This document shows, piece by piece, positions 1-64,000 of a stretch of 64,000 bases of DNA. Made by a program: the position numbers and the translations under genes. A model generated the notes under the pieces. The model was not told where the DNA came from. It saw only the letters and a list, made by a program, of their open reading frames with translations, and made no database searches. Within the stretch, counting starts at the first letter, position 1; each line of letters starts with the position of its first letter. The stretch lies in sequence record LC667451.1; one strand, written 5' to 3'.

Positions 1-1
1 C

Positions 2-802
2 CTTGATCGGCTGGAAGTCGGCCGGGGAGCTTGCGCTGGGCGTAGTGCTAGGCGGGTTCTGTAATGCAGTCGTGAGTGCGGTTGGAAGATCCGCCGCACT
101 GTTCAATGTCCACTCGCTGCCCGAGATGTTCGAGAGTGTCGCGGGGGCCGAACGGATCGGGCCCAAACGATTCGTATCCGTGCTGTCGACGTCCAGGAAG
201 TAGAAATCCCGATAACCGCGAGTCGAGTTACCCGGTGGTCCACCTAGATTACTACAATCAATCGCCCACTCTGTTGCCGACGTGATGTAGGTCGCTGTAG
301 TGGTGCGCACGAGAGCGCCGTTCACATACACCGAGTAGGTATTCGCTACCGAGTCGATATAGACTTCGACGTACACCTCAGTGTTCGCCGGGATGGAACC
401 CAAATCTCCATCCGTGACAACCTTGTTGTAGTTACCCGAGGCATACGACTGCTGAGCCAACAGGACTGTACCAGTTTGTGTCGGCACTGTTGCGTAGCTG
501 GCCTTCGTCCGAAAGCCAATCCAGAACTTGGTCGACGTCGTCCAGTTCTGTACCTGAGACCCCATGAAAAGCATCGGATTCGAATAACCGCTCGCATTAC
601 GCTGGAAGGTCAGGAAACCGTCCGACGTGACTGCCACGGATTGAGAAGCCCCTACCGTCGGGTAGATCATCCCCGGATTGCCGGTGTAGTAGTAATACGG
701 ATTCGTGCTGTTGGTGGTTCCGGTGATGTTTGCTGTACTCGCCTGGGAAAGGTTCGTTCCCACCGGCGCGTTATCAAACGACCATAAGTCGTGAATCGCC
801 AT
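2..802 (-). CDS. Tail-fibre-like virion protein, paralog of 888..2591 (partial, runs off left edge; absent from ORF track)
   Basis: Manual translation from ATG 802 (SD-like aagga) gives MAIHDLWSFDNAPVG...EVYVEVYIDSVANTYSVYVNG...GYRDFYFLDVDSTDTNRLGPI, open to position 2. It matches YVEVFVD...YQSYVNG...LYRDFYFLDVDSTKPNSRLGPI in the neighbouring gene. Confidence 0.85.
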   Translation of the reverse strand, partial: MAIHDLWSFDNAPVGTNLSQASTANITGTTNSTNPYYYYTGNPGMIYPTVGASQSVAVTSDGFLTFQRNASGYSNPMLFMGSQVQNWTTSTKFWIGFRTKASYATVPTQTGTVLLAQQSYASGNYNKVVTDGDLGSIPANTEVYVEVYIDSVANTYSVYVNGALVRTTTATYITSATEWAIDCSNLGGPPGNSTRGYRDFYFLDVDSTDTNRLGPIRSAPATLSNISGSEWTLNSAADLPTALTTALQNPPSTTPSASSPADFQPIK

Positions 803-887
803 GATTGGTCCTTATGGCACAATGGCATAAGAGCGCACCCAATCTCCTCTCCTCTGTAGAAGAAGAGATCGAATGCTCTCTCATGGT

Positions 888-2591
888 TTAGCCGAGTGAT
901 CCTGCGGTGGTCGACTGCGGTTGCAATACCAGATTGGTAGCAGCAATATTTGCTGCGCTCCAAGGCGTACCATCCGGCGCCGCCAGCTGAATGCCCGAGA
1001 TGTCACGCGAGTAATTCGCGACCGTGTCCCGGAACTGGTACGGTGACAACTGCTTGGTGGTCTGACCTGCCTGCAAGCCCACCAGCAAGTTAGTTGCAAA
1101 CGGCACCTGCGCAGCGAGCTTGTACTGCATCGCGACGACCTTCTGACCGGCCGGAACAGTCGGTGCGAAGTTCAGCGACACCGGTTGGTTGTCGGCGCCG
1201 TTTTGCACGGCATTCACCATCGAAGGGGCAGTCGTGTAGGCCACCTGAAAGGCTGTCGGCTGATTATTGCTGTAGTCTGCAACAAGCGTCGTGTATTGCG
1301 AATCCAGGTGCATCAGCAACATCGTGTTCGCATCCGGCGCGAACTGCTGCGTCGGCGGCGTAAAGTTTGCGGTGTAACGCGCGATGTTGGAGACCCGGAA
1401 CTCGTCCAAGAAGCCCTGGAAGGCGCTCGCCAGATTGTTCGTGTTGCCGAAGATCAAGTTGCTGACATTGTTGCCAAACGTCGCGTTGCCCGTTGCCGAA
1501 CCCAGCGATACCCCGTTCTGATACAGGGTCCAAGTACCTTGATAACGCACCAAGGCAATGTGGTGCCACTGATTAACAGGCGGGTTGCCAGTGCCGGAAA
1601 TAATTGGCGTGCCGGACGCTTGATCAGCCAAGAACTGCCACTGGCCGTTAGCAATCTGTAAGCGCGCCCACGGTGCCGCGCCGCTATCTTTCGAGAGCAC
1701 ACCGGCTGATTGGGAGGCATTCGTCAGATAGCACCAAAACTCGTAGGTCGCATCACCCGTTGTGGTCCGCAGATTCTGCTGATCGGGGATGATCACTGCG
1801 CCGTTGGTTGCCACGTTCGCCTGCAGCGATGCCGGACCAAACTTGGCTTGCGTATTGACGATCGCGGCCGAACCATTGAGCGAGTATTGGAACGAACCGT
1901 AGTTCTGGCCCAGTGACGACTGCACCGAGGGCGCCAGCGCCGTGCTCGTGATCGGACCGAGGCGGCTATTGGGCTTCGTGCTATCCACATCGAGGAAGTA
2001 GAAGTCACGGTACAACAAACCTGCGCCGCCACTGTACGGCTGGCCGTTGAACACCACGTAATTCATCCCTGCCGGAATCGAACCGCTGGCAGTCAACACA
2101 CCGTTGACATAGCTCTGATACGTCAGGGCGGCCATGTCGACAAACACTTCGACGTATTGTGCGCCTGCAGGCGAGAACACTGTCGGGTTCAGCTGCGCGG
2201 CGGTCAGCACCGACTGCACGAGTGAGCCCGAGTTACCCACGTTCGCGGCCGCCAGGAAGCCCACCACGCTACCGCTGCCCGCGCCCGACGCGTAAACACG
2301 ACAACCAAACCAACCTTGCGTCACGCCGTTTTGCAACCAGTTCAAGTCGGCGAACGAAATCACGTAGCCGCCGTACAAACTGGAGTTCGACGAGTTAAAG
2401 GCCATCCAGCCCGACGCTGGCGGAACACCGCCAGTGATGCTCACGCCGTTCGAGCTATTGGCCGTCATGCAGCCACCCGGCGCACCGTAGATACTGTTCA
2501 GGTTGTTCGCACCGTACGTACCCGATACCGTGAGGGCTTGTGCCGTCGTGGTCTGGACGTGGTCAAACGAAATCAAAGTACGAAGCGTCAT
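888..2591 (-). CDS. Tail-fibre/receptor-binding virion protein with inserted LamG/ConA-like domain
   Basis: 567 aa rich in S/T/N/G/A. LamG-3 signature (TYEFWCY...NQWHHIALVRYQGTWTLYQNG...FQGFLDEFRVSNIARYTANF). Confidence 0.8.
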   Translation of the reverse strand: MTLRTLISFDHVQTTTAQALTVSGTYGANNLNSIYGAPGGCMTANSSNGVSITGGVPPASGWMAFNSSNSSLYGGYVISFADLNWLQNGVTQGWFGCRVYASGAGSGSVVGFLAAANVGNSGSLVQSVLTAAQLNPTVFSPAGAQYVEVFVDMAALTYQSYVNGVLTASGSIPAGMNYVVFNGQPYSGGAGLLYRDFYFLDVDSTKPNSRLGPITSTALAPSVQSSLGQNYGSFQYSLNGSAAIVNTQAKFGPASLQANVATNGAVIIPDQQNLRTTTGDATYEFWCYLTNASQSAGVLSKDSGAAPWARLQIANGQWQFLADQASGTPIISGTGNPPVNQWHHIALVRYQGTWTLYQNGVSLGSATGNATFGNNVSNLIFGNTNNLASAFQGFLDEFRVSNIARYTANFTPPTQQFAPDANTMLLMHLDSQYTTLVADYSNNQPTAFQVAYTTAPSMVNAVQNGADNQPVSLNFAPTVPAGQKVVAMQYKLAAQVPFATNLLVGLQAGQTTKQLSPYQFRDTVANYSRDISGIQLAAPDGTPWSAANIAATNLVLQPQSTTAGSLG

Positions 2592-2661
2592 GGTTGCCTC
2601 TTAGGGAAAATCAAAATGCGTATTCCAGGAAAGCCTCTGGGAAGCTCTCCCAGAATTGGCA

Positions 2662-3012
2662 TTACTGTTGCGGCAAGTCCGGCTGGTCGTTGTACTGCAC
2701 GACCAACAAATTATGCGGTACAGCCGCCCACGGTAGTTCCACAATCAACGCGTACTTGTAGAGCGCGTTGGAAGGGAAGCTGGTGTGGTTCTCGCCGTTA
2801 AACACCACGTTTGCACCGGCCAGTGTATAGGCTGCTTCTTCCACATCGGTCCAGTCGCCTCGATGCTCACCCTTGTCGAAAGAACTCAGTGAAGCACTCA
2901 GAAACTTTGCATCCTCTGCACTGAGCACTCCAACCGGGATCTTGGACAACGTATCTGCGTCGTTCGAGAAGTCCGTGAAGAAGAGGTAATTCGGCCAAAA
3001 AGTCGTTGCCAT
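2662..3012 (-). CDS. Tail-fibre family, C-terminal module only
   Basis: 116 aa. YLFFTDFS...YKYALIVEL...VQYND matches the C-terminal halves of 4473..5366 and 7230..8711. Confidence 0.7.
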   Translation of the reverse strand: MATTFWPNYLFFTDFSNDADTLSKIPVGVLSAEDAKFLSASLSSFDKGEHRGDWTDVEEAAYTLAGANVVFNGENHTSFPSNALYKYALIVELPWAAVPHNLLVVQYNDQPDLPQQ

Positions 3013-3025
3013 CTCACATCCTTTC

Positions 3026-3526
3026 TTAGAAGCCGCTCAGCACACTGGAATAGAACAGATTGCTGATGTTCGGCAACGGTGCCATGATACACTCGAAGGT
3101 CCCGGTGTAACCCAGGGACGTCGAGAGTGCCGTGAGCACCACGTGGGTATTGCCATCGCTGGCGGTGAACGTTTGCGCGTCGGCAATGTCCGCCATCGTC
3201 AGCGTAAAGCCGTACTGGTCGCGAATCGTGTTCAGCACCGTCGAGACATCATTGCTCGGTGCTGCCGTGATCAAGACCGGCGAGAAGTTCGACCACGCGC
3301 CCAGATCGAGACGATCGTAGTAGAGCGTCATCGAACCCCGAAGCGGCGCACCTGGGTTCATCAGGACGCTGATCTTGGTATTCTTCCCGCTCGCCACACC
3401 GGCTTTCTCAGCCGCGGTCGTAGGCTTCAGGCCCTGGACCGTAAACTGACTCGATGTGACGGTCACGCCCGACGCCGCACTAATCATCAAAGCGAGGTCA
3501 TCGCTCGAATTCTGATACAGACTCAC
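3026..3526 (-). CDS. Tail-fibre family, N-terminal module only (phiKZ gp131-135-like family)
   Basis: 166 aa with the family motifs YYDRLDL and SLGYTG. Confidence 0.75.
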   Translation of the reverse strand: MSLYQNSSDDLALMISAASGVTVTSSQFTVQGLKPTTAAEKAGVASGKNTKISVLMNPGAPLRGSMTLYYDRLDLGAWSNFSPVLITAAPSNDVSTVLNTIRDQYGFTLTMADIADAQTFTASDGNTHVVLTALSTSLGYTGTFECIMAPLPNISNLFYSSVLSGF

Positions 3527-3538
3527 GTCGACCTCCCT

Positions 3539-4423
3539 TTAATTGAAGTGCAGATAGAACGAGCCCTGGAACCAGGAACCCGCTACCGCGGTGATCAAGA
3601 CTACGTTCGCAAACTTGTTGCTGTTCGCCCCCAATGCACTGGCTGAGGGGAGTGTCAGCCGGGTCACCAACAGATTCGCCAATCCACCGGCCGTCGCCGA
3701 ATCAGCACTGCTCAAATTCAAGCTCGGCAGGTTCTGCTGGAGGAAACCCAGAATCGTCGCTAACGCACTACCTGTGGCTGACCACTGGGCAGGCGTGTAG
3801 GTGCCAGACGAAGCAATGGCCAGCAAGGACGTGCGGATCTTCGAACAGTCCAGGCCGTACGAGAGCACGTCAGCCTGTGGCTTACGACCACCCCCGAACG
3901 TATTACCGCCCGGATAAAGCTTACCCACCAACACCTGGTTGGTGATCTTCTGGTTCATGTACGGCGCACCCTGCGTCCACTTGACCGTGAACGAACCGCT
4001 GTAGCACAGTGACCCCGCCAACATCGAGACGGTGTACGAAGTGCCCGACGTAAAGGTGGTGTTTGCGAAGTCAGTCGGTACCAGTTCAGTGCCGTACTTG
4101 TTGTTGAATGCCGTACAGAACTGCGCGGCAGTCATGGTGGTCGAGCCGATATAGTCATCGAGCGTCAACACCATGCTGCGGAAAAGAGTCGCTAGGTTAA
4201 TGCGACGATACGTCACAGTCTGGTTACCGACGTAGCGGCCGTTACCTTGCACCGTCAAGAGTCGCAGACTTGTGTCCTGGATCGTACCAGTCACAGGCGT
4301 AATCGCAGTTGGAACAAGCGTCTGCAGGTTTTGCATCGACAACGGCGCAACCTGCAGTCCCGGATTCGACTGATTGATCAACCCGAGCAAGGTGTTCAAC
4401 TGCGTGTCAAGAAATGGGTACAT
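3539..4423 (-). CDS. Tail-fibre family virion protein
   Basis: 294 aa. LINQSNP...YRRINL...SLCYSGSF...FYLHFN. SD gaggtg. Confidence 0.8.
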   Translation of the reverse strand: MYPFLDTQLNTLLGLINQSNPGLQVAPLSMQNLQTLVPTAITPVTGTIQDTSLRLLTVQGNGRYVGNQTVTYRRINLATLFRSMVLTLDDYIGSTTMTAAQFCTAFNNKYGTELVPTDFANTTFTSGTSYTVSMLAGSLCYSGSFTVKWTQGAPYMNQKITNQVLVGKLYPGGNTFGGGRKPQADVLSYGLDCSKIRTSLLAIASSGTYTPAQWSATGSALATILGFLQQNLPSLNLSSADSATAGGLANLLVTRLTLPSASALGANSNKFANVVLITAVAGSWFQGSFYLHFN

Positions 4424-4472
4424 TAAACACCTCGTTTCAGGGGAGGCGTAAGCCTCCCCCTATGCTCTCGAC

Positions 4473-5366
4473 TTAGAAGTTGTTCGGGTCGAACGGGTCG
4501 TTGTAGTGCAGGTAGAGCATACCTGCCGGTACCGTCACACCAGCGGCCAACTGGATCGCCATCACGTATTTGTACGCCGGATTGGTCGGCGTGACCGTCG
4601 GGTTGTTCAGACCGTTCGAGACGATCGTTGCGCCCGTCAGGTTGTACGTGGTGTTCGAACCGGTGTCCACCCATGAGGCCTTACCTGCACCGACGTCCAG
4701 AGCTTGAATAGCAGCCAGCACGTAATCGAGCTGAGTCTGCGTCATCGCGCCCGGCGCGTAGGTGAGGAAGGTCGGCTGGTAGGTCGTGAAGTCGTACGGA
4801 TACAGATACGCCGGACCGTAGACGGCCGAAGCAGGCGGAGCCACGTTATCGGCCACCGGATAGTTCAAGCCCGGCAGTGCCGGGACGGTCACGGCCGAAT
4901 CCAGCGTGACACCACCAGGCACCACGTTCAACATGACACTACCTTGCCAGCCGAGCGAATTCGGATCGGCAGACAACTGCACCTGACCCGTCCCGTCACC
5001 GTTGAGCGTGATCGGCAGGTTTTGCAGATCGGTTTGCGCGAACTGGATGCCCGTGAAGAACGCCAGCTGCGGCAGAATGTCCCAGGTGTGGGTCGGGTTG
5101 TTCACCGCCAGATTCTGGATGCCGGACAGATTCGCCAGCGAACCCAAATCGAGACGGTTGTACAATATCACGACGCTGCCCTGGTAACCTGCCGACGCGG
5201 CCGTTACCTTAATAGCGGTATTCCGATCCGAAGACAGACCTTGCCACGTACCTGCCACCACTTTCGGATTCGAGAACGAAAGATCCGAAACCAGGAAACT
5301 CGTCCCATTAGCGGCGTTGATGGCGCTCAGCAGGTCCGTCAAGGATGGGAGTTGAAATGCAGACAT
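4473..5366 (-). CDS. Tail-fibre family virion protein
   Basis: 297 aa. INAANG...YNRLDL...SLGWQG...LYLHYND. Confidence 0.8.
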   Translation of the reverse strand: MSAFQLPSLTDLLSAINAANGTSFLVSDLSFSNPKVVAGTWQGLSSDRNTAIKVTAASAGYQGSVVILYNRLDLGSLANLSGIQNLAVNNPTHTWDILPQLAFFTGIQFAQTDLQNLPITLNGDGTGQVQLSADPNSLGWQGSVMLNVVPGGVTLDSAVTVPALPGLNYPVADNVAPPASAVYGPAYLYPYDFTTYQPTFLTYAPGAMTQTQLDYVLAAIQALDVGAGKASWVDTGSNTTYNLTGATIVSNGLNNPTVTPTNPAYKYVMAIQLAAGVTVPAGMLYLHYNDPFDPNNF

Positions 5367-5375
5367 GTTTCATCC

Positions 5376-6368
5376 TTAGACGTTGTAGTGGAAGATCATG
5401 CGACCAACGGCCCAACTATTGGCGCCCAATATATCCAGCACAAAACAGTTGTTGAAGTACTTGCTGTTCGCCTCCGGCACCGCTGCGTTGGGCAGCGTGT
5501 ACTGCTTGAAGACCATGCCGAACAAACTGCCGACCGCATTCGCAGGCGAGGTCGTAATGTACGCTATGCCGCTGTTCGCTGCCAGCTGCGCAATCACGGC
5601 ATTCTTCACAGTCGAGTACGGCGTCAGCGTGGTGCCGATCGGCGCGCCTGAGTTCGTCATCGCATTCAGGAACGACGCATATGTGAGGCTATTCGCCGCC
5701 ATCAGCTGGTTGAAGACCGCGGTCCAGTCGTAGGAGTACGAATCCAGATCAACGATGTGCGGAGTCGACCCATCGCCCGGCACTGATGAGATTGCGCCAG
5801 GGAACACGCGAGCATTCTCCAGGCTGGTGACCGTCAGCATCGTGCCGATGTCTTGCGGGGCTTGCACCCAGTAGAGGGTGAAGCTGCCAACGTAACCGGG
5901 ACTGGTAGTCTGTGCGGCGACTGTGATCGAGCTATTGCGGGTGCCTGCAGGCAGACCGATTGCCGGAACAGCGTTGGTGTTACCTGCGCCCAACGAACCG
6001 TCGGCCACATCCGCCAGAGTCAGATTCAGGCCGTACTTGGCGTTGATCGCCGGAAGCAGGTCAGAGATCTTGTACGGCGAAACGCCCGTGGCAGCAGGCG
6101 AGTACTTGTAGATCACAATCGGCAAACTGCGAAACAGCGTGGCGAAGTTGATCCGACGATAGTTGAGCGTGGTGTTGCCGATATACTTCGTACCGGCGGC
6201 GGCCGTCACCTTGATAGCGGTGTCCTGGATGTTGCCTCCCGTGGGAGTCACCGAAGAGGGCGCGCCGTACAGTACGTTCGTCGTCGTCACCGGCACCGGC
6301 AGATCCGGGTTGGCCTGATTGATCAGGTCCACCAGCATCTGCAAGGATTGCTTTGGATAGAGAGACAT
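5376..6368 (-). CDS. Tail-fibre family virion protein
   Basis: 330 aa. LINQANP...YRRINF...MIFHYNV. Confidence 0.8.
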   Translation of the reverse strand: MSLYPKQSLQMLVDLINQANPDLPVPVTTTNVLYGAPSSVTPTGGNIQDTAIKVTAAAGTKYIGNTTLNYRRINFATLFRSLPIVIYKYSPAATGVSPYKISDLLPAINAKYGLNLTLADVADGSLGAGNTNAVPAIGLPAGTRNSSITVAAQTTSPGYVGSFTLYWVQAPQDIGTMLTVTSLENARVFPGAISSVPGDGSTPHIVDLDSYSYDWTAVFNQLMAANSLTYASFLNAMTNSGAPIGTTLTPYSTVKNAVIAQLAANSGIAYITTSPANAVGSLFGMVFKQYTLPNAAVPEANSKYFNNCFVLDILGANSWAVGRMIFHYNV

Positions 6369-6378
6369 GTTTCAAGCC

Positions 6379-7215
6379 TTAACGATTTTCGAGGACGTTG
6401 TAGTGAAAGTACATCGCGCTCTGGTAGAAAGGTCCACCCAGAACAGGCGAAAAGATCACCACCCGATCAAAATTCTTGTTGCTGTCCGCAATCTGCGAGG
6501 TCGCATAATCGCTCACGCCCGTGTTTACCCAGTTCGGATTCGGGAACCACGGAATCCCCAACTTCAGGCACACGTTGGACAGCGTCGTGTAATCCGTGAA
6601 ACCGCTGTAACCGATGAACTGGTTGATGGCGTAATACTTCGGCTTGATCGCATCGCGCAGCGACGTGAAGTCGTAGTTCCACAGATAGTCGCGGCCATTT
6701 AGGTAACGATTCTTGGCGGCATCGGTCAACACGTTCAGACGCTGGTTCGAAATCGCCACATCCAGGTGCGGCTTATCGTGCGTGATCGTGATGTCGACCT
6801 GGCCTTTCCAGCCAAGCGACGTATCGGCCGCTACCAGCGTAACCGTTGAAGAACCCAGCAGCGGTGGCGTTGTGATGTCCTGCGGCACAAAGTCACTGGC
6901 ATCGAGGAACGTGCCATAGGCCGCATTCATCAACTGCGCAATGCTATCGAGCGTGAAGTTATCCAGCGAAGCGAGTGAGACCACACCATCCAGATTGGAC
7001 AGCGGCACCTTCGTGTAATGGATCTCGGCAGAGCCCCAATAGCCGCGACCCGGCACCCCTGTCGCCGTCACAACGGTGTCGTAATCGGTTGCATCCTCCG
7101 GAGCAGCACTCGGCGTCCCAAAGACGAGATTCTTATCCGAGAAAATCGTCGGAGGAATAAACGTCTCGTTCAGCAAGATAATTAGCTGCTCCCCGGAGGG
7201 AGTCATTGTTGCCAT
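6379..7215 (-). CDS. Tail-fibre family virion protein
   Basis: 278 aa. SLGWKG...YLWNYDFTS...MYFHYNV. Confidence 0.8.
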   Translation of the reverse strand: MATMTPSGEQLIILLNETFIPPTIFSDKNLVFGTPSAAPEDATDYDTVVTATGVPGRGYWGSAEIHYTKVPLSNLDGVVSLASLDNFTLDSIAQLMNAAYGTFLDASDFVPQDITTPPLLGSSTVTLVAADTSLGWKGQVDITITHDKPHLDVAISNQRLNVLTDAAKNRYLNGRDYLWNYDFTSLRDAIKPKYYAINQFIGYSGFTDYTTLSNVCLKLGIPWFPNPNWVNTGVSDYATSQIADSNKNFDRVVIFSPVLGGPFYQSAMYFHYNVLENR

Positions 7216-7229
7216 ACTCCCTCCTAGGG

Positions 7230-8711
7230 TTAGTCGACCACGAACGGATCGGTCGGAACAGTGAAGTTGGCTGAGTAACGAGCCACCTTGCTGATTCGCA
7301 GTTCATCAATCCAGCCCGTGTAGCCGACACTGCTATCGACCATCGAACCAATCGACAGATTGCCTGCATTCACGCCAAAGGTGCCGAAGCTCGGGCTCTG
7401 TGCCACCGCCACACCGCCCACGTACAGCGTCGTTGTACCGGTCTTCTTCACCAGCGCCACATGTAGCCACTGGCCCAGCACCACCGTGCCAGCATTGAGG
7501 AAGTTACCCGCGTCGTCGTACGCTTTGATGGCCCCACTATCGACCGTCAGCTTACCGCCCGTGCCCTTCGCAAGCAGCGTTTGCGGCGTGGTAACATCCG
7601 ACGGACGGATAAACATCTCGACCGTGAAGTCCGCCGACAGTTGCAGTTCGGCCGAATCGATGGTCTGCATGTTGCCCGTACCGTCGAACTGTGCCGAGGA
7701 GCCACCATAAAGCGACTGGCTGCTACCAATCATGGCGTCAGCATTGAAGATGAACGCCCGGCTGGGATACGCATTGTCGCGCATCACCTTCGCACCGTTG
7801 ATGCCGTTAAAATGCAGCAGCATCGAGGTGTTCACCGTGGCACCATCTGAGTTAGCGTACGGGTCGATCGCGCCGTAATGCAAGAACAGATAACCGCCGT
7901 AACCCAACGAACCCGACCCCAGCTGGATAACCAGCACGTAGGTATAATTCGTGTTGGGGGTCATCACCGTACCGGCAATCGGCGTGAAGGCCACCACGGG
8001 GCCATTATAGACCACTGCGGCGCCTTGCAGGCTGAAACGTCCGGCAGCCGTATTGATCCAGTTGTCCCCCGTGCAAGCTTTCAGGTCTGCCGTGAGCGTG
8101 CTGAGATCCGACGTCGACGTATTGATCTGCAAGAGATCGTTCTGCCACGCCGTCATGTCACGCCAGTACGAGTACAGTTCACCGAACGGCTTGGTGAGAT
8201 CCTGATTGGGATACATCAGACCGTTCAGGGCTGTCCCCGTCATCACCGTCGCCAGATCGTAGTTACCTGCCACGAAACTCATCGTGACCTGACCGATCCA
8301 GCCGAGTGAGCCCGACTGAGCTATCAGCGTGACGCTACCCGAGCCATCGCTACCGACCGTGATCGGGTCGTTATCGTTCAGGTCGCCGGGGACAAAGTTC
8401 AAACCAAAGTTGGCATTGAGGATCGGCCAAAAGTCCGACACCTTACTCAGACCGTTAGCCTGAATCGGTTGCGGCAACAGCGCCGCCAGATCACTCAACT
8501 GCAACCGCGTGTAGTAGACTGTCTGCGCTCCCTGATAGGGCGCGGTGACCTCGGCCACCGTAATGAGCATCGAGGTGTTCGTCACGCCTTGGGGATCAGC
8601 GAACGGAGTCGGCGCACCAAAGGTGTACAGACTCGGGTCCAGCGTGACGCCCTTGTTTTGCGTGGCGATAGCACCCAGAATCGCAGTCATTGGTGCTGGA
8701 TAAAGCGCCAT
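7230..8711 (-). CDS. Tail-fibre family virion protein with C-terminal LamG/ConA-like domain
   Basis: 493 aa. YYTRLQL, SLGWIG, LFLHYG, followed by LamG (MLLHFNG...WLHVALV...WIDELRISKVARYSANF). Confidence 0.8.
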   Translation of the reverse strand: MALYPAPMTAILGAIATQNKGVTLDPSLYTFGAPTPFADPQGVTNTSMLITVAEVTAPYQGAQTVYYTRLQLSDLAALLPQPIQANGLSKVSDFWPILNANFGLNFVPGDLNDNDPITVGSDGSGSVTLIAQSGSLGWIGQVTMSFVAGNYDLATVMTGTALNGLMYPNQDLTKPFGELYSYWRDMTAWQNDLLQINTSTSDLSTLTADLKACTGDNWINTAAGRFSLQGAAVVYNGPVVAFTPIAGTVMTPNTNYTYVLVIQLGSGSLGYGGYLFLHYGAIDPYANSDGATVNTSMLLHFNGINGAKVMRDNAYPSRAFIFNADAMIGSSQSLYGGSSAQFDGTGNMQTIDSAELQLSADFTVEMFIRPSDVTTPQTLLAKGTGGKLTVDSGAIKAYDDAGNFLNAGTVVLGQWLHVALVKKTGTTTLYVGGVAVAQSPSFGTFGVNAGNLSIGSMVDSSVGYTGWIDELRISKVARYSANFTVPTDPFVVD

Positions 8712-8719
8712 GAGAAATC

Positions 8720-9535
8720 CTAGGTCGGGTTATAGTGAAAGAGCGCAGTCCCAACGTAGGTTGAACCCACTACCTTGGTCTGTACAACGACACGCTGAAA
8801 GTTCGTGTTCGCGCCAGGGTACTTCGCTGTCGCGTAATCAGTCACGGTCCCTGCAGCCGCCGTCGGCCAATCAGTGTAGTTAAACTGCTGCACCATGGCT
8901 GCTTTCACAGCCGCCGCGTTCTTCCACGTGCCATTCGAATTCACACCAAGCGAGGCGAGGAACGGACCCATGTCCACATTCCACATCACCATGCCGATGT
9001 CCTGCTTGCCTATGGTTGGATCGACGTTATTAAACGTCTGCACATTCAACCGCACGTTACGAATCACCGCAGTCAAGAACGGACGAATCCGATTGAACTG
9101 CAAGAGCATCGACCCAGTGTAGCCGCGCGAGGTCGGCAACGTCTGGATGTTGATGTTCACCGAAGCGCCGTCTTCCAGATACGCCACGTTCGTGTCCACC
9201 ACGTCCTGTTGGGTCAGGTTCAACCCCAGGAAGGCATTCACGATGTCGAGCATGCCGTAGAGCGTACTCGCTCCGACACTGCTCATCACGGGGATCTGGT
9301 CGTAGGCCGTGCTCAGGTTGATCCGCTTATACGTAAAGTCGCGATACCCCTCGTACACCGAACCCAGCTGACCGACTACGGGCACCACTGACGACATGTT
9401 ATCCGTCGAGCTCGCAGCGAGTCGGGCGCCACCAAAGTACAGATTACTTTTGGACGCCGGGTACGGCAGGTGAGGGTTAGCCTGATTGACGAGTGCGATC
9501 AGTCGATCCGTAGGCGTACCCGAGAAAAGAGCCAT
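8720..9535 (-). CDS. Tail-fibre family virion protein
   Basis: 271 aa. LVNQANP...YKRINL...SRGYTGS...LFHYN. Confidence 0.8.
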   Translation of the reverse strand: MALFSGTPTDRLIALVNQANPHLPYPASKSNLYFGGARLAASSTDNMSSVVPVVGQLGSVYEGYRDFTYKRINLSTAYDQIPVMSSVGASTLYGMLDIVNAFLGLNLTQQDVVDTNVAYLEDGASVNINIQTLPTSRGYTGSMLLQFNRIRPFLTAVIRNVRLNVQTFNNVDPTIGKQDIGMVMWNVDMGPFLASLGVNSNGTWKNAAAVKAAMVQQFNYTDWPTAAAGTVTDYATAKYPGANTNFQRVVVQTKVVGSTYVGTALFHYNPT

Positions 9536-9553
9536 GCTTACCTCTTAACGAAT

Positions 9554-9586
9554 AAAAGAGGGGACCCGAAGGCCCCCTCTTCTTTT
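9554..9586. terminator. Bidirectional-looking intrinsic terminator
   Basis: aaaagaggggacc-cgaa-ggccccctcttctttt. Confidence 0.75.
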
Positions 9587-9618
9587 GGTCTGAATCACGC
9601 CTAGAAGCCGGGTGCTGC

Positions 9619-10146
9619 TTAGCTGTTCGGGACGTACGTGAGACCCGTCAGCGTTGCCTGCGTAATGACCGTCGAGAGTTCGATGTCGTTGGACTTGACC
9701 GTGAGCGACATCACACCCTGGTAGACCAGCGAGTCGGCCGTGGCAGCAATCTGGAACGCGTGTTCTTCGTTCGGCGTGCCGGTGAAAGTCGGCAGCGGAC
9801 CGTCGGTGTAGTCGTCGGTCGTCAGGTTGATCGCGTACGCGGTGTTCACTTCCGGCACGAGGTCGGAGATGTTCACGGCGTTGCCCAGCGAATACACCGT
9901 GTTGCGTGCGCCCGGAATCGTTGCCAGATCCACGCGGTTGTAGCCCACGACCACCGAGCCGGTATAGCCCGAGCCCGCTTGGGCCGTCACTGTCGTCGAC
10001 GTATTCGGATTCGGGTTCGTGCCCGTTGCCGCCGTCGGCAGTCCGAATTCGATCAGTGAGAGCGTGAGCGCGCTGTTGTTATCGTGGTTGATCTGATCCA
10101 GAAGGATCTGATTTGGAGCTTTGGTAAAGTCAAGTTGCCATGCCAT
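9619..10146 (-). CDS. Tail-fibre family, N-module-only virion protein
   Basis: 175 aa. INHDN...YNRVDL...SLVYQG...LTGLTY. Confidence 0.75.
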   Translation of the reverse strand: MAWQLDFTKAPNQILLDQINHDNNSALTLSLIEFGLPTAATGTNPNPNTSTTVTAQAGSGYTGSVVVGYNRVDLATIPGARNTVYSLGNAVNISDLVPEVNTAYAINLTTDDYTDGPLPTFTGTPNEEHAFQIAATADSLVYQGVMSLTVKSNDIELSTVITQATLTGLTYVPNS

Positions 10147-10219
10147 TTGAGATACCTTCCAGATGGTTGAAGATGGTAACGAAATTAGATTCGCATAAGA
10201 TGCGGCTATTTTTTACTGC

Positions 10220-10759
10220 TCACACACTCATCTGGACGTACACTAAACCAGTCAAATGCGTGTTCACGATTACCTCACTCAGGGGAATATCCTGACCGGG
10301 CAATCGGACCTGAAACTCGTAAGTAGAGTCGGTCCAAGCGAGGGAAATGTCTCCCAGTGCATGCAGCACATAGGTGTCCTGTTCCTCGCTATAGGTCACA
10401 TCTTCCACCTCTTCTGGGACCAGGTCGAGTCCCAACGCCGCGTTAATCGCTGCGAGTGATCCGTGAATCGAGAACGGCAACGAATCGATCACAACCTGCT
10501 TGACAAACCCAACGGGCAGCAGTCCTAACACACTCAACGGAAGTCGAGTGTAATGGATGTCCTCTGCCTGGGTGTAATGCGTACCTGATACAGGGGCAAT
10601 GCTCACCACGGAATTTCGGCCCTGATCATCCGTGTAATCCCTGGGTAGGCCATACATGAAATCAACGCCTTCCTGTACAGGGGTATCAGGATTTTTTTCG
10701 TTGATCAAGGCCGTCAAGCGATCGTTACTCAATCCACCGTAAGGCTTAGGAAGTGCCAT
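10220..10759 (-). CDS. Tail-fibre family, N-module-only virion protein
   Basis: 179 aa. LINEKN...YTRLPL...SLAWT...LTGLVY. Confidence 0.75.
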   Translation of the reverse strand: MALPKPYGGLSNDRLTALINEKNPDTPVQEGVDFMYGLPRDYTDDQGRNSVVSIAPVSGTHYTQAEDIHYTRLPLSVLGLLPVGFVKQVVIDSLPFSIHGSLAAINAALGLDLVPEEVEDVTYSEEQDTYVLHALGDISLAWTDSTYEFQVRLPGQDIPLSEVIVNTHLTGLVYVQMSV

Positions 10760-10813
10760 GGTGCGTGTCCAGTGGGTGAATAATTAATCATAGAATTGGC
10801 GTAAAAAGTTACG

Positions 10814-10843
10814 GCATAGGGGAGGAGCCGAAGCCCCTCCCTC
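10814..10843 (-). terminator. Hairpin with TATG and T-run (minus)
   Basis: gcatag-gggaggagc-cgaa-gcccctccc. On the minus strand it is followed by ctatgccgtaacttttt. Confidence 0.65.
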
Positions 10844-10845
10844 TG

Positions 10846-11118
10846 TCAATTCGCTAGGGTGCGATACCCTTGATAACCGCGATCACGATCGAAGCAGTGA
10901 AAAGACGGACAGTATTCGATCACACCACCTCGACGCAAGTCATCTTTCAACAACTTGGCAAAGTCCTCTATCGAGACCAGTGGTGCCGGTTTCGGTAGAT
11001 AAGGTAGGATGAACGAAATAGTTCCTGCAGTCGCAGCAACCAGTACGTAGGCAATTGTTGCCAACACTAATGCGCGGCCCAGCTTCTGCCGCCACCCTTC
11101 CGTACCAGCTGTAGTCAT
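10846..11118 (-). CDS. Small membrane-anchored hypothetical protein (90 aa)
   Basis: ATG 11118 follows SD-like aagggga just after the stop of the gp101-like gene. One hydrophobic helix (ALVLATIAYVLVAATAGTISFIL). The track's upstream extension overlaps the previous gene and is unlikely. Confidence 0.6.
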   Translation of the reverse strand: MTTAGTEGWRQKLGRALVLATIAYVLVAATAGTISFILPYLPKPAPLVSIEDFAKLLKDDLRRGGVIEYCPSFHCFDRDRGYQGYRTLAN

Positions 11119-11128
11119 GGCTTTCCCC

Positions 11129-12511
11129 TTAACTTGATGAGCTCGTTGCGCTCTGGCTTTGCCCCTGGAGTTGACTTTTTGTGAAGATGGACAGCGCAGT
11201 ACGCGTAATGTGGCGCGCCACGGTAAGGCCCGGTGCGGCCATTTGCACCGTGTCATGCTTTTTCAAGATGACACCCTGTTTCTGCTGGATGGTGTCATCC
11301 GACAGATACAGAATACTGCACAACATCCCCGGCACAATGAGTGAGGGTTCGGAGTGTTCCCACACCAAGCCCATCAGCCCACCGTTACGGGCAGCCAATG
11401 CCGAATACTCCAAGTATGGATTGCCGGTCAACCGATTTGGAGAAATGGGCACGTTGTTCAAACCATTCGGTCGGGGCACGGACACGAATTCACTATTGGA
11501 CGCTCCACGCGCCGCGAGTGTCTTGTTGTTCTTCGTGGTCGTGAAGCCTTCCATGATCTTGGACGCGTCAGCAAAGCGCAGACCGTTACCGAACGTCAAC
11601 TGCTTACTGTCGGAACTGTCTTTGGTCTTCACTTGTCCGGTAGCGAGAATCACCAGGTTCGAACCCGACACCCGGTAGGTTCGATCCAGATTCGGATACT
11701 TCGATTCTGGAATGACGATAATCGTACAGGTCGACGCAGCGTCGTTATAACGCGTCGGATCGTAACAGGGGTAGATGTGCCAGATCCCGTCTTGCAGATA
11801 GTAGCCCATCCCTGCCCCATACACACCCCCGCACTTCTCGTGGATGTACTTGGGTACCCCAATCAACTTCATCGGTGGAATGACGATGTGATCGCGCACC
11901 GTCTTGTTATCTGCGTCCACCATCTGCACGCCTTGCACGGCCTGTTGATTGTTGATGATGATGTCGGATGACTGCTGCGTGAGAATGCCTTTGATGGCAT
12001 CTTCCACTGTCATTGCTCGCAGGATATTTCCGTAGCTCTTCATGCGCACCTGCTCAAGCGCCTTGTCGACCAACTGGAAATCCACTTCCATCAACGACAT
12101 GCGATCCATGTCGTCTTCCGAGACCACATTGCGACCGTTACCCGCAATGGTCAGATCACCTTTGTCGACCAGATGCGCGGTGAAGCGCTCTTGCTGCAAC
12201 GTCTTGCTGGTGTCATCGTTATCGCCCGTCTCCATCAACGGCTGCTTGATGATGGTGATGTCGATATTGGTCTGGTTCGGATAAATCTGGTAAGCGTACT
12301 TACCGGCTGGGACCAGCAAGCGCACCATGATCTCGTCGCTGTAGTTCGACTCGTAGTCGCCATTGACGTCGTACTGCACGAGCTTCAGCGGGCTGAGATC
12401 CACGTTCAGGTCGTTCAGGTGGATAATCGCGGAGTACGCGAAGTGCACCGGATTGGGACTGGCAGTGACGGCCAGCACTTCCTGATACAGTCCGGATTGT
12501 TCGAGTTCCAT
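11129..12511 (-). CDS. Virion structural protein, phiKZ gp101-like (putative baseplate hub)
   Basis: 460 aa. Its size and position at the end of the gp84-gp101-like block fit gp101 (synteny recall). Confidence 0.65.
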   Translation of the reverse strand: MELEQSGLYQEVLAVTASPNPVHFAYSAIIHLNDLNVDLSPLKLVQYDVNGDYESNYSDEIMVRLLVPAGKYAYQIYPNQTNIDITIIKQPLMETGDNDDTSKTLQQERFTAHLVDKGDLTIAGNGRNVVSEDDMDRMSLMEVDFQLVDKALEQVRMKSYGNILRAMTVEDAIKGILTQQSSDIIINNQQAVQGVQMVDADNKTVRDHIVIPPMKLIGVPKYIHEKCGGVYGAGMGYYLQDGIWHIYPCYDPTRYNDAASTCTIIVIPESKYPNLDRTYRVSGSNLVILATGQVKTKDSSDSKQLTFGNGLRFADASKIMEGFTTTKNNKTLAARGASNSEFVSVPRPNGLNNVPISPNRLTGNPYLEYSALAARNGGLMGLVWEHSEPSLIVPGMLCSILYLSDDTIQQKQGVILKKHDTVQMAAPGLTVARHITRTALSIFTKSQLQGQSQSATSSSS

Positions 12512-12520
12512 ACGTCCTCC

Positions 12521-13258
12521 TTACTTCCACTTGGCTGCAAAGCCCGGAATCGATTGCTTGCTGCCACCTGGATTCAGGCTCTGCTTATCCGGCGCGCTCG
12601 TCGGACTCAGACCCATCTGGCCCGGCGTCTGATTACCGGGCTTGGCCAAGAGCCCGCGGTTCAGTGACCCGGACTGCAGGCGCTGGGCGAATACGCTACC
12701 CATGCCTTCGCGATCCGGATACTGTTCGAGCAGCTTCTCTTCGTCGGTGCGAGTATCGAGCGCCGGTGCCACTTGCTTCGGCTGAAACAGCTGGCTTCGG
12801 CTGACCTTCAGCACGCTACCCAGACGTCGATGCAGCACGTCCTCCACGAACTCCTTGGTGAACTGGTACTTGGCATGGGCATAGACCACATTGGCGAATT
12901 CATCCAGATCCACCAGGTCTTGCAGCGGTGCGTCGCCCACATTCAGGCTATGCTCCAGATGCTTCTTCCAGCCATTCAGATGGTCGCTGATGTACTGATA
13001 GATCAGTTGCGTGTCATTACGATTCTTCACGTAGACATGCACGCCACTCTTCCAGTATTCCACCATCCGCTCGATGGTGATCATCCGGTCCACCAGTTCA
13101 TTGGCCGTCTGCTGATCGCGTTCCGGGTCCCCACTCATCGGGGTGCCGAAATGCTTGATGTGCTCCACCGAACGAGATTGGTTAAACGGAATCCGACACC
13201 AGAACAGCTTTTCAAAGATGTAGTAGTCGGTCGACAGTTGCTCTTGAACCGCGGGCAT
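12521..13258 (-). CDS. Conserved phage protein, gp100-like
   Basis: 245 aa, in operon, synteny. Confidence 0.55.
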   Translation of the reverse strand: MPAVQEQLSTDYYIFEKLFWCRIPFNQSRSVEHIKHFGTPMSGDPERDQQTANELVDRMITIERMVEYWKSGVHVYVKNRNDTQLIYQYISDHLNGWKKHLEHSLNVGDAPLQDLVDLDEFANVVYAHAKYQFTKEFVEDVLHRRLGSVLKVSRSQLFQPKQVAPALDTRTDEEKLLEQYPDREGMGSVFAQRLQSGSLNRGLLAKPGNQTPGQMGLSPTSAPDKQSLNPGGSKQSIPGFAAKWK

Positions 13259-13270
13259 GATAGTTCTCGC

Positions 13271-14641
13271 TTATATCGCCCGAACGACTGAGTTAATCAG
13301 CACCAGCACAATCGGCAGGTAGTAGAAGCGCTCGAGACCGCCCCAGGCATGGTAGGTATCGCACAGACGCAACAGCGCCTTGCGATTGACTGCCTTACCT
13401 TCGATGTAGTCCCGTGTGAGCAACTCCAGCTGACTCTGGCCATTCGGGTAGTTGTTGTAAAAGGCTTCGGAGAAGACGTAGTAGTCGTCGCAGAGCACCG
13501 GATTAATCAACGGGGCTTTGCTAAACGTGCTCAGGCCTTCTTCGACACTCGGATCAATCAAATCTTGCAGCGTGCCCTTACGGGACGGCACCGGTGTCAA
13601 CGCGATCGTGCCGTCGGCTGTCTTCACAGCAGGCAGGTGAGCGAAATCCACCGTGAGTTCCGGATCGATCGGATAGACCACGCGACGAATACCTGAGTAG
13701 TGAATCCCTTCAAGCATCGCGTTGCGGGTGAACAGATTCGCCGGAACCAACCCAGCACGCTTGTTCACGAACTTCATCAGGTGGTCGTCACGATTGGCAA
13801 TCGCATCCCAGATGGTGATCGACTTCATCACGTCATCATCGTCACAATTGAGAATGCGGTTCTCACGCACCAGGTACGTATCGAAAGTCGTGAAGAACTT
13901 CGACACGGCCTTCATGACGAAGTGGTCGTAGGTCGGCTCGGGTTGACCCGGCAAGACCAGCGTCTTGTACTCGTTCGATGAGAACATTCTGAAGTACATC
14001 GACACCATCTCGCCGTAGCGTTGGCCGAGCTCATTCATGTCGTGCCAGTCCGCTTCTTGAATCAGCGGGTTCTGGCCATGAATCAGGAAGTCACGCAGGA
14101 AGTACAGATTCTGCACCGTCTTGCTGACGAGGTCGCTCATGCGCTCCCGTGTCGCTTCGTCGATCAGAATGTACTCAACATAGTAACAGGTGTCTTTGTA
14201 AATCGAGCGCTCTTCCGAGTGCGTCACCTGAAACACGCCTGCCCGACCATCGAGCATCGTCGCCACGAACATGTCACCATTGTTCGGGATCACGAACGGA
14301 TACATGTTCGCGTTACCGGTGACCAGCATGGTCTTTTGGGCGTCGTCTTGCGTGGCCTTCAGATCTTGCGTAACCTTCAGTTCGAGGTTCTGGATGCGCC
14401 GGTACTGCTGGTAGACGCCTTCCTTATCCAGCGACTGACCAGTGAGTGCGTTGTCCTCATCGATCACCTGCGAGAACCAATCCACCGTCCAACTCATGCC
14501 CTCGATATTGGTCAAGAGCGATTGTTGCGGGATCAGTTTCGTGTCGACCACCACCCCACGGTACGCAGGCTTGGAGATCTGGATGGTTGCCGGTTTCGGA
14601 GTCTCGATCGGCGAACCCTGTACTTCATTGAAAACAGGCAT
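13271..14641 (-). CDS. Virion structural protein, gp99-like
   Basis: 456 aa with PFVIPNNGDMF/DGRAGVF motifs, synteny. Confidence 0.6.
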   Translation of the reverse strand: MPVFNEVQGSPIETPKPATIQISKPAYRGVVVDTKLIPQQSLLTNIEGMSWTVDWFSQVIDEDNALTGQSLDKEGVYQQYRRIQNLELKVTQDLKATQDDAQKTMLVTGNANMYPFVIPNNGDMFVATMLDGRAGVFQVTHSEERSIYKDTCYYVEYILIDEATRERMSDLVSKTVQNLYFLRDFLIHGQNPLIQEADWHDMNELGQRYGEMVSMYFRMFSSNEYKTLVLPGQPEPTYDHFVMKAVSKFFTTFDTYLVRENRILNCDDDDVMKSITIWDAIANRDDHLMKFVNKRAGLVPANLFTRNAMLEGIHYSGIRRVVYPIDPELTVDFAHLPAVKTADGTIALTPVPSRKGTLQDLIDPSVEEGLSTFSKAPLINPVLCDDYYVFSEAFYNNYPNGQSQLELLTRDYIEGKAVNRKALLRLCDTYHAWGGLERFYYLPIVLVLINSVVRAI

Positions 14642-14650
14642 AATCCTTCC

Positions 14651-16282
14651 TTAACAAGAGCAAGGGTCACTGCCATCAGCAGGCACCAGACCCGGCGGAT
14701 AGTTCGTCACCTGATTCGGCACATTTGCCTTCGCGTTGTTCGCTTGCACAAAGAGTGTCTGTACGGTGTAGCCTACAGGCGAGCCAGACGTAGCGGACTT
14801 CACGCCATTGATCGCATCGATCGCCTTGTTCAGACACTCACGCGACACCATGGTGTCGTTGACAATGCACGGCAACAGATCACGATCCTTAAGCGTCGGG
14901 TCCAGGGCGTCGAGCAATTTGATCAGACACTGTGCACACTGTCGCAATCGGTCCAACGCCTCGATCGGCAAGAGCCGCAGGTTCTTCACCAGACTGATAC
15001 GGACGTGATAAGTCTGACGCAGGTCCATGTCGAACGTGGTCGTCACATTCAGATTCGCATCGACCTTGATCTTATCCGGCGTTTGCAGCTTATTACCACG
15101 ATAGAGGCTCACGTGGAAGATCGACTGCATCGGCGTTGTCATGTACGGCCATTCCCGCTCCAGGCAACAGCGCATGTCCGGGTCCAGCAACAGATCGCCC
15201 CCGAGGTTATCCCCCAGGTTAAACAAGGCGCGCGGATTCGCCGGATCGATCTGGATCAGCAGCGACACCAGTCGGAGGGTATCTGGCACCACGCTACTGG
15301 GAATGAACTCGTCGTAGCTCGGCACCTGATAACCCTGGCGGCGCTGCAGATAGTACATCGGACCACCAGTCTCGAAATACGCAAACATCCTGGCCGATAG
15401 CGCATACTTACGCAAGGACTGTTCGATCTGATAGGCGGGTTGATCGGGTGGCTCAGCGTGGTACTTGATCATCTGGTTGTGGATCACCAGCGGATAGAAC
15501 ATCGCACACGCATTGGGCTTATCGTACTTGAACTTGTACGAGAAACTAATGGTCCAGGTCGAACCATCGTCTTCCTTGCTACCTTCTTCAGGCACCCCTT
15601 CCCAGTCAAACCAACCGAGCACACGAATCTGCGACTCGGCAATCCCCCAGCGACCGTTGTTACCCGCCTGGTTCGTCAAGAATCGTGCACGACTTGACAT
15701 GTGCTGTTTGAAGTACGTGTCGAAGTCCTGACCATAGCCTGCCACGTTTTCACGCAGCCGGTGGATCTCACGCATGATCACGAAGAACTCTTCGGGAATC
15801 AGGTAGTGGTAGTTGATCTGGTGAATGAACTGTTCACGGTTCATCGCCGTGCGGTTCTTGACGTCATCACGCCAGCGAATCGCCTGTTGCTTACTGCGTG
15901 CCCGATACTTGAAGTTCATCGTCACATCGCACGAGCCATAGGCCGGTTTGATGATGGCGCCCAAATGGGGGTCATGCCAGATTGACGGGTTCTCGGGACG
16001 GAAGATCGCGGTCGACAAAATGCGCTCTTCCTGATACTGTTCGGTGACTTCGAGCGTCACCTGAGACGTAAACGGTAATTTGGTGGCTTCCGGAGTGCTC
16101 GTCGTGATTGACGAGCCGTTCTGCTGTCCCTTTTCGATGTCACCGGGATAGAAGATACGAATGTCCTTGGGCAACCCCGTACGCTGCATGATGTTCCGCG
16201 CAATGTCAAAAACCACCGGTCGCGTCACATTCTCGTAGGTCTCATGCAGATCGACCAATACTTTTGGCATCGGGAGCCTCAC
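14651..16282 (-). CDS. Virion structural protein, gp98-like
   Basis: 543 aa, synteny. Confidence 0.6.
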   Translation of the reverse strand: MRLPMPKVLVDLHETYENVTRPVVFDIARNIMQRTGLPKDIRIFYPGDIEKGQQNGSSITTSTPEATKLPFTSQVTLEVTEQYQEERILSTAIFRPENPSIWHDPHLGAIIKPAYGSCDVTMNFKYRARSKQQAIRWRDDVKNRTAMNREQFIHQINYHYLIPEEFFVIMREIHRLRENVAGYGQDFDTYFKQHMSSRARFLTNQAGNNGRWGIAESQIRVLGWFDWEGVPEEGSKEDDGSTWTISFSYKFKYDKPNACAMFYPLVIHNQMIKYHAEPPDQPAYQIEQSLRKYALSARMFAYFETGGPMYYLQRRQGYQVPSYDEFIPSSVVPDTLRLVSLLIQIDPANPRALFNLGDNLGGDLLLDPDMRCCLEREWPYMTTPMQSIFHVSLYRGNKLQTPDKIKVDANLNVTTTFDMDLRQTYHVRISLVKNLRLLPIEALDRLRQCAQCLIKLLDALDPTLKDRDLLPCIVNDTMVSRECLNKAIDAINGVKSATSGSPVGYTVQTLFVQANNAKANVPNQVTNYPPGLVPADGSDPCSC

Positions 16283-16312
16283 TGAATTTTCATCATAGGA
16301 TCGGCCTCAAGG

Positions 16313-16341
16313 GCATAGGAGGGAACCCGAAGGTTCCCTCC
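16313..16341 (-). terminator. Hairpin with adjacent TATG
   Basis: gcata-ggagggaacc-cgaa-ggttccctcc. Confidence 0.65.
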
Positions 16342-16348
16342 CGAGGCG

Positions 16349-17716
16349 TTATGCTGCCTGCTTGCCTTGCTGCATTTCCTGCATGATCTTCTGTTCTTCG
16401 CCCTTGTCCTTCACTTCGTAGAGACCCACGTAGTTCTGGACCAGCATCAGAAGCGCACGCACGACGCCGATCACCTTCGTGTAGAAAGCGACCGCCGGTT
16501 GCTGCACCCAACGCGCGTACGTCGGGTTGAAGTTCAGCATCATCTTGATCTCGGCGATGAGCGCCGGACTTGCTTCAGCTGCTTCCTTCGAGAGTGCCTT
16601 CAGCGCTTCTTCCGAGGAGACCTCGATCTCCTTGCCAGCCTGACGCAACTTCTTCATTGCGCCGCCCGACTTGTTGAATCGAGCCACGGTCTGAATCATG
16701 TCCGAGGCATCCTTCAGGAGCTTCTCGTACACGGCCGGACCGTTGTGCTTGAAGGTGATCTCGTCGTCCTTCGGATCGTCACCGGCTTCCACCGACAGAC
16801 CCGTGTTACGCAGCCGCTCGAGCGCGAGCAGCGGTTCCGGAGCCGCGCCGTCGAAAGTGGCGAACTTGAAGTACGTGCAGCCGAGGATCTCATGGCTGGA
16901 GCGCACCTTGAAGTCGCCTTCATTCGCTGAGAACGGCATCGGGAACGGCAGACCCGTGGCGTTGTTCGAGCTCTTGATGACGGACACGAGACGGTTCATG
17001 GTCTCGTCGGTGTTCTCACCCGTCCAGTTGTCGATCGTATCGGCGATGTCCTTGCCGAGCTTCGAAACGCGCTCCGGATTGGCCACGTACACCATCTCGA
17101 CGGCCTTGTTGAACTTCTCGAACTCCTGGGCGAACTCCGCAGCACTACGCTGAATACGCAGACCATTGGACAGATACGACAGGCCCGTGGTCAGTTCCAT
17201 CTGGGCAGTCTGGCCGTAGCGCAGCTCACCCGTCCGGTTCTTCAGCTGACGCAACATCAGTTGCAGACGTGCGTAGATCGAGGGCAGCACGACGTGAACT
17301 TTCAGGAAGTTCTCGATGTGATCCCAGATCTTCTTCATGAAGGCCTTGATGGTCGCCCACAGCCGCTGCGCCGAATCCGTCCAGCCTTCCGTAGCGATCT
17401 CCTGACCCACTGCCAAGGGCGGACCCTTAAGCAGGTTCTCCGGCGCCATGCCCGTACCAGCCACGGCCATCTGCGCGCAGTTGTCGATCAGGTCGAGCTC
17501 CATCGACGTCGGCTGCTCGATGTTATCGGCGATGACCGCCAGGTCCTCCAGGGCTTGCTTCAGGTCGACCAGACGTTCGACTTCGGAGAGACGATCGTCA
17601 CAGGCCTGAGCCTCTTCGTTCGCGTCCCCGACAATGATCAATTCTTCTTCCAGCGACACACGCTTGATCGAGCGTGCGTCCTCCGACGGGGGCGTCGGAG
17701 CAAAATGTTTACGCAT
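16349..17716 (-). CDS. Internal head protein (gp93-97-like family)
   Basis: 455 aa. Acidic propeptide with SLE and ATE processing motifs, then a W..IKAFMKKIW helix. Paralog of the next two genes. Confidence 0.75.
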   Translation of the reverse strand: MRKHFAPTPPSEDARSIKRVSLEEELIIVGDANEEAQACDDRLSEVERLVDLKQALEDLAVIADNIEQPTSMELDLIDNCAQMAVAGTGMAPENLLKGPPLAVGQEIATEGWTDSAQRLWATIKAFMKKIWDHIENFLKVHVVLPSIYARLQLMLRQLKNRTGELRYGQTAQMELTTGLSYLSNGLRIQRSAAEFAQEFEKFNKAVEMVYVANPERVSKLGKDIADTIDNWTGENTDETMNRLVSVIKSSNNATGLPFPMPFSANEGDFKVRSSHEILGCTYFKFATFDGAAPEPLLALERLRNTGLSVEAGDDPKDDEITFKHNGPAVYEKLLKDASDMIQTVARFNKSGGAMKKLRQAGKEIEVSSEEALKALSKEAAEASPALIAEIKMMLNFNPTYARWVQQPAVAFYTKVIGVVRALLMLVQNYVGLYEVKDKGEEQKIMQEMQQGKQAA

Positions 17717-17725
17717 GGCTTGTCC

Positions 17726-19033
17726 TTAACCCTGGAGACCGAACTGGACCAGCATCAGCGAAAAGCGGCAGGTCTTCACGATGTTCGCATAGAACGGCAT
17801 CGCGGGATTCTGCGCCCAACGCGCGAACGTGGTATTGAAGTTGACGGCGGCCTTGAAGTCGCGCATCTCTTCGCCGGACTCGTCGACCGTCTTTGCATCG
17901 AACGCAGCCGCGGCCTTCTGGGCAGCAGCCTTCAAACGATCGGCGACGCCCTTCAGTGCGGTCACGTGTTGCGTGTGGTAATTCTCGATGACAGCCAGCA
18001 GCGAATCGGCCGCGCCCAGCACCTGCATCGCACCCGGACCCTTCGGATACTCGAAGCTACCCATCTGCGCCGCGTACACGCTTGGGCTGTCTTCGCCCTT
18101 TTCCAGCGTCACGCCGGAGTTGCGAATCAAATCCAGTGCCGCGTACGGATGGATGCCCTGTGAAGGACGATAGATCTTCGCCTGCAGCTTCCCGCCGCCG
18201 ATAAAGGCAGCGCTCGAATACAGATCGTATTCGCCATCCTTGCCTTCGTGCGTCGCATGCGGCAAAGACTCGAAGTGAATCGCGCCCAGCTGCTTGACCA
18301 TGGCCTGCACGGTCTGATCCGACGTTTCCGGCTGGAATGACGCCAGTGATTTCTCGACCGCTTCGCCAGCCCCCTGCACCATCTTCGGCAGGTCTTCGAA
18401 AATGAAGCGGGCCGTTTCTGCGGTCTGCTTCATGGCCGACACCATCTCGCCCGTGCGGCGCAGCAGCTTGCCGTTGAAGTTGAACCAGGAAACGAATTCC
18501 TCCACCGAACTGGCCTGATGGATGACACCCGTGCGGCCCGACTTCATCATTTCCTGCATGCGCTTGATCTTGCCGCGCAGATCCTTCACCACCACGTTCA
18601 TGCGGTAGAAGGCGACGATCTTTTCCCAGATGCGGGCGAGGAACTCGAGCAGGTTCTTCATCAGCATCTTGGCCTTTTGACCGATGCTTTCGAAGGCGAT
18701 CGCCCCACCTTCCTGGAACGACTCCATGGCAGGCAGGAGCAGTTCCGGTTCGTTGGTTGTGCCTGCCACACCCATCTGACCCGAAGTCTGGATGAGTGCG
18801 ATTTCCGAGGGCGATGCCTGACGGATGTTCTTGGCCAGTGAAGCCAGATCTTCCAAGGCGTCCGACACTTCCGTCAGTCGGTTCGCTTCATCCAGACCCG
18901 AGGCTACTGCCGAGGAATCACGGAAGGCCTGATCGAGCACCAAGGCTTCTTCTTCGAGGGACAGGCTACGGTGTGCGGGCGCCATCTTCGGCACTTGCAC
19001 CACGCGTACCGTCGATGCGAATGTTTTACGCAT
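17726..19033 (-). CDS. Internal head protein (gp93-97-like family)
   Basis: 435 aa. SLEEE, AMES and AFES motifs. Shares FN..(F/Y)ARW.Q.PA..FY with 16349..17716. Confidence 0.75.
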   Translation of the reverse strand: MRKTFASTVRVVQVPKMAPAHRSLSLEEEALVLDQAFRDSSAVASGLDEANRLTEVSDALEDLASLAKNIRQASPSEIALIQTSGQMGVAGTTNEPELLLPAMESFQEGGAIAFESIGQKAKMLMKNLLEFLARIWEKIVAFYRMNVVVKDLRGKIKRMQEMMKSGRTGVIHQASSVEEFVSWFNFNGKLLRRTGEMVSAMKQTAETARFIFEDLPKMVQGAGEAVEKSLASFQPETSDQTVQAMVKQLGAIHFESLPHATHEGKDGEYDLYSSAAFIGGGKLQAKIYRPSQGIHPYAALDLIRNSGVTLEKGEDSPSVYAAQMGSFEYPKGPGAMQVLGAADSLLAVIENYHTQHVTALKGVADRLKAAAQKAAAAFDAKTVDESGEEMRDFKAAVNFNTTFARWAQNPAMPFYANIVKTCRFSLMLVQFGLQG

Positions 19034-19114
19034 GTTCTTTACCCTAAGTTAGCAGTAATAAGCCCCTCCCAGAGCCCTAGGACTCCAGGAGGGGAGCTTA
19101 TCACACGCGTGACG

Positions 19115-21403
19115 TTACACCGCAGCCGGAGCCTTGGCCGGAGCTTCACCACTCGCAGGCTTGGCGGCAGCCGGAGCTGCGCCGTACTGCTTGAGCGATG
19201 CGTCGACCCAGTTCAGTGCTGCATTGCCGGTACGCAGAGCGTAGATGTTGAACTCCTTGAACGGCTCTTCCAGGGCCTTCTTCACGCCCAGGATAGCTTG
19301 CTTGGTGTTCTCCGGCGACGGACCGCTGGTGTCAGCGCTCTGGCCTTCTTGCGCAGCGAACTTCTTCGCCGTGGCAGCCAGTTCCTTGATCACGCCAGCC
19401 GCAGCACCAATACTGTTCTTGGCCGTCTTGATGATAGCAGCCAGTTCAGCAACTTGCTTCGCGACCGTACCAGCTTGCGGCAGCGACAGAACCGGCAGCT
19501 TGCTCTGCACGTTGCCTGCACCTTGTGCTTCGTCCATACCTGCGGTCGATTCGCCCATGTTCGAATCGTTGCCGATCTTGAAGACGATTTCCTGATTGCC
19601 CGGCAACACGTCCGAAGCAAACACCTGGAAACCATCTTCCGAGCCGCGCTGCTTCGCGATGCTCATGACCGCGTTGCCCCACGGCGAGGTGATCGTCATG
19701 CCGCCCAACGAGGCGCCATCTTGACCCTGACCCATCTTGGCGGTGCTCGTCGCGAACGAAAGAACCTTCTCGTAGCCAGCGTACAGTGCCTTGGCCGTCT
19801 GACCCAGCTTGGCCAAACCGTTCACGTCAACCTTGCCACCGATTGCCAGTGCTTCGGCAACTTGTGCATTGTCGACTTCGCGGGCCGTCGGTTGACCTTG
19901 CGTCGACTGAGCTTGTTGAGCCAGCTTGTTCGCACGGTTTTCCAGCTGCACAGCAGCGTTGGTCAGCTTCTCGCCGAGTTGCAGGAGGAATTGACCCGCG
20001 GCAACCAGTGCCTTCCAGATCTTGTCCCACACGGTCTTCAGCGCCTGGCCGATCGCTTCCATCGACAGTTGCGTCGAGGACATCTGCTTCGACACACCGC
20101 CGAACGATTCGAGCGACAGGACGTGCGGACGTTCCGCGACGGGGATGTCCAGACGGTTCAGATAGCCTTCGAATGCGTGACGGAAGATCGCGGCACCGCT
20201 GCGATTCAGGCCGCCCGTTTCCTGAGCGATCTTCAGCGTTTCGCGCAGATGTTCCAGCGCTTCGACGACTTCACGACCGGCTTCGACTTGTTCGCCGACT
20301 TCGTCGACGCTCTTTTCAGCGTCCGCGACTTCGAGCAGTTCACCTTCCAGACCGCCAGCAGCTTCGTCGAGTTGACCAGCTTCGGCTTCGACTTCCGTCG
20401 GCAGGCCTGCACCAGCTTCTTCGCCACCTGCGGGTTCCATCGGCTCAGCAGCGCGCATGCCGCGCCCTTCAGCACGAGCCACCAGCGCACGTGCGTTTTC
20501 GAGTTCGACCGGATCGATGTCGTCCACGCCACCAGCGTCGGGAGTAGCAGCCGGTTCGCCAGCGTCGACACCCGGCACTTCCGTACCAGCATCCGCGCCC
20601 AGATCGGCACCCGCTTCGCCCGTCGGCACTTCCGTTTCGCCGCCGCTCATCGCAGCTTCGCCACCTTGGCCGGGGATCGCACCTTCAGCGCCTTCAGCAC
20701 CAGCAGCCATTTCAGCGGGGTCGCCTGCGACTTCCGGGGGCATCGTGCCTGCTTCGGCAGCACCAGCTTCGGCACCTGCGTCGATCGGGGGAACTTCAGC
20801 AGCCGGGGGTTCACCCGCACCTGCTTCCGCGCCGTCGACCGGCGGCACAGCGGCTTCGCCGCCTTCACCTGCTTCTGCTGCGGCAGCCGCTTCACCTTCC
20901 GGTGCGACGTCCGGTGCAGCCGGAGCTTCTTCTTGCTTGCGGATTTCTGCTTCCGCTTCGTCCGAAGACATGCCTGCGTCTTCGAGCGCGACCTTGATAC
21001 GTGCACGTTGGATCGGCGAGAACTTCGCCTTCTTGCCGTGGCTTTCCAGCGCGCCAGCCGTGCCAGCGATCTTTGGCGGCTTGCCTTCGTCGCCCTTGGC
21101 GATGCTCTTCGTCGGGTCTTCACCGTTGGACAGCTGAGCCGGGACTTCGCCGTCTTGCTTCACAGCCGACGAACCGATGTCCTTCTTGTCAGCGGGTTCC
21201 TGGTCGCCCTTGTCCTTGCCTGCAACCGACAGCGTGGGATCTTCACCGTTGCTGATGTTGGCAGGCACTTCACCGTCTTTGGTCGGCTTCGGGATGCTCT
21301 TGTCGCCAGCGCCGATGGCAGCTGCGGCTTCTTTCGACAGACCGTCGGTGTTTTCCAGCGCGACCTTGGAACGGGCGCCGAAACCATTGCGAATGCTACG
21401 CAT
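19115..21403 (-). CDS. Internal head protein (gp93-like) with a greatly extended acidic low-complexity propeptide
   Basis: 762 aa. ALE, SLES and SMEA motifs precede the family helix LKTVWDKIWKAL. Confidence 0.7.
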   Translation of the reverse strand: MRSIRNGFGARSKVALENTDGLSKEAAAAIGAGDKSIPKPTKDGEVPANISNGEDPTLSVAGKDKGDQEPADKKDIGSSAVKQDGEVPAQLSNGEDPTKSIAKGDEGKPPKIAGTAGALESHGKKAKFSPIQRARIKVALEDAGMSSDEAEAEIRKQEEAPAAPDVAPEGEAAAAAEAGEGGEAAVPPVDGAEAGAGEPPAAEVPPIDAGAEAGAAEAGTMPPEVAGDPAEMAAGAEGAEGAIPGQGGEAAMSGGETEVPTGEAGADLGADAGTEVPGVDAGEPAATPDAGGVDDIDPVELENARALVARAEGRGMRAAEPMEPAGGEEAGAGLPTEVEAEAGQLDEAAGGLEGELLEVADAEKSVDEVGEQVEAGREVVEALEHLRETLKIAQETGGLNRSGAAIFRHAFEGYLNRLDIPVAERPHVLSLESFGGVSKQMSSTQLSMEAIGQALKTVWDKIWKALVAAGQFLLQLGEKLTNAAVQLENRANKLAQQAQSTQGQPTAREVDNAQVAEALAIGGKVDVNGLAKLGQTAKALYAGYEKVLSFATSTAKMGQGQDGASLGGMTITSPWGNAVMSIAKQRGSEDGFQVFASDVLPGNQEIVFKIGNDSNMGESTAGMDEAQGAGNVQSKLPVLSLPQAGTVAKQVAELAAIIKTAKNSIGAAAGVIKELAATAKKFAAQEGQSADTSGPSPENTKQAILGVKKALEEPFKEFNIYALRTGNAALNWVDASLKQYGAAPAAAKPASGEAPAKAPAAV
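21105..21285 (-). repeat. Two imperfect peptide repeats (DGEVPA.(I/L)SNGEDPT) in a head-protein propeptide
   Basis: KDGEVPANISNGEDPTLS and QDGEVPAQLSNGEDPTKS. Coordinates are approximate. Confidence 0.8.
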
Positions 21404-21525
21404 TTTTGTGTTTCCCTATCGATAGGTTGAATCGGAGTGCACTTCCTTTACAGCAGAGTACCCGCGCGGTACATCCTTAATAACCCTGGGTTATGGTTAC
21501 TATAGTATTTGCGCGGGCGCTCGCT

Positions 21526-22143
21526 TTAGGAACGAATACCGAAAAGGATGTGGAGACTTTGCAGCAGATCTTCCAGGCCGTTGGGCTGTGCACACCATCC
21601 TTGCAGGACGTCGACCACGGTCGTGTTACGGCGCTGACGCACGTAACCATTGGTCGTGATGCCGAAGAACTCGGCCGCCGTGTCGCTGACCTTACCGCGG
21701 AGTTCACCGCTGTCGGAATAGTCGAGCAGGCTGTCCCACGTTTGAAGCGACATCTCACGACGACCCGTCATGATAAATCGCAGACAATCCTCGAGGAACT
21801 TGCGATGCAAATCGCCTACCGAGGGGCTTTCGAACTGCTTGAGGTACCAGAAGTCGAACGACTGGCTACCGAAGGCACCCAGCGCGGTAATCATCACCAG
21901 TCGCTGGAAGTCGAAGCTCGAGGCCTTGTAGGTGTTACGCAGATACTTCGAGTACAGAGACTCGACGTTCTCGTTCACCATGATCTGGCCGGAGCTATTT
22001 TGGAAGAAGTTCAGACTCGGTTGGAGTTGACGGTACTGGGCCTCGAAAGGCGCAGGTGTCTTCTCGATCCGCGGAGCCAGGATCGAACCCAGGAACCCCC
22101 GCGGATAGATCGTGAACCCTTCATTGCTCACGAGATTAGCCAC
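21526..22143 (-). CDS. Conserved phage protein (gp91/92-like position)
   Basis: 205 aa. GTG start overlaps the upstream stop. Confidence 0.6.
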   Translation of the reverse strand: MANLVSNEGFTIYPRGFLGSILAPRIEKTPAPFEAQYRQLQPSLNFFQNSSGQIMVNENVESLYSKYLRNTYKASSFDFQRLVMITALGAFGSQSFDFWYLKQFESPSVGDLHRKFLEDCLRFIMTGRREMSLQTWDSLLDYSDSGELRGKVSDTAAEFFGITTNGYVRQRRNTTVVDVLQGWCAQPNGLEDLLQSLHILFGIRS

Positions 22144-23032
22144 CGTACTTCTCCTCCATTTTCTTGATCTTGTACTGCAGATCCTTGGCGCGCCCTTCCA
22201 GATAGTCGATTTCCTTCTGGACCTTCGGGTTGGGTTTGCCGCCGTGCACCTGCTCGAGGTTCAGCTTACGCAGCTGCACGAGCTTGAGGGTTTCCTTCGC
22301 TTGTTTGTAGCGATCGGCTTGCCATTCGGCGACCAGCAGGCCGATGCCGTACAGCGGCGACCAGGTGCCGATCAGATTCTGCTGAAGAGGATCGAGCTTC
22401 GTCTTGCCCATCGTTTCCGGCAGCGTCGTCTCGTTGTCTTCCGTGACGATGATGTCGGGCACTTCCGAGAGCTTCTTCTTGACTTCAGCCGGGTTCTCGG
22501 TCACGACGTTGAACGCCGCGCAGAACGACAGGAAGTTGTCCTCGATCCACTGCTTCTCAGCAGGCGTGATTGCATCACGGATCGTGGTGCCGCCTTCTTC
22601 GAACTCGGCCGTCTCACAGACGTACACGTAGTTCAGGAACTGGACCATGAAGCGCGAAACGAACTGGACGTTGGAGACGAACTGCAGCAGCTGCGTCTTC
22701 TTGTACGTCATGCCCGAGGCGATGATCTCGTCACCCATCGACTGCTTGATGAGCTCTTCGACATCGTTCAGGTTCTGCACCATGATCGGCAGACCCCGGT
22801 CGAGCGTCACGATGATGTTGCCACCGTTGCTCTTCACGAGGCTCTTCCAGGTGTCGATGCGATCTTGCATCTCCTGGCTCTTGAAGGACCAGGACTTGAG
22901 GAACACCGCCGCTTGCCCGTACATCGGCTTGAGCGTTTCTTCGATTTCCGCCCGCGTCAGACGGCAATCCTCGATGATGCGATCGCGGCCGAACGACGGC
23001 AACAGGCGACGCAGGAATTCACTGATTTTCAT
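22136..23032 (-). CDS. Inner-body/head protein, gp90-like
   Basis: 298 aa with a C-terminal coiled coil, synteny. Confidence 0.6.
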   Translation of the reverse strand: MKISEFLRRLLPSFGRDRIIEDCRLTRAEIEETLKPMYGQAAVFLKSWSFKSQEMQDRIDTWKSLVKSNGGNIIVTLDRGLPIMVQNLNDVEELIKQSMGDEIIASGMTYKKTQLLQFVSNVQFVSRFMVQFLNYVYVCETAEFEEGGTTIRDAITPAEKQWIEDNFLSFCAAFNVVTENPAEVKKKLSEVPDIIVTEDNETTLPETMGKTKLDPLQQNLIGTWSPLYGIGLLVAEWQADRYKQAKETLKLVQLRKLNLEQVHGGKPNPKVQKEIDYLEGRAKDLQYKIKKMEEKYGG

Positions 23033-23089
23033 AACTAACCTTGAAGGATTGCCTCCCCCTTAATCAGAGGGAGTGCCGACTGTGGGAGA

Positions 23090-24181
23090 TCAGAACGACG
23101 GTGCTTGACCGAGCTGATACGCCTTGAGGATTTCGCCGATGTCCGGACCGTCACCCTTTTGCGCTTGCTTGAGCGCCTTGAAGGGCAGGCTCGTCGCTTC
23201 GGGAATCGAGCGGTGATAGAACGTCACGCGATCCCATTGCGTATCGAGCACGGCGACGATCATCAGGCTCGTTTCCTTGAACAGCTTCTCGCGCACGCGG
23301 AAGTTCGAGAACTTCGCGTTCAGTTCGAGTTCGAGCTGCGCGATGGTGTTCGCCGAGCAGATCACCATGTTCGACGCGGTCGCTACCGACGGCGTACCCG
23401 ACACGATGGTCGCGATCTGGTTGTTACGCTTGCGCTTGATGATGTTCGTGAACGTGCCGTCGGCGTCGTCCATGAGGTTCTTGCGGTGCGCGTCGATCAG
23501 ATCCAGGCAGAGGATGAAATCCCGGAAGAACTCGATTCGGCCCGAGCGCCACGCATGGAAGCGCTCTTTCATCGTCGTGTCCTTGTTGCCAAGGCTAAGA
23601 ATATGAACCAGGTTCTGTGTGGGAATGTCCATGGCGATCAGGCGCAGCGCCACGGGAATCACACCCTTATGGCCGTTGTCCGTGATTTCCACCGACAGCA
23701 TCTTGCCGACGGACAGATTCGCCACCGTCTGGGCTTCCTTCAGGCCAGCCTGCGACAGACCAATGCTGCCTTCTTCAAGCGCTTGCTTGCCGAATGCGGG
23801 CAGCGCGTCCTTGTAGCTTTCCATCGACAGCATGGCGATCGCGCCTGCGGCCTTATCGGCTGCCGCACCCCAGATCTGACCGTTCGTTGCACTGGTCAAC
23901 GGGTCGCGATTCGGGTTGAACTTGTCCAGCTTGCCCATCACGTTCACGTTGCCGATGGTGGCCGAGAGCGCAATGGCTTGCAGGTAATAGCCCGCAAACA
24001 TCGCCTGCAATGCCTGCATCGCATCGAAGGTTTCCGGCGCGTAGAGTACGTCCGCGTCGACCAAGCACAGCGGTTCGACACGAGCGGGTTTGCTGTACTC
24101 GATGAGTGAGTCAGCGCGCGTAGCGGCGATGACCTCGGCTGCATGACGAATGGCGCCGATGCCGATATTGGCGATACTCAT
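23090..24181 (-). CDS. Inner-body/head protein, gp89-like
   Basis: 363 aa. RVEP and GRIEFFRDFILCLDLID motifs, SME/ALE sites. Divergent from the next gene. Confidence 0.65.
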   Translation of the reverse strand: MSIANIGIGAIRHAAEVIAATRADSLIEYSKPARVEPLCLVDADVLYAPETFDAMQALQAMFAGYYLQAIALSATIGNVNVMGKLDKFNPNRDPLTSATNGQIWGAAADKAAGAIAMLSMESYKDALPAFGKQALEEGSIGLSQAGLKEAQTVANLSVGKMLSVEITDNGHKGVIPVALRLIAMDIPTQNLVHILSLGNKDTTMKERFHAWRSGRIEFFRDFILCLDLIDAHRKNLMDDADGTFTNIIKRKRNNQIATIVSGTPSVATASNMVICSANTIAQLELELNAKFSNFRVREKLFKETSLMIVAVLDTQWDRVTFYHRSIPEATSLPFKALKQAQKGDGPDIGEILKAYQLGQAPSF

Positions 24182-24213
24182 TGTAAATCCTTCTCAGTTT
24201 AAGGTTTCTTCAA

Positions 24214-25353
24214 ATGGCTGATCCATACAACATTACAGTCGACGACATCCTGATGGCGTCCAATGATGGAACCTCCGTCTCCGATAAGGTCGACCAGATT
24301 CTCCAGATGGGACCAGCAGGCTCGTTCGACACAGCCATTGGTAATACCGCGTTTGGTTTAAACCATCGGCAACAACCTCCGGCAATTCTCAGCAATCGTG
24401 ATCATTACGGCTACACGTTCTTTACGCGTCCCCGGATGAACATGACTGACGACAACCTCCGGACTCAGCGTCGCTTCGGCCCGTTGCTCTCGCAACTCGA
24501 TTACAGCTGGCAACGCTTTACGCGCTGCACGCTCGATCCGGACCTCGCCTGGGCGGATTCTCCGGTGAGCTGCTCGCTCGTCGATCGTCAACAAGCCTTC
24601 ATACCTATCCTTTCGAACAACCTCCTGTCAATGACGGGCTGGCCTGATCTCGAAGCCATGACGTTCACTGCGCATGAAGGCATATACAAAGAATCCTTCA
24701 GCATCGTGGATAGCGTGGTCGATAGGTACGAGACATACGATATAACCGCCAATTTCCGGAACCTGCCGGGTGATCCGATCACCTTGATGTTCCTGACGTG
24801 GCTGTATTACGAGTCGTATGTGTACCTGGGTGAGATCGTCCCTTACCCGGATATGCTCATCAATAACGAGATCGATTACCAGACGCGCATTTACCGTTTG
24901 GTGATGGATGCGGATAAACGTCGTGTGCAGGGCATTGCGGCATGTGGTGCGGCTTTCCCGACGACCTGTCCGATCGGGGCGAAGTTTAACTTCGAGCACG
25001 ACCAGCCGTTGAACAAGAACATGGATCAGATCAGCATCACGTTCCGCTGTGCGGGTGCCATGTACAACGACGACATCCTGATCGATGAGTTCAATCGGAC
25101 CCAGGCCCTCTTTAACAGCAACATGAACCCGAATAACTTCAGTGGTTCGGGACAGAGCACGACGAACTCAACGGGCTATCGCTTGCTGGCATTGAACGAG
25201 CTGGAGCTCTTTAACAATACGGGCTATCCGCGGATTGATCCTGTGACGTACGAGTTGCAGTGGTGGGTCGATAGCTCGACTTATCAGCGCATGCTGCCCT
25301 TCCTCTCGTACCAACAAGGACTCATCACGCGACTCGCTTCGCCGACAAGCTAA
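24214..25353 (+). CDS. Virion structural protein, gp88-like
   Basis: 379 aa. YTFFTRP motif, synteny. Confidence 0.6.
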   Translation: MADPYNITVDDILMASNDGTSVSDKVDQILQMGPAGSFDTAIGNTAFGLNHRQQPPAILSNRDHYGYTFFTRPRMNMTDDNLRTQRRFGPLLSQLDYSWQRFTRCTLDPDLAWADSPVSCSLVDRQQAFIPILSNNLLSMTGWPDLEAMTFTAHEGIYKESFSIVDSVVDRYETYDITANFRNLPGDPITLMFLTWLYYESYVYLGEIVPYPDMLINNEIDYQTRIYRLVMDADKRRVQGIAACGAAFPTTCPIGAKFNFEHDQPLNKNMDQISITFRCAGAMYNDDILIDEFNRTQALFNSNMNPNNFSGSGQSTTNSTGYRLLALNELELFNNTGYPRIDPVTYELQWWVDSSTYQRMLPFLSYQQGLITRLASPTS

Positions 25354-25365
25354 AGGAAAAGGAAG

Positions 25366-28284
25366 ATGGCTGCTACGATTAGCGAACTGTTGTCGAACAT
25401 GACGCAGTATCAGTACAACCCTGCATTGATTCAGCAGGACGTCCTGGACCACCTCGAAGTGGTGACCAGTGGCGGGGTGAATGTCGTCGATCCGTCGAAC
25501 CCATTTGTGTTCGGTCTGGAAGCGGCGACGGTGATGACGGCTGGCTTCATGGCCAAGAACGAAACCAACACCCGCAAGCAGTATCCGCAGATGGCACAGA
25601 CCCCGGAAGATCTGTATCTGCACATGTCAGACTGGGACTACATCAACCGCTTTGCGAAACCCTCATCGGCGAACTTCTCGTTTGCTTTCGATAAGGACGA
25701 ACTGATCTCGAAGCTGGTAACGGACCCCACGACCGGCGTGTCGCAGATCGTGATTCCGCGCAACACGGTCGTAGCCTGTGCGGGTGTGTACTTCAGTCTC
25801 CAGTATCCGATCGTGATTCGCCAGATGCAACACGGCGGTTTGAACATCACGTACGATGCGAGCGAAACCTCACCCTTGCAAACGCTCACCACCAACCAGA
25901 TCGACTGGGAAACGCGTGGGACGGGAGCAAACAACTGGGTGTTCTTCACGGTACCGCTCTATCAGTTCGACATCATCAGCACCAAGCAGGCGGTGTCGCT
26001 GGCGACCAAGTGGCAAACGCAGGTCAACATCACGGACCAGTATTACTACACCCGTGTATGGTCACAGAACGCCGACGGTACGTGGACGGAAATCGCGACG
26101 ACGCATTCGATCGAAGTGTATGATCCGACCGTGCCGACAGCTGTGTTGCAGGTGATCAACAAGACGCTGACCATCACCATCCCGCAGATCTACATGAACT
26201 CGGGACAGATCGGCAGTTCGATCCGGGTGGATGTGTACGAGACCAAGGGTAGTCTCAGCATGAACTTGTCGTCCTACGCACCGAATCAGTTCTCGGCGCA
26301 GTGGCTGTATCTGGACAACAATGACGTGCTGCCGACCAACTTCTCGGCGCCGCTGAAGAACTTCAACCAGCTGGCGATCTGGTCGGATGACCAAACGCTC
26401 GACGGTGCCGATGCACTGGACTTTGCGACCTTGCGTTCGCGCGTGATGACGAACTCCACGGGCGCCCAGAACCTGCCGATCACCAACGTGCAGATTCAGG
26501 CAGCCCTCACCGAGATCGGTTACGACTTTGTCGAGAACATCGACAACATCACGAACCGGATGTTCCTGGCCACCCGTGCGATGCCGGACCCGACGAACCC
26601 GTCGTTGATTACGGCTGCGGCGGCCTCTATCGAAACCATCGCGACGACGCTTGCTGAAGCAGCGACGCTCGGGACAGTGATCGATAACGGTAGCTCACTC
26701 ACCATCACGCCGGATACGCTCTACCAGATCCAGTCGGGAATCGTGTCCTTCGTGCCGGACGCGGCGAAGGCTGCACTGATGGCGTTGCCGCCGGATCAAC
26801 GCGCGTTGGCTGTGACGAACGGTCAGTACTTCTATTCGCCCTTCCACTACGTGCTCGACAACTCGTCGGCTGAGTTTGCGATGCGTCCGTACTACCTGGA
26901 TGCCCCGCAGTGTATCACCACGCTCTTTGTGTCGGAGAATGACACGACGTTGCTGCAGGTGACCACGGCACCGAGCTACTCGATCACGAAGACAGCGAGC
27001 GGCTACAAGCTGACGATTACCTCGGCGTCTAACGATGCCTGGAAGGCGTTGGCGGATAACGACGTGTTTGTGCAGCTGGCGTACATTCCGGAAGGGGAGA
27101 GCAGCTACGCTTACCTGATGGGTACGCTCGATGGCAAGAACTCGCAAGGCGAACGTCAGTACTCGTTTGACCTGTCGTCGACTTTCAATGTCGATTCGAA
27201 CGACATGCTGGAACTCGAGAAGTTCCTCATGTTCACCGCGCAACCGCTGTCCACCTCCTGCAAGCTGACGCAGACCTTTGAGATTCTCTGGTCGGTCGAA
27301 GCCGTGATGGACGTACAGTGGAAACCGGGCGAAGTAGACAACGTGCTGGGTCGTTTCCTGTTGCCTGCCGACGTGGTCGGTGTGACGCATGAACAGATCC
27401 GTATCGAGTTCGGTCAGGCTCTCTCGGCGCTGTGGGCCAACAGCCGTACGGTCGTGGACCAGATCCAGTACAAGACCTGGTCCACCGATGTGCTCTCGTA
27501 CTGGCAGGAAGACGTCTACGTGACCAACGCCCAGGGCCAGGCGATCTGGATCGAGAATGGCCAGCTGGTCGGACCGACGATCCTGCATCACGCGGGTGAT
27601 CCGGTGATTGATCCAGGCACGGGTCAGCAAGTCTATCTGCATCGCGCAGGTGACGTGATGTACGACGTCGACGGTAATCAGATCCCGGTGGGTACGCAAG
27701 ATGTGTTGCGGGCACTGGACCTGATGCTGCTGGAAGGTGTGTATGCTTTCGCCACGGATACGATTGCCACCGGCTATCGGACCGAATTGGTGGATACGGT
27801 ACTCGCCTGGTTGACGGAAGACCTGGTGGCGTTCCAGGCCAAGCTGCTGGAGCAGACCAACATCTACTTCTATCCGAAGGCCACCACGGGCAACATCGAC
27901 GTGATGATCAACGGCGGCTTGAAGACCACCATCGCAGCAGGCCAAAGCTTTAACGTTACGCTGTATGTTCCGGCATCCGTGTACGGGAACTCGGATCTTC
28001 AGAACCAGATCGTTAAGACCACCATCTCGACGATCGCCACCACGTTGGACAACGATACCGTAGCGGACTCGGCACTGAAGGTCGCGCTGATGAAGGTCTA
28101 CGGCGATGACGTCATCGACTGCGAAATCACGGGGCTGGGTGGTTCACCTAACATCTCAGTGCTGACCGTGCTCGACGCATCGAACAAGCTGTCGATCCGC
28201 AAGCGTCTGTACGCGCAACCGGATAACAGTCTGATTGTTCAGGAAGACGTTACCGTCACGTTCGTGCAACACCAGTTGTCGTAA
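25366..28284 (+). CDS. Virion structural protein, gp87-like (putative baseplate wedge)
   Basis: 972 aa. GAD...LRSRV...ITN region is reminiscent of T4 gp6-type wedge proteins. Synteny. Confidence 0.65.
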   Translation: MAATISELLSNMTQYQYNPALIQQDVLDHLEVVTSGGVNVVDPSNPFVFGLEAATVMTAGFMAKNETNTRKQYPQMAQTPEDLYLHMSDWDYINRFAKPSSANFSFAFDKDELISKLVTDPTTGVSQIVIPRNTVVACAGVYFSLQYPIVIRQMQHGGLNITYDASETSPLQTLTTNQIDWETRGTGANNWVFFTVPLYQFDIISTKQAVSLATKWQTQVNITDQYYYTRVWSQNADGTWTEIATTHSIEVYDPTVPTAVLQVINKTLTITIPQIYMNSGQIGSSIRVDVYETKGSLSMNLSSYAPNQFSAQWLYLDNNDVLPTNFSAPLKNFNQLAIWSDDQTLDGADALDFATLRSRVMTNSTGAQNLPITNVQIQAALTEIGYDFVENIDNITNRMFLATRAMPDPTNPSLITAAAASIETIATTLAEAATLGTVIDNGSSLTITPDTLYQIQSGIVSFVPDAAKAALMALPPDQRALAVTNGQYFYSPFHYVLDNSSAEFAMRPYYLDAPQCITTLFVSENDTTLLQVTTAPSYSITKTASGYKLTITSASNDAWKALADNDVFVQLAYIPEGESSYAYLMGTLDGKNSQGERQYSFDLSSTFNVDSNDMLELEKFLMFTAQPLSTSCKLTQTFEILWSVEAVMDVQWKPGEVDNVLGRFLLPADVVGVTHEQIRIEFGQALSALWANSRTVVDQIQYKTWSTDVLSYWQEDVYVTNAQGQAIWIENGQLVGPTILHHAGDPVIDPGTGQQVYLHRAGDVMYDVDGNQIPVGTQDVLRALDLMLLEGVYAFATDTIATGYRTELVDTVLAWLTEDLVAFQAKLLEQTNIYFYPKATTGNIDVMINGGLKTTIAAGQSFNVTLYVPASVYGNSDLQNQIVKTTISTIATTLDNDTVADSALKVALMKVYGDDVIDCEITGLGGSPNISVLTVLDASNKLSIRKRLYAQPDNSLIVQEDVTVTFVQHQLS

Positions 28285-28303
28285 CACCAAAAAATAAAAG
28301 AGT

Positions 28304-28333
28304 CATAAAGGGGAGGCTTCGGCCTCCCCTATG
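28304..28333. terminator. CATA-hairpin-TATG element
   Basis: cata-aa-ggggaggc-ttcg-gcctcccc-tatg, with an A-run on the left. Confidence 0.75.
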
Positions 28334-28357
28334 TTTAATCTGCTACAGGAGCTCGCT

Positions 28358-28999
28358 ATGAGCAACATCAAGTGTTTTCTCATCGAACCTGCAATGCAGG
28401 CTGAGATGAAATTGCGTCGCTATACCTACGTGGGTCATGCTGAGACGAAATGTCCGAATAGCCGCCTGGGTTCGCACTCGGCAGCGACACCGTACGGTCA
28501 TGCTCCGCTTGCCATCGGGACTTCTCCCCATGGGTCGCGCTACTGGGATCTGGCCGTTCATGAACCCGCCCACGATGACACTCGTTGGCCAACGCACTGC
28601 GGCTGCGGCTACGCTTTCCTGCCAACCGACGAATGGCAACTGTTCTACCGCGCACTCTACAAGCGCGTGGATGGCGAGCCGGGTCTGTGGTCCACCGATG
28701 ACGCACCGGTCGGCGCGATGTGGTACGATCTACAGGACGAGCGTGAAGACCGTGCCTTTGTCGGACCGGACGGCAAACGCCTCTTTGTCAAGACACCAGG
28801 TGGTGACTGGTGCATCGACTGGCGTGCCCGCAACTGTACGCTGCCGCTCGATAACGAGCATCGCTGCTGGGTGCGACACGGTGTACCGCCGCTTGTCACG
28901 GTGGACAAGAACGGTTTGACCTGTGCGGCGGGTGCAGGCTCAATCGTCTGTGGTGACTACCACGGTTTCCTACGCAACGGCTACTTGGAGGGCTGTTAA
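28358..28999 (+). CDS. Cys/His-rich hypothetical protein with a DUF6527-like C-terminus
   Basis: ATG 28358 follows aggag (the track's ATG 28331 lies in the TATG element). C-terminus CWVRHGVPPLVTV...GSI...YHGFLRNG parallels DUF6527 W...VTLSPSI...HY. Confidence 0.6.
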   Translation: MSNIKCFLIEPAMQAEMKLRRYTYVGHAETKCPNSRLGSHSAATPYGHAPLAIGTSPHGSRYWDLAVHEPAHDDTRWPTHCGCGYAFLPTDEWQLFYRALYKRVDGEPGLWSTDDAPVGAMWYDLQDEREDRAFVGPDGKRLFVKTPGGDWCIDWRARNCTLPLDNEHRCWVRHGVPPLVTVDKNGLTCAAGAGSIVCGDYHGFLRNGYLEGC

Positions 29000-29313
29000 T
29001 GAGTGAAATGCAACTCGGGGATCTTACCCCGATGCGTGATCAGGAACTGACGGTCGAGTTTGTGAAGTACGTGCCGCAGCAATTGGTGCAGGGTGTACTC
29101 TATGTGTCGGAGGAATTCGGCACAGCGATTCATCTGTGTGCCTGCGGCTGGTGCAAGCAGAAGACCGTCACGCCGTTCCACATCGGCGATAGGGGGTGGA
29201 AGTACACACGCAGTCCCGAAGACCGTGTAACCCTGTCTCCGTCGATTGGCAACTACCAAATGCCTTGTAAGTCACACTACTGGGTGAAGGACAACAAGAT
29301 CATTTGGATCTAA
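28999..29313 (+). CDS. DUF6527 family protein (putative Zn-binding Ubl peptidase)
   Basis: 104 aa with a canonical DUF6527 pattern: GVLYVSEEFGTAIHLCACG.C...VTP...W...VTLSPSIGNYQMPCKSHYW. TAATG coupling to the upstream gene. Confidence 0.85.
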   Translation: MSEMQLGDLTPMRDQELTVEFVKYVPQQLVQGVLYVSEEFGTAIHLCACGWCKQKTVTPFHIGDRGWKYTRSPEDRVTLSPSIGNYQMPCKSHYWVKDNKIIWI

Positions 29314-29317
29314 GCGT

Positions 29318-29348
29318 CATAGAGCCGGGGTCACCCCCGGCTCTTATG
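29318..29348. terminator. CATA-hairpin-TATG element at a convergent junction
   Basis: catagagccgggg-tcac-ccccggctcttatg. Confidence 0.75.
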
Positions 29349-29354
29349 CCCTTC

Positions 29355-30869
29355 TTACTTGAAGAGGTCCTTGGCTTTCGCTGCCAGGTGACGATTGCGC
29401 ATCTTCTCGGCTTGCTTGGCGAGTTCCTGAATGACTTCCGGTGCATGGGACTCACGCGCCGAGCCTTGCAGGTCCCGATAGATCGCAACAGCCAGACGAT
29501 AGGCAAAGCCCGTCACCCGTGCTGCCATCGTTTCCACAATCGAGCGATAGGCATTCATGCGGTTGGCAATCAGCGAGAGATCCCGCACGTCTTGCCGCAC
29601 GGCATCGAGCGCTTCACGCATCGGCTGCGCCATGGAGTGATCCGGCATGCCTGGCGCGCCATCGGTAATGACGTTGCCAATCTTCGTCTCGATGATGTCG
29701 AGATACTTCTCGATCGTCAACAGACGAATGCCGATATTACGCCCCGACTCAATCAGCTTCTTGGTCGGGCCCTGAGCCAATGCATCCGCCATGCGGGTGA
29801 ACACTTGCTCAAAGGAGAGGTGAACTTGTGGATCACCTTGCGAGGCTTCCATGTAGACGTGGTTGTAGTTATCCGCCACGTCTTGCAGCGTTTGCTGGCG
29901 ACCTTGCCAGTTCAGTTCGATCCGTTGCAGCAGGATCTCGAGCGAGCGACCCTGCACGAGCTGATCACCCAGTTGGGTCGAACCCTGACTGGCGACGATA
30001 CCGTTGAGCACGTTGGTCTTTTGCATCATGACCGAAAGTGCTTGCTGGACGAGGCCAACCAGGTCTTCAGTCATCATGGTCCAGGGACCTTGTTCGATGA
30101 TGTCGTGGAAGATCGGATTACGGCCTTCCATAAACTGCCGCACTTCATCGGTGGCTTCGGTGTCGTACAGGTAGTGGGCTACCAGCTTATCGAAGTCACT
30201 GACGTGCTGCGTTTCGCCGTGCTGGTCCTTCAGGTCAACGCCCTTGGTCACTTCGGCCTGGACCAGCTTAGCCAGGGTACCGAGATCTCGCAGGTCCTGT
30301 TGAATCTCTTCGGAGCGATACTCCTGCTGTTGCGCGACTTGCTCGACTTCCTTGACGATTTGGTCGTTGGACTTATTCATCAAGTGCTCGTTGGCATCAC
30401 GGGAGCCCACAATCCACAGCGCAAAGCGACGCAACAATTCGCGCAGCTTCTTGATGAGGTGTTGGAAGACTTCCTTGATCTTGCCGAGCACAGACTCCAT
30501 CGCAGGCTTGTAGCGCGTGGCTGTAGGCTGCTTGGTGTACCAGTTAAGTGAGCGGCCGCCATCGAACTCAGCATCCAGGCGCATTGCTTCTTGGGCAATG
30601 GCCTGACTCATCCCGCCGAGTTTCTTCAAGTCGGCGAGCACGTAGCCCAGGTCTTCGATACGGTTCGCTTCTTGCGCGATCACTTGCAGGTCATCTTTCA
30701 GTTCGGGCACTTCACCCGGAATGACTTCCTTAAAGAGATCGTGCGCTTGGACCTCGGGCATCTGGTGGACGTCCGGGTAGCTCTTAACCGGTACAGTCTG
30801 ATCGACTTCGTTCGCGTCAATGTCAGGCTCAACTCCGTGGTTCAAACCCCACTCGTTAAGCCCCGACAT
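29355..30869 (-). CDS. Head/virion protein, gp86-like
   Basis: 504 aa. Propeptide ends in PAMES, followed by the amphipathic family helix KIKEVFQHLIKKLRELL. Confidence 0.6.
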   Translation of the reverse strand: MSGLNEWGLNHGVEPDIDANEVDQTVPVKSYPDVHQMPEVQAHDLFKEVIPGEVPELKDDLQVIAQEANRIEDLGYVLADLKKLGGMSQAIAQEAMRLDAEFDGGRSLNWYTKQPTATRYKPAMESVLGKIKEVFQHLIKKLRELLRRFALWIVGSRDANEHLMNKSNDQIVKEVEQVAQQQEYRSEEIQQDLRDLGTLAKLVQAEVTKGVDLKDQHGETQHVSDFDKLVAHYLYDTEATDEVRQFMEGRNPIFHDIIEQGPWTMMTEDLVGLVQQALSVMMQKTNVLNGIVASQGSTQLGDQLVQGRSLEILLQRIELNWQGRQQTLQDVADNYNHVYMEASQGDPQVHLSFEQVFTRMADALAQGPTKKLIESGRNIGIRLLTIEKYLDIIETKIGNVITDGAPGMPDHSMAQPMREALDAVRQDVRDLSLIANRMNAYRSIVETMAARVTGFAYRLAVAIYRDLQGSARESHAPEVIQELAKQAEKMRNRHLAAKAKDLFK

Positions 30870-31323
30870 CCGCTGCCTCCGTGGTCTTCACCACGCAGAG
30901 CGCTTCACGCACGAGCGCGAAGATCGCGTCCTTGTGATCGTTGCAGAAGCAATGCATTTCTTCGGCCAGGTACAGCGTGGCGCCGACGACCGAGTCGACG
31001 AAGCCGAGCGTGGGCGGTGCGAAGAACTGCGCGCCGGGGTAAGCCGCCGAGTAACGCAGCAGCCAGAAGGTACGCACGACTTCACGGCAGTAGCGCGTGT
31101 CGAATACGACTTCTTCGTTGAAGCGGGCGATCAGGTCGGTGAGCGTCAGGCCGACTTGGGCGGTGAAGTAGTTCTCGGGCGAAACTTCGAGTTGCAGCGA
31201 AGGCAGCGAGAGCTTCGAGGCCAGCGCGATGCCGATACCGGTGGCGAGGATACGGCCACGCAGCGAGGGGTCGGTCACGACACGGTCAGCGACGCGCGAG
31301 AATTCCAGGTACTTGATGTCCAT
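30856..31323 (-). CDS. Conserved phage protein, gp85-like
   Basis: 155 aa, in operon. Confidence 0.55.
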   Translation of the reverse strand: MDIKYLEFSRVADRVVTDPSLRGRILATGIGIALASKLSLPSLQLEVSPENYFTAQVGLTLTDLIARFNEEVVFDTRYCREVVRTFWLLRYSAAYPGAQFFAPPTLGFVDSVVGATLYLAEEMHCFCNDHKDAIFALVREALCVVKTTEAADVGA

Positions 31324-31348
31324 TTGTTTTCAGTCCGACGAGAGGGGG

Positions 31349-32665
31349 TTAGTACAACGTCTTCAGTTCTGCTGACTTGACGAACAGATCGTTCGCCACC
31401 AGCTGTTCGAGTTCGCGCGCGAGCTTCTCTTGCGCAAAGCGATCCCGGCGTTCCGAGGACAGGAAGTTGAACACAGCACTGATCAGCGTGAAGCGATCCT
31501 TCACCGTGAGGAGCAGGCGATCGATCACCACCAGGTCGGCCTTGATGCGCTCGACCAACTCCTTCGAGATGTCCCGATCCTTGAGCTGTTGCACGAGCTG
31601 GTCGCGAATACGCGACAGACGCACGCCAGGACGGTCGTAGGACTCGTGGCCGGGGCTGTCGAACAGGATGAGACCCATCCACACGAAGAACGGCACGATC
31701 GCCGCAGCGGGCGCTACAATGGCCAGCAGCACCGAACCGAGCATCATGATGACCTTCAGGATTTCCATCGCGATAAACATGCCGCCCGAGCGCACCGAGA
31801 TGTCGCCGAAGGCACGATGGACTTTGTCCAGCGCCGTGATGAGGTCACGCTGCGCGCCGTGGCGAGCTGCGAACTGGTCGGCGAGCTGTTCCCAGTTGTT
31901 CTGGTCGTAGACGCTCGTGCCGATTTCCGACGGCGCCATCTTCGCCACTTCTTGCAGGATCTTGACCGTGGCCATCATGCCACCATTGCCGTCGGCCAGC
32001 TTCTTCAGTTCTTCTGCGTCGATCTTCAGCGCGTTGGCCGCAGTCGTCAGAATGACCATGCGTTCGTTCGGATCGTGGCTTTCTTCCAGACCACGCGCGA
32101 CGCCCGCCAGCACCTGGTTGGTCGTGACTGAGTGGATCAGATACTCGAAGCCCGTGAAGAGATGGCCCACTTCATGCAGCGTGATCGCCGAGAGTTCACC
32201 AGGGGTGAACTCTGAACCACCGAAGCGACCACCGACCCATGACTTGGGCATGTTCAGCACGCACTTGATCTCGCTGAAGGCGCCGGTGACTTTACTGGTC
32301 ACCAGGTTCACGGTACCGCGAATCAGCCCGTCCTCGGCCTTCTTGATCATCTTGAGGGCCGTCGTGTGCTGGAAGTACTCGCGCCAGACGTTGGAGAGCA
32401 GCGGGTTGTTCTTGTCCAGGATCGGCGGCATGCAGTACGCACCGCCTTCTTCCATGGTGAACTCGATCTGAATGCCCGTGCGATCGAAGATGGCCTGCGC
32501 AATGTTTTTGGCGGCATCCGATTCCGGCATCTGACGCTGGCCGACCTTCTTCAGCTCTTCGAAGAGCCCGGAAAGCTGTTCATGGAAGGAATTGTCCTGG
32601 AAATCGATCATCTCCAGAGCAAGACCTACTGACATGAACGGGGAGAGTTGGTGTTGACTCTTCAT
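31349..32665 (-). CDS. Virion protein, gp84-like, with zincin metallopeptidase motif and hydrophobic C-terminal segments
   Basis: ALE processing motif, ITLHEVGHLF (HExxH), downstream EQLADQFAARHG, long hydrophobic stretch. Confidence 0.7.
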   Translation of the reverse strand: MKSQHQLSPFMSVGLALEMIDFQDNSFHEQLSGLFEELKKVGQRQMPESDAAKNIAQAIFDRTGIQIEFTMEEGGAYCMPPILDKNNPLLSNVWREYFQHTTALKMIKKAEDGLIRGTVNLVTSKVTGAFSEIKCVLNMPKSWVGGRFGGSEFTPGELSAITLHEVGHLFTGFEYLIHSVTTNQVLAGVARGLEESHDPNERMVILTTAANALKIDAEELKKLADGNGGMMATVKILQEVAKMAPSEIGTSVYDQNNWEQLADQFAARHGAQRDLITALDKVHRAFGDISVRSGGMFIAMEILKVIMMLGSVLLAIVAPAAAIVPFFVWMGLILFDSPGHESYDRPGVRLSRIRDQLVQQLKDRDISKELVERIKADLVVIDRLLLTVKDRFTLISAVFNFLSSERRDRFAQEKLARELEQLVANDLFVKSAELKTLY

Positions 32666-32757
32666 CGTTGTCCCTAGGGTGATTTCATCAATATCAGAAA
32701 ATACCGAAGGCGGCCATCTTCTGACGCGAATGTCATAGAAATGACGCTGGAGAACGA

Positions 32758-33075
32758 ATGATTCAATTAGTGCTTGGCTATATCAGGACGCACCTGACGT
32801 ACGACATGATCAATGCGTGTCTGGAGCTTGCGGGGGCAACGCTTCGATCCATCGATTGCATCAAGCTGTATCGAGCCAAGCGTTTCCAAGGAGGCTCGCT
32901 CTGGACCGCCCTGTTCTTCTTTTTGTGGGGTCTGTTTAACATCGTTTATTATCCGTCATTTAACCAGACCTACAGCTGGGCGGCTGCCATTGCGCTGACA
33001 GTTGTGAATGGTCTCTGGATTTCGATGGCGGTGTTTTACAATCGTCGTTATAGCAAACAACAGGTTAAAGCATGA
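32758..33075 (+). CDS. Small 3-TM membrane protein, PQ-loop/SemiSWEET-like
   Basis: SD ggag. Three hydrophobic helices. The IKLYRAKRFQGGS loop resembles the SemiSWEET IKTIRTRNTEGIS loop, but the PQ dipeptide is absent. Confidence 0.45.
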   Translation: MIQLVLGYIRTHLTYDMINACLELAGATLRSIDCIKLYRAKRFQGGSLWTALFFFLWGLFNIVYYPSFNQTYSWAAAIALTVVNGLWISMAVFYNRRYSKQQVKA

Positions 33076-35027
33076 GCGAAGTGAAAAATGTAGCTGCGGC
33101 TGACAAACCCATTGGGTACGAATGCCGGTTCGCCGTGTATTGTCCTCCGCCTCCGGGCTCGGACGATGACTACCATCTGGTCAAGGAAGTCGCGCACTAC
33201 GCGGATGGCCGCAAAGAACCGCGCACTCGACTGGTGAAGAACTATCCTCGGCCGTTCTGGGTGACCAAGAAAGGTTGCCGGAATCACGAGCAGAAGAAGG
33301 AATGGGAAGAGCTCAATAAGCTCGACAAGTTCGAAGCTACCCAGTCCAAGCTGAACGATGCGATCAAGAAGGCGCTGGACATGCGCTGGTTCCAAGGGGA
33401 CCCGCGTCAACTCTCGCGTTCACCCTTCCTGTATGGCTCGGACATTCTGTCGACGGCCGTCATGAAGAAGACGTATCAGAAGAAGTGGCCCAATCTGCAA
33501 ACACCGTACACGGTGGCCTGCTTCGATACGGAAAAGGACGTCGTCTACGGTACCGAAGAGATCAACATGGCGACGCTCTCATTCGGCAAGAAGGTCTTCA
33601 CGGCAGTGCAGAAGGCATTCGTCGAAGGGCTATCGGATGTGCAGGATCGAGCGCACGCCACCTTCAAGAAGTATCTGTCAGCGATTGACATGAAGGACAA
33701 GAAGGACAACCCGATCGTGGTCGACGTGATCGAGAAACGTGGGCTGGAGTGGGAACTGGTGGTGGTCGAGTCGGAAATCGATGTCATCGTCGAATGCATG
33801 AAGAAAGCGCACGAATGGAAGCCCGACTTCGTCGCGATCTGGAACATCGACTTCGACATGCAGATGATGATCAAGGCCTGCGAGAAAGCTGGCTACGATC
33901 CTGCTCACCTCTTTAGCGATCCATCGATGCCGCATGACTGGCGTCACTTTAAGTACAAGCAAGGCCCGAAGCAGAAGAAGACGGCCTCCGGCAAGATCAC
34001 GCCGATTAAGCCTGCAGATCAATGGCACACGGTTTATACGCCAGCGAGCTTCTACTTCATCGACGCGATGTGTGTGTACCGGAAGATCCGGATTGCCAAG
34101 GGGGAAGAGCCGTCGTATGCGCTGGACGCCATCCTGGACAAGATCTTGGGTGCGCGTAAGCTCAAGTTCAAGGAAGCCGAGCAGTACACCAAGCTCGAGT
34201 GGCACCAGTACATGCAGCAGAACTTCAAGCTCGAATACATCGTCTACAACGTCTTTGACTGTGTATCGATGGAGATGCTGGACGAGACCACGCTAGACTT
34301 AGCGGTGGCGTTACCAGGTGGATCGGGTTGCTCAGACTTCGGCAACTTCAAGTCACAGCCGCGTCGTACCGTGGACGATCTGCATTACTTCGCCATGGAC
34401 GAGAAGGGGCTGGTCATCGGTAGTACGTCTGATGAGATGGCGTCCGACCTGGATCAGCTGACGCTTGGTCTGGAGAACTGGATCGTCACACTGCCTGCTC
34501 ACCTGGTGGCGGACAACGGTTTGCAGTTGATCGAAGAGTATCCGTTGTTGCGCACCAATATCCGGGTGCACGTGGCGGACTTGGACGTCTCGGCATCGTA
34601 CCCGAACGGTGAGGTGGTCTTTAACATCGGTAAGTGTACGACCAAGAAGGAGCTCTGTAGCGTCGAGGGTGTCTCCGAACAGTTGCAGCGCGCTCAGGGT
34701 ATCAATCTGTCGGGAGGCCACACGAACGCGGTTGAGTTCTGTGTGGATATGTACAAGCTTCCACACATGGACACCTGGCTGCGTGAGTTCAACATGGCGC
34801 GCGGGATTCCGCTGGTACAAGATGCGACCCAGGAAGAACTGGACTTCATCTCGTCTCTGCTGCGCTCGGGTGAAGGTTCACCGACGACACCGGTTCGTCT
34901 GCAGATGACCACGGGCGTGACCATGACGATGGGTGGTGAACATCGTCCGATCAACGAGAACGGTTGGATCGACATGACGGACGCTGATAGCGAATCCGAT
35001 CAGGCCATTGTTGCCATGGAGGAGTAA
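33072..35027 (+). CDS. Family B DNA polymerase subunit (exonuclease + palm motif A), phiKZ gp82-like split polymerase
   Basis: ExoI FDTE, ExoII WNIDFD, ExoIII YNVFD, motif A DLDVSASYPN. No motif C was seen, consistent with a split PolB. Confidence 0.9.
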   Translation: MSEVKNVAAADKPIGYECRFAVYCPPPPGSDDDYHLVKEVAHYADGRKEPRTRLVKNYPRPFWVTKKGCRNHEQKKEWEELNKLDKFEATQSKLNDAIKKALDMRWFQGDPRQLSRSPFLYGSDILSTAVMKKTYQKKWPNLQTPYTVACFDTEKDVVYGTEEINMATLSFGKKVFTAVQKAFVEGLSDVQDRAHATFKKYLSAIDMKDKKDNPIVVDVIEKRGLEWELVVVESEIDVIVECMKKAHEWKPDFVAIWNIDFDMQMMIKACEKAGYDPAHLFSDPSMPHDWRHFKYKQGPKQKKTASGKITPIKPADQWHTVYTPASFYFIDAMCVYRKIRIAKGEEPSYALDAILDKILGARKLKFKEAEQYTKLEWHQYMQQNFKLEYIVYNVFDCVSMEMLDETTLDLAVALPGGSGCSDFGNFKSQPRRTVDDLHYFAMDEKGLVIGSTSDEMASDLDQLTLGLENWIVTLPAHLVADNGLQLIEEYPLLRTNIRVHVADLDVSASYPNGEVVFNIGKCTTKKELCSVEGVSEQLQRAQGINLSGGHTNAVEFCVDMYKLPHMDTWLREFNMARGIPLVQDATQEELDFISSLLRSGEGSPTTPVRLQMTTGVTMTMGGEHRPINENGWIDMTDADSESDQAIVAMEE

Positions 35028-35269
35028 TGCTGCACGAGACTTACTTCAACACCAGTCCAACTGATCCGGTGAAGTTGGAGCCGGGCAACAAGCATCGGAA
35101 GATCAACTTCGATCTGTGTACGGCAATTGATCTGACCAAGATGAGTATTGTCTTGGATGATCTGGTGGCCGCAGGCATGCATCCCAACCTGGCTCACTTG
35201 TATAAGATCCAGGCCGATGCGCTCTTGCAGCAGTTGCGTTCTGAGAACAACCGTATCCACGGTCTCTGA
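35027..35269 (+). CDS. Hypothetical protein (80 aa)
   Basis: TAATG coupling to the polymerase gene. Confidence 0.6.
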   Translation: MLHETYFNTSPTDPVKLEPGNKHRKINFDLCTAIDLTKMSIVLDDLVAAGMHPNLAHLYKIQADALLQQLRSENNRIHGL

Positions 35270-35273
35270 GGAC

Positions 35274-35322
35274 AAAAAAAAAAGAGGTCATAACGAGCGA
35301 GCCCTAGGGCTCGCTCTATGAC
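35274..35322. terminator. CATA-hairpin-TATG terminator at a convergent junction
   Basis: A10 run, then gtcata-ac-gagcgagccc-ta-gggctcgctc-tatgac. Confidence 0.8.
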
Positions 35323-35323
35323 G

Positions 35324-35974
35324 TTACTTGGCTTTCCAGGGCAAACGGTCTTCCCACTTCAAGCGCAGTACGCGAGCGTAGCGATCCGCCAGCTGACGAG
35401 TGCGACCAACGCTCAATTCCAATACTTCGGCCATCTTGACGTACGTGATGCCGCGCGCATGGAGCTCGACGACTAGCTTGCTCACCAACATGGCCATGTC
35501 GTGCGTGACACGGTTCATCTTGTCCAGGTCGTCTGCATATCGCAGACGCTCAGACGAGCCAAACATCCATGCGCGTTCATCATCCGTGAGCACGTTGGAA
35601 AGCGTACTCAGGGCAGCCGCCTTGCGCATGTGGGCGTCTAGCCTGACGATGTAGGGCCGACGCATTTCGTTCAACGCATGCTGACTGCCCAGACGAATGG
35701 CTCGCGTTTCCAACTCTTCGAACTTGACACGGGTGAATTCCGAGACATGGTAGAGGTAGTCTTCGCGGTTGTCTTCGTCTCGTGCTTCCCAGGCCGCGTC
35801 GAACTCGTCGACCCACGCCTTCACGTGATCAAACATCCCGCGTGAACCACCCACCATGTCCATCAGTTCCTCACCGCGCGCCTTCGAGAGCTTATTCCAG
35901 AGCACTCCCACGTCCATGGAGATGTCGAAGAGAATTTCCTGCTGGCGCTGCAAGTCCTGTAGTGTATTTGCCAC
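35324..35974 (-). CDS. Hypothetical protein with a C-terminal helix-turn-helix
   Basis: GTG start with SD aaggag. GITYVKMAEVLELSVGRTRQL is HTH-like. Confidence 0.6.
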   Translation of the reverse strand: MANTLQDLQRQQEILFDISMDVGVLWNKLSKARGEELMDMVGGSRGMFDHVKAWVDEFDAAWEARDEDNREDYLYHVSEFTRVKFEELETRAIRLGSQHALNEMRRPYIVRLDAHMRKAAALSTLSNVLTDDERAWMFGSSERLRYADDLDKMNRVTHDMAMLVSKLVVELHARGITYVKMAEVLELSVGRTRQLADRYARVLRLKWEDRLPWKAK

Positions 35975-35988
35975 GGCAATCTCCTTGG

Positions 35989-36546
35989 TTATTCTGCCAT
36001 GACCAGACGGAACGCTGTCACCTCAACTTCTTCATCGAGGATCTCGCGTTCCAGATCGGCCGGGTCGATTGCGCCCGGATGGAACTTGTGGATCGTGTGC
36101 ACACGACGCTGACCGTCGGACCAGTTGTTCTCCTCCCAGTCCCAGACAATCACCGAAGTCGAGTAGCCGTAGCCGTACGCATGGCGGACCTCGTATTCCT
36201 GGTCCTTGAACTTCAGTGTCGCGACGGCCACCGGGATCTTCTTCAGTAGGCCGAGCGGACCTTCCTTGCGGTCGTACACCAGCGTCGGGTCTTTCAGCAG
36301 ATTGCAGAAGCGCTTGATCTCGCTTTCCTTAGCATCGCGATCCGCTTTAGTGGGGAACCACCAGGCGTAGATATGTGACTCGCCTGACACCGGATCGGTT
36401 TCGTTGGGATGGCCGAAACGACCAATGAACATCTTGTTCTTGGCTGCTGCACCCCAGACGCGCAGCATGAACCATTCGCTATCGCGACGGCGGATGATTT
36501 GCTTGACTTGCTTGCGTGCGATCTTGAAAACTTCTGCTTCACTCAT
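35989..36546 (-). CDS. Hypothetical protein (185 aa)
   Basis: Strong SD gaggag, operon context. Confidence 0.7.
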   Translation of the reverse strand: MSEAEVFKIARKQVKQIIRRRDSEWFMLRVWGAAAKNKMFIGRFGHPNETDPVSGESHIYAWWFPTKADRDAKESEIKRFCNLLKDPTLVYDRKEGPLGLLKKIPVAVATLKFKDQEYEVRHAYGYGYSTSVIVWDWEENNWSDGQRRVHTIHKFHPGAIDPADLEREILDEEVEVTAFRLVMAE

Positions 36547-36564
36547 TTCTACTCTCCTCGTACC

Positions 36565-36897
36565 TTAACGAATAATTTCCAGACCTTCCCACCGAATGAT
36601 GCGTCCTGTGTAGTCCGTTCTAAAATAACCTACGACCGTGATTGGGTCGATCTGCATGCCTTCGAGCAGCGTTTCCTTCGCTTCGCAACGCATGACCAAC
36701 TTCCAGCCCTCCGTAACCATGCTGAGCTCTTTGACTTCAGTCTCGATACGCGATGCGCCAACCATGTAGTCGTAGTTGATCAGGTGTTTCATGTCGCGCA
36801 CCCAAAGATCCACCCACATGGTACCGCCCAATGCTGAGAGATTCTCTTTCAGCCAGACTTGCAGGTCATTAAAGCCTTTGACTTCATTCGGGTTCAT
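36565..36897 (-). CDS. Hypothetical protein (110 aa)
   Basis: Strong SD gaggag. Confidence 0.7.
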   Translation of the reverse strand: MNPNEVKGFNDLQVWLKENLSALGGTMWVDLWVRDMKHLINYDYMVGASRIETEVKELSMVTEGWKLVMRCEAKETLLEGMQIDPITVVGYFRTDYTGRIIRWEGLEIIR

Positions 36898-36944
36898 GCG
36901 TACTCTCCTCGTCGAAGGCCCTCCGGAAGGAGGGCGCTATGCTC

Positions 36945-37562
36945 TTACTTGATGCCGTTGTGGCGGGCGAATTCGTCAAACGTCCAGGTCGTATTGGCTT
37001 GCGTGCCAATACGTTCCTTGTAGACAGTTAGCCACATGTCCTGGAACGGCTTGCCTTTGTCCTTCGCTTCCTGAAGGAGCGCCTTGTGACGCTCATTGGC
37101 GTTACGCCACACGGCGCCATCGTCCGAGTAGTCGTACCACCAGTTATGGCTCTCCAGGCGCGCACGAAACGCCATGAGCTCCTTTTGTTCAGGCGTCATG
37201 ATGGCTTCGTAATCCGCTTTCAGCTTCTGGATCTTCTCCTGCGTCTTATCGCGCTCGTTACGGATCGCCTGATCCACGGCCGTGCTGATCAGACTGCGGA
37301 TGGAGTCTTCCTTCACGCGACGGAAGGTATCCAGACCGCGCAATGCTTGTGACATCGCCCGGCTGAACAGGCGGTCTTCCGCCTTGGTCTGCTGGATGAA
37401 GTCACCGTAGTTATTCGTGGTGTGTGCCCAGACGTGCTGGTACAGATCTTCCATGAAGTCTTCGAACGACTCCGTGGGCTTGAATGCTTCACGACGAATC
37501 GGAGTACCGAATTCACGCGGCAGATTCCTGTTGGGATTCGGGGTACGCTTTTCGTTTTGCAT
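36945..37562 (-). CDS. Hypothetical early protein with coiled coil and HxWxYxYSDD motif
   Basis: ATG 37562 (track starts at TTG 37571). Lies downstream of the TATATTAC promoter. Confidence 0.7.
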   Translation of the reverse strand: MQNEKRTPNPNRNLPREFGTPIRREAFKPTESFEDFMEDLYQHVWAHTTNNYGDFIQQTKAEDRLFSRAMSQALRGLDTFRRVKEDSIRSLISTAVDQAIRNERDKTQEKIQKLKADYEAIMTPEQKELMAFRARLESHNWWYDYSDDGAVWRNANERHKALLQEAKDKGKPFQDMWLTVYKERIGTQANTTWTFDEFARHNGIK

Positions 37563-37625
37563 GATGATCAACTCGTAGACATTAAAGGGATTTGTTCTTG
37601 GAGTTCTACTCCATGTAACAGTCCG

Positions 37626-37633
37626 GTAATATA
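37626..37633 (-). promoter_or_regulatory. phiKZ-type early promoter TATATTAC
   Basis: Exact TATATTAC on the minus strand in an AT-rich gap upstream of the accessory block. Confidence 0.7.
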
Positions 37634-37657
37634 GATCCGAAATAAAATAGAATCGAC

Positions 37658-37686
37658 GTCATAGAGCGGAGCCGAAGCCCCGCTCA
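37658..37686 (-). terminator. Endolysin terminator with TATG
   Basis: gtcata-gagcggagc-cgaa-gccccgctc. T-rich tail on the minus strand. Confidence 0.7.
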
Positions 37687-37689
37687 GAC

Positions 37690-38541
37690 TTACCCGTAGA
37701 TCGGGAAGAGTTGATTGAACGCATTGGCCAGCCGCGTATGGTACGGCGGGTTGCTGTTCGCTTCGTTGCTGCCGTTGTACTGACGGGCGAAGTTCAACCA
37801 GTCCTTGTTCTGCAGCAGCTTCTGCATCTGACCACCCGAGGTGATCTTGATGAAGTTCACGAACGCTTCGAGTTGCTTGTCTTCCGAGACACGCATGTCA
37901 GTGACAAAGCTGTCGACGTCCTTGTAGCCCGCCCAGTCGTAGTGGAAACCCATGATCTGGAACAGACCCCAGGAACACGCACCCATGGCCGCTTTCGGAT
38001 TCAGGGCGAAGGCACGATTGAAGCGGCTGTACTCACCTGCACCGCCCGCATAACCACCCGGCGTCGCGTTGATGATGTCGCCATTGCCTTTGGCTACCCA
38101 GGTATTGATCTGGGCTTGCTGCACACCGAGAGCCAACAGCTGCTTCAGGAAGATGTGGCGTTCGAACAGGATGATGCAACGGCCATCCGGCAAGAAACCT
38201 GAACCCGACGTCTCCACCGTACACACTGTGCGAATCGTCGAGGTGAGGATACCGAGTTGCTGCGCCGCTGCGACATAGTCGTGCGATTGCAGATACTTGG
38301 CGACGATGAACGCATCCAGCAATCCTTGCGTAGCTGTGTCGTATTGGCCCGTCGACGGAATCCCGCTTTTCATCTGGAACTGCTGGAGGACCGCAATCGA
38401 CTTGGGACCGAAGTTACCATCGGGCACCAGAGACGGACTGGGATTGACTTTCTCATTCAGAGCCTTCTGGAGACCCTTCGTGTATTCTGCATCGAACTGT
38501 GGCGTGATCGCACTACCCAATGCTGCTGTTTGGCCAGCCAT
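37690..38541 (-). CDS. Modular endolysin: N-terminal peptidoglycan-binding domain + DUF3380 N-acetylmuramidase
   Basis: PGBD (LQKALN...DGNFGPKS..VLQQFQ..SGI..TG.YD..T). Muramidase motifs VETSGSGF, ILFERH, SWGLFQIMGFH, FARQYNG. Confidence 0.92.
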   Translation of the reverse strand: MAGQTAALGSAITPQFDAEYTKGLQKALNEKVNPSPSLVPDGNFGPKSIAVLQQFQMKSGIPSTGQYDTATQGLLDAFIVAKYLQSHDYVAAAQQLGILTSTIRTVCTVETSGSGFLPDGRCIILFERHIFLKQLLALGVQQAQINTWVAKGNGDIINATPGGYAGGAGEYSRFNRAFALNPKAAMGACSWGLFQIMGFHYDWAGYKDVDSFVTDMRVSEDKQLEAFVNFIKITSGGQMQKLLQNKDWLNFARQYNGSNEANSNPPYHTRLANAFNQLFPIYG

Positions 38542-38648
38542 AACTACTCCTTAACGTAATAGAGCCCCCGAGGCAGTGGAACCCGCTATAGGATTCCACT
38601 AGCCACGAGGACTCAGCACCCGTTAAGGTGAGACAGTAATGCTACGGC

Positions 38649-39986
38649 TTACTGCTTGCTGGCGAAGTGATCGACGATCGCCTTCTGGTGATGCGGTGCC
38701 AGACGTTCGATGAACGCGATCACGCTATGCACTGCGTGACGTTCGAATTCACCGATGTCAGCGATGATGCTTTGCACCAGGCCCAGTGCTTCTTCCGAGA
38801 CGGGCTCGGGTTCAGCCGGGGTTTCCGGTTCCACGTCACCACCCGACGGTTGTGCCGGATCTGCCGGTTGATCACCGCCAGTAGCATCGCCACCAGTCGA
38901 GGGATCTGCGACCACCGGCGTCGAAGGGTCCGCTACCACCGGGGTATCCGGGGTCGCGGTCGAAGCAGCGTCACCGCCGCTTGCTTCGCCGCCAGCTGCA
39001 TCAGCCGGAGTCCCGGCATCCGGTGCGCTGGGTGCAACCGGGTCCGTCGGTGCATCGACTTCACCTGCAGCTTGATCAGCCGTGGGGTCGGTCGTTTCAC
39101 CCGCTGCCGATTCGACGACCGGCTGTGCGTTGTCGACATTGCTCGAGTCCGTCGGAGTAACCGGGTCAGCCGGAACTTCCGGCGTCACAGCATCCACCGG
39201 TGCGTCGGCTGCAGGTTGTCCTGCGTCTGCCACTTCAGGAGCCGTATCGACCACCGGATCGGCCGAGGGTACAACCGTACCCGAATCGACAGGAGCGGTG
39301 TTGTCCACAGCCGGTGCAGCAGGTTGGTCACCCGTTTGATCTGCTGCGGGATCTGCCGGAGCCACGACGTCTGCGTCGGTGGGTTGATCGACGACGGGGT
39401 CTGCGACGACCGCGGGTGCTTGCGGATCGACAGTGACGTCACCCGTCGTGCCTTCAGCCGTTGCATCGCCAGCGTCGGTTCCCGAAACGGGTTGCGTTTC
39501 TTGTCCAGCATCGACTGCCGTGGTATCCGGCGTTGCCGATACGTCAGCGACCGGTTGCGTGTCCGTTCCAGCGGCCGCAGGATCTTCTTCCACGACCGGT
39601 GCGACAGTGCCGCTATCCGCATCTCCAGTAACTGCGGGAGCGTCGGCGGGCTGTACTGCGGGTTCTGCATCTTGCGTTGCATCGCCCGTTGCCGGAGCGA
39701 CGTCCGTCGTGCCATTGGCTTGTGCGTTGATTGCTGCCGCCGCTGCCGCCGCGCGCGCGGCTGCTTCGACGACGGTAATGCCGCCCGGTTGGATCAGGCC
39801 GTGGCTGTCGATGTCCTCGCCTTCTTGCAGCGTGTACTGCTGCACTGCGCCGGTTGCGTCGAGGTACTGCACGGTGATCGTGGTCGTTGCAGCAGGTTGG
39901 CTCGATGCTGCGGAAGCATCGGCCGGAGGGGTGTCTGCGCCCGCTTCCGCTTGCGGGTCTTGAGGTTGCGCTTGCACGTCCGACAT
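38649..39986 (-). CDS. Acidic Ala/Asp/Pro/Thr/Val low-complexity protein (445 aa)
   Basis: SD aggagaag. Phage-like codon usage on the minus strand, short ordered ends. Confidence 0.75.
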   Translation of the reverse strand: MSDVQAQPQDPQAEAGADTPPADASAASSQPAATTTITVQYLDATGAVQQYTLQEGEDIDSHGLIQPGGITVVEAAARAAAAAAAINAQANGTTDVAPATGDATQDAEPAVQPADAPAVTGDADSGTVAPVVEEDPAAAGTDTQPVADVSATPDTTAVDAGQETQPVSGTDAGDATAEGTTGDVTVDPQAPAVVADPVVDQPTDADVVAPADPAADQTGDQPAAPAVDNTAPVDSGTVVPSADPVVDTAPEVADAGQPAADAPVDAVTPEVPADPVTPTDSSNVDNAQPVVESAAGETTDPTADQAAGEVDAPTDPVAPSAPDAGTPADAAGGEASGGDAASTATPDTPVVADPSTPVVADPSTGGDATGGDQPADPAQPSGGDVEPETPAEPEPVSEEALGLVQSIIADIGEFERHAVHSVIAFIERLAPHHQKAIVDHFASKQ

Positions 39987-40087
39987 GCTAAACTTCTCCT
40001 GGTTTCAATAGTTGGAAGCACTCATGTGCTCCATAAAATTGGGGGTCCCCAAGTTTATTTTCCCTACTGAAACCAGGGGCCTACAAC

Positions 40088-40753
40088 TTACTTGTTGTAG
40101 AAGTTCAGCAGCTTCTGACGACCGGCTTCGGTGATACCGAATTCGAGCGTCTTGCCGAACTCGACCTGCTTGATCGCGGCGTTGCGACCCGCCGGATTGG
40201 CCGTGATCTTGATCAGATTCAGCAGACGCTGGAAGCCCTTGATGTCGTCCTTGGGCAGCGTAATGTGCTCCATGCCGCGGAACACCGCCGACTCATGGAA
40301 CACGCCGTCCTTGTGCTCGTGGAAGGTCGCGAGGATGGCCTTCCAGACGATGTAGAAGTCGTCGGTCAGCGTGTTGATCGCGCGAGTCAGCGCACGATAC
40401 AGTTGCACTTGCGCACGGACGATGTCGCGTTGTTCTTGCAGCTTCTTCGGTGCCATCTGGTCCATGTAGGCGGCGATCTGGTCGATCACCATGGTGCCCG
40501 AAGGCGTGGCTTCCAGACGAGCCTTCTGCAGGGCCGAGGTGAGTTCCGACACGGTCGGGGCGGCGGGCTTGACCGGCGTCGGTTCAGCGACGACCGGTGC
40601 TTCGGGCGCAGCAGCAGGCGTGACACCCGTGCTGGTCAGCGTACCCGAGGCGCCGATGTCGGCGGCACCCGGTGCCGGAGCCGTGGTCTTCACGATGCCG
40701 AGGATACCGTTGGCTTGTTGTTCGCTGTTCGGTTGTTGGTTTTCCGTGGTCAT
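40088..40753 (-). CDS. Conserved phage protein (gp81-like position)
   Basis: 221 aa, SD aggag. Confidence 0.6.
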   Translation of the reverse strand: MTTENQQPNSEQQANGILGIVKTTAPAPGAADIGASGTLTSTGVTPAAAPEAPVVAEPTPVKPAAPTVSELTSALQKARLEATPSGTMVIDQIAAYMDQMAPKKLQEQRDIVRAQVQLYRALTRAINTLTDDFYIVWKAILATFHEHKDGVFHESAVFRGMEHITLPKDDIKGFQRLLNLIKITANPAGRNAAIKQVEFGKTLEFGITEAGRQKLLNFYNK

Positions 40754-40850
40754 TGCTTGTTCTCCTGGGGAGGGGTTTGCTTCGGGACGATCTTCACCGC
40801 CACCGGTACTTTGCGGTTGACTACCGCTTGAAAAGGATTCGAGTTATTCA

Positions 40851-41180
40851 TCAGAGCTCACCAAATTTGGCCATGCCTCCGAAGTGCTCTGAGGCACAGA
40901 AGCCACAGACCCGACCCTTACCGCCGATCCAATTATCGCAATCAAAGGTAAGGTACCCGCACTGTGCGCAGGCGACACGATCTTCATTCGCTAGTAGATC
41001 TTCACTAACGATACCAGCAGCACCCGAGTTCGTCGTGCCAGCGAGCACAGATGCACTTGCGTTTCCCGCGGGTTCAGCCGCGTTGACAAGTCCTGGTGCA
41101 GAATGAACCAACCGGAGATGGGCAGCCTTCGCAGGTTCCACTTCGGGCAGTTCCAATTGCTCTTGGTTGGTTTCGGACAT
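40851..41180 (-). CDS. Small protein with a putative Zn finger
   Basis: 109 aa. CAQC...C...VCGFC. Confidence 0.5.
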   Translation of the reverse strand: MSETNQEQLELPEVEPAKAAHLRLVHSAPGLVNAAEPAGNASASVLAGTTNSGAAGIVSEDLLANEDRVACAQCGYLTFDCDNWIGGKGRVCGFCASEHFGGMAKFGEL

Positions 41181-41183
41181 GGT

Positions 41184-42557
41184 TTACTGAATGGCAGTGC
41201 GGTAGTCCATGTGAGCGAGCGCCAGCTGCGTGCCGTGCATCTTCTTCATGAACAACAGCATGAACTTGGACCCGTACTCCGAGACCGCGGACGAGAGGGC
41301 CGTCGGATTGAAGGCCAGACGCGGGCCCACACAGACAGCGCAATAGTCCGTCTTCTCCAGACGGCAGAACATCGGCGAGCGGATCATGACCTTCTGACCC
41401 AGATAGTTACCAAAGGATTCCTCGGTGAGCGTATCGTGGCCTTCGCCCGTGACCACGCTAAAGCCCATGTACTTGGACTTCTTGCTGTCATCGAGCACCA
41501 CCGGTACACCGAGGTTCGTGCCGCAGTCTGCTTGCGTGACCATCATGTTCGAGGACGCCCGCAGCAACCACTTCACGGCTTCACCGCCGAGCATCGTTTC
41601 CGCACCCCGATTGTACGAGCCCGCGCGCAGCGTGTCGTTCATGATCGGGAACTTCTCGATGTCCCAGCCTTCGGACAGGGAGTTCTGGATCAGGTCCACA
41701 TCAATGCCATCCCCCAGACCCGCTTCAGCGCCAGTCATCAGGAAGAGCTTACGACGCACGACCTTACGACCCTTCGCGTCGATGAGGAAGCCTTCGCCTT
41801 CATCCCCTTTCAGATACTCAGAATCATACTTGATCAGTTCGGCGTCAATTTTAGCAATGACGGCCGGATCATGCAGACGATCCTTGTACTTCTCGAGCAA
41901 CGCGGCTTTCAATTCCGCGATCCCTGGCGGTGCCGTCATGACCTTGCGTGTGGCAGCCGGAACCCAGAGTTGCGTGAAGCCTGCCAGGTAGAAAGCCGCA
42001 TCGGCCATCACCAGGTATTCCTTCACGTAGATCGGCGCTTCTTCCGGATTGCTGATCTCCGTGACCGGGGCTTGAGCGTGCCAGGTCTGAAGCGGTGCGC
42101 CAACGTGATCGCTCGGACTGGGGTCATCCTGCAAGCGCGGGATGATCATCTTCTCGATGTCGTCCGGCGAGACCCGACCCGACTGATAGCGGATCTTGGC
42201 GTCGAACGGATAGGCGAACATCACCCAGTTGAAGAAGTACTGACCGTAGGACGTGATCAGGTCTTGTTGCTCGTGATCGCCGTAGTTCGGAATGTCGCCC
42301 GGATGGAGCAGGAACTTGTCCTTGTGATTAAACGGCTCAATACCTGGTTCGCAGTCTTCCAGCAGGATCAACTCACTGGTCTTCTCCGGATTGACGAAAA
42401 AGTAACCGCTCGGGGTCTGGACGATCCGATACGGGTAGGGGTCCTTCTTCCAGTCATCCGGACCTTCATGGATCTTGGAGAATGCTGAGATCACCCAGGC
42501 CCGGCGGCGAAACTCATGTGCCTTGCACGCGGCAAGGAAAAAGTCGTGTTTCTTCAT
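41184..42557 (-). CDS. Virion RNA polymerase beta'-like C-terminal subunit (phiKZ gp80-like)
   Basis: Bridge-helix-like LRAGSYNRGAETMLGGEAVK, Zn site IRSPMFC...YCAVCVG, terminal FMKKMHG. Confidence 0.88.
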   Translation of the reverse strand: MKKHDFFLAACKAHEFRRRAWVISAFSKIHEGPDDWKKDPYPYRIVQTPSGYFFVNPEKTSELILLEDCEPGIEPFNHKDKFLLHPGDIPNYGDHEQQDLITSYGQYFFNWVMFAYPFDAKIRYQSGRVSPDDIEKMIIPRLQDDPSPSDHVGAPLQTWHAQAPVTEISNPEEAPIYVKEYLVMADAAFYLAGFTQLWVPAATRKVMTAPPGIAELKAALLEKYKDRLHDPAVIAKIDAELIKYDSEYLKGDEGEGFLIDAKGRKVVRRKLFLMTGAEAGLGDGIDVDLIQNSLSEGWDIEKFPIMNDTLRAGSYNRGAETMLGGEAVKWLLRASSNMMVTQADCGTNLGVPVVLDDSKKSKYMGFSVVTGEGHDTLTEESFGNYLGQKVMIRSPMFCRLEKTDYCAVCVGPRLAFNPTALSSAVSEYGSKFMLLFMKKMHGTQLALAHMDYRTAIQ

Positions 42558-42560
42558 GGC

Positions 42561-43418
42561 TTAACCCAGCGTGGACTCGTAAGCAGCGAACCGCACGAGG
42601 TTGTCGTTGAGAGCGATGTCGATCTTGGTGATCACATCCACATCGGAGACGAGATCCTCCAGATGCTGCTTGATGATCTGCGTCGGTTGACCAAAGCCGT
42701 CGCCCGAATAGAACGCCATGCCCAAGAGGTTCTGTGCCGCGAGCACTGGGTCCATGCCTTCGAACTCACGACCAATCAGATTGGTGTAGAGCACAAATGG
42801 ATAGCCTGCGTCAATGCCCTTGTGAACAAGACCAGCAATAGCCAGTTCGGGATCGAGCAGGAAGTGCATGAAGCGGTTGAACTTGGCGATGCGCTCCTCG
42901 CGGAACTCGCGCTCTTGATCGTCTTCTTCCGTGGTACCGAACTCCATCGATTCCGCGCGCTCTTTGATCTTGTCGATCAGGGCTTGCGAAACATATTCGA
43001 GGTCGACCAGGTAGTGTTCGGCTTCGTTAGTGCCGACCAGTGCTACGAGCTCGCTGAAGAGTTCTTCAGGGCTGTGCTCTTGGCCGACAATCCGCAGAAT
43101 ATCAGGGACGTGATCCGAAGCGTTTTGCAGATCCACCAACGCATCGATGAATTCTGTGCGTACGGCGATGGAAGCATCTTCCATTACGCGGATTGCGTGC
43201 TGCTGCAAGATGTTGTCAGCGAGTGAACGCGTGAGATCCATGATGCCACCCAACGTGTCCCCTTCATCGGACTCGTCGTTGATCATCAGCAGCTGTTCAA
43301 AGCCGGGGGTGTAATCCGGCAACCCGATGCGATCGAAAGCGTCGTGCGCCTTCTCGATGAGGTCGACATTCTCCGGTGTCGTCGCCTCCACCAGATAGTC
43401 GCGAAGAATATCGAGCAT
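42561..43418 (-). CDS. Conserved phage protein, gp79-like
   Basis: Likely start ATG 43418 (MLDILRDY). The track's upstream extension runs into the AT-rich divergent intergenic region. Confidence 0.6.
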   Translation of the reverse strand: MLDILRDYLVEATTPENVDLIEKAHDAFDRIGLPDYTPGFEQLLMINDESDEGDTLGGIMDLTRSLADNILQQHAIRVMEDASIAVRTEFIDALVDLQNASDHVPDILRIVGQEHSPEELFSELVALVGTNEAEHYLVDLEYVSQALIDKIKERAESMEFGTTEEDDQEREFREERIAKFNRFMHFLLDPELAIAGLVHKGIDAGYPFVLYTNLIGREFEGMDPVLAAQNLLGMAFYSGDGFGQPTQIIKQHLEDLVSDVDVITKIDIALNDNLVRFAAYESTLG

Positions 43419-43623
43419 GAATGAGTCCCAGTATAAAACACGTAAGAAATTACTTGCGGAAGCAATGCTGTAGCCAACATGCACGCATTTTTTACGTGCT
43501 CGTGCATCGGAAGCTACAGTCCTCAATGGGTTTCGAGCCACGTTGGGATCGTTCAATTGAGGATAGTCAGATGATTGAGCTATCCGATAGCACCTTTCTA
43601 ATTAGAGTAATTTGGGGTTAAGC

Positions 43624-44196
43624 ATGACTCAGAAAAGCGCCGGGCGCCAGATGCGCGACAAGATCAAGAACGACTTCAAGGACGAATTCGCCAAGAATAC
43701 GAACTGGAGCGACCTGCAAGCCCGCCATCAAGAATGCGCCGGACTCATTGCGATGCACCTGGGTGTGGCCCGTGTGCTCGAGCAGCCCGAGATCCTCGCC
43801 GAGATCCAACCGGCTGAGCAGACACTGCTGGTGCAGAACATCAATCTGCTCACCAAGGACTTGAAAGAGCGCATCGAGGAGCTCAACAAGATCTATTCGA
43901 CGCACAGCGACAAGACCGGCGCGGCGACCGAAGAAAACATCATGCTCTCGTTCGAGATCATGGAAAAGTACACGATGTGGCTCACCCTCGTGCAGTCCAA
44001 CGTGCAACCGACGGTCGCGCACATTCTCGAAATCACCAGCGTGATCGAGAAGCGCGTGCTGCTCAAGCAAGCCGAGCAAGACCCGGCTGCCACGACCGAT
44101 GTCGAGTTCAAGGAACAGACGCGTTCGCAGGCTACGGGCGTCGCCATCGATTCGGTCATCGCTACGGCAGACCACACGAATCCGCAACCGGAGTAA
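43624..44196 (+). CDS. Conserved helical phage protein, gp78-like
   Basis: ATG 43624, operon with the next genes. Confidence 0.6.
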   Translation: MTQKSAGRQMRDKIKNDFKDEFAKNTNWSDLQARHQECAGLIAMHLGVARVLEQPEILAEIQPAEQTLLVQNINLLTKDLKERIEELNKIYSTHSDKTGAATEENIMLSFEIMEKYTMWLTLVQSNVQPTVAHILEITSVIEKRVLLKQAEQDPAATTDVEFKEQTRSQATGVAIDSVIATADHTNPQPE

Positions 44197-44202
44197 GGGA
44201 AG

Positions 44203-45864
44203 ATGGAAGGTCAAGAGAACAACAACGTACATAACCCGGCAGCCACCACGGCCGCCAGTGTGCCGCCGGAACTGCGCGCGCCGTCGACGGCAGTCGAGCC
44301 TGCTGTGGAGCCGAGTTCGAATCTGCAACCGGCACCTCCTGCGCCGGAGGCAGGACTGACGCACACGCTGCCGAGCTCGGACCTGCTGGAAGATCCGGTG
44401 CACGAGGACGGTTATCCGACCCATGAGTCGGAAATCCAACCTGCGCAGGAACTGCCCGAAGACGAACTGGTGCGTCGTAAACCGCTGCCGGATTCGACCA
44501 CGGTGTTCCAGGAATCGCCGGTGTTCATTCCGCTCACGGGGGAATGGAATCCGGACGGCATCACGCTGGCGGTACCGGGTGCCTCGGAACAGGAAATGAC
44601 GGCTGCCATCGCTGCCATGCCCAATACCGACATCGGTGCGACCAAGCAAGGACGTGAATGGATCACGGTCGCGCAAGAAGGCTACCGCATGGCCACGCCT
44701 CGCCAGATGCTCTCGGAAACGGGCGATCGGGAAGGCTCGAAGTGGGAGCAGACGGTCAAGTCCGAACGGGGTCCGCTGGGTGCGTCGCGCCCGCCGCGCA
44801 ATCAAGACCCGAGCGTCAAGCTGCGCGGTGAAGATGCCGTGTTGGCGGTGCGTCAGGCGATTGGTCTCGGCGGTGTGATCCGGATTCCCCTGTGGCATTC
44901 GGGCTTTCACATCACGCTGAAGACGCCGAGCGATTCGGCTATCCTCGAACTGGAACGGCGTCTGACGGAAGAGAAGGTGCTGCTCGGCCGTATGACCAAC
45001 GGCATGCTGTTCTCGAATACGTCGGTGTTCATTGCGAACTACCTGGTGGAGTTTGCGCTTCAGCACATGTTCGCCACCACGCTCAAGGACAAGACCGACA
45101 TCGCGTCCAAGATCGTCTCGCACGACATCCAGCATCTGGCTTGGGGTCTGGCTGTTGCGATCTGGCCGACGGGCTTCCAGTACGTGCGCTCGGTGCTGGG
45201 TGAAACGGACGCCCAGAACAAGGTGCTGCGCGACAAGATCGCCATCGCCAAGCTGCAGTGGACCGACACCACGCAACTGTCCAAGTGGCAGATCAACCAC
45301 ATGGCCAGCGTGATGCCCAACACGATGACGGACGACTCGATCAAGAAGTACCGCGAGGAGTTCCTGAATCAGACGCCGCGTACGGTGCAACTGAGCGATA
45401 GCCTGTCGGTGACGCTGAAGGTGCCGACGCTGGCCGAGCACATCACCAACGGCCAGAAGTGGGTGAACGGCATCGTCGTCATGACCGATCGCGTGTTCGG
45501 CATGGAACAGGATCTGGACGATCGCAACAAGTACATCTTCGAGCAGGGGATGGCGACTTACATGCGTCAGTACGGCCACTGGATCGAATCGATTCAGGTG
45601 AACGGGCTGGAGATCGACGATCCGGAAACGATCGACGACACCATCTCGATGCTTTCGGCTGACGATGCGATTCGCGAGAAGTTCATCGACTTCACGGTCA
45701 AGTACATCGAAGACACCACGGTCTCCATGATCGCTGTGCCGACGGTGGCCGCGAGCGAAGAACAGAAGTATCCGCGTTGGCCGCACCTCTTGCCGATCGA
45801 CGCGATGGCGACGTTTTTTACCCTGCTCGGCCAGAAAGTCTCGCAGATTCGGGACCGCACGTAG
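44203..45864 (+). CDS. Conserved phage protein, gp77-like (possible baseplate-hub assembly chaperone)
   Basis: 553 aa. IPLWHSGF motif, synteny. Function is inferred. Confidence 0.6.
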   Translation: MEGQENNNVHNPAATTAASVPPELRAPSTAVEPAVEPSSNLQPAPPAPEAGLTHTLPSSDLLEDPVHEDGYPTHESEIQPAQELPEDELVRRKPLPDSTTVFQESPVFIPLTGEWNPDGITLAVPGASEQEMTAAIAAMPNTDIGATKQGREWITVAQEGYRMATPRQMLSETGDREGSKWEQTVKSERGPLGASRPPRNQDPSVKLRGEDAVLAVRQAIGLGGVIRIPLWHSGFHITLKTPSDSAILELERRLTEEKVLLGRMTNGMLFSNTSVFIANYLVEFALQHMFATTLKDKTDIASKIVSHDIQHLAWGLAVAIWPTGFQYVRSVLGETDAQNKVLRDKIAIAKLQWTDTTQLSKWQINHMASVMPNTMTDDSIKKYREEFLNQTPRTVQLSDSLSVTLKVPTLAEHITNGQKWVNGIVVMTDRVFGMEQDLDDRNKYIFEQGMATYMRQYGHWIESIQVNGLEIDDPETIDDTISMLSADDAIREKFIDFTVKYIEDTTVSMIAVPTVAASEEQKYPRWPHLLPIDAMATFFTLLGQKVSQIRDRT

Positions 45865-45938
45865 CCCAGCCGCGCCACCTCGGTCACCCCTTCTTTGGCA
45901 AGAACGACAAAGGCGAAGACCTCGTCGATGTCGTAGCC

Positions 45939-46346
45939 GTGCTTTCGAAACTCATCGAGAGCACGCCCAAGATTGTGGCGACCGATGTGCGGCTGTTGTT
46001 ACTGCATCGATACGAGACAGACTTTGGGATCTTCAATCATGATCTCGCCGATGATGAACTTGATCCCTTAGCCCTTATCCGCATGCATCCCAGGGAGGAT
46101 GCCTATACGGGTAGTTTTCTGGCTGAGCGGCTTCGTCAATACAACACACGCCATGTGTACGAAGTCACGAAGATGCCGTTCGATAGGTTTTTAGAACTGC
46201 CTCGCCACATGGTGATGGACATCCTCGAGTATGCGGACCAGGAATTGCGCACGCGTACGAAGATCATGCAGGATGAAGCGAATGACGCGGACGCACGGGT
46301 GCGGGCCATGAATCAGCAAAACCACCCCATGCGACCGCCTGTGTAA
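45939..46346 (+). CDS. Conserved phage protein, gp76-like (start uncertain)
   Basis: Frame is open from 45777. The first plausible start after the upstream stop is GTG 45939, without an obvious SD. Confidence 0.55.
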   Translation: MLSKLIESTPKIVATDVRLLLLHRYETDFGIFNHDLADDELDPLALIRMHPREDAYTGSFLAERLRQYNTRHVYEVTKMPFDRFLELPRHMVMDILEYADQELRTRTKIMQDEANDADARVRAMNQQNHPMRPPV

Positions 46347-46359
46347 TAGGGAGTCGTCA

Positions 46360-46812
46360 ATGATCATTTTCGATGAGCCCCGTAACTTGCTGGTGCAGGA
46401 AGCGCAAACCTTGGTGAATCCGGTCAATACCGAAGGCGTCATGGGTGCAGGCCTGGCTCTAGCATTTCGGGATTCGTACAAGGGTTTGTTTGAGGAATAT
46501 CGCGAAGCATGTCTGACCGACGTGTTCAGCAAGCGTGGCTTCTTCGTCTTTGACGTTGACGACACCCGTAAGATCCTTTGTCTGCCGACAAAACGTAGCT
46601 GGCGTCATCCCTCTCGGCTGGAGTGGATTGAGGAAGGCCTCTGGTATCTGGCAAACGAATACGAGTCTTATGGAATCACGTCGTTAGCGATTCCAGAGAT
46701 AGGGTGTGGACGCGGTCAGCTTTCTTGGGCTGAAGTGCGACCGCTCGTCTATCAGTATCTGGACCCGATCGTGTTGCCTGTGGGGATCTGCCTGAATCCT
46801 TTCGGACACTAA
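46360..46812 (+). CDS. Macrodomain ADP-ribosylhydrolase, DarG/Poa1p-like
   Basis: LVNPVNTEGVMGAGLALAFR, CLPTKRSWR.PSRLEWIEEGL, SLAIPEIGCGRGQLSW. All motifs follow the DarG macrodomain. Confidence 0.9.
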   Translation: MIIFDEPRNLLVQEAQTLVNPVNTEGVMGAGLALAFRDSYKGLFEEYREACLTDVFSKRGFFVFDVDDTRKILCLPTKRSWRHPSRLEWIEEGLWYLANEYESYGITSLAIPEIGCGRGQLSWAEVRPLVYQYLDPIVLPVGICLNPFGH

Positions 46813-46828
46813 CCGCACGAGACCAACG

Positions 46829-47281
46829 ATGATCGTCTACGAAGAACCATGCGCCATACTGCGTGCAGGAGAACAGACGCTTCTCACGCCCATCAACATT
46901 GACGCTGCAGGCGGCGGGGGCTTGCCCACAGCGTTTCGATATGCGTACCCTGACCTGTTTCCGGCGTATAGTCGGGCAGTACAGAAGCACGTGTTCGAGA
47001 ATGATGGTCTCTTTGTTTTTGATGCTACGCTTGAGCGAAAGATCTTGTGTGTGCCCACACGGCAGCACCGGAGCATTCCGATTCAGGAGCGGCTTGATTA
47101 CCTGGAGGAAAGTCTGATGGTGGTGGCAACCACGTACCAGAAGTACGGTATCACTTCGTTGGCGATCGATGAATTCGGCAGCTCAGAGCTCGCCTGGGAA
47201 GATGTGGAGCCACTCATTTACCGCTGCCTGGGACCCATCGACCTGAAGGTCGGTATCTACAGACAACCGGTTCACGCTTAA
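46829..47281 (+). CDS. Degenerate macrodomain paralog
   Basis: Colinear with the previous gene (KILC.PT, YGITSLAI, W..V.PL.Y) but catalytic-loop residues are altered. Confidence 0.8.
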   Translation: MIVYEEPCAILRAGEQTLLTPINIDAAGGGGLPTAFRYAYPDLFPAYSRAVQKHVFENDGLFVFDATLERKILCVPTRQHRSIPIQERLDYLEESLMVVATTYQKYGITSLAIDEFGSSELAWEDVEPLIYRCLGPIDLKVGIYRQPVHA

Positions 47282-47304
47282 CCGTTCGCGCCGGGAGACC
47301 AACC

Positions 47305-47508
47305 ATGCGACGTTTGATTCAGCGGTACCGTAAGTGGCGAGAAGCTGCTTACGAGCGCGCCCGAATGGCTCGGGTGGAAGAAGAGTTGCGCATTCAGCGG
47401 GAGTTGGAGTATCTGAATACGCGACAGGCATCGGCGGGGAAAACCCTCACGGTTAGCACCCCGGAACTGATGGGACAAAGCATCAACAGTCTCAACCAGC
47501 GGCTCTAA
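47305..47508 (+). CDS. Small coiled-coil hypothetical protein (67 aa)
   Basis: SD ggag, ends at a terminator. Confidence 0.55.
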   Translation: MRRLIQRYRKWREAAYERARMARVEEELRIQRELEYLNTRQASAGKTLTVSTPELMGQSINSLNQRL

Positions 47509-47512
47509 TGCC

Positions 47513-47568
47513 AAAAAAAAAAAGACGGTCATAAGGCGAGGACCCGAAGGTCCTCGCTCTATGCCGTC
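47513..47568. terminator. CATA-hairpin-TATG terminator at a convergent junction
   Basis: A11 run, then gacggtcata-ag-gcgaggacc-cgaa-ggtcctcgc-tc-tatgccgtc. Confidence 0.8.
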
Positions 47569-47597
47569 AAAGGGGTAAAGCGCGAAACTGCTTTCAA

Positions 47598-48224
47598 TCA
47601 GCGACCGATACGAGCCAGCACTTGCTTGGCCAGATCTGCCACGATCGAATCCGGGGGAATCACTTCACCGAGCGCGAAGCCCTTATTGGCCAGCGTGGTG
47701 AAGACTACCTCGCTAAACGGTTGGGTCGGATCAATGCGGTTCGTCTCCGGATCGATACGACGCTTGTACTCCTCCAGCACCTCGAACACCAACAACTCCG
47801 TCTGGTTGCTTCGCGTACCAGCGTAGCGACCCAGGAAGGCCATCCAGTAAGCTTCGTGAAACGAGAAGGGGGTACGACGGCTCGGGGACCAGCGCATCAT
47901 GACATCGCCTTCGATTCGCCAGAACGGTCGGTGTTTATGGCGACCATTGCCGGTGACCGTCATCTGGCCGTAGTGTATCGCTTCGATGCGATACGATTCC
48001 ATGGCCGACAAACCACGCTGACCCAGAAGCGTATCGAACATGCGCGGCGTAGCTAACGCTTCGTTACGCAAGATCAACTCGATACCCAGCAGAACCGAGT
48101 ACGGATGTTTGACGCTCAGGTAGATCTCCTCGAAATACTTGTTAAGGTGTTCCGAGACGAACTCATAACCGGCTTCCGCGTCCTTATGGGTCTGGTTCTG
48201 ATCCAGTCGAATGAACAGGTCCAT
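47598..48224 (-). CDS. Hypothetical protein (208 aa)
   Basis: Translationally coupled trio (TAATG/ATGA overlaps). Confidence 0.7.
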   Translation of the reverse strand: MDLFIRLDQNQTHKDAEAGYEFVSEHLNKYFEEIYLSVKHPYSVLLGIELILRNEALATPRMFDTLLGQRGLSAMESYRIEAIHYGQMTVTGNGRHKHRPFWRIEGDVMMRWSPSRRTPFSFHEAYWMAFLGRYAGTRSNQTELLVFEVLEEYKRRIDPETNRIDPTQPFSEVVFTTLANKGFALGEVIPPDSIVADLAKQVLARIGR

Positions 48225-48763
48225 TACGACACCGCCTTCAGACGCTGGATGGCGTCCGTTGCCAGCGATACGATGGTCTTGCCCTCGAGCGTATTCACCG
48301 TGTACTCGCTGGTGTGGTAAAACTGGCTGTCGTCCTCACGCGTCTTCTGCCAGAGCGCATCATCCAGGACGCGCAAGGCGCGTGCGTCCGAGTCACCCCC
48401 TGCCTGGATGTGCAGATAAGCCGCCCAGACCATGTCCCCCAGATTGACAGTCAGGCCATTCCAGCGCGCAGTCGACGCCAATTCCACTTTGCGGCCGATC
48501 GTGGTGCCACGCCAGACCTTCGTGTTCGCATCGACCACATCGAGCGCGCGATCCAGCGGATTGAACGAACCGCCAGGGCGGAATTCGTCGGAGATGATCA
48601 GCTGGTAGAACGCATCATCTTCGAAGAAGCGATTGCTGCGCACGCGTTCGATCTGATGCACGATCTGGATCGGGCCGCGATGTTCGTTGTAGGTCGCATC
48701 GAAGAAGCCACCGAGCAGCATCTCGATGTTGTTAGCGATCGCGGCGAGTTTCAGCAGTTTCAT
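48224..48763 (-). CDS. Hypothetical protein (179 aa)
   Basis: Overlapping start/stop with both neighbours. Confidence 0.7.
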   Translation of the reverse strand: MKLLKLAAIANNIEMLLGGFFDATYNEHRGPIQIVHQIERVRSNRFFEDDAFYQLIISDEFRPGGSFNPLDRALDVVDANTKVWRGTTIGRKVELASTARWNGLTVNLGDMVWAAYLHIQAGGDSDARALRVLDDALWQKTREDDSQFYHTSEYTVNTLEGKTIVSLATDAIQRLKAVS

Positions 48764-49188
48764 TTCAGGTCCTTGTTTTCTTCAGGGTCAGCAATAAAGT
48801 CGGCGTACAGCAGGGAGGCATCTGCTTCGGGGTTGTTCCCGTAGAGACGATCGAAGAGTCCGCGCTCATTCAACGTCAGAAAGCAAAGGCCCGTTGTGGG
48901 GGCTTCAGAGGTGTTAGGTTGGATCGCTGCGCATTCCCACAGGTAGCCTCGGGCCCACTCCTCGGAGCCGCCTACGCGGGCTATACCAGGCACCAGCGTG
49001 TTCTGCATGCGCACGTCTGAAGTGCGCCAACCACCGGCCGCCATCACAGCGACCGATTCGATAAAGAGTTTGAGCTTCTTGCGCAGCGGATTGCTGGACG
49101 CCTTACGCTCCAAGAGCTTGACGAACTCATTGGGGTCCGTCACGGTGATCTTCTTATCTTCTTTGTAGTGGAGGTTGGGTAGCGACAT
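48760..49188 (-). CDS. Hypothetical protein (142 aa)
   Basis: SD aagga, first gene of the trio. Confidence 0.7.
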   Translation of the reverse strand: MSLPNLHYKEDKKITVTDPNEFVKLLERKASSNPLRKKLKLFIESVAVMAAGGWRTSDVRMQNTLVPGIARVGGSEEWARGYLWECAAIQPNTSEAPTTGLCFLTLNERGLFDRLYGNNPEADASLLYADFIADPEENKDLK

Positions 49189-49267
49189 TGTAACGTCCTT
49201 GTAAGAATCGAAGGGGCATAGGGCCAGGAGTTTCCCCCTGGCCCCGTTCCCTGATTGCCTGTTGTTG

Positions 49268-50827
49268 TTAGATCAGTATCCCGATCTGATCGCTGCGATA
49301 GCCGATCATCAATGGTTCCAGCAGCTTCTTGCGATGCTCATGGTACTCGATGTGCTTCGGGAAGTCTTGGCAGCTTAACCATACGAAGATGGGAGCACGC
49401 CCGTCATCCAGTTTGCGCAGACGACCCAGACCCTGCACGTTCGACTGTGAAGACTTGACAGCCGTGGTGAGAATCGTGGTCGTCAATCCGGGGACGTCAA
49501 CAGCTGTACCCGCGGACATGAGGGTCGTACACCGGATGTCTGGCAACATCAGGTTTTCGTACGGGTCCTCTTCGACGTACCGCATCACCGTCTTATCAGG
49601 ATAGTTGCGCTTGAACCACTCAGTCGCATGCGTACACATGGCGATCGACGCGAAGAACAAGACGCACTTGTCTCCAGGGCGATAGAAATCGCTCTTCAGA
49701 TAAGTCCCACGCATCAACATGTTGATCATCTGCATGTAGTTCTCGGTCATCCGAGCAGACTTCATGATCGACTGTTCCAACACATTGTGCGAGTACGAAG
49801 ACCGACCACGCGCGGTGATACGGATCTTCGTTGGATCGGAGAAGCTATAGAAAACGGCACGACCAGTGATGTACTTGTCGTAAGGCAAACCTTGAAAGCG
49901 GTCCTTCCCAGGATACGCGATGTCGGCCATCCGTTTCTTGAAATCATCGTCCGGAATCAGCGTGGCTGAAAGCGAGACAGACTCTTCGACGTGCGTGATG
50001 CAGTCGAACTTGAAGTTCAGGAGGAAGTCCTGGTGCACCTCGTCGATGATCCGAGTCCGTGCCTTCAAGTGCTGAAAGAGTTGCCAAGGATAGCAGGCGT
50101 AGCCCAACTCCAAGGTCTCTTCACGCTTCTGCTCGTACAGCTTCAGCCAGTTCTGCGCTGTCTTGTTACTGATGATGACCCACTGGTAGGACGGGGTGAG
50201 CTCCGTCGCAGCCAGTTCCAGCAAGCCCATCAGTTCCTCGGAGCCCTGAGCGACGATCACGTCGTCGATTTCAAGCTCGAAGGTTTTCCGTAAGTCGATC
50301 AGCCATTTCTCAATGTACATGGGTCGAATTACCAGCACGCCAATCCCGCGCTTGTTGGTTTGCGACTTCATGGTACAGAACGACTTACCTTTACCCGTCT
50401 GAAGATCAACGAACTTCGAGATAGGTGTCGGAGCATCGAGATACGCAATCACCGGTTCCTGGTAATCACGCACTGTCCACTCCGGCTTGATACGCATGAA
50501 CACTTCCGGCGTGGGCTGAAGAGGGTGCTCGATCCACTCCACCAACTCGCCTTTGAGCATTCGCAACTCAAGATGAGCCTTGAAGTCCTTTAGCAAGTTG
50601 ATGTGGAATCGAAACTCCTCGACGGGTTCACCTGGGCCACGGCGACATGACACCAGGAAGGCCTTGTCCTTATCCGGCACCTTGCGGAACCGGTTCGTAC
50701 CAGGCACTTTCTCCCATTTCTCGGGTACGTATCTCCAGGCAAACCCCCCAACAATCGCGCGTGCGCGATCGGTCATCCACGTACACGCGAAGTTGTGGGA
50801 AAAGACTTCTATTCGTAACTCTGCCAT
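49268..50827 (-). CDS. Superfamily 2 (DEAD/DEAH-like) helicase, gp75-like
   Basis: Motif I LQTGKGKS, II IIDEVH, III SLSATL, VI QGLGRLR. Confidence 0.9.
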   Translation of the reverse strand: MAELRIEVFSHNFACTWMTDRARAIVGGFAWRYVPEKWEKVPGTNRFRKVPDKDKAFLVSCRRGPGEPVEEFRFHINLLKDFKAHLELRMLKGELVEWIEHPLQPTPEVFMRIKPEWTVRDYQEPVIAYLDAPTPISKFVDLQTGKGKSFCTMKSQTNKRGIGVLVIRPMYIEKWLIDLRKTFELEIDDVIVAQGSEELMGLLELAATELTPSYQWVIISNKTAQNWLKLYEQKREETLELGYACYPWQLFQHLKARTRIIDEVHQDFLLNFKFDCITHVEESVSLSATLIPDDDFKKRMADIAYPGKDRFQGLPYDKYITGRAVFYSFSDPTKIRITARGRSSYSHNVLEQSIMKSARMTENYMQMINMLMRGTYLKSDFYRPGDKCVLFFASIAMCTHATEWFKRNYPDKTVMRYVEEDPYENLMLPDIRCTTLMSAGTAVDVPGLTTTILTTAVKSSQSNVQGLGRLRKLDDGRAPIFVWLSCQDFPKHIEYHEHRKKLLEPLMIGYRSDQIGILI

Positions 50828-50849
50828 TCGACATTACCCCGTAAGACCT

Positions 50850-52895
50850 TCACACCCCAGTGCCGAGCACCTCCTGCGGCAGAAGGATTGCGTCCATGGG
50901 ATGGTCCGGTCGATTCTTCTTCGTGTAGCTTTCCGGGGAGATGAAGACATCGTAATGGCCTTCGTACGCCATCGTTGCCGACAGCGAACGACGATCCATC
51001 GTCATGTCCATCACACCCAGGCCGCGATCCGTCCACGGCTTGGGCAGTCGATAGTCATCATTTTCAGCACTGATGATCATCGCCCCATACAGTACAACCT
51101 CAACCACGGCCAAATTCACCGTCAGCTTGTCGTTCACGAGGTTATACAACTCCACGAGGAACGCATCAACCGAGGCCGCCATCTTGTCCCGCTCTTCCAT
51201 CTGCTTCTTGCTCGACTCCAGCATGGATGCGATGTCTTTCGAGTGATCGCTCATGTTGAAGTGAATCAGCGGCAGCGTCATCACAGGTTCCGTAAAGTCC
51301 CAACCCGCCATGTCGATGACGTAGTCGTTGTTGGCATTGAAATCCCAACCGACCTTACGGATGTGGCGCAGCATCGTGTACGTCATCGATGCCAGTCGAC
51401 GGTTCTGGAAAGTCTTCACCCGTTCAGGCGGATACTCCACATTGCCGTCCTTCACAATCACCGCGACTTCCCGCATTTCCGAGACTTGCCGGATATTCAG
51501 GTCATCGACGTTGTGGTTGGCCATGACGTCTGTGATGTTCGGCGCATAGATCGCCGGAATCACGAGCTTCACGTCCTTGCCTTTCAGGCGATCCGCTAAC
51601 AGGTACGACATCCCGTCGTTCGAGATCCGGAAGAGCTTGCGCTCCTCGGGCGTTAGCGTAATCGGCTCGACCGCCGCCGAGCTATCCAAGTGCTTGACTG
51701 ACAGCACCGACTGCGAGGACTTCTGCGCCATGCTCGTACAGCACATGTGGCCGATATTGGTTCGATCGTCCAGCACCGAGAGGCTCAGTTCGCCGAAACA
51801 CGTCGAACACACGCCATACGGGTCCGGATGCGCACAATGAATCACCGAGCGCAGCTTCACATACTTGCCGATCAGTTCGGTTTCGTGGCCGGTGATCGTC
51901 TTGAGCTTGCCAGTTGCCTCGTCCAGATAGTGCTTGCCTTGCAGCAGCGGTAGGTCGCCTGCGAAGGAGATGTCGCCTTCGTCGTTGAACTCCACCCCTC
52001 GCACTTGCCAGCTGAGGTATTCCTTCGTTCCGCAATCGGTATCCTGATGCAGGTTGCGCAGGGTCTGACACATCAACTGCAGACGCCGTGAGAAATACTC
52101 GGCTTCTTGCAGCGGCGACTTCGAGAACTGCAGTGCCTTCGCAGCGGACCGCGACTCGATCACCGAATCGTACAGCGTTCGGATACCCTCGACGTAACCA
52201 GGGATGATCGGGAAACGGAACTGATTCGAGTTGATGTCGGTCAGATAGCCGCGTGGTCCGATGGACTGCTGTACCTGGTTCTGGTTCACCAGCTTCGAAC
52301 GCAGCGCCAAGCTCACCGGATTGCGCGGCAGATCGATACCGTTGCCCAACACCTCGTCGATGATCGCGTAGGCTTCCTTGATCATGCGCGCGCCTTCGTC
52401 CGGTGACTTGTGGATCGCCGGTGCGACTGCTTCCTTCATCGCAATGATCTTCGGATGGTCCAGCACTTCCAGCCAATCGAGAATATCCATCGATGCGACG
52501 TACTCTTCGCAACGTGTGGACATTTCGTTGTAGATCTTGTTGGTCAGCGCATAGACCTTCGACGCCAGGACATCGCGTGTCACCTGGTGACGATACGCCT
52601 CATACACCGACCACATACAGTTGCCCAGCAGGTCCAAGTGCGTCCCGGAACCCAGCCGTTTCTTGCCCAGAATCGTGCGCACGTGGTGCTTCTTCAGCAG
52701 AGGCGTGTTCGGGTACTGCCTGTGGAAATCCCAGGCGTAACTCGAATACACGGTCTCACGCCAATTGGTTTCCACTTCCTCGTTATCGTCGAAGATCAAG
52801 GTGAACGTGCCTGTGAGCACATCCCACATGTCTTCTGACGGAATGTCGAGGAGTTTGCGCGCCCGAATCCGCACTTGCTGCGTTTTCATGAGCAT
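50850..52895 (-). CDS. Non-virion RNA polymerase beta'-like C-terminal subunit (gp74-like)
   Basis: GPRGYLTDINS, EAEYFSRRLQL, Zn site RSVIHC...VCSTCFG, SQSVLSVKH. Confidence 0.9.
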   Translation of the reverse strand: MLMKTQQVRIRARKLLDIPSEDMWDVLTGTFTLIFDDNEEVETNWRETVYSSYAWDFHRQYPNTPLLKKHHVRTILGKKRLGSGTHLDLLGNCMWSVYEAYRHQVTRDVLASKVYALTNKIYNEMSTRCEEYVASMDILDWLEVLDHPKIIAMKEAVAPAIHKSPDEGARMIKEAYAIIDEVLGNGIDLPRNPVSLALRSKLVNQNQVQQSIGPRGYLTDINSNQFRFPIIPGYVEGIRTLYDSVIESRSAAKALQFSKSPLQEAEYFSRRLQLMCQTLRNLHQDTDCGTKEYLSWQVRGVEFNDEGDISFAGDLPLLQGKHYLDEATGKLKTITGHETELIGKYVKLRSVIHCAHPDPYGVCSTCFGELSLSVLDDRTNIGHMCCTSMAQKSSQSVLSVKHLDSSAAVEPITLTPEERKLFRISNDGMSYLLADRLKGKDVKLVIPAIYAPNITDVMANHNVDDLNIRQVSEMREVAVIVKDGNVEYPPERVKTFQNRRLASMTYTMLRHIRKVGWDFNANNDYVIDMAGWDFTEPVMTLPLIHFNMSDHSKDIASMLESSKKQMEERDKMAASVDAFLVELYNLVNDKLTVNLAVVEVVLYGAMIISAENDDYRLPKPWTDRGLGVMDMTMDRRSLSATMAYEGHYDVFISPESYTKKNRPDHPMDAILLPQEVLGTGV

Positions 52896-52947
52896 AGTGC
52901 TCTCCTTGTTTCATCAGGGGATACCCGCCAGTATCCCCTGTCCGGCG

Positions 52948-55143
52948 CTAGGCCATCTTCTGTTTCGGGAAGTACTGATCGTTGGCTGGCTCGTAGACAA
53001 ACTTCCAGCCTCCGCACTGGGCGACATGTCGGACCAATTGCAGCGGCTTGGAGCCACCGAGCGGAACGACATTGCGATCGACCACGGAATGCAACGCCGT
53101 GGGCTTCTCGGCACGTAGCAACGTTTCCAGGATATGCTTGTGCGTGAACGGGTTGTTGTTCCGGTCGAGGATGTCGGCCATGATCTTCGGACCCGCGTAC
53201 GACACACCGATGCGAACTTCTGCTTCCCCCCACGCCCGGATGGCTTGTGTGCGGGTCGGTGCTGCATACTTGTCGGCGTTGGTAACTTGCGAGAGCACGC
53301 CAAAGTGCTGCAGCTTCCCGGACGATACAGCTGTCCAGTCGTCTGCGATCTTCTCGAGGATGATGATGTACACCGAGCCAATCCGCACGTTGTTCTTCGT
53401 GACAGACCGTACGCCCGAGTTGCCTATGTACGTCACCGGACCCCACACCGGCGGATACTTCTCCTGGATCTCCCGCACCATCGGGATATACGCAGGATCG
53501 TTTTCCGGCGGCATGAACAGATAGAGTCCATTCCTGCAGCTGTGGATGACGCTGGCCAGATGTTCCGCCCGAGATCGGGTGTACTGTCCGGTTCGGAACC
53601 AGCTTGCCTGGAGCGGTGAACAGATCTGATAGAAGCCGAGCAGATACTCCCACACCTCGTCCATGAGTTGGGGATTCTCGTTTTCCAGCTGGGCCAGCAT
53701 CTTCGTCAAGCGCCATTCCGGCTCATCACGATCGATGCGCAACATACCCACGATCCGCTTCATCACATCGCGACCCGCCGCATTAATAAACGGCTCGTAC
53801 AGACGACCGTAGTTCATGCGGTTCACCGTCGATTCACCCGACACGATGATGTCAGCGCGATTGCCTTCTTCATCCACCGGCATTTCATGCGGTTCGCAGA
53901 TCTTGCAGATCACGCCCTTGCCGCCGAAGCAGTCCGTCAGCTTAAAGCCGATGGTCGGGGTGATTTCGTACTCGATCACGAATTCCACACGCCAATCGTC
54001 CAACGGCGCTTGGCGATACAGCTTCTTGATGGACTCGCTCGGCGACTGGCTGTTCTTGCCGACCACACTGATGGCCTCCACCACCAGTCGATGGAACTCC
54101 GGCGTCAAACGCGGTGCTACACCCGGATGCTTGCTCTTCAGGCGGTTGTACGTCTGCAGGATTTCCTGATAGAACTCGCGCCGAGCGCGATCATAACGCA
54201 GCGGTTGCTCATCCATGCCTTCAGGAATCGCCGAACCTTGGCTGTTCAGGTCGTGATGCACCCGAATATCCACCACCTTGCCGCCTGTGGGCACATACGT
54301 CGCCTTGTCGAACATGAAATCCGGCTGACGCAACGCCGCACCGCTTTGCTCCACCACGGCCAGACTTTCGTCATAGCTACGCAGCATCATGAGCAGGCCA
54401 TCTTCACGCACGATGTCGCCGATGTCCGGGAACGCCTTGTATTTCTTGTGGTCGCCATAGAGGTTGAGCGGGAACCGCTTCGAACCCCATTCGACTACGC
54501 GCGTTTCGTACGTCTTGAACGTAAACCGGTCCAGAACGTCGCGGGAAATCACGATACCGTCTTCAGCCACGCCCGGAATGGACATGTACGCAACGTTGCA
54601 TTGCGCGCCGTACTTGTAACCGCCATCGGGAGTGACCGCGGGCGAATCGAGGAAAATCTCGCCCTCCGGAATTTCCATGTCCTTGACGAGCTTGGCTCGG
54701 CCGGACCGAGGTACATACGGGAAGCCAAAGTACTGGTGCTGAGAGCAGTACTTCGGGAGATTGATCATGCCAATCTCTTTGTTATCGCTGCGCTCGTAGA
54801 TCACGATCTGCTGAGGATTTTGTTCCCCATGCTCGATGATCGAATCCATGCCATACGACGTTCGATACCGATCGATGACAGCGCGCACCTGGCCCGTATG
54901 GGGCATCTTCACGTTCCAGGTATATTTGCCAAACTCCCGCTCCATGCCGGTCTGACAGAAGCGCTCGGTCGATCCCTTAATCACCAGGGTCTGACCGATG
55001 TGGCTGGAGAACATCTGCTCACGCGATGCAGAGTTCGCACCTTTCCAGGGATTCAGGCCGCACACACCCAACAGTTGCCGCAACAGTTGGTTCGGTTCCG
55101 GAATCGGCTGGTAGACACGCCTCTCAGCTGATTGAACACTCAT
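52948..55143 (-). CDS. Non-virion RNA polymerase beta-like C-terminal subunit (gp71-73-like, uninterrupted)
   Basis: NSASREQMF, GFKLTDCFGGKGVI, STVNRMNYGRL, GEAEVR. ATG 55143 follows SD gagga. Confidence 0.92.
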   Translation of the reverse strand: MSVQSAERRVYQPIPEPNQLLRQLLGVCGLNPWKGANSASREQMFSSHIGQTLVIKGSTERFCQTGMEREFGKYTWNVKMPHTGQVRAVIDRYRTSYGMDSIIEHGEQNPQQIVIYERSDNKEIGMINLPKYCSQHQYFGFPYVPRSGRAKLVKDMEIPEGEIFLDSPAVTPDGGYKYGAQCNVAYMSIPGVAEDGIVISRDVLDRFTFKTYETRVVEWGSKRFPLNLYGDHKKYKAFPDIGDIVREDGLLMMLRSYDESLAVVEQSGAALRQPDFMFDKATYVPTGGKVVDIRVHHDLNSQGSAIPEGMDEQPLRYDRARREFYQEILQTYNRLKSKHPGVAPRLTPEFHRLVVEAISVVGKNSQSPSESIKKLYRQAPLDDWRVEFVIEYEITPTIGFKLTDCFGGKGVICKICEPHEMPVDEEGNRADIIVSGESTVNRMNYGRLYEPFINAAGRDVMKRIVGMLRIDRDEPEWRLTKMLAQLENENPQLMDEVWEYLLGFYQICSPLQASWFRTGQYTRSRAEHLASVIHSCRNGLYLFMPPENDPAYIPMVREIQEKYPPVWGPVTYIGNSGVRSVTKNNVRIGSVYIIILEKIADDWTAVSSGKLQHFGVLSQVTNADKYAAPTRTQAIRAWGEAEVRIGVSYAGPKIMADILDRNNNPFTHKHILETLLRAEKPTALHSVVDRNVVPLGGSKPLQLVRHVAQCGGWKFVYEPANDQYFPKQKMA

Positions 55144-55250
55144 CGTTCTTTCCTCGTTGTAACGACTACTTTTATTGTCCCACATCACTGCCACTAATTC
55201 ACTCTTTCGAATGAACTCGCAGAAATCATCTGAGACACTCCGTACTACCT

Positions 55251-55264
55251 ATGTTAGTAATATG
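55251..55264 (-). promoter_or_regulatory. Early-promoter variant (CATATTAC)
   Basis: Shares 13 identical nt (ATATTACTAACAT) with 60200-60212. Lies upstream of the nvRNAP beta gene. Confidence 0.6.
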
Positions 55265-55291
55265 TGATTGAATTCTTTTTAGGCGGAATCG

Positions 55292-55630
55292 ATGGATATT
55301 AACAAGCTTTCGGTTGGATTGGACAACTTGGATTACTACAGTGATGGTTTCCGCAATCTGCTGGAGGATCACTACTCCTGGTTGAAGACACAGTCGAGCA
55401 CCAAGACTGTACCCATTGACGCTTATCTGGCGGTGCGCTACGAGTTTGACTTCTATGGGCTCTTGCAGAATCAGAACGTACCCACAGAGTTGCACTGGAT
55501 CGTCATGCGTCTGACAGGTTACACTTCACCCGATCAGATGACACGCGATCTTCAGTCTTACGTCTTGCCCGATCCCTCGGTGATCAGTCGCTTGTATTCG
55601 ACGTATAGCGCAAAGACTGGCGTGAGCTAG
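55292..55630 (+). CDS. Small conserved protein on the opposite strand (possible LysM/T4 gp53-like virion protein)
   Basis: 112 aa. FYGLL..QNV...HWIVMRL.G...P pattern. Preceded by TATG. Fold is inferred. Confidence 0.5.
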   Translation: MDINKLSVGLDNLDYYSDGFRNLLEDHYSWLKTQSSTKTVPIDAYLAVRYEFDFYGLLQNQNVPTELHWIVMRLTGYTSPDQMTRDLQSYVLPDPSVISRLYSTYSAKTGVS

Positions 55631-55656
55631 GCTCACTATACATGACGTGGATGAAT

Positions 55657-55697
55657 AAAAAAAAAGAAGGAGGGGCGCTAAGCCTCTCCTTCTATGC
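55657..55697 (-). terminator. Terminator at a convergent junction
   Basis: A9 run, then agaaggaggggc-gctaa-gcctctccttct-atgc. Confidence 0.8.
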
Positions 55698-55722
55698 CGT
55701 ACTCTGACTGTCCTAGCTCAGA

Positions 55723-57000
55723 TTACAGACGGTACTGTTGCGACTGCTGACCCCAGCTGTTGCCGCCCTGGTTACCCCAGCCGCCACCGCCACCGCCCCA
55801 TGCGCCACCGCCCCAGGACTGCTGGACCGGTGCCGACGGGTTGGACAGCGAGGCACGTTGCGGTGCTTGCTGCCAGGACTGGCCGGGATTCCAGCCATGC
55901 GAACCGCCCCAACCCACGGCTTGTTGCAGTGCCGGTTTCGACCGCACGAGCGATTCGAAGTCGGTACCACCACCAGGGCCGCGCGAAACGGGTGCCGGGC
56001 TCGAAGCCGGTTGCGGTGCCGTCTGACCCCAGCTAACCTGGGCACGCGCGGGTTCCGGCGGCTTCACCGTGCCAAAGCTCACACCAGGCGTCTGGTTCTT
56101 CGACTGACCTTCGGCTTCCGTACCGGCGACCGAACCTTCGTTACCCGCTTGCATCGGCGTGGAACGAATCTCGGGCAGCAGTTCGTCGAGGTTGTCGAGT
56201 TGTTCGCTCCAGCCCGATTCGATCGTCAGGTTATCCGGCAGCACGCCTTCGAAACGGCTGAGCAGATCGTTCAGCGGCGCCGCCACCGCGCGCACGGAAA
56301 GCATCAGGGCTTCGATGGACGGTGCAATCGTGCTATTCGAGCCACGGTTGTACACGCCCGCGATGTCCTGTTCCGGCAGGATGTAGTCGAGCAGGCCCGC
56401 CAGTGCTTCACGGTCCTTCACGCGCAGCTTCACGCCATGCAGTTCGCCGTCCGACTTCTTCAGATCGTTGTAGAACGGGAAATGCACCACACCTACACGC
56501 GAATAGCGTTTGTCGCCGACCGTGCCGCCACGTTTGATGAACATCGAGACGAACAGCTTCTGGTGTGCAGCGGCCGGAAGCGAGTCCATGATCTTCTTCA
56601 GCGCGATCAGCGTCTTCTCGTCCGCGTTCTTGACTTTCGACAGGAACTCGGACTGTTCGGGCGTGAGCTTGTGCTGTTCAGCCTGGCTGGTGCCCAGCGT
56701 GAGCAGCATCGTGACGATCGAGCCGATCACCACGTTCAGGCGCGCATTGATTGCCAGGCGAAAGCGCTCGAACACTTCCGATTCGCCCCGCATCACGTTT
56801 TCCACCAGCGGATGGAAGGCGATCTTCGTGTCCGGGTTCGGCGCACGTTGATGTTCCGGCGTGGGCAACACCAGACGGCGACCCTTGAGCGTCATCGGCT
56901 TGGGGTCCTTGCTCGTAGCGACCGATACACAACCATCGCTCGTGACGATCAGGCCTGCCGCGCCCAGAATCGACTCGTAGAAATCCAACATTTTACTCAT
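55723..57000 (-). CDS. gp70-like nucleus-block protein with a Trp/Gly/Gln low-complexity tail
   Basis: 425 aa, lies between the PicA-like gene and the nvRNAP beta gene. Confidence 0.55.
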   Translation of the reverse strand: MSKMLDFYESILGAAGLIVTSDGCVSVATSKDPKPMTLKGRRLVLPTPEHQRAPNPDTKIAFHPLVENVMRGESEVFERFRLAINARLNVVIGSIVTMLLTLGTSQAEQHKLTPEQSEFLSKVKNADEKTLIALKKIMDSLPAAAHQKLFVSMFIKRGGTVGDKRYSRVGVVHFPFYNDLKKSDGELHGVKLRVKDREALAGLLDYILPEQDIAGVYNRGSNSTIAPSIEALMLSVRAVAAPLNDLLSRFEGVLPDNLTIESGWSEQLDNLDELLPEIRSTPMQAGNEGSVAGTEAEGQSKNQTPGVSFGTVKPPEPARAQVSWGQTAPQPASSPAPVSRGPGGGTDFESLVRSKPALQQAVGWGGSHGWNPGQSWQQAPQRASLSNPSAPVQQSWGGGAWGGGGGGWGNQGGNSWGQQSQQYRL

Positions 57001-57037
57001 TATTTTCTCCTACCCCAGTCGCCTGGGGCGTCTGATG

Positions 57038-58552
57038 TTACAGTTTCCAATCACCACTGAAACCTTGCGTCCCGTGGAACGAACCGCTCGGATCGACGTT
57101 GTTCGGGCTCAATGCCGCCGTGAAGAGGCTATCGAAGTCCGATGCGAGTTGCAGCGAGCGCTGGTCGTTGTTGGTCACGACCGGCACCAGCAACGCATCG
57201 CAAAAGCTCGGCAACACGAAGGTCTCGAATTCACCACCATTCATCGAGACTTCGATGATCGATTCGCCGAGCAAGTCGATCTGCAGATTGAACAGATAGT
57301 CGATCTGGTTGTCGAACGACAGGTCGTTGAGCACCTCGTGGACCACCCGCCACTTAAAGCGCTCGATGAACTGCGTCATGTCGATCGTCGTGCCTGCCAT
57401 CGCCGGGAAGTCCAGCATCTGCGAGACGACTACCTCGCCTTGCCGGAACTCATTGCGATTGGACATGTGCACGATGATCTTCGCGATCGCATTGTCCACC
57501 ATGATCGCCGGGATCGAGTGACCCAGGATCGTTGCCACCTGCGTGTACTGGTTCGACGCTTGCCAACCCACTTCCGTCGACTGGTTGTGGAAGAAGCCCG
57601 AATGGCCGTACGGGTTCATCGCCGATGCTTGACCTTGCATGGTCAGGATGGCGATGTCGTCGTCCAGCGCATGCGGATCGAGACGCGTCAAATCGCGCAG
57701 CGTGAATACGTTGCCTTGTGAGCCACGCAGTCGATTCATCGCTGCCATGAACGCATCTTGCGAGACCGATTGTTCGGCTGCCGTACCTCGTGCCTGACTG
57801 AGGATTTGATCCTCGGACTGACCCATGGCGTCGATCTTCATCGCCGTCTTGTAGTTCTCGAACAAGCTCGCGGCGTACGCGGTGGTATTGGCATTGGCTC
57901 GCCACGATTTCTGCGGCATGCCCGTGATGAGCGTGCGCGTGTCGTTCATGTCGAGATTCTGCTGACCCAGGCCGATGCGTGTCATCGTCGAGTATACGTC
58001 TGCCGGACGCATGCGGTACTCTTTCTCGGGCTGGTGAATGCCGTCGAAGTGGTTGTCCACGATGATGTGCGCATTGTCCGCCACGTTGTAATACTCGCGA
58101 TTGCCCACGCCGGTGCGCGCCACGAGTCGGCGCAGGCTCATCGTCGAATTCACGTAAAAGCCCATGTCCGGGTCGACGGTGCCTTGCAGGCTCGGATCGA
58201 AGTACTCCGAGTAGCCGGTGATGATCTGCGTGATTTCGACACCTGCCGGTCCGATATGGTCAAGCAACAGCATGAAGCGCAAACGACGTGTGCCCCAGCC
58301 GTGTGCAATGCCGACTTCCTTCTCGTACGTGGCGCTCGGCAAGATGAAACGGTTGGCGATCCCTGCCAGGTTCGCAGCCGTCACACTTTGCGCGGGGTCG
58401 ATGCGCTCGTGCACCATCATCTCGACATCGGGTGTCACGACCGTTTCGTACGGTCGACGATATTGCGGTGCGTTACCGTTCGTTTCGATCATGACGAGTT
58501 GGCGAACCCGGAACTTGTCGCCCATCCCGACACCATTGAAGTTGTGCTGCAT
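57038..58552 (-). CDS. picA: Probable phage-nucleus protein import factor (phiKZ gp69/Imp1, PicA)
   Basis: 504 aa, immediately downstream of the gp68-like gene as in phiKZ/PhiPA3. Assigned by synteny and size only. Confidence 0.6.
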   Translation of the reverse strand: MQHNFNGVGMGDKFRVRQLVMIETNGNAPQYRRPYETVVTPDVEMMVHERIDPAQSVTAANLAGIANRFILPSATYEKEVGIAHGWGTRRLRFMLLLDHIGPAGVEITQIITGYSEYFDPSLQGTVDPDMGFYVNSTMSLRRLVARTGVGNREYYNVADNAHIIVDNHFDGIHQPEKEYRMRPADVYSTMTRIGLGQQNLDMNDTRTLITGMPQKSWRANANTTAYAASLFENYKTAMKIDAMGQSEDQILSQARGTAAEQSVSQDAFMAAMNRLRGSQGNVFTLRDLTRLDPHALDDDIAILTMQGQASAMNPYGHSGFFHNQSTEVGWQASNQYTQVATILGHSIPAIMVDNAIAKIIVHMSNRNEFRQGEVVVSQMLDFPAMAGTTIDMTQFIERFKWRVVHEVLNDLSFDNQIDYLFNLQIDLLGESIIEVSMNGGEFETFVLPSFCDALLVPVVTNNDQRSLQLASDFDSLFTAALSPNNVDPSGSFHGTQGFSGDWKL

Positions 58553-58576
58553 CTTAACGCTCCTTGTTTCGTTTGC

Positions 58577-60151
58577 TTAAACAGCTGCTTGATTACGTGC
58601 CACAGCGATCGCCAGATCCGCCATCTTTACCCGGATGTCGTACGGCACCGGATAGCGACGATCGTTGTTGCGGAGGAATTTATCCTCTCCTTCCAGAGGT
58701 GTGAGCCATTTTTGTGGCACCGTCACGCGCCACTCGTGCTCACGGAACTGCTTGGTGACCGTGTCGATACTGATGACGGCCACGTTCTTTTCCTTCTGTG
58801 ACTTCTGCTTGCCCGCCTGCCGACGCGAGTGCGGATACAGTTCCTCCAACTGTGCCAGCCGGTCAGCCGGAATACGCGACTGCGGAATCACCCCCGTCAG
58901 CTGCAATTCCTGCGAGTTGTTCTGTGCGACGGCCGTCATCAGTGCTGCCAGCACATAGTGCTTCTGATGCCAGAGAATCGCCTGTGCCACACCCATCGCT
59001 TCGAGCACCGTCTTCTTCGACAGATACGGGAAGCTACGCGGGCTGACTGCGGTGGCCAGAGTCCATTGCACCAGGGTCAACTGCGGTTCCCAGATGTGTT
59101 CGGTATTCAGCTGTCGCACCGAATCCAACGACTCGTCCAACAGCTTCAGGTTATCCGCAATCGACGGGTCTACGCGCAACGCCAGCTTTCGCGTGTCGCT
59201 GATGTAGTGCTCGACGATGGCGATGTCACCCGCCGGGATTTCCTGCTTGACCTTGTAGCCTTCGAGCTTGGACAGGTTGTTTTCGCTGTCGCCGCTTTGG
59301 GACTCCGGGATCTTGGGCTTGACCATGCCCATGAAACTGTTGTCATGACCCTTGACTTTCTGGCCGATGTAGCGATAGATGAACGCCACCAGACTGAAGT
59401 CCGGATCAGTTCCGCTGATGTCGCCGATGGTCAGACGACGGATCACCACGAGTGCCAGCACCCAGGTCGAGAAGTCTTCGGTGGACAGGCCATCGAGAAT
59501 CGCCGAGTCGAATTCCTTCGCTTGCGGCAGGGAGAGTTCCACCCAGCGACGCAGCCGTTCCATCGGCGGGCACTTGCCTTCCTCGAAGATGTACGATTGC
59601 GCCAGCAATTCGAACGCTTTGTACTCCTTCCAGTTTGTGCCGTGTTCCTTTTCCGTACGGAACACATACTCGCCCCAGACCAACAACATCGGACGCAGTA
59701 CGATCGAGAGAACCACAAGTTGCTTGTAGTCTTCGCGCAGATACGTCCGATCTCGCGTGCCGATTGCCGCGTGGGATTCGGTAAACTGGTCCTTCAGATC
59801 CGCAGGCAGCTTGATGTCCGACTGGAAATCCATCCAGTGACGAACATCGTCCAGCGGATGCATCGCTTCGAGTTCCGCCACCAGCGGCAGCAACGCGCGC
59901 GCGAGGTCCTCGGTCTCCCACACTTCGTCGAAGGTCACGTGAATACGACGATAGACCTCGAAGATGGCATCCTGTTGTTCGGGAGTGCGCTTATCCCAGA
60001 AACCATTGATCTGGTGGAAGATGTCCAGACCCGGTGCGATCGAGGCTTTGTCGATCAGCTTGATATTCCACTTGAGCTCAAGGCCCTTGTGTTGGATGAT
60101 GGCGACGGTTTGATCCGCCAGGTGTCCTTCGCGATCGGTTATGACCTTCAT
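58577..60151 (-). CDS. Non-virion RNAP promoter-specificity (sigma-like) subunit, gp68-like
   Basis: 524 aa, helical. TYLREDY..L..LSIVLRPM..VWGEY resembles gp68/AR9 gp226. Early promoter upstream. Confidence 0.75.
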   Translation of the reverse strand: MKVITDREGHLADQTVAIIQHKGLELKWNIKLIDKASIAPGLDIFHQINGFWDKRTPEQQDAIFEVYRRIHVTFDEVWETEDLARALLPLVAELEAMHPLDDVRHWMDFQSDIKLPADLKDQFTESHAAIGTRDRTYLREDYKQLVVLSIVLRPMLLVWGEYVFRTEKEHGTNWKEYKAFELLAQSYIFEEGKCPPMERLRRWVELSLPQAKEFDSAILDGLSTEDFSTWVLALVVIRRLTIGDISGTDPDFSLVAFIYRYIGQKVKGHDNSFMGMVKPKIPESQSGDSENNLSKLEGYKVKQEIPAGDIAIVEHYISDTRKLALRVDPSIADNLKLLDESLDSVRQLNTEHIWEPQLTLVQWTLATAVSPRSFPYLSKKTVLEAMGVAQAILWHQKHYVLAALMTAVAQNNSQELQLTGVIPQSRIPADRLAQLEELYPHSRRQAGKQKSQKEKNVAVISIDTVTKQFREHEWRVTVPQKWLTPLEGEDKFLRNNDRRYPVPYDIRVKMADLAIAVARNQAAV

Positions 60152-60205
60152 TGTAATCTCTCTGTAGTAAGAGTTTGAACGACCATTCTAATCCTGCTCA
60201 TGTTA

Positions 60206-60213
60206 GTAATATA
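60206..60213 (-). promoter_or_regulatory. phiKZ-type early promoter TATATTAC
   Basis: Exact motif upstream of the gp68-like gene. Confidence 0.7.
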
Positions 60214-60291
60214 GGTTTTCAGCAGGTTTGAATCCACGGGGGATTCCGGGTATTCTAATCGAGGATGAAGGAGCACCCTCTCAGACCAGGC

Positions 60292-60325
60292 CTACCCAAG
60301 CCCAGTCTGAGAGGTGTGTCCTATG
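60292..60325 (-). terminator. Long hairpin after the chmC-like gene
   Basis: caccctctcagac...gtctgagaggtgtg, followed by cctatg. Confidence 0.55.
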
Positions 60326-60357
60326 TGCTAACTTGTGCTACGTGCGCGAGGCCGTTC

Positions 60358-61104
60358 TTAGAACGGGAGATCCTCGCTGCCGTCGTCGACGCTGGCGCGA
60401 CGATCGTTGTACGAACTGCCACCACCGGAACCACCACCACCGCCGCGGTTATAGCCACCACCACCGCCTTGGCCGCCGCGGTTGTAACCGCCGCCACCAC
60501 CGCCGTCACGCGGCTTTTCTTCCGGCTCGACCCAGTGCGAGACTTGCATGTTGCCGAGCATTTCGGTGAGCAGCGTGAAATACGCATTCGCTGCGACGAC
60601 CGACGCTTCTGCTGCCGAGTACGTTTCGCCCGTACCGTGCTTGAGCATGTGGAAGTCCGACAGCTGGAAGTTGAACTTGATGCGCGGGCGATCCTTCGCC
60701 ATCACGCCCATCCACACCACGCCTTCCTTGTCCTTGCCGACGAACAATTCGGACTGCACCACCGGCTTGTCGCTGCGCTTGCCGCCGGGGAAGATGAAGT
60801 TCTTGTTCTCGATCGAGTTCTTGAACTCGTCCTTGCCGTCGGTACCCGGCACGAATGCGATCGCCTTGGCCAGCAGGTTCAGGAACGCGAAGAACGCAGG
60901 CGTGTCCATGTTCGCGCTGATCTTACCGTAGTTCGTGTCACGGTCGCTTTCGACGTTCGTATACACGGTGATACGCGGGTTGTTGGAGAACAGACCCCAT
61001 TGCAGCGACGCGTACTTGCCGTCCTGGTTCTTCGCCGACATGTTCAACTTCTTGTTGTCGAGAGGGGTCTTCTTTCGCGGTTGCGGTTTGAAATCGCCTG
61101 CCAT
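60358..61104 (-). CDS. chmC: Probable ChmC-like nucleus-associated RNA-binding protein with RGG/YNRGG tail
   Basis: 248 aa, directly upstream of the gp68-like gene. Gly-rich YNRGG repeats. Assigned by synteny and tail. Confidence 0.6.
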   Translation of the reverse strand: MAGDFKPQPRKKTPLDNKKLNMSAKNQDGKYASLQWGLFSNNPRITVYTNVESDRDTNYGKISANMDTPAFFAFLNLLAKAIAFVPGTDGKDEFKNSIENKNFIFPGGKRSDKPVVQSELFVGKDKEGVVWMGVMAKDRPRIKFNFQLSDFHMLKHGTGETYSAAEASVVAANAYFTLLTEMLGNMQVSHWVEPEEKPRDGGGGGGYNRGGQGGGGGYNRGGGGGSGGGSSYNDRRASVDDGSEDLPF

Positions 61105-61163
61105 GATGCTTGCTTCCTGTGGTTTGTTTTATGGTACTCAGACCATAGGCTGGGTGAATAAAT

Positions 61164-62012
61164 TTAGACGAGAATTTCCTCGAGGAGTTTCTTGATCTCG
61201 GGGTCCTTCAGGTAACCGATGTTTTGCCGGATCTTATCCGTCGTGGTCACTTGCGTCCAGTTGTACTTCTGGGCCAACTCGATCACCGCCTTTTTAATCC
61301 TGATGTTCATCGGGAAAAAGGTACGTGCATCCCCAAACACCTGGAGAAAGTCTTCACGAAACGGAATCATCGAGAGTTCCCGTCCGCCCTGATACTTGGT
61401 GTACCACTGCGAACGCTTCTTGATGGCCCCGGTGTTGGACTCCACCAGATCGAGGCTCGGGAAGGCCTTGTAAGACAGCAGATCGTAGGCAAAATGCGTG
61501 AAGATCAGCGTCTTGGCTTGCTGCTGCGGGAACAACTTCAGGGCGAATACCCGGACGTCTTCCCCGCCTTGCTGCTCCAGACTCTTGAGCAGCGACTGGA
61601 GTGTCTGGCGCTTAAGCTCCATGTACTCCATCTGCTTATCCGTTCGCTCGCCCCGTAGCTTCGCATGCGGATACTTCTGTTGCATGTTGGCGTAGTTGCT
61701 CACGTAGAAGACGACTTTACAGCGGTCGTGAGTAATTTCTTTCACGATCCGTTTGATCTGCTCCATCTCATCGCGGATAGCTTCGTCGATCTGTAGCGGT
61801 GTGACACCTCCTGCGGCTTCTTTGTGGAGCGCCCCCATGAAGTTACGAAACAGGGTACGCAGATTAACCCAAAATTCACCGTAGTCCAGCAACGGCGCTT
61901 TCCTGATTGGAATCTCGGGATGAATCCCGGTCGCGCCTTCCAGCGCGAGCGAAGTTGCAACGGACAGCGGATACTGGCCTACCTCACGCTCGGCGATTGC
62001 TTGGCTATACAT
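61164..62012 (-). CDS. PIN/FEN-like 5'-3' exonuclease (RNase H-like), gp66-like
   Basis: WVNLRTLFRNF N-terminal motif, THFAYDLL, QVFGD. Confidence 0.6.
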   Translation of the reverse strand: MYSQAIAEREVGQYPLSVATSLALEGATGIHPEIPIRKAPLLDYGEFWVNLRTLFRNFMGALHKEAAGGVTPLQIDEAIRDEMEQIKRIVKEITHDRCKVVFYVSNYANMQQKYPHAKLRGERTDKQMEYMELKRQTLQSLLKSLEQQGGEDVRVFALKLFPQQQAKTLIFTHFAYDLLSYKAFPSLDLVESNTGAIKKRSQWYTKYQGGRELSMIPFREDFLQVFGDARTFFPMNIRIKKAVIELAQKYNWTQVTTTDKIRQNIGYLKDPEIKKLLEEILV

Positions 62013-62072
62013 GGCCCCTCCAAAAAGATAGTATTTAACCGGTCTCTAGGAGTGATATATCACCGAGATCCG

Positions 62073-63200
62073 TTAGAGCACCTCAGGCATGATCTCCTGT
62101 GCCATGGCCAGGATGTCGCTCGACGCGCCTGAGTTGATAAGACGGTCCGTGAGTAACGACGTCACGTTGTCCCGCGTGATAGTAATCGGGATATACGAAA
62201 TCTCATCATCCACCATCGTTTCCGCAGCTTCAGTTTCTCCATCGTCAATCGGCTTCTTATCCCACGTAAACCACGGCCATTTGCGAATCAACAGATCCAT
62301 GTTCGAGAAGATCGGATTGTCATACGTGGCTTGCACCCGTACGAACGAATCTTCGGGCAGGCCTTCGACCTGCTTGGCGATCTCCGCCAACGTATCTTCC
62401 ACCGTCATCGTTTCACACTTCACGGTCACAAAGCGCAGTGCGGCTTCGTTTTCCACAAACACCACATCGGATTCGGCCCCGCGCCGATAGGCGCGGACAT
62501 GCCCCTTCGGACCTTCCTCGCCATGGGACAGTCGGTCAAACGAACCCTGCGCGATAATACGATCGTAGCGCGAGTGGATATGGACGTGACCAATGAAGAT
62601 CAAATGCTTAACAATCTTCAGGTACTCTTCCGAACTATGCTTCTGGGCTTTCACCACAGGGGGCAGTTGATACTCGAACTGGCCGTGCATGAATGCGTAA
62701 TCGACTTGTGTGAGCCCTTTGGCTCGTAACAGGTCGTGAACTTGGCTGAGTGTGGTTTCGGTGGAATTCGTCCACTCATCGGGCACGAAGAGACACCACA
62801 TATCGTGGCGCTCTTCGTACTCGATGGATAGACTTTTCACGTATTTGAGATCGGCGCCAATGCCTGTTACTTGATTCAGTGACTGAAAGATCTTCGACTG
62901 TTTCCAGTCGTGAGATGGAGTGCCCTCAAGGACGCGCAGCAGAATGTCGTGCTTCTTGCACAACCTCAGCATGTACGTCACCCACACTTTAATTTCAGTC
63001 ACTACATCATCGGGTAAAGCCAGGTGTGTATCAAACACATCCCCAGCCAACACGATCATGTCTAGCTCGGCGGTCTCGGCGTTATCCGGAAAAGCAGCAC
63101 GGAGGTTCTTGATGATACGCTCCGTGGGATTGCGCGCGTGACCTAAATGAATATCGCTTACGACTGCGATCTTGAGGTTAGAGGAGTTCCCAGTCGTCAT
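62073..63200 (-). CDS. SbcD/Mre11-like metallophosphoesterase nuclease
   Basis: SDIHLG, AGDVFD, GTPSHD, MHGQF, IGHVH motifs. Confidence 0.88.
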   Translation of the reverse strand: MTTGNSSNLKIAVVSDIHLGHARNPTERIIKNLRAAFPDNAETAELDMIVLAGDVFDTHLALPDDVVTEIKVWVTYMLRLCKKHDILLRVLEGTPSHDWKQSKIFQSLNQVTGIGADLKYVKSLSIEYEERHDMWCLFVPDEWTNSTETTLSQVHDLLRAKGLTQVDYAFMHGQFEYQLPPVVKAQKHSSEEYLKIVKHLIFIGHVHIHSRYDRIIAQGSFDRLSHGEEGPKGHVRAYRRGAESDVVFVENEAALRFVTVKCETMTVEDTLAEIAKQVEGLPEDSFVRVQATYDNPIFSNMDLLIRKWPWFTWDKKPIDDGETEAAETMVDDEISYIPITITRDNVTSLLTDRLINSGASSDILAMAQEIMPEVL

Positions 63201-63828
63201 TGCTTGCCACTTGAGGGGTAGTTGTGCTCAGAGCATTGGGCTCGGGAGTAACTTCTTCCGTCTCGTAGAGTGGTTTCAAACCATAACGCTTAAAGATGGC
63301 ATTCCAGCGATCGATGTTGACTTTCACCGACGGTGGGATATTCCCCATAAGCATAGCGCGTTGGCGCAGATGCGAGGCCAGGTACATGCTGCCATCACGG
63401 GGAGACACACGGCTCTTTAGTTCCGCGTTCCGAATCACGTTCAGGATATTGCCGCCGGGAAGCTTGCTGCGTTCCTTAAGCAAAGCACGAATGCCTGCCC
63501 GGTCGAATCGAGGCGGCACAGTAAAGAGCACCTCGCCTTTCGTGTTGATCACGTCCACTTCGCGGTAGTCATTGCCCGCGAAGGCCGACCACATCCCGAA
63601 GCTCAATTCCGGGTAGAATTTGTTTTGTCCTTCGTGGAAGAACGGGAGCCAAAGACCCACGAAAATGCGTTCCGGCATACGCTTGCGATCCGAAACCGCA
63701 ACGCTGTCCAACGACTCACGAATGGCATGGATTTCCTCCTTCATCCGGGACTCGCCCGAGATGGTATCCAGATTACGGGTCATCCAATCAGCATGTGACT
63801 GGATCATCCTCTGCTTCGGTTCGCTCAT
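63178..63828 (-). CDS. Conserved phage protein, gp64-like
   Basis: 216 aa. VINTKGEVLFTVPP motif, coupled to neighbours. Confidence 0.6.
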   Translation of the reverse strand: MSEPKQRMIQSHADWMTRNLDTISGESRMKEEIHAIRESLDSVAVSDRKRMPERIFVGLWLPFFHEGQNKFYPELSFGMWSAFAGNDYREVDVINTKGEVLFTVPPRFDRAGIRALLKERSKLPGGNILNVIRNAELKSRVSPRDGSMYLASHLRQRAMLMGNIPPSVKVNIDRWNAIFKRYGLKPLYETEEVTPEPNALSTTTPQVASNDDWELL

Positions 63829-63998
63829 GAGACTCCCTGCGAATTACTGGGCAGTACCCCATTGTTGATGATGCCCATCACGCGCTTAAAGGTGGAGTTG
63901 TTGACCTCGACTTGCGAGCCCAGGGAATACTCTTGTCCACCGTCGTTGATGGCCGCCATGATGGTGAGTGTCACAGCATTGGTTGGATTGACCGTTGG
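63825..63998 (-). CDS. C-terminal part of a conserved phage protein (runs off right edge)
   Basis: Open frame PTVNPTNAVTLTIMAAINDGGQEYSLG...QGVS*, with ATGA overlap to the next gene. Confidence 0.6.
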   Translation of the reverse strand, partial: PTVNPTNAVTLTIMAAINDGGQEYSLGSQVEVNNSTFKRVMGIINNGVLPSNSQGVS

Positions 63999-64000
63999 AT

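Follow-up and report, generated by a model that had tools for sequence, protein, structure and literature searches.

A tail-less orphan DUF6527/BubE-type gene among the virion genes of Burkholderia phage FLC9 and its possible role against host Bub-type conjugation

BubE is the deconjugating peptidase of the bacterial Bub operons, and its family is PF20137 (DUF6527), which now carries the name BubE in Pfam. Work on Citrobacter BubE described a Ser-His peptidase with a C4 zinc finger that cleaves both peptide and isopeptide bonds, and co-expression of BubE removed BubA-target conjugates, for which the catalytic Ser and His were required (bioRxiv 10.1101/2024.11.21.623953). The structure was not solved by the same authors, and their truncated protein was insoluble (bioRxiv 10.1101/2024.11.21.623953). 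A hydrophobic N- or C-terminal extension is described as conserved across operonic BubE, and the Bub authors suggest that this tail restrains or localises the enzyme. They also state that no Bub operon has so far been found to protect E. coli against phage. The Bil system conjugates its ubiquitin-like protein (Ubl) to a tail protein of a phage (bioRxiv 10.1101/2023.09.04.556158). An earlier note on the DNA analysed here, made from the sequence alone, had described DUF6527 as a Ser-His-dyad, Ubl-processing peptidase of Bub operons and Bil as a system that tags tail proteins with Ubl, and it is accurate on both points.

The JAB/JAMM enzymes Cap3 of Type II CBASS and BilC of Bil resemble BubE in role, a deconjugase acting as negative regulator, but they are metalloproteases of unrelated fold and not Ser-His peptidases, and unlike the phage gene described below they are host-encoded inside their own operons. 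Among published ideas, the closest is a speculation in which JAB/MPN DUB domains of siphophage tail-assembly proteins counteract Bil (bioRxiv 10.1101/2023.09.04.556158). These domains are, like our gene product, phage-encoded, of deconjugase type and near virion assembly genes, and they are proposed to take a host Ubl off structural proteins, but they belong to another protease family, would act on Bil and not on Bub, and are parts of a structural protein instead of a small free enzyme. Eukaryotic viruses encode deubiquitinating and deISGylating proteases. The concept is the same, a viral enzyme that removes an antiviral Ubl tag, with no sequence or fold kinship to the phage gene product and in another domain of life. 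In the part of the literature reached by our full-text search, DUF6527 appeared only in two Bub preprints with no phage-borne copy described, and the kind of counter-defence for which the earlier note knew of no description was likewise not found there.

The gene pair of phage FLC9

Burkholderia phage FLC9 (LC667451.1) is a phiKZ-like jumbo phage of 321,833 bp with B. glumae as host, and a review table lists it as a myovirus jumbo phage placed with Chimalliviridae-type phages. All genes in its record are labelled "hypothetical protein". The window is the whole stretch of 64,000 nucleotides that was analysed, and a window position is the LC667451.1 position minus 248,000; window bases 25000-31000 matched FLC9 with 100% identity. 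The features of the locus, in window positions, are as follows.

25366 to 28284, plus strand: FLC9_gp339, phiKZ gp087-like virion structural protein, 972 aa, phrog_3248
28304 to 28333, no strand: CATA / 9-bp G+C hairpin / TATG, palindromic and terminator-like; the TATG matches the phiKZ late-promoter core
28358 to 28999, plus strand: gpA (FLC9_gp340), 213 aa, uncharacterised phage family, all-beta, Cys/His-rich
28808 to 28996, plus strand: conserved C-terminal module of gpA, residues 151-213
28999 to 29313, plus strand: gpB (FLC9_gp341), 104 aa, tail-less orphan of DUF6527/BubE type with a C4 zinc site
29318 to 29348, no strand: CATA / 10-bp G+C hairpin / TATG between the convergent gpB and gp342, bidirectional terminator-like
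29355 to 30869, minus strand: FLC9_gp342, 504 aa, convergent with gpB, at the place held in phiKZ by the gp086-like virion gene

Full-length homologues of gp339 were found in 290 phiKZ-like phage records, where they are annotated as virion structural protein. The homologue in PhiPA3 is gene 090, whose record notes similarity to phiKZ gp087, and gene 089, similar to phiKZ gp086, lies at the place equivalent to gp342, convergent with gene 090 and with nothing between the two. Because these PhiPA3 neighbours are similar to phiKZ gp087 and gp086, the earlier note was correct in placing two coupled genes between a gp87-like and a gp86-like virion gene. The gpA stop and the gpB start overlap as TAATG, and the same overlap is present in L002, a 326.6-kb metagenomic contig with a gp339 of 87% identity and the same gpA-gpB pair. 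As the upstream neighbour of gpA, gp339 closes a rightward late operon.

Comparison with Pfam gave a match of gpB to PF20137 at E 4.2e-18 over profile positions 2-63 of 63, with 65.4 bits, far over the cut-off of 23.6, and the 104-aa protein is the canonical DUF6527 that the earlier note had read from the letters. The zinc-site cysteines C47, C49, C52 and C90 are kept in 254, 255, 255 and 228 of 256 relatives, respectively, and follow the C4 pattern described for Citrobacter BubE, while S82 is present in all 256 family members and H93 in 252. An alignment with 32 relatives showed that gpB retains all invariant positions. The codons of the zinc cysteines start at 29137, and those of S82 and H93 are at 29242-29244 and 29275-29277. 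The AlphaFold2 model (pLDDT 91.4) has eight strands, the number described for the BubE fold, with S82 ending strand 6 and H93 opening strand 7. A fold search of this model against the PDB gave nothing at E ≤ 0.001, and the DUF6527 family profile had no meaningful match among PDB sequences; the missing fold match is explained by the fact that no BubE structure is deposited. No residues follow the domain in gpB and only 11 non-hydrophobic residues precede it, so the hydrophobic N- or C-terminal extension typical of operonic BubE is absent. Judged by its residues, gpB is a genuine gene of the BubE peptidase family, with the predicted catalytic and zinc-binding positions intact.

HMMs for Bub E2-E1 (from 57 fusion proteins) and for BubA (from 42 proteins) were run over six-frame translations of the whole FLC9 genome, taken in eight pieces. 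Neither gave a match (best E 0.33 and 1.5), and the genome holds a single copy of DUF6527 and a single copy of gpA. The earlier note had seen no E1 or Ubl gene in the window and had said that cognate genes elsewhere in the phage would mean a conjugation pathway of the phage's own; with these models the absence extends to the genome. As all these HMMs were made from Type II Bub, they could miss a Ubl or ligase of a very different kind in FLC9. Compared with BubE from Bub operons of Types I and II, gpB has in common PF20137, the C4 cysteines, the Ser and His residues and the predicted eight-strand beta fold, but it differs in lacking the tail and a Ubl/E2/E1 operon, in being encoded by a lytic-type jumbo phage among virion genes, and in belonging largely to a separate viral lineage.

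The earlier note had also pointed to CATA-hairpin-TATG elements on both flanks of the gene pair. The elements are indeed there, but they are no special bracket of a cassette. CATA and TATG are reverse-complementary, so each element is a single extended palindrome, and two further perfect copies lie in the window at 35289-35320 and 47530-47563. We conclude that the elements are general terminator-like punctuation of phage FLC9. The element at 28304-28333 has a near-identical counterpart in L002 and none in the related jumbo contig L005, which carries only one CATA-hairpin-TATG, 3' of its DUF6527 gene. The hairpins were also considered as ends of a mobile cassette, and this was rejected on the copies elsewhere and on the different histories of gpA and gpB.

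In phiKZ, the late-promoter core is TATG, whose G is the start site, and the motif is necessary, insufficient and frequent in the genome (PMC4666361). At the FLC9 locus, the first TATG has its G at 28333, 25 nt ahead of the gpA ATG (28358), and 6 nt ahead of this ATG there is a GGAG, as the earlier note had described for a late-type TATG ahead of a start supported by a Shine-Dalgarno sequence. This spacing is compatible with a late promoter and is no proof of one. A sigma-70 promoter scan of the region stayed at background level.

DUF6527 in bacteria and in viruses

For bacteria, one genome per species was scanned, which gave 80 loci with about 61 called DUF6527 genes. By neighbour clustering and Pfam, 56-57 of these genes lie directly after a protein of about 396 aa with DUF6791 and ThiF (BubBD), and 41 also follow a Multi_ubiq protein (BubA). 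Such loci are Type II Bub operons, the setting with multi-ubiquitin and ThiF/E1 genes that the earlier note had named as normal for the family. The bacterial operons often also carry Peptidase_M78/HTH regulators.

The viral set was taken from IMG/VR and comprised 44 loci with DUF6527 relatives, 41 of them called. The survey of phage neighbourhoods proposed in the earlier note gave no E1 within 6 kb in any of the 41, and no neighbour family recurred among them beyond close relatives. The median C-terminal extension was 46 aa in operonic copies vs 0 aa in viral copies; it was also 0 aa in the four bacterial DUF6527 loci without E1. On a neighbour-joining tree, whose resolution is weak because the domain is short, the nearest neighbour of a viral sequence was viral in 36 of 40 cases and that of a bacterial sequence bacterial in 53 of 55. 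As far as this tree can tell, the tail-less orphan DUF6527 genes are largely a lineage of their own, spread over no fewer than 44 viral contigs, which vary in size. The earlier note had supposed that the phage captured the peptidase. Since gpB belongs to an established phage lineage, there was no recent capture by FLC9 itself.

Among 50,697 phage records, a DUF6527 gene was found in only three, namely FLC9, Erwinia phage pEa_SNUABM_29 and Dulem virus 40, and two of the 290 records with a gp339 homologue carry one. By this distribution gpB is a sporadic accessory gene, and it is homologous to a component of a host pathway.

Several orphan genes adjoin virion genes. DUF6527 stands next to a head maturation protease in contig L017, a tail protein in L034 and a 936-aa virion structural protein in L045, and in Erwinia phage pEa_SNUABM_29 it lies between a virion structural protein and a Peptidase_S80 prohead protease. 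Such neighbours bring up the chief rival to a role against the host, in which gpB would be an accessory peptidase of virion maturation that trims a head or tail protein of the phage itself during assembly, unconnected with the Ubl systems of the host. Genes of gpB type occur inside virion modules in several independent lineages, after the gp87-like gene in the FLC9-like phages and close to maturation proteases or a tail protein in the cases just named, and the position of gpB in the virion module fits a maturation role equally well. However, 288 of the 290 phiKZ-like isolates with the same core virion genes on the flanks lack DUF6527, which excludes a core role in morphogenesis. The neighbour of other orphans is a DNA methylase or DNA polymerase, a PLD-like protein or a lipase, and the sole documented substrate class of the family is the Ubl C-terminus. 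We consider a maturation role unlikely.

The partners outside the virion modules, which comprise Lipase_3 and DUF7484 proteins besides the DNA methylase, DNA polymerase and PLD-like protein, bear on another explanation, that of a phage exclusion or host-takeover module whose peptidase would activate or control a variable upstream effector (lipase, PLD-like or gpA) or cleave a host protein. Translationally coupled upstream partners with Lipase_3 (Paraburkholderia contigs L004 and L131) and PLDc_2 (L043) are of domain types common among defence effectors. But the upstream partners are mutually unrelated and include structural proteins, PADLOC gave no match, and FLC9 falls among the lytic jumbo phages of the Chimalliviridae, even if its own lifestyle entry is blank in the review table. 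A module of this kind seems very unlikely to us.

The gpA family and the history of the locus

Homologues of gpA numbered 2591 in the protein collection, none of them with a Pfam domain, and the family was found at 216 loci in viral contigs. The protein itself had no Pfam match (E ≤ 1) and no match in PHROG, NCBIfam or PADLOC, NCBIfam being without a match for gpB as well, and a Pfam and PHROG scan of its relatives returned only weak DUF6251 matches in 8 of 33 members. The invariant positions include many Cys, His, Asn, Trp and Gly residues, C81 and C83 among them. In the module of residues 151-213, N159, C160, H168, C170, C189, S195 and H202 are invariant or nearly so, and this module is separable, as Rhizobium phage proteins carry it on a different N-terminus with 59% identity. 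The AlphaFold2 model of gpA is all-beta (pLDDT 89, pTM 0.82) and had no fold match in the PDB or BFVD at E ≤ 0.001; the family profile had no meaningful match among PDB sequences.

A DUF6527-like module at the C-terminus of the 213-aa protein had been proposed from its motifs. BLASTP of gpA against DUF6527 gave nothing, and three hhalign set-ups with alignments of 201 and 256 sequences gave probabilities of 5.9-7.5% with gpA at full length, 23% with its N-terminal half and 0.4% with the C-terminal part, where only a likeness at the level of motifs is left (P = 0.16). On BLASTP, Pfam and hhalign together, gpA is unsupported as a relative of DUF6527.

The history of the locus was read from related jumbo contigs. 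L005-L008 (172-315 kb) have a gp339 of 74-75% and a gp342 of 66% identity, with the proteins of the syntenic block at 66-75% identity to FLC9, and their gene order is gp338, gp339, DUF6527, gp342, gp343, gp344, with gpA absent at the site. In L005 the DUF6527 gene starts 2 nt past the gp339 stop. Syntenic homologues of gp342 are present in L002 as well. At the same junction, L008 has a minus-strand ORF of 229 aa which by eye reads like a GIY-YIG homing endonuclease. The contigs thus run from the gp87-like gene through DUF6527 to the gp86-like gene without the 213-aa gene, and the "inserted two-gene cassette" of the earlier note does not hold. DUF6527 is, on this synteny, a resident gene of the FLC9-like clade, and an insertion only relative to the wider phiKZ group, because the gp087-like and gp086-like genes abut there. 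Its place at the 3' end of the late virion-gene operon is conserved in FLC9-like phages. As L005-L008 have DUF6527 without gpA, gpA is a separate and later insert, which came with its upstream hairpin into a junction that accepts insertions.

Between FLC9 and L002, gpA is 59% identical while its neighbours are 80-87% identical, and the synonymous divergence of both gpA and gpB is above that of the flanks, a pattern that suggests allele exchange at the locus. For gpB the same comparison gave a dN of 0.13 with synonymous sites saturated, and gpB is therefore under purifying selection.

In 57 viral loci of the gpA family no conserved neighbours were found, DUF6527-like genes excepted. The two families are on the same strand about 600 bp apart in L062, convergent and adjacent in L126, and 5 kb apart in L024, and the DUF6527-like genes in these three contigs retain the Ser and His. 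Two more jumbo-phage contigs carry both families at a distance. From a rough estimate based on the rarity of both families, this proximity looks far above chance, a hint that the two families have a function, or a niche for accessory genes, in common. A shared function could mean that gpA and gpB are a pair of the phage's own, in which gpB processes or regulates gpA or both act on a host target other than the Bub Ubl. The TAATG overlap in FLC9 and L002, the recurrent proximity and the raised synonymous divergence of both genes are in its favour. But each family stands alone in most places (41 of 44 viral DUF6527 loci and 78 of 80 gpA loci), L005-L008 retain DUF6527 without gpA, and order and orientation vary between the cases. 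We regard such a pair as quite unlikely.

Proposed role of gpB

The reading that we favour, though at slightly less than an even chance, is that gpB is a stand-alone phage BubE, a late-made deconjugase that would cancel the Bub-type conjugation of the host; an anti-Bub deconjugase role is plausible. The enzyme would be produced together with the virion proteins during late infection, as the position of gpB predicts and as the earlier note had expected. It would then cleave the host Bub-type Ubl from its targets, or trim or consume the free Ubl, and in this way cancel the conjugation response with a deconjugase from the off-switch of the host pathway itself. Absence of the tail would be in keeping with a viral enzyme that acts freely. 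The gene gpA is a separate accessory gene inserted upstream with its own hairpin, for which the recurrent proximity to DUF6527 suggests a part in the same conflict.

A possible target is present in the host genus. A complete operon of Type II Bub, with Multi_ubiq (94 aa), DUF6791+ThiF and BubE, is present in one Burkholderia sp. assembly (L221), and gpB shares 49% identity with the core of the BubE encoded there. BubBD homologues have also been named from Burkholderia. However, the Bub authors have so far found no Bub operon that protects E. coli from phage, and therefore the supposed target may be no antiphage system.

The enzyme family is known; what is new here is its genomic setting, its architecture and the role proposed for it. 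It is an unlikely extension, in our judgement, that tail-less orphan BubE genes are a widespread and so far unrecognised phage class of anti-Bub deconjugases and that the gpA family is a second, mechanistically new component of counter-defence. If it were true, gpA could be an enzyme rich in Cys and His that has an invariant Ser and His of its own, and the genes would give, from the side of the virus, the first evidence of Bub operons as antiphage systems which act on virion assembly. The gpA family also deserves attention for its size, over 2,500 phage proteins, and for its confidently predicted but unmatched fold, and the tail-less phage DUF6527 enzymes may aid structural work on BubE. For Bub operons, conjugation chemistry has been reported and phage protection has not. 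A distinct, conserved phage clade of the Bub off-switch that is kept by purifying selection among late virion genes is a signature of the arms-race kind, which points to an antiviral role of Bub, and the orphan DUF6527 genes also suggest in which phage lineages and at which stages of infection an effect of Bub could be sought.

Start, flanking element and C-terminal module of gpA

The start of gpA (FLC9_gp340, 213 aa) was moved upstream by the ORF lister to position 28331, an ATG inside the TATG of the hairpin element, which adds window 28331-28357 to the gene; the start at 28358 is favoured by homologues and by the GenBank record. Palindromes of the same design were also found at two intergenic sites of the window:

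35289-35320, perfect CATA / G+C hairpin / TATG palindrome, separating gp347 from gp348, which converge on it
47530-47563, perfect CATA / G+C hairpin / TATG palindrome

This palindrome appears to be the standard bidirectional terminator of FLC9, and it possibly also serves as a late-promoter core.

Part of gpA was found in a Rhizobium phage:

L220:2755-3192 (RHEph12), 146-aa protein with only the C-terminal module of gpA

The common part is a Cys/His-rich module of 63 residues with 59% identity, and the N-terminus of the RHEph12 protein is unrelated to gpA. Four Rhizobium phages related to RHEph12 also carry the module on an unrelated N-terminus, so it is an independent domain.

Neighbours and partners of DUF6527 genes

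DUF6527 genes were found beside head genes and with other partners:

L129:6285-8104 (Erwinia phage pEa_SNUABM_29), DUF6527 gene region flanked by phrog_2926 and Peptidase_S80
L004:1-620 and L131:7141-8282 (two Paraburkholderia genomes), Lipase_3 gene with a tail-less DUF6527 gene
L037, L038 and L041, about 3550-3837 and 5902-6288 (related viral contigs), paired DUF6527 genes

In pEa_SNUABM_29 one flanking gene (phrog_2926) codes for a virion structural protein of the head-and-packaging class and the other for a prohead protease (Peptidase_S80), and at L017 the DUF6527 gene directly follows a head maturation protease gene. The Lipase_3 gene (287 aa in L131) and the DUF6527 gene overlap by 4 nt at both loci, and the surroundings of L004 are prophage-like (NinX, DNA ligase). 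The paired genes lie ~2.4 kb apart in all three contigs. In JARLJL010000015.1 (L003 / L132) a DUF7484 gene lies upstream of the DUF6527 gene and overlaps it. This 245-kb contig is recorded as a Sulfuriferula MAG contig; its genes include one for a TubZ-like tubulin, one for a divergent DNA polymerase and many small ones in long runs, and it has the appearance of a jumbo phage placed in a bacterial MAG by binning.

Insertion and possible exchange beside gp339

The junction occupied by gpA in FLC9 is occupied by another gene in a related jumbo-phage contig:

L008:5245-5934, minus strand, 229-aa ORF that, judged by its sequence, reads like a GIY-YIG homing endonuclease

This ORF sits as an insertion precisely at the boundary between the homologue of gp339 (virion structural protein) and the DUF6527 gene. 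Between FLC9 and L002 (window 28358-29313 versus L002:9360-10318), synonymous differences per site were 0.73-0.76 in gpA and gpB (the 104-aa DUF6527 protein) but 0.46-0.51 in the flanking structural genes, and this higher divergence suggests that the accessory gpA-gpB locus has been swapped through recombination.

Follow-up and report, generated by a model that had tools for sequence, protein, structure and literature searches.

Burkholderia phage FLC9 (LC667451.1) carries two adjacent genes, gp362 and gp363, whose products are annotated in the record as hypothetical proteins. The stretch of DNA analysed here, called the window below, is 64,000 nucleotides long and also encodes split RNA polymerase beta subunits. 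The two genes, referred to as copy 1 and copy 2, and their closest neighbours are as follows.

43624..46346, plus strand: gp359 (190 aa), gp360 (553 aa) and gp361 (135 aa), upstream and co-oriented; syntenic in all relatives and in an outgroup with a single macro gene
46360..46812, plus strand: copy 1, gp362, ORF of 150 aa with ATG start and TAA stop
46813..46828, plus strand: spacer of 16 nt, which contains a purine-rich Shine-Dalgarno-like element and is too short for a promoter or terminator
46829..47281, plus strand: copy 2, gp363, ORF of 150 aa with ATG start and TAA stop
47305..47508, plus strand: gp364 (67 aa), downstream, starting 23 nt after copy 2

Both genes are intact (0 internal stops, 0 frameshifts) and occupy separate reading frames with 16 nt between them. 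In BLASTP the two proteins share 45% identity over 149 aa (E 1e-41, two small gaps), an alignment that indicates a similarity far exceeding chance. An earlier note, made from the letters of this DNA alone, had described two colinear paralogs of 150 aa here; the two ORFs bear this out, and every motif that it quoted for either copy was found in the translations. In the first loop, copy 1 reads N20-x-x-N23 followed by G26-V-M-G-A-G31, and copy 2 has T20, N23 and then A26-A-G-G-G-G31. Around position 78, copy 1 has P76-T-K78 and then W81, and copy 2 has P76-T-R78-Q-H-R81. In the second loop, G115-C-G-R-G119 of copy 1 corresponds to G117-S-S in copy 2, which is two residues shorter. Gene conversion between the copies was considered and none was seen, because identity at the nucleotide level is 54% and the longest exact run is only 8 nt.

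A scan of the spacer at 46813..46828 found no sigma-70-like promoter and no terminator. In ten related loci the two copies are separated by 13-19 nt, and spacers of 10-26 nt contain Shine-Dalgarno-like elements and are too short for promoters or terminators. Since the spacing is tight and the orientation common to both genes, co-transcription of copy 1 and copy 2 is suggested. The upstream genes gp359, gp360 and gp361 were all matched by tblastn in the single-macro outgroup (L014); none of the three has a Pfam match, and their PHROGs matches are all of unknown function. Downstream, FLC9-like loci have a gene of 65-72 aa after copy 2. By tblastn, gp364 has a match in two of these loci (L021, L022) and none in L019, L020 or the outgroup, and it has no Pfam, PHROG or PADLOC match. 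Functions for the neighbours gp359-361 and gp364-367 were thus sought and set aside, with Pfam giving none and PHROGs matches being absent or of unknown function. No DarT (DUF4433) gene adjoins the pair: the flanking genes are without a Pfam match, and gp361, like gp364, is without a PADLOC match.

Copy 1 and the DarG/TARG1 class

Copy 1 is a macrodomain of the DarG/TARG1 class with all catalytic and ADP-ribose-binding signatures. It matches the Pfam Macro family (4.4e-10), the PADLOC DarG model (2e-45) and the macrodomain of Thermus aquaticus (Taq) DarG, PDB 5m31 (1e-24). The NCBIfam DarG model is matched at 1e-42 over profile positions 7-138 of 338, with a score of 146.5 bits that lies below the curated cut-off of 250. 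The AF2 model of copy 1 (pLDDT 96.1) aligns in Foldseek to 5m3e with a TM of 0.90 and an rmsd of 1.7 A. Its identity to PhiKZ gp104, the protein called AdfM, is 33% (E 4e-25). The functional sites are located as follows.

46417..46455, plus strand: copy 1 loop 1, residues 20-32, from the alignment to 5m31; N23 is the equivalent of Taq DarG N22 and PhiKZ AdfM N23
46591..46593, plus strand: copy 1 codon K78 (AAA), equivalent of the catalytic Taq DarG K80 and of PhiKZ AdfM K78
46693..46722, plus strand: copy 1 loop 2, residues 112-121 (G115, G117, G119), the phosphate-binding loop, from the alignment to 5m31

In Taq DarG, the K80A mutant is inactive, and G117, G119 and G121 form hydrogen bonds to ADP-ribose (PMC5179494). 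Both glycine-rich ADP-ribose/phosphate loops are complete in copy 1 (G26, G29, G31; G115, G117, G119). Among 99 canonical homologues N23, G26, G29 and G31 are invariant, M28 is present in 97, and position 78 is lysine in 98, made up of 10/10 copy-1 sequences and 88/89 other homologues. The copy-1 set (n=10), which consists of FLC9 and nine orthologue clusters, retains N23, K78, W81, G115, G117 and G119 throughout, and dN is 0 in the alignment window over loop 1 among close relatives. As a stand-alone phage macrodomain of the DarG2-like kind, homologous to gp104 and carrying N23 and K78, copy 1 has the features that define AdfM. The proposal that it is an intact DarG-like hydrolase is supported by these data (equivalents of N22 and K80, both glycine loops, TM 0.90 to 5m3e), and by analogy with its characterised homologues copy 1 would remove ADP-ribose from DNA.

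A divergent second copy

Copy 2 of FLC9 has no match in Pfam. It does match the PADLOC DarG model (1.7e-18) and the Mycobacterium tuberculosis DarG macrodomain, PDB 5m3i (3e-10), and it aligns to positions 9-147 of 338 of the NCBIfam DarG profile with 47.8 bits, below the cut-off of 250. Identity to PhiKZ gp104 is 25% over 83 aa (E 2e-9). The AF2 model (pLDDT 87.3) aligns in Foldseek to 5m3e with a TM of 0.80 and an rmsd of 3.1 A, and confidence is lowest in two ligand loops (pLDDT 74-78; 74 for residues 111-120). On this model, copy 2 keeps the macrodomain fold. For both copies, the significant matches in profile and sequence searches of the PDB were DarG and TARG1 only, and a drift of copy 2 to another macrodomain class was ruled out on the same profile search. 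Three parts of copy 2 are of particular concern.

46886..46927, plus strand: copy 2 loop 1, residues 20-33 (T20, N23, A/V26, G28-G31, P33), rewritten and then frozen
47060..47062, plus strand: copy 2 codon R78 (CGG), which aligns with the catalytic lysine
47162..47191, plus strand: copy 2 loop 2 region, residues 112-121, with two residues fewer than the copy-1 loop and without the Gly of copy-1 position 119

Copy 2 was aligned as 16 clusters, FLC9 included, and compared with the 99 canonical sequences. In loop 1, T20, G28, G29, G30, G31 and L32 occur in 16/16 clusters, P33 is invariant, and N23 is found in all clusters except one (15/16). The canonical G26, M28, W81 and G119 are each absent from every one of the 16 clusters. 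Position 78 is K in 11 clusters, R in three, Q in one and L in one, compared with K in 98/99 canonical sequences (Fisher p = 1.6e-4). The length of loop 2 is not fixed, and deletions of two and of five residues occur; G115 is present in 9/16 clusters and deleted in the remaining seven (FLC9 among them), and G117 and an acidic residue at position 120 are found in all 16. This G117 is the equivalent of Taq G119, and the Taq G119E mutant is impaired. Nor has copy 2 conserved the ADP-ribose contact at position 9, where FLC9 has A. Compared with an active enzyme, copy 2 of FLC9 therefore has N23, lacks the equivalent of K80 and lacks intact glycine loops. Binding of plain ADP-ribose by copy 2 appears doubtful, because several of the ADP-ribose contact residues are gone.

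The lysine has been replaced in 5/16 copy-2 clusters, including that of FLC9. The earlier note had called copy 2 degenerate, which applies to FLC9 itself, with its R78 and missing hallmarks, and does not apply across the family, where 11/16 clusters keep the lysine. The pattern indicates a clade-wide relaxed constraint at residue 78 and not a clean family-wide knockout.

Duplication, distribution and selection

Copy 2 adjoins copy 1 in 15/15 related loci. Its orthologues form 15 clusters with 59-99% identity; the reading frame is intact in all relatives, even the most distant at 59%, and has a length of 147-153 aa. The outgroup has the same upstream genes, a single macro gene and then an unrelated protein. 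In a neighbour-joining (NJ) tree copy 1 and copy 2 are grouped in 86 of 100 bootstraps and copy 2 alone in 100 of 100, which indicates that copy 2 is the product of a tandem duplication of copy 1 in the FLC9-like lineage. The NJ path after the duplication is 0.74 for copy 2 and 0.13 for copy 1, so that by this estimate copy 2 has diverged about five times faster.

This divergence has been uneven along the gene. The alignment of the 16 clusters has 44 invariant columns, and the first glycine loop and the central helix are strongly conserved. Overall dN/dS is about 0.16 in copy 2 (0.10-0.21) compared with 0.10 in copy 1, where the pairwise values are phylogenetically non-independent and many pairs are saturated at synonymous sites. 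By window, dN/dS of copy 2 is only 0.06-0.08 over loop 1 but 0.24-0.27 near residue 78, and no window exceeds 0.41. Around residue 78, dN is 0.21-0.29 in copy 2 compared with about 0.01 in copy 1, and within copy 2 constraint is weakest in the lysine loop. Pairs that include members without the lysine have a dN/dS of 0.10-0.14, with no relaxation. These values indicate that copy 2 is under purifying selection. A dN/dS near 1 and frequent loss had been named beforehand as signs of neutral decay, and neither was found: with a dN/dS of 0.10-0.21 and presence in 15/15 related loci, copy 2 is not decaying. That copy 2 is a decaying duplicate without function is accordingly a very remote prospect; its lost catalytic hallmarks, the missing Pfam match in FLC9 and a rate about three times that of copy 1 at non-synonymous sites are what such a duplicate might display, and they are outweighed by the intact ORF in every relative, the low dN/dS with its invariant columns, and the conserved position and spacer.

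A search with the copy-2 profile against 1.84 billion representatives returned one cluster at E 6e-81, and the next match followed at 1e-32; the inspected matches after that one were canonical macrodomains. As far as this search reaches, the copy-2 family is confined to FLC9-like phages. Two neighbouring genes elsewhere were considered as hidden second copies and rejected as unrelated, namely PhiKZ gp105 (148 aa, after gp104) and the 169-aa gene after the outgroup macro gene; in both cases hhalign gave a probability below 1% and BLASTP gave nothing.

Comparison with known systems

PhiKZ AdfM de-ADP-ribosylates DarT2-modified DNA and protects PhiKZ, and about half of chimalliviruses encode AdfM (PhiKZ gp104) (Morgan et al., Cell Rep 2026, PMC13309987). 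According to the same study the phage nucleus takes up AdfM by import, and phage DNA remains within reach of DarT2; this import depends on PicA in PhiKZ, PhiPA3 and Asesino (PMC13309987). In T4, it has been shown genetically that Tk.4/AdfM protects the phage from DarTG2, so that a chimallivirus setting is not obligatory (PMC13716836). Like these proteins (PhiKZ gp104, T4 Tk.4), copy 1 is a DarG2-like phage macrodomain that stands alone, with about 150 aa and the same N23/K78 numbering, and it resembles PhiKZ AdfM further in being encoded by a chimallin-bearing jumbo phage. Within the window, tblastn with the chimallin of phage RAY (gp222) found nothing, the FLC9 homologue lying just beyond the window end (record 314830-316608, minus strand). 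This homologue matches that of RTH11 at E 5e-40, and the RTH11 homologue in turn matches RAY gp222. Because FLC9 encodes a chimallin homologue, AdfM is expected there and not surprising. The earlier note had regarded an anti-DarT macrodomain as unexpected in a nucleus-forming phage and had turned to RNA, protein or signalling targets for this reason; that argument is not supported, given the presence of AdfM in about half of chimalliviruses and the access of DarT2 to phage DNA (PMC13309987). What sets FLC9 apart is the divergent second copy, as the macro gene is single-copy in PhiKZ, RTH11, LucasX and the outgroup. A text search of the AdfM paper found no mention of a divergent second copy beside AdfM (PMC13309987). 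The copy-1-type enzyme is already known, and it is copy 2 that is new.

The best sequence and fold matches of both copies are to DarG, the antitoxin of DarTG2, from T. aquaticus and M. tuberculosis (5m31, 5m3e, 5m3i), and copy 1 shares with it the catalytic N and K. Unlike DarG, which has about 340 aa, both FLC9 proteins have 150 aa and no C-terminal DarT-binding domain; the FLC9 pair is also unlike DarG in DarTG in having no DarT gene beside it, and copy 2 departs from DarG further in lacking K78, W81 and part of loop 2. For both copies the second-best structural and sequence class is TARG1 (human C6orf130; 4j5q, 4j5r, 4j5s), which has a lysine-based mechanism in common with DarG (PMC5179494). 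Here, however, identity is only 22-23%, and TARG1 is eukaryotic and belongs to another biological setting. A looser parallel is found in betacoronavirus nsp3, which has three tandem macro domains (mentioned in PMC9503650), where an active macrodomain and extremely divergent macro-fold copies have likewise been retained by selection. This is an analogy only: the nsp3 domains are parts of one polyprotein, belong to another macrodomain class and come from an unrelated virus, whereas FLC9 has two genes from a recent lineage-specific duplication. For neutralisation of DarT by direct binding, whether in addition to enzymatic reversal or in its place, there are precedents in AdfB of phage ICP1 (gp145, PMC11481870) and in the C-terminal ssDNA-mimic domain of DarG; copy 2 is proposed to act in a similar, non-enzymatic way. 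AdfB has 77 aa, and the portion of PMC11481870 drawn on here reports no macrodomain fold for it.

A putative two-gene counter-defence cassette

The reading that we favour, with middling confidence, is that of a two-gene counter-defence cassette, in which copy 1 is an AdfM-type enzyme and copy 2 a non-catalytic, binding-type pseudoenzyme engaged in the same conflict. Host DarT2 toxins would put ADP-ribose on thymidine in single-stranded phage DNA, and copy 1, as a stand-alone DarG2-like macrodomain, would remove it, probably inside the phage nucleus by analogy with PhiKZ. Copy 2 would have been duplicated from copy 1, have diverged quickly and then have been fixed under purifying selection, no longer dependent on the DarG catalytic lysine and with several ADP-ribose contacts lost. 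It would work together with copy 1 as a non-catalytic macrodomain of the binding type. Its likeliest roles would be to bind modified nucleic acid or an ADP-ribose-like ligand stoichiometrically (the identity of the ligand is our inference), to bind a host ADP-ribosyltransferase, or to join copy 1 as a partner subunit.

The comparisons mark copy 2 as a maintained, neofunctionalised paralogue that is most likely non-catalytic. It is read as a pseudoenzyme because the lysine is dispensable and ADP-ribose contacts are lost, with loop 1 and the central helix conserved; a retained fold, a variable K78, a dN/dS of 0.16 and presence in 15/15 loci agree with this reading. A new role is probable because the hallmarks are lost and yet selection has preserved the gene in all relatives that were found. 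A more specific version, which we hold to be rather unlikely as it stands, makes copy 2 an anti-defence protein of a new kind, an enzyme-derived stoichiometric binder that adds a second, non-enzymatic layer to AdfM. It would do so by holding either the host ADP-ribosyltransferase or nucleic acid that carries ADP-ribose, or else by sequestering an immune signal derived from ADP-ribose. If this were true, the phage would have rebuilt the two-pronged logic of DarG, reversing the mark and blocking the toxin, from one duplicated gene.

Some enzymatic activity may have been kept in altered form, since K78 is found in 11/16 clusters, N23 in 15/16, and G29, G31 and G117 are invariant. On this basis copy 2 could still be a hydrolase whose specificity has shifted to a different ADP-ribose linkage, for instance on another base, on RNA or on protein; between them the copies would then counter two different host ADP-ribosyltransferases. 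The frozen first loop (dN/dS 0.06-0.08) and the retained fold are compatible with such an enzyme, and phages are known to carry distinct orphan antitoxin-like enzymes for DarTG1 and DarTG2 (PMC11825919; PMC13716836). We nevertheless consider it improbable, given that R, Q or L stands in for the lysine in 5/16 clusters without relaxed selection there, that four residues near-invariant in the canonical set (G26, M28, W81, G119) are lost in 16/16, and that loop 2 differs in length between clusters and constraint is at its weakest in the lysine loop. If copy 2 were merely a retuned hydrolase, the finding would be a modest extension of the AdfM family.

A target other than DarTG2, an alternative raised in the earlier note, is distinctly unlikely. 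Copy 2 would here soak up immune signals derived from ADP-ribose, or the two proteins would undo ADP-ribosylation of RNA or protein. The ligands of macrodomains include many ADP-ribose derivatives, NAD/ADP-ribose genes abound in jumbo phages (PMC9503650), and the conserved glycine loop of copy 2 is what would be expected of a phosphate binder. Against this, the nearest characterised relatives of copy 1 are the DarG2 macrodomains and PhiKZ AdfM, followed by TARG1, the copy-2 profile matches only DarG and TARG1 in the PDB, and the contact at position 9 has not been conserved.

It is also hardly probable that the copies are split by compartment or import. They would then differ chiefly in their recognition by the nuclear import machinery of the phage, the site of action being the phage nucleus for one copy and the cytoplasm or the shell for the other. 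The idea draws on the PicA recognition region of PhiKZ gp104, residues 77-95 (bioRxiv 10.1101/2024.03.21.585822), the segment in which copy 1 and copy 2 differ most (two-residue insertion, loss of W81, highest dN), and on the co-evolution of PicA and its cargo (PMC13309987). It leaves the remodelling of loop 1 and loop 2 and the relaxed lysine unexplained.

Implications

Only in 2026 was AdfM described as what lets nucleus-forming phages survive DarTG2. That AdfM can duplicate is shown by FLC9 and its uncultivated relatives, in which the spare copy did not disappear; it was remodelled around the ligand pocket and thereafter maintained by selection. Here, in nature, a probable pseudoenzyme has arisen from an anti-defence enzyme, and copy 2 points to an unrecognised second function in the ADP-ribose-centred conflict between phage and host. 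FLC9 infects a rice pathogen, has been brought into culture and serves in biocontrol trials, so the pair is accessible to structural and expression work.

It is worth adding that DarG-like macrodomains were also found on two Burkholderia plasmids. On three other plasmid records the match overlapped a second annotated gene, which was DUF4433 (DarT) each time.

Two adjacent macrodomain genes

The sequence matches Burkholderia phage FLC9, record LC667451.1 (321,833 bp, host Burkholderia glumae), at 100% identity, with window position 1 at position 248001 of the record. It contains two neighbouring macrodomain genes:

46360-46812, + strand: copy 1, ATG to TAA, 150 codons, labelled hypothetical protein gp362 in the record
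46829-47281, + strand: copy 2, ATG to TAA, 150 codons, labelled hypothetical protein gp363 in the record

According to the ORF list and the sequence, the two lie 16 nt apart in different reading frames and are therefore two genes, not one two-domain protein. No internal stops or frameshifts were found in either ORF. The proteins share 45% identity (BLASTP, E 1e-41), and the motifs that an earlier note had quoted for both copies were all found in place by sequence, BLASTP and alignment. The 16-nt gap holds an SD-like element, a sequence scan found no promoter or terminator between the upstream neighbour gp359 and the small downstream gene gp364, and the two copies are predicted to be co-expressed, which is likely.

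Copy 1 and its class

Stand-alone phage macrodomains resembling DarG2 are known as AdfM (anti-DarT factor macro), a name given to PhiKZ gp104 by Morgan et al. (Cell Rep 2026, PMC13309987); T4 Tk.4 is another AdfM (PMC13716836). PhiKZ gp104 strips DarT2-made ADP-ribose from DNA, rescues DarT2 toxicity, enters the phage nucleus by import and is required on DarTG2 hosts, and about half of chimalliviruses have homologues (PMC13309987). [quoted passage not shown]

Copy 1 is hit by Pfam Macro (4.4e-10), by the DarG model of PADLOC (2e-45) and by the DarG equivalog of NCBIfam (1e-42). The NCBIfam match spans the macro half only (profile positions 7-138 of 338) and reaches 146.5 bits, where the cut-off is 250. 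In the PDB, copy 1 scores best against DarG macrodomains from Thermus aquaticus (Taq; 5m31, 1e-24) and M. tuberculosis (5m3i) and against a Thermosipho DarTG fusion (7omu), followed by TARG1, and its AlphaFold2 model (pLDDT 96.1) overlays the ADP-ribose complex 5m3e with a TM of 0.90 and an rmsd of 1.7 A. In Taq DarG the catalytic residue is K80 (K80A is inactive), N22 is next in importance, and ADP-ribose is contacted by N8, L9, T20, N22, V31, Q34, T79, G117, G119, N120 and G121 (Jankevicius et al. 2016, PMC5179494). Alignment to 5m31 places the Taq sites in copy 1 at N9, L10, P21, N23, L32, A35, T77, K78, G115, G117, R118 and G119. Across a canonical set of 99 sequences (89 other homologues, nine copy-1 orthologue clusters and FLC9 copy 1 itself), N23, G26, G29, G31, G115 and G119 are each present in 99/99, K78 in 98/99, M28 in 97/99 and W81 in 90/99; copy 1 has all of them. 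On all sequence and structure tests it qualifies as an AdfM-type, DarG2-like macrodomain. Strictly speaking it is no DarG antitoxin: it has no C-terminal domain and no adjacent DarT, and falls below the NCBIfam cut-off. It is a further member of an already known kind, and by tblastn genes resembling copy 1 occur in 288 phage records.

The chimallin-encoding setting

Judged by sequence similarity, FLC9 encodes a homologue of chimallin, the nuclear shell protein. With RAY chimallin gp222 as query, homologues were found in RTH11 and LucasX, and the RTH11 homologue in turn found FLC9 record positions 314830-316608 on the minus strand (E 5e-40, 27% identity over 89% of the RTH11 protein), annotated as hypothetical and about 2.8 kb past the window's end. 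Split RNA polymerase beta subunits, typical of the chimallin-encoding group, are found inside the window. The following genes are all hypothetical in the record:

50850-52895, - strand: split RNA polymerase beta-subunit gene
52948-55194, - strand: split RNA polymerase beta-subunit gene
33072-35027, + strand: DNA polymerase
49268-50827, - strand: helicase
19115-21403, - strand: PhiKZ-like internal head protein

The record's taxonomy line gives no Chimalliviridae assignment for FLC9. The earlier note had considered an anti-DarT enzyme unexpected in a phage with shielded DNA. Published work contradicts this: DarT2 still reaches phage DNA (PMC13309987) and AdfM works inside the nucleus, so that argument is overturned.

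Distribution and origin of copy 2

A search of 5.8 billion proteins gave 15 copy-2 orthologue clusters at 59-99% identity, several of them on contigs of 310-327 kb. Related loci from uncultivated FLC9-like phages were reached through copy-2 orthologues (11), a copy-1 orthologue (one) and IMG/VR (four, one being the same contig as locus L004), leaving 15 distinct loci. In 15/15, a macro gene of 150-156 aa is followed by a paralogue of 147-153 aa, and in the ten with printed junctions the spacer measures 13-19 nt and the neighbouring genes on either side are the same. In the next outgroup, the 212 kb contig L014, homologues of gp359, gp360 and gp361 are arranged as in FLC9 and lead into a single macro gene, whose product shares 57% identity with copy 1; after it comes an unrelated 169-aa protein. 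RTH11, LucasX and PhiKZ have a single macro copy each. In a distance-based neighbour-joining tree the two copies group together in 86/100 bootstraps and copy 2 alone in 100/100, with L014-type proteins as the sister group and mean paths from the duplication node of 0.74 for copy 2 versus 0.13 for copy 1. A copy-2 clade profile run against 1.84 billion representatives gave one cluster at 6e-81 and the next match at 1e-32, the later matches inspected being canonical macrodomains; no family member was found outside the FLC9-like clade in either protein library. By the pairing, the single-macro outgroups, the tree and the profile search together, copy 2 is a tandem duplicate that is specific to this lineage and restricted to FLC9-like phages.

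Residue changes in copy 2

Residues were counted over 16 clusters and are numbered as in copy 1. In the first glycine loop (loop 1), position 20 has changed from N to T in 16/16, N23 is retained in 15/16, position 26 holds A or V and in 0/16 the canonical G, M28 and A30 have both become G in 16/16, and P33 is invariant. Position 78 is K in 11, R in 3 (including FLC9), Q in 1 and L in 1, against K in 98/99 canonical sequences (Fisher p = 1.6e-4). W81 is found in 0/16, two residues are inserted past position 83, and S85 is replaced by E, D or Q. In loop 2, the phosphate loop, G115 is present in 9/16 and deleted in 7/16, FLC9 among them, G117 is retained in 16/16 and G119 in none, and position 120 is acidic in 16/16. 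Canonical proteins have D, N or S at position 9; in copy 2 it is E, A, T, V or N. In the AlphaFold2 model of copy 2 the macro fold is retained (pLDDT 87.3), the two ligand loops being least confident (74-78), and the fit to DarG is poorer than that of copy 1 (TM 0.80, rmsd 3.1 A). By fold and sequence copy 2 belongs to the DarG/TARG1 class, but it fails the active-site tests and should not be classed as an AdfM enzyme. Proteins of both paralogue clades are acidic, with pI 4.8-5.9 and net charges from -2 to -9; for the 89 other stand-alone DarG-like macrodomains the median pI is 8.6.

Selection on the two copies

By Nei-Gojobori on codon alignments, where pairs are phylogenetically non-independent and many are saturated, dN/dS in unsaturated pairs was 0.10-0.21 for copy 2, 0.04-0.16 for copy 1, 0.2-0.3 for the upstream gene and 0.12-0.5 for the small gene downstream. 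Pooled over 14 close pairs, copy 1 gave dN 0.038, dS 0.36 and omega 0.10, and copy 2 dN 0.115, dS 0.70 and omega 0.16. No 12-codon window exceeded an omega of 0.41. The loop-1 and lysine-loop regions of copy 1 are nearly frozen (omega 0-0.04). Copy 2 is most constrained in loop 1 (residues 18-47) and helix 90-101 (0.05-0.08) and least in the lysine loop (72-89; 0.24-0.27), where dN is 0.21-0.29 versus about 0.01 in copy 1. Pairs of lysine-less copies are not relaxed (FLC9-L002 0.13, FLC9-L007 0.14, L002-L007 0.10). The earlier note had named neutral decay or frequent loss of copy 2 as grounds for giving up its reading; with the pooled omega and retention in all 15 loci, neither is seen, and on these measures copy 2 is evidently a real, maintained gene.

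Synonymous divergence of copy 1 is about half that of copy 2 and both flanking genes in the same genome pairs (FLC9 and loci L002 to L013); for FLC9-L002 it is 0.34 versus 0.74, 0.82 and 1.30, and in the pooled close pairs 0.36 versus 0.70. GC3 does not explain this. Copy 1 may be constrained at the level of RNA or codons, or phages may have exchanged it more recently.

What copy 2 may do

The lysine that is essential in DarG and TARG1 is, by these alignments, dispensable in the copy 2 clade. Together with the loss of several ADP-ribose contacts and the variable length of loop 2, this makes DarG-type glycohydrolase activity unlikely as the selected function of copy 2, at least in FLC9. The rewritten, all-glycine loop 1 and the fixed N23, G29, G31 and G117 make the pocket look remodelled for something, not abandoned, which favours copy 2 as a putative non-catalytic binder with a role linked to copy 1. 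Bacterial DarG counters DarT by two routes, undoing the modification enzymatically and binding DarT directly through its C-terminal domain (PMC5179494, PMC11481870), and AdfB of phage ICP1 neutralises DarT by binding alone (PMC11481870); a binding layer thus has precedents, though they are no evidence that FLC9 has one.

Alternatively, the two copies may differ in nuclear import: the import-recognition region of PhiKZ gp104, residues 77-95 (bioRxiv 10.1101/2024.03.21.585822), coincides with the most divergent segment of copy 2. Copy 2 might also be a retuned hydrolase, or the target might be something other than DarTG2. New here, beside a copy 1 of known kind, is a conserved, selected, active-site-relaxed twin; a word search of the AdfM paper (PMC13309987) found no mention of such a twin.

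Neighbouring genes and other phages

gp364 (47305-47508, + strand) encodes a basic, probably helical protein of 67 aa that is fast-evolving (dN/dS 0.12-0.8). A gene of 65-72 aa follows copy 2 in FLC9-like loci, tblastn found no match to gp364 in the single-copy outgroup L014, and gp364 may belong to the same cassette as the macro pair. Right after this small gene, most relatives have a minus-strand gene of 466-500 aa (phrog_3141, function unknown; e.g. L002:5766-7268, L003:5778-7196), which is absent at that spot in FLC9 (window 47509-47597), L008 and L011, making this a variable site adjoining the macro pair. The relatives' flanks also contain a GIY-YIG gene (L003:72-815), a weak LAGLIDADG_3 match inside a large gene (L011:4876-6459) and a SpoU-type methylase (L009:5475-5939), inserted mobile or accessory genes that vary among genomes which are otherwise syntenic. 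Besides FLC9, the only phage with two copy-1-matching places among the matches listed is Salmonella phage SA002 (MN445183.1, near 110433-110888), where the gene is labelled 'putative phosphatase, fusion protein'; this may be a further case of a jumbo phage with more than one macro gene.
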